A stretch of 5,192 nt of DNA from a virus. A program made the translations under genes and the position numbers. Below, piece by piece: positions 1 to 5,192 of the stretch (the first letter of the stretch is position 1; every line of letters starts with the position of its first letter). The notes under the pieces were generated by a model. The model saw nothing but the letters and a program-made list of their open reading frames with translations. It ran no database searches and was not told the origin of the DNA. Location: IMG/VR virus record IMGVR_UViG_3300039208_000077, positions 1 through 5,192 of that record; one strand, given 5' to 3'.

Positions 1-99
1 GCCGAGAGCGAATATCCCGAGGTCGAGTTTTAATAGGAGTCATGGTCATAAGAGTACGTTTGATGTTGACTATTTGGTTCCGTTGTTGGTTGATGAGGT
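1..99. repeat. Terminal direct repeat, left copy (identical to 5094-5192); circularisation overlap of a circular genome
   Basis: Base-by-base comparison: gccgagagcgaatatcccgagg...ggttgatgaggt at 1-99 is identical to 5094-5192. The repeat lies inside the VP1 reading frame, which is continuous across the junction. Confidence 0.97.
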
Positions 100-1552
100 C
101 GTCCCCGGAGACACGTTTAATTGCAATTTGAATTTCTTTGCGAGATTGGCGACTCCTTTGCATCCGATTATGGATAATTTGTATTTGGAGACGTTTTTCT
201 TTTTTGTTCCGTACAGGTTAGTTTGGGACAATTGGCGTAAGATGCACGGAGAGCAGGATAATCCGGCGGATTCGATTGATTTTACGACGCCGGTTAGGAC
301 TATTGGTGGTGGTTATCCCGAAGGTAGTTTGCAGGATTATTTAGGCATTCCGCCGGGTGTGCAGTGTACGCATAGTACGTTGCCTATGAGGTGCTATAAC
401 CTTATTTACAATGAGTGGTTCCGCGATCAGAATTTGCAAGATAGTGCGGTTGTGGATAAGGACAATGGGCCCGATGGTGGTTCTAGCGATTATTTTTTGC
501 GTAAGCGCGGAAAGAGGCACGATTATTTTACGTCGTGTTTGCCGTGGCCTCAGAAAGGAGATGCTGTTGCGTTGCCGCTTGGTACGATGGCGCCGGTTAG
601 TGGTATTGGTTTAGATGTTGCTGATACAGGTTCAACGGCGTCTACGCTTGGTATTCGAGAGACTGGTGGTCCGCCGACCGTTACGTATGACAATCATTGG
701 ACTAGTGGTGACGCGAATTTGAGGTTTAGAGCTGAGACAGGCAATACTTCGTATCCGGATATTTTTGCGGATCTTAGTTTAGCTACGGCAGCGACTGTTA
801 ATGATTTGCGTTTGGCGTTTCAGACTCAGAGGTTGCTTGAAAGAGATGCGCGTTCTGGTACAAGGTATAATGAGCTTATTTTGGCTCACTTTGGTGTTAC
901 TGTTCCTGATTTTCGTATTCAGCGTCCCGAGTTCCTCGGTGGTGGCAGTAGCGTTATTAACATTAATCCTGTTGCTCAGACTAGTGGTCAGTCTGTCCCG
1001 GCTACTGATGATCATCTTGGGCAGTTGTCTGCTTATGGCACTGTGTCTGGCCGTCATGGGTTCACTAAGTCGTTTACCGAGTATGGTTTGATAATGTGCC
1101 TTGGCAATGTGCGTGGTGATATTACCTATAGTCAGGGTCTTGAGCGTTTTTGGTTAAAGACTACGCGGTATGATTACTATTACCCTGTGTTGGCGACTAT
1201 TGGCGAGCAGGCTGTGACTAATTCGGAGATTTATCATCAGAATACTACTGCAGATGATGATGTGTTTGGTTATCAGGAGAGGTATGCCGAGTATAGGTAT
1301 AAGCCGGCGCGATTGAGTGGTCGTTTTCGTCCGTCGTCTGCTTCGACGTTGAAGTCTTGGACTGTTAGCGAGGAGTTTACTACTTTGCCGACGCTTGGTG
1401 ATACGTTTATTCAGAGTAACACTGGTGATCCGCTTGATGATGCGATTCAGATTAATACGGAGCCGCATATTATCTTTGATGGTTACTTCGATATGAAGTG
1501 TGCTCGGCCGATGCCGTTGTATGGTGTTCCCGGCAATTTGGATCATTTCTGA
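2..1552 (+). CDS. VP1: Major capsid protein VP1 (Microviridae F-like jelly-roll capsid); 5'-truncated only by the linearisation point
   Basis: The open frame runs from nt 2 to TGA 1550-1552. The ORF-track start at 74 is a TTG inside the frame. Conserved gokushovirus VP1 motifs: [93 protein letters not shown]. Confidence 0.95.
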
Positions 1553-2277
1553 TGGGTTTCTGGAGTGCTTTGGCTCCGTTCGCTGGTCCGCTGGCTGGTT
1601 TGTATGGTTCGTCGCAGGCCGCCAGCGGGCAACGTTCAACGAATAGAATGAATCAGCAGTTGGCGAGAGAGCAGATGCAATTTCAAGAGCGGATGTCGAA
1701 TACTGCTGTGCAGAGGCGAATGGAGGACTTGCGTAGAGCAGGTATTAACCCGATTTTGGCAGGTAAGTTTGATGCTAGTAGTCCTGCAGGTGCTATGGCC
1801 GTTATGGGTAATCCCGGTGCGGCAGGTGCGCAAGGTTTTCAGCAGGTAGGTTCTAGTGCGATGGAGATGTCGAAGATTGCGGATACGTTGGATCAAGTTC
1901 GTAGCAGAACTAATTTGACTGAGACGCAGACGAGAGCGTTGGAGTTTATGGCGAGTTTGTCAGAGAAAGGAGCCTCAGGCTTAGATGATTTGATTAGTTA
2001 TCTGGAAGGTAATCGTGACCAGATAATGGATTTTATTATGTCTTTGCCTGAATACGCTCGTAATACAGCGCAGGAGTTGCTTAGAGGCATGCGAGAATGG
2101 ACTAGTCACAGGTTTGATAATGTGGACAGTTGGATGTCGTATTACGGAGAGTTGCTGGAGCAGTTTTTACAAGGATTTGGCGAAGGCGCTGGTTTCGGTG
2201 ATGCTAAGAGATTCAATGAAGGTATTCGTAATTTTGATGAAAGAGTTCGTGATTTTGACCGGAGGTTCATGCAATGA
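1552..2277 (+). CDS. VP2: Minor capsid / DNA pilot protein VP2 (241 aa)
   Basis: ATG 1552 overlaps the VP1 stop (TGATG), suggesting translational coupling. The N-terminus [19 protein letters not shown] is Gly/Ala-rich. It is followed by the conserved gokushovirus VP2 motif [28 protein letters not shown]. The ORF-track start at 1498 is a GTG inside VP1 and is unlikely. Confidence 0.9.
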
Positions 2278-2768
2278 GTATGTTGGAGAAAAAGCCGAAG
2301 AATTACGATGATGGACGTACTGTTCAGTCGTTTAAGGATTCGGCGGATATTAATAAGATTTTGGACAAGGCGCAAAGGAAGGGCTCGCTTGCGCATGTTC
2401 AGAAGTATCCACAACACGTGTACGGAGAGTTTGACGGTGTTGATTTGCTTGGCGCTTTGCAGCGTGTAGAGCGAGCTAGGACGATTTTCGCAGAATTACC
2501 GTCCGAGGTGCGAGCGGAGTTTGATCAAGATGCGTTTAAGTTTGTAGCGTTTGCAGCAGACCCGGCGAATAATGCGAGGCTTGCCGAGTTGTTGCCTGCT
2601 ATTGCTGAGCCGGGTAGGTATTTCCCGAATCCGGTGAGCAGAGGCGCAACAGGAGCCGCGCAGGCGACTCCCCAGGTATCGCCGACAGAGACGCAGGATG
2701 CCGGGGTGCAGACAGAAGAGGCGCCGACAGGCGCGGCCGAGGAGGCTGCCGCGACAGCGGCCGAGTAG
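2274..2768 (+). CDS. VP3: Internal scaffolding protein VP3 (164 aa) with an unusual Ala/Glu/Thr/Pro-rich C-terminal tail
   Basis: GGAGG at 2261-2265 lies 8 nt upstream of ATG 2274. There is an ATGA overlap with the VP2 stop. The pattern [15 protein letters not shown]...[28 protein letters not shown] matches the Chlamydia-phage-type scaffold (VP3). Confidence 0.88.
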
Positions 2769-2796
2769 CCAGTTCCGTTACTTGTCGTGAACTGGC
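2768..2796 (+). other. Stem-loop overlapping the VP3 stop codon (8-bp stem, 13-nt loop)
   Basis: gccagttc (2768-2775) is the exact reverse complement of gaactggc (2789-2796). Confidence 0.7.
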
Positions 2797-2797
2797 T

Positions 2798-2865
2798 AAC
2801 TGACACCACCCTGAAAGGGCCGGCGATGGCCGGCCCTTTTTTTGTTTGTGTTTTTGGTGTCAGTT
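2798..2865. repeat. 11-bp long-range inverted repeat enclosing the terminator hairpin
   Basis: aactgacacca (2798-2808) is the exact reverse complement of tggtgtcagtt (2855-2865). The 46 nt between the arms contain the terminator stem-loop. Confidence 0.75.
2814..2843 (+). terminator. Rho-independent terminator after the VP1-VP2-VP3 block
   Basis: gggccggc (2817-2824) pairs with gccggccc (2829-2836) around a GATG loop. The stem is extendable by AAA/TTT and is followed by T7 (2837-2843). Confidence 0.85.
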
Positions 2866-2874
2866 TTGTATACT
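2846..2874 (+). promoter_or_regulatory. Candidate sigma70-like promoter for the accessory cassette (-35 ttgtgt, 17-nt spacer, -10 tatact)
   Basis: tatact at 2869-2874 matches TATAAT at 5 of 6 positions. ttgtgt at 2846-2851 is a weak -35. It sits between the terminator and the RBS of the 2904 ORF. Pattern match only. Confidence 0.3.
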
Positions 2875-2903
2875 AGTTTTTGTGTAACAGAGGAGATAGA
2901 GAG

Positions 2904-3101
2904 ATGGAAGAAGAAGACTTTGTGAGTCTGGTTGAAGAGGTACTAACTTGGTACTGTGAGCAGCATCATGGCTGGTTGGATTTGGTCGAGGACTGGATCG
3001 ACAGGTACGATGCTTCGCCGGAGGAGATAGAAGAGGCGAAGAATGTTGCGCTTGGTTCGAAAGCGTTTAGGCAGGCCAGAATGCTTGGAAGGAGCAGTTG
3101 A
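2904..3101 (+). CDS. Hypothetical small, highly acidic protein (65 aa), no recognised family
   Basis: AGGAG at 2891-2895 lies 8 nt upstream of ATG 2904. The ORF-track TTG start at 2880 is unlikely. Translation: MEEEDFVSLVEEVLTWYCEQHHGWLDLVEDWIDRYDASPEEIEEAKNVALGSKAFRQARMLGRSS. It has 16 D/E in the first 44 residues and is rich in Trp/Tyr. Confidence 0.6.
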   Translation: MEEEDFVSLVEEVLTWYCEQHHGWLDLVEDWIDRYDASPEEIEEAKNVALGSKAFRQARMLGRSS

Positions 3102-3128
3102 TGTATAGGATACGGCGGAAGGTGTTGT

Positions 3129-3374
3129 ATGTCTTGTACAGAGGAAAGTACGTCGAAGCGGAGCTGCTTCGAAAGTTTGGCTTCGTATAGCCATTTTGAT
3201 TTCATTGAAGAGGAGTGGAGACCGTTGGCTGATCAAGGAAAAATTGAGCAGTTGCGTGCGAGTTTAGCACGTGAGGAAAACAAGTTGCCGCGGCAGGTGA
3301 AAGCGGTGCAGGCGACAGAAGGCCTGATTGCAGTCATCAAGGCTGAGCTTGAAAGAGAGTTGAAGAAAGCGTAG
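3129..3374 (+). CDS. Hypothetical protein (81 aa) with a predicted amphipathic or coiled-coil C-terminal half, no recognised family
   Basis: GGAAGGTG (3117-3124) places its GG 6 nt upstream of ATG 3129. The C-terminus KIEQLRASLAREENKLPRQVKAVQATEGLIAVIKAELERELKKA is heptad-like. The ORF ends 33 nt before a strong terminator. Confidence 0.55.
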   Translation: MSCTEESTSKRSCFESLASYSHFDFIEEEWRPLADQGKIEQLRASLAREENKLPRQVKAVQATEGLIAVIKAELERELKKA

Positions 3375-3406
3375 AGTCCAGGCTGCCTAGCCCCAAGGCA
3401 GCGTTT

Positions 3407-3446
3407 GGCCCCAGGGGGACGGTTACCCCCCTCTGGGGCCTTTTTT
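3407..3446 (+). terminator. Rho-independent terminator closing the accessory cassette
   Basis: ggccccag (3407-3414) pairs with ctggggcc (3433-3440). An inner gggg/cccc extension follows, then T6 (3441-3446). A smaller hairpin, gctgcc (3382-3387) with ggcagc (3397-3402), precedes it. Confidence 0.85.
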
Positions 3447-3460
3447 ATGAGGAGAATGTG

Positions 3461-3592
3461 ATGGCTAATCAGACGTTTGGTAGGAAGAGTATGAGTTATA
3501 AGGGTTCGCAGGCGTATTTTTCGGCGACTGCGTCGAAGACTCATTACAAGAATGTGCAGGCGCGCCCGCAGCGCGGTGGAATTAGGTTGTAG
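3461..3592 (+). CDS. ORF8: Small basic DNA-binding/packaging protein (43 aa), gokushovirus ORF8/VP8-like and a functional analogue of phiX174 J; not in the supplied ORF track
   Basis: GAGGAG at 3449-3454 lies 6 nt upstream of ATG 3461. Manual translation: MANQTFGRKSMSYKGSQAYFSATASKTHYKNVQARPQRGGIRL*. It has 8 K/R, one His and no acidic residues. The H.KN...RP.RGGIRL C-terminus matches, from memory, the conserved end of gokushovirus ORF8 proteins. Confidence 0.75.
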   Translation: MANQTFGRKSMSYKGSQAYFSATASKTHYKNVQARPQRGGIRL

Positions 3593-4634
3593 GCGTGTGC
3601 CGTGTGTTTCTCCGTTGAAGGGCTATAAATGCCCAGAGACAGGCGGTTTAGTTTTCAGGAGAGATAATGTCAGAGAGAAAATGGAGGTTGCTTGCGGTCA
3701 GTGTCTTGGCTGTCGTTTGGATTATCGTCGTATGTGGGCAGCCCGGATCAATCATGAAGCCGCAATGCACGAATATAATGCAGGTAATTGTTTTATTACT
3801 TTGACGTATAGGGATAAGTCGAGGTGTGATGAGGAACAGTGGTTGCGCGGTAAGCATGTTCCTGATGATTGGAGTCTGAATAAGAAGCATTTTCGAGACT
3901 TCATGAAGCGATTGCGAAAGCATTTTGGAGAGCAGAAAGTTCGTTTTTACCATTGCGGAGAGTACGGAAATGTTTGTAAGCACGGTGTTCGGTTGGATGT
4001 CGTTCGCTGCCCTTTGTGTAATGTTGGGCGTCCCCATTATCATGCTGCCCTTTTTAATTGCGATTTTAGTGATTTAGAGGCGTATGAGACGGACGACTAT
4101 GGTGATTTTCGGTATACGAGCCCCACATTGGAAAGATTGTGGGGTTTCGGAAATGTGGATGTAGGTGATTTGAACTATGAGAGCGCCGCGTATATTGCAG
4201 GATATGTGATGGAAAAGATCACTGGTGTAAAAGCTGATGACCATTATTATGCGGTGTCGTTCGATGGTGAGGTTACTTACTTGCAGCCGGAGTACGCGAC
4301 AATGAGTAGAGGCAGGCCTTGTGCGGATCATGATCATATAACGGTCGGTTGTGACCGGTGCGATGGAGGCATCGGTTGGAGTTGGTTTAATAAGTACAAA
4401 GATGATGTGTTTCCTAGAGATCAGGTTCCGGTAGTTGGTAAGGGTGTTTTGAAAAAAGCGCCTCGGTACTATGAGACTATTTATGCTGAGGAGAATGCGA
4501 CCAGTTTGGAAGAGGTCAAAAGGATTCGGCAGGAGTTTCGTAAGGCGCATGAACATGATTACACGCCGGAGAGGTTGCTTGATAAGTATAAGGTTTTGGC
4601 TGCTAGAGAGTCGTTAAAGAGTAAAGAGCTTTGA
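3552..4634 (+). CDS. VP4: Replication initiation protein VP4 (HUH rolling-circle endonuclease, phiX174 gpA family); start uncertain (ATG 3552 or GTG 3597)
   Basis: Motifs: PCVSPLKGY, ACGQCLGCRLDYRRMWAARINHEAAMH, NCFITLTY, FMKRLRK, RFYHCGEYG, HUH motif RPHYHAALFN (H162/H164, nt 4035-4043) and catalytic Tyr motif SAAYIAGYVMEKITG (nt 4179-4217). GTG 3597 would give the canonical MPCxSPL N-terminus and avoid overlap with ORF8. ATG 3552 overlaps ORF8 by 41 nt. Confidence 0.93.
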   Translation: MCRRARSAVELGCRRVPCVSPLKGYKCPETGGLVFRRDNVREKMEVACGQCLGCRLDYRRMWAARINHEAAMHEYNAGNCFITLTYRDKSRCDEEQWLRGKHVPDDWSLNKKHFRDFMKRLRKHFGEQKVRFYHCGEYGNVCKHGVRLDVVRCPLCNVGRPHYHAALFNCDFSDLEAYETDDYGDFRYTSPTLERLWGFGNVDVGDLNYESAAYIAGYVMEKITGVKADDHYYAVSFDGEVTYLQPEYATMSRGRPCADHDHITVGCDRCDGGIGWSWFNKYKDDVFPRDQVPVVGKGVLKKAPRYYETIYAEENATSLEEVKRIRQEFRKAHEHDYTPERLLDKYKVLAARESLKSKEL

Positions 4635-4648
4635 AGGATAATAGCTGG

Positions 4649-4807
4649 ATGCGTGACATGAAGACTGTGAGGCCGAAAAAGGAAATTTTAGGCGTTAGCA
4701 ATTTGACGGCGGCGCGTATAGCGCACGCAGTTTGGAAGAGAAAATACGGTGGAAACCGTTGGGAAGCGTTTAAGAGGAGAAACAAGAATGAAGTCACCGA
4801 TGTTTAG
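4649..4807 (+). CDS. Possible small basic protein (52 aa) with a helix-turn-helix-like core; speculative
   Basis: Manual translation: MRDMKTVRPKKEILGVSNLTAARIAHAVWKRKYGGNRWEAFKRRNKNEVTDV*. AAGGA (4634-4638) lies 10 nt upstream of the ATG. The ORF fills the otherwise non-coding VP4-VP5 spacer and overlaps the VP5 start by 20 nt. It is below the ORF-track size cut-off. Confidence 0.3.
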   Translation: MRDMKTVRPKKEILGVSNLTAARIAHAVWKRKYGGNRWEAFKRRNKNEVTDV

Positions 4808-5063
4808 TGTTTTTGACAGTGTTACAGGTGTTTATGATCGTCCGTTTTTGGCGTTGAATGATGCGTCCGCGGTTCGGTCGTTTACGGATTTGGCTAAGGA
4901 TAAGAATACCATGGTAGGTATGCATCCGGAGCATTATTCTTTGCATTTTGTTGGAGTTTGGGATGACGGCAAGGCAGAGATTACGTTGCAAGGCAATAAG
5001 AGATGTTTGGCAAGAGGTCATGAAGTGATTGCGCAGAAATTGGAGGCTGTAGAAAATGCCTAG
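4788..5063 (+). CDS. VP5: VP5 non-structural protein (gokushovirus ORF5 family, 91 aa)
   Basis: GAGGAG at 4774-4779 lies 8 nt upstream of ATG 4788. The ORF-track GTG start at 4749 is unlikely. MKSPMFSVFDSVTGVYDRPFLALNDASAVRSFTDLAKDKNTMVGMHPEHYSLHFVGVWDDGKAEI fits the conserved F.V.D.K...F..PF...N...A.R.F.D......P.DY.L..IG.FDD pattern. Confidence 0.85.
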   Translation: MKSPMFSVFDSVTGVYDRPFLALNDASAVRSFTDLAKDKNTMVGMHPEHYSLHFVGVWDDGKAEITLQGNKRCLARGHEVIAQKLEAVENA

Positions 5064-5192
5064 GTCAGTGATGGAGCATTCGTTTTCAGAGGTGCCGAGA
5101 GCGAATATCCCGAGGTCGAGTTTTAATAGGAGTCATGGTCATAAGAGTACGTTTGATGTTGACTATTTGGTTCCGTTGTTGGTTGATGAGGT
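5056..5192 (+). CDS. VP1: Major capsid protein VP1, N-terminal segment (continues at nt 1 after circularisation; the full CDS is 5056..5093 joined to 1..1552, 529 aa)
   Basis: ATG at 5056 is preceded by GGAGG (5042-5046, 9-nt spacer). Translation is [46 protein letters not shown], in frame with the 74..1552 ORF (5167-5056=111). The IPRS.F..SH..K.TF..G.L.P motif is the conserved gokushovirus VP1 N-terminus. An alternative start is ATG 5071. The start overlaps the VP5 stop (ATGCCTAG). Confidence 0.88.
   Translation, partial: MPRSVMEHSFSEVPRANIPRSSFNRSHGHKSTFDVDYLVPLLVDE
5094..5192. repeat. Terminal direct repeat, right copy (identical to 1-99)
   Basis: Same as the left copy. The implied unit genome length is 5,093 nt. 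Confidence 0.97.

What the first reader, a model, noticed from the sequence alone, without database searches (positions are those of the whole stretch)
2769..3446. Terminator-bounded, moron-like two-ORF accessory cassette inserted between VP3 and ORF8 of a microvirus
Canonical gokushovirus genomes run VP3 -> ORF8/VP4 with little spacer. Here about 680 nt sit between them and are organised as an autonomous unit. It begins with a strong intrinsic terminator (2814-2843) that ends the structural operon, followed by a candidate promoter (2846-2874). Two SD-preceded orphan ORFs follow, then a second strong intrinsic terminator (3407-3446). I recognise neither ORF product as a Microviridae core protein. 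ORF 2904-3101 is very small, strongly acidic (16 D/E in 44 residues) and aromatic-rich. That profile is shared by DNA-mimic, anti-restriction and anti-CRISPR-type phage proteins. ORF 3129-3374 has a coiled-coil-like C-terminus. The cassette accounts for the 5,093-nt genome, which I recall being at the large end for gokushoviruses. A promoter-gene-terminator moron is well known in tailed phages but is scarcely characterised in the roughly 5-kb Microviridae, where every nucleotide is under packaging constraint. The anti-defence or host-takeover function is a hypothesis only.
Basis: partly seen in the sequence, partly recalled or inferred. Interest (0 to 1): 0.78.

Follow-up and report, generated by a model that had tools for sequence, protein, structure and literature searches.

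The report
Orphan two-gene accessory module in gokushovirus
Two small genes of unknown function sit in a variable slot of a 5.1-kb single-stranded DNA phage, next to its likely replication origin; related phages carry other small genes there, so this is real but fairly ordinary.

Summary
Two strong hairpin-plus-T-run terminators (T1 2813-2847, T2 3407-3446) flank two ORFs preceded by Shine-Dalgarno sequences (SD): A at 2904-3101 and B at 3129-3374. They lie between VP3 and the ORF8 DNA-binding gene of a circular 5,093-nt gokushovirus.

Both ORFs are real genes. A relative with about 70% nucleotide identity (L004) keeps both in the same order. ORF B also occurs, unannotated, in GenBank MH572418. 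ORF B evolves like VP3 (pN 0.22, pS 0.77). ORF A evolves faster (33% identity).

Neither matches any family, structure or defence or anti-defence model. The anti-restriction idea has no support beyond acidity.

The "autonomous moron" picture is only partly right:
- The first 40 nt (2769-2807) are a core stem-loop plus CTGACACC box found in 21 related loci and in EC6098; Chp2 and phiMH2K carry the stem-loop with a variant box. It resembles the phiX174 origin.
- Terminators at these positions also occur in relatives without the cassette.
- Base composition matches the rest of the genome.
- The VP3-ORF8 interval is a general accessory slot. Relatives carry a helix-turn-helix (HTH) protein, a lipoprotein, an M15-like peptidase, another orphan, or nothing.

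Verdict: a new orphan module in a known kind of variable region. Interest is moderate to low.

The parts
2274..2768 (+). VP3 internal scaffolding gene (upstream context)
   Evidence: Pfam Chlamy_scaf E 1.2e-24, phrog_1642
2769..2795 (+). Conserved stem-loop CCAGTTC-cgttACTTGtcgt-GAACTGG. Candidate viral-strand origin, with a predicted nick at G2784/T2785 by analogy with phiX174.
   Evidence: Found once per genome in 21 related loci and in EC6098, Chp2 and phiMH2K. 158 of 168 stem cells pair, against 42-60 when the 3' arm is slid. The loop shares ACTTG(A/T)T with the phiX174 ori.
2800..2807 (+). Box CTGACACC, 3 nt after the 8-bp stem counted. It is also the 5' arm of an outer stem that pairs with 2855-2863 (TGGTGTCAG).
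   Evidence: The two 8-mers occur 7 and 6 times in 103 kb of loci, against about 1.6 expected each, nearly all just after VP3. The outer stem appears in the fold.
2813..2847 (+). T1: intrinsic terminator-like hairpin plus T7, at the end of the VP1-VP2-VP3 unit
   Evidence: A hairpin of different sequence sits at the same place in L004, L002, L001, L034 and L010.
2846..2874 (+). Sigma-70-like promoter candidate TTGTGT-17-TATACT
   Evidence: 8 of 12 matches. The same hexamer and spacing occur in L004, and a comparable motif in L002. Not tested experimentally.
2904..3101 (+). ORF A: 65 aa, acidic (pI 4.3), predicted four short helices, orphan
   Evidence: SD GAGGAG at 2890-2895. Homologue at L004 3008-3199 (33% identity, tblastn 1.7e-7; pN 0.48, pS 0.91). 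AlphaFold2 (AF2) pLDDT 68. No family or fold hit.
3129..3374 (+). ORF B: 81 aa from the ATG. The conserved core runs from about 3189. One long helix, coiled-coil-like.
   Evidence: Homologues at L004 3192-3383 (68% identity) and MH572418 2841-2993 (42-50% identity, unannotated). pN 0.22 against pS 0.77, as for VP3. AF2: residues 36-80 form one helix with pLDDT above 90; residues 1-21 are disordered.
3382..3402 (+). Small hairpin GGCTGCC...GGCAGC(C) just upstream of T2
   Evidence: Fold of 3375-3460. Function unknown.
3407..3446 (+). T2: intrinsic terminator-like hairpin plus T6, immediately before the SD of ORF8. Proposed to attenuate read-through into ORF8-VP4.
   Evidence: -26.9 kcal/mol. 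A hairpin of different sequence plus T6 sits at the same place in L004. The same terminator-SD-ORF8 layout occurs in cassette-less L003.
3461..3592 (+). ORF8/VP8-like basic DNA-binding protein (downstream context)
   Evidence: phrog_10695 E 7e-13; pI 11.1
3597..4634 (+). VP4 replication initiator. The probable start is GTG 3597 (MPCVSPLKGYK), not the ATG 3681 of the public gene call.
   Evidence: Pfam REP_ORF2-G2P, phrog_942. The N-terminus PC(Y/V)SPLKG is conserved in L002, L004, L034 and L072.

Best explanation
The interval is composite, with backbone signals around a lineage-specific module.

1. Directly after VP3 lies a core gokushovirus cis-element: an 8-bp stem, a loop containing ACTTG, a 3-nt spacer and the box CTGACACC. 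It is most likely the VP4 nick site, i.e. the viral-strand origin.
2. T1 then ends the VP1-VP2-VP3 transcription unit.
3. A weak sigma-70-like promoter directly after T1 drives a bicistronic accessory module. ORF A is a small, acidic, fast-evolving helical protein. ORF B is a conserved protein with one long helix, probably an oligomeric coiled coil.
4. T2 sits right before the ORF8 ribosome-binding site with no room for another promoter. It lets only part of the transcripts run on into ORF8-VP4, as leaky terminators do in phiX174.

The module occupies the variable slot next to the origin, where related gokushoviruses carry other small accessory genes or none. It is therefore dispensable for the basic life cycle and most likely modulates the phage-host interaction. 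It has resided in ssDNA genomes for a long time, or arose there, rather than being a recent import.

Shown: anatomy, conservation, purifying selection, the slot's variable cargo, and the absence of homologues. Inferred: promoter activity, attenuation at T2, origin function, and any biochemical role.
For: - Genome map and core genes.
- Terminators are strong, and hairpins of different sequence occupy the same positions in L004 and L002.
- Promoter-like motif with identical -35 and spacing in L004. The block TTTTTTGTTTGTGTTTT..TGGTG.CAGT is nearly invariant between W (this window's genome) and L004.
- ORF A and ORF B are conserved in L004, and ORF B in MH572418.
- pN/pS: ORF B 0.22/0.77 and VP3 0.22/0.61; ORF A 0.48/0.91.
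- Slot length varies from 72 to 695 nt.
- Alternative cargo in relatives: M15-like peptidase (L029, Pfam E 2e-4), lipobox proteins (L008, L036, L105), HTH proteins (L034, L072; Pfam HTH_28 E 3.5e-5) and another orphan (L010).
- Composition equals the backbone.
- Origin-like element.
- Layout terminator-SD-ORF8 in cassette-less L003.
Against: - No transcript data exist.
- The promoter matches only 8 of 12 positions and the host, hence its sigma factor, is unknown.
- The hairpins could act on single-stranded DNA, for example in complementary-strand priming, rather than or as well as on RNA.
- ORF B evolves as slowly as core genes and is shared by three genomes at 64-70% VP1 identity. In this small clade it might be functionally integrated rather than accessory.
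- Only two or three genomes carry the module, so selection estimates rest on single pairs with saturated synonymous sites.
- The origin-like element is inverted in four relatives, which a simple nick-site model does not explain.
Confidence: 0.6

Rival explanations
1. One reading: ORF A is a DNA-mimic or anti-restriction/anti-CRISPR-type protein, and the cassette is an anti-defence moron expressed on its own.
For: ORF A is small and acidic (net -10, 16 D/E in 44 residues) and evolves fast, as arms-race proteins do. It sits behind a promoter-like motif and before a terminator.
Against: There is no hit to any anti-defence, defence or DNA-mimic family or fold. PADLOC, Pfam, PHROGs and NCBIfam gave none. 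Foldseek against PDB gave E > 6 and against BFVD E > 0.9. The PDB sequence search gave E > 0.2. The AF2 model has low confidence (pLDDT 68). The L004 homologue has only half the net charge. Acidity is common in small phage proteins.
Confidence: 0.1
2. ORF A and/or ORF B are lineage-specific core factors, for example a chaperone for the very basic ORF8 protein, an assembly or replication regulator, or a modulator of VP4. They would not be dispensable accessory genes.
For: ORF B shows purifying selection equal to VP3 and lies directly next to ORF8 in all three genomes, abutting it in MH572418. ORF A is acidic and ORF8 is basic, pI 11. A and B are translationally coupled in L004 by an overlap GTGTCTGA.
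Against: Both are absent from the other genomes of the 64-66% VP1 clade for which the slot is on record: L072, L034 and L010 carry unrelated cargo. Both are absent from all isolates and from 50,697 phage records, apart from the ORF B match in MH572418. There is no similarity to any core protein of the same genome.
Confidence: 0.2
3. The hairpins T1 and T2, and the outer CTGACACCA/TGGTGTCAG stem, are mainly single-stranded-DNA signals such as a complementary-strand origin or packaging signal. The terminator look would be secondary.
For: The outer stem encloses T1 and its T-run, so it can form only in ssDNA or in read-through RNA. Relatives L014 and L072 have the same CTGACACC...GGTGTCAG hairpin without a nested terminator. 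The whole stretch 2769-2880 is far more structured than shuffles (z -7.0).
Against: Canonical terminator geometry (G+C stem, short loop, T6-7) recurs with unrelated stem sequences in W, L004, L002, L001, L003, L010, L012, L021 and L034. T-runs are not needed for an ssDNA hairpin. The two roles are not exclusive.
Confidence: 0.2
4. The ORFs are chance open frames in a non-coding spacer.
For: They are short and orphan. Public gene callers disagree on the ORF B start (65 against 81 aa), and in L004 they called a different frame for the ORF A region.
Against: Frames, order and SD signals are conserved at about 70% nucleotide identity. ORF B is 68% identical in protein while synonymous sites are saturated. 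A third homologue exists in MH572418.
Confidence: 0.03

Closest known systems
Morons of tailed (lambdoid) phages: an extra gene with its own promoter and terminator between two conserved genes (own knowledge: Juhala et al. 2000; Hendrix)
   Same: Extra genes that are absent from relatives at the same junction, a promoter-like motif upstream and a factor-independent terminator downstream.
   Different: Composition does not deviate from the flanks. The terminators belong to the backbone, since they are present in relatives without the genes. There is no sign of lysogeny or prophage expression. The replicon is a 5-kb ssDNA genome, and the module sits next to the origin-like element.
Accessory genes of microviruses as surveyed by Kirchberger, Martinez and Ochman 2022 (PMC9239249)
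   Same: That survey reports limited accessory repertoires: peptidases, methyltransferases and many small (about 65 aa) proteins of unknown function at conserved or varied locations. ORF A and ORF B (65 and 63-81 aa) fit this class. The M15-like peptidase of L029 in the same slot fits their lysis-gene class.
   Different: ORF A and ORF B match none of the described families. I did not find the VP3-ORF8 slot next to the origin-like hairpin, or its alternative cargo (HTH, lipoprotein, orphan pairs), described in the papers I could read.
phiX174 transcription plan: a few promoters and leaky intrinsic terminators that grade expression (own knowledge)
   Same: Hairpin-plus-T-run sites between gene blocks on a one-strand genome. 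A terminator sits directly in front of the low-abundance replication block.
   Different: It is unproven here. The positions differ, and in L002 and L072 the second terminator is after ORF8 rather than before it.
phiX174 viral-strand origin CAACTTG^ATATTAATAACACTATAGACCAC (NC_001422 4299-4328, rep_origin annotated at 4306)
   Same: The gokushovirus element shares ACTTGAT and the G-N17-GAC spacing (15 of 30 identical for L034). VP4 belongs to the same Rep lineage (weak Pfam Phage_GPA hit).
   Different: Here the site lies in the loop of a covarying 8-bp hairpin in a non-coding region, not inside the rep gene. W itself has ACTTGTC. Four relatives carry it inverted.
DNA-mimic anti-restriction and anti-CRISPR proteins (Ocr, ArdA, AcrIIA4 and others; own knowledge)
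   Same: Small size and strong negative charge of ORF A.
   Different: No sequence or fold similarity was found, and the charge is not conserved in the only homologue.

Membership tests
Moron (tailed-phage sense) | Extra gene(s) absent from close relatives at the same gene junction | tested here: met
   A and B are present only in W and L004, and B also in L002. L072, L034, L010, L008 and L003 have other cargo or none.
Moron (tailed-phage sense) | Own promoter | tested here: inconclusive
   TTGTGT-17-TATACT (8 of 12) is conserved in L004, but below the scan threshold. No transcript data.
Moron (tailed-phage sense) | Own terminator | tested here: inconclusive
   T2 is strong. However, an equivalent terminator-SD-ORF8 layout exists in cassette-less L003, and in L002 and L072 it lies after ORF8.
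Moron (tailed-phage sense) | Nucleotide composition different from the flanking genome | tested here: not met
   GC is 0.50 and 0.49 and GC skew +0.43 and +0.35, against 0.48 and +0.30 for the genome.
Moron (tailed-phage sense) | Expressed from a prophage or independently of the phage programme | not testable with these tools
   No integrase gene appears among the ORFs and family hits of the window. I did not look for a dif-like site. Needs experiments.
Gokushovirus core proteins (VP1-VP5, VP8) | Homology to a core family | tested here: not met
   No Pfam or PHROG hit for A or B. No similarity to the genome's own core proteins.
DNA-mimic, anti-restriction or anti-CRISPR proteins | Sequence or fold similarity to a known member | tested here: not met
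   all gave no significant match.
DNA-mimic, anti-restriction or anti-CRISPR proteins | Conserved array of surface negative charge | tested here: inconclusive
   Net charge is -10 in W and -5 in L004. The model is too uncertain for a surface analysis (pLDDT 68).
DNA-mimic, anti-restriction or anti-CRISPR proteins | Inhibition of a defence system | not testable with these tools
   Needs expression assays.
Intrinsic (rho-independent) terminator | G+C-rich hairpin followed at once by a T-run | tested here: met
   T1: 12 pairs, 8 G-C, T7. T2: -26.9 kcal/mol, T6.
Intrinsic (rho-independent) terminator | Structure kept in relatives despite sequence change | tested here: met
   L004 and L002 have hairpins of unrelated sequence with T-runs at the same positions.
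Intrinsic (rho-independent) terminator | Termination in vivo or in vitro | not testable with these tools
   Needs 3'-end mapping.
phiX174-type rolling-circle origin | Nick-site motif ACTTG^AT and a distal GAC box at fixed spacing | tested here: met
   Most of the 21 loci aligned have ACTTGAT, and G-N17-GAC was counted by hand on L034. W has ACTTGTC. EC6098 carries GTGACACC, while the distal box is variant in Chp2 (GTGATAGC) and phiMH2K.
phiX174-type rolling-circle origin | Located on the packaged (coding) strand | tested here: inconclusive
   On the coding strand in W, in 16 other loci of the set and in the three isolates. On the other strand in L001, L002, L008 and L105.
phiX174-type rolling-circle origin | Cleavage by the Rep protein | not testable with these tools
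   Needs purified VP4.

The most novel reading that the evidence does not exclude
ORF A and ORF B form a self-contained, separately transcribed host-takeover or anti-defence unit. This would be a true moron in a 5-kb ssDNA phage. The slot beside the origin would be the place where gokushoviruses swap such units: HTH regulator, lipoprotein, peptidase or orphan pairs. Swapping could occur through Rep-mediated illegitimate recombination at the nick site.
Probability: 0.12. Interest if true: 0.7.

Novelty: new member of a known kind. Interest (0 to 1): 0.36.

Why it matters
Microviruses are among the most abundant phages, yet their accessory genes are almost unstudied, and gene callers often miss them. 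The ORF B homologue is unannotated in GenBank MH572418, and the ORF A homologue was not called in L004.

This case shows that the VP3-ORF8 interval next to the origin-like hairpin is a cargo slot with interchangeable small genes. That gives a defined place to look for host-interaction functions in thousands of metagenomic gokushovirus genomes.

The module itself is rare, seen in only two or three genomes, and its function is unknown, so its own weight is modest. The origin-like element, and its inversion in some genomes, may be the more useful by-product.

Tried and rejected
Searches that found nothing for ORF A or ORF B:
- Pfam, PHROGs, NCBIfam and PADLOC. The only entry was a terminase-small-subunit PHROG at E 0.016 for ORF A, treated as noise.
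- The 5.8-billion-protein word-indexed search gave only self hits and P0003.
- Full HMMER of ORF A against 1.84 billion representatives returned three long repeat proteins (P0004-P0006). They matched in 4-6 stretches on a W(I/V)xxYD(G/A)-type repeat, and I rejected them as repeat or compositional matches.
- tblastn against 50,697 phage records: ORF A none; ORF B only MH572418.
- IMG/VR scans with both proteins, both alignments and a back-translated REENKLPRQ motif found nothing.
- Foldseek of the ORF A model against PDB and BFVD, and PDB sequence profiles, found nothing significant.

Other tests that led nowhere:
- hhalign of ORF A against the HTH proteins of L072 and L034 showed no relation.
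- No paralogy to the genome's own proteins.
- Rfam returned only a sub-threshold chance hit over T2.
- The genome-contig scan with the hairpin-box pattern returned mostly chance matches. tblastn of all loci fetched found VP homologues only in four IMG/VR contigs, so it gave no host clue.
- A promoter-like site inside the 3' end of ORF B (3349-3377) is not conserved in L004, so I did not adopt it.
- The 'defensive hypervariable region' of Kirchberger et al. 2021 lies within VP2, not in a separate ORF, so it is not a precedent.
Full report
WHAT THE WINDOW IS. The 5,192 bases are a circular genome of 5,093 nt with a 99-nt terminal redundancy. It is identical to a JGI metagenome contig (3300038492) and to two Logan assemblies. 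All genes lie on the + strand:
- VP1 (Phage_F, E 8.5e-146)
- VP2 (pilot-protein PHROGs)
- VP3 at 2274-2768 (Chlamy_scaf)
- a 43-aa basic ORF8/VP8-like protein at 3461-3592 (phrog_10695)
- VP4 (REP_ORF2-G2P, phrog_942)
- a 52-aa orphan ORF
- VP5 (Phage_ORF5)

The genome is a gokushovirus-type microvirus. The nearest GenBank records are KP087936, MH572418 and Fen672_31, at about 65-70% nucleotide identity over parts of the genome. Below, W stands for this window's genome.

CHECK OF THE OBSERVATION.
- T1 (2813-2840 plus T7) is the best terminator-like site in the genome (-19.4 kcal/mol).
- T2 (3407-3440 plus T6; -26.9 kcal/mol) is the strongest hairpin followed by a T-run.
- The stretch 2769-2880 folds far better than shuffles (z -7.0), and 3375-3460 moderately better (z -2.5).
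- ORF A (2904-3101, 65 aa) has 16 D/E in its first 44 residues and a net charge of -10. ORF B (3129-3374, 81 aa) follows after 27 nt. Both have Shine-Dalgarno (SD) sequences.
- The promoter candidate 2846-2874 is weak (8 of 12, not listed).

ARE THE ORFS GENES? Yes. A Logan contig (L004; VP1 70% and VP3 69% identical) has the same layout after VP3: hairpin, terminator, an ORF A homologue (3008-3199, 33% identity, missed by the public gene caller), an ORF B homologue (3192-3383, 68% identity) overlapping it by 8 nt, a second terminator, and ORF8.

GenBank MH572418 (L002) has an unannotated ORF B homologue (2841-2993, 42-50% identity) directly in front of ORF8, and no ORF A.

With synonymous sites saturated, ORF B shows pN 0.22 against pS 0.77, the same as VP3 (0.22 and 0.61). 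ORF A shows pN 0.48 against pS 0.91, so it is constrained but fast-evolving.

The conserved part of ORF B starts near residue 21. The AlphaFold2 (AF2) model has residues 1-21 disordered and residues 36-80 as one long helix with pLDDT above 90. ORF A is modelled as four short helices at low confidence (pLDDT 68).

WHAT ARE THEY RELATED TO? Nothing that could be found.
- Pfam, PHROGs, NCBIfam, PADLOC, PDB sequence profiles and Foldseek against PDB and BFVD gave no significant hit.
- The 5.8-billion-protein search found only the query and the L004 protein.
- Full HMMER against 1.84 billion representatives found only repeat-protein noise.
- tblastn against 50,697 phage records found only MH572418, for ORF B.
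- IMG/VR scans found nothing.
- There is no paralogy with the genome's own proteins.

The anti-defence idea therefore rests only on the acidity of ORF A, and the L004 homologue is only half as acidic.

THE SURROUNDINGS CHANGE THE PICTURE.

1. The first 40 nt belong to a core element. The stretch 2769-2807 is a conserved element, not cassette sequence. It consists of an 8-bp stem, a 12-17-nt loop with (T/C)ACTTG(A/T)TGT, a 3-nt spacer and the box (C/G)TGACACC.
- It occurs in 21 of the related gokushovirus loci fetched, and once each in the isolates EC6098, Chp2 and phiMH2K. Where I scanned whole genomes (eight loci), there was exactly one per genome. It is nearly always in the non-coding stretch after VP3, but after VP5 in phiMH2K.
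- The stem covaries: 158 of 168 cells pair, against 42-60 when the 3' arm is slid, with several pair types at six of the eight positions.
- The loop and box resemble the phiX174 origin CAACTTG^ATATTAATAACACTATAGACCAC, read from NC_001422 where the origin is annotated at 4306. They share ACTTGAT and the G-N17-GAC spacing.
- I take it as the likely VP4 nick site.
- I found no description of it in the searchable library. It may nevertheless be in older papers that are not held.

2. The terminators belong to the backbone. A hairpin plus T-run follows VP3 or the origin-like element in W, L004, L002, L001, L003, L010, L012, L021 and L034.
- In cassette-less L003 the terminator is followed at once by the SD and start of ORF8. 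That is exactly the arrangement of T2 in W and L004.
- In L002 and L072 the second terminator lies between ORF8 and VP4.
- Only 14 nt separate the T-run of T2 from the ORF8 start. ORF8-VP4 must therefore be reached by read-through, which suggests an attenuator that keeps Rep expression low, as in phiX174 (own knowledge).

3. A promoter-like motif directly after T1 is conserved. W has TTGTGT-17-TATACT, L004 has TTGTGT-17-TATAGT and L002 has TTGATA-17-TATTTT.

4. The slot is variable across the group. The VP3 stop to ORF8 start distance is 72-122 nt in four relatives, about 280 nt in two, 432 nt in one, and 693-695 nt in W and L004. The cargo differs even among the closest relatives (VP1 64-70% identical):
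- A+B in W and L004
- B in L002
- a 69-71-aa HTH protein in L034 and L072. L072 comes from the same sample as W. Pfam HTH_28/HTH_23, E about 4e-5.
- another 71-aa orphan in L010
- a lipobox lipoprotein in L008, L036 and L105
- a 116-aa M15-like peptidase in L029 (Pfam E 2e-4, just under the cut-off)

5. The cassette has the same G+C content and the same strong G>C skew as the rest of the genome. This argues against recent import from a double-stranded source.

MOST LIKELY MECHANISM. The order of elements is: VP3 stop; origin-like hairpin and box; T1 ending the structural transcript; a weak promoter; the ORF A-ORF B bicistron; T2 as an attenuator; and ORF8-VP4-VP5.

ORF B is probably an oligomeric coiled coil. 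ORF A is a small acidic helical protein that changes fast. Both are dispensable for gokushoviruses in general, so they most likely tune the interaction with a particular host.

Why here? Rolling-circle origins are known recombination hot spots in other Rep-encoding replicons (own knowledge). That would explain a cargo slot beside the nick site, but this step is inference.

Function remains open. I give about 0.1 to anti-defence, about 0.2 to a clade-specific replication or assembly helper, and the remainder to other host-interaction roles.

COMPARISON AND NOVELTY. The module works somewhat like a moron: extra genes, a promoter-like motif and a terminator. It fails the composition criterion, and its terminators are not its own.

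It fits the class of small accessory microvirus proteins noted by Kirchberger et al. 2022 (PMC9239249). That paper reports few accessory genes, mostly peptidases, methyltransferases and peptides of about 65 aa of unknown function.

It is a new orphan pair in a known kind of variable region. The genome (5,093 nt) is the largest among the relatives retrieved (4.2-4.9 kb) because of this module and a 153-nt insert between VP4 and VP5.

VERDICT. Interest is moderate to low (0.36). The by-product, a universal origin-like hairpin that is inverted in four genomes, deserves its own follow-up.

Noticed in passing
window 2769-2807; also L004 2770-2808, L034 ~3745-3783, L072 ~4703-4741, EC6098 (L228) ~1689-1724, Chp2 (L229) ~2905-2950, phiMH2K (L227) ~3300-3345: A conserved gokushovirus stem-loop: 8-bp covarying stem, loop with ACTTG(A/T)TGT, 3-nt spacer and the box (C/G)TGACACC. 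Where whole genomes were scanned there is one per genome. It resembles the phiX174 origin in sharing ACTTGAT and the G-N17-GAC spacing. It is the likely VP4 nick site. I found no description in the searchable papers.
   Followed up: partly
L001 (KP087936) ~4097-4135, L002 (MH572418) 2720-2758, L008 3740-3780, L105 ~1860-1900: In these four genomes the only copy of the origin-like element lies on the non-coding strand, inverted as a block (GGTGTCAG-nnnn-CCAGTTC..CAAGT..GAACTGG). If it is the nick site, these viruses would package the antisense strand. Otherwise the element works in either orientation. This is unexplained.
   Followed up: partly
window 2800-2808 with 2855-2863: CTGACACCA pairs with TGGTGTCAG around T1 and its T-run, so T1 sits in the loop of a larger hairpin. 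L014 (2647-2670) and L072 (~4734-4764) have the same CTGACACC...GGTGTC(C)AG hairpin with a short loop and no nested terminator.
   Followed up: partly
window 4649-4807: A second orphan ORF: 52 aa, basic, called by JGI. It lies in a 153-nt insert between VP4 and VP5, overlaps the VP5 start, and has no homologue in any relative fetched. L001 (901-1077) and L002 (4180-4365) carry a different, Cys-rich 58-61-aa ORF at the same junction, conserved between them.
   Followed up: partly
window 3597-3680: VP4 probably starts at GTG 3597 (MPCVSPLKGYK...), 5 nt after the ORF8 stop. The public gene call starts at ATG 3681 (317 aa). The motif PC(Y/V)SPLKG is conserved in L002, L004, L034 and L072.
   Followed up: partly
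L072 4875-5090 (doubled coordinates; = 99-314) and L034 4112-4320: Relatives at 66% VP1 identity carry a 69-71-aa helix-turn-helix protein in the slot; L072 comes from the same sample as the window. A long inverted repeat precedes it (tattctcctttgt...acaaagaggata). It is a candidate transcription regulator in a gokushovirus.
   Followed up: partly
L008 3781-4014, L036 3431-3616, L105 1962-2186; L029 1357-1707; L010 4027-4242: Other cargo in the same slot: homologous lipobox lipoproteins in L008 and L036 and an unrelated one in L105; an M15-like peptidase (Pfam E 2e-4, under the cut-off) in L029; and another 71-aa orphan in L010.
   Followed up: partly
L001 (KP087936.1) 4090-4176: This 'partial genome' record ends exactly in the T-run of the terminator after VP3 and restarts inside VP4. 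The unsequenced piece is therefore precisely the variable slot, and its cargo is unknown.
   Followed up: no
L002 (MH572418.1) 2841-2993; L004 3008-3199: Annotation gaps. The ORF B homologue is not annotated in the GenBank record. In L004 the public gene caller chose a different frame (2893-3093) over the conserved ORF A homologue, so that protein is missing from protein databases.
   Followed up: yes
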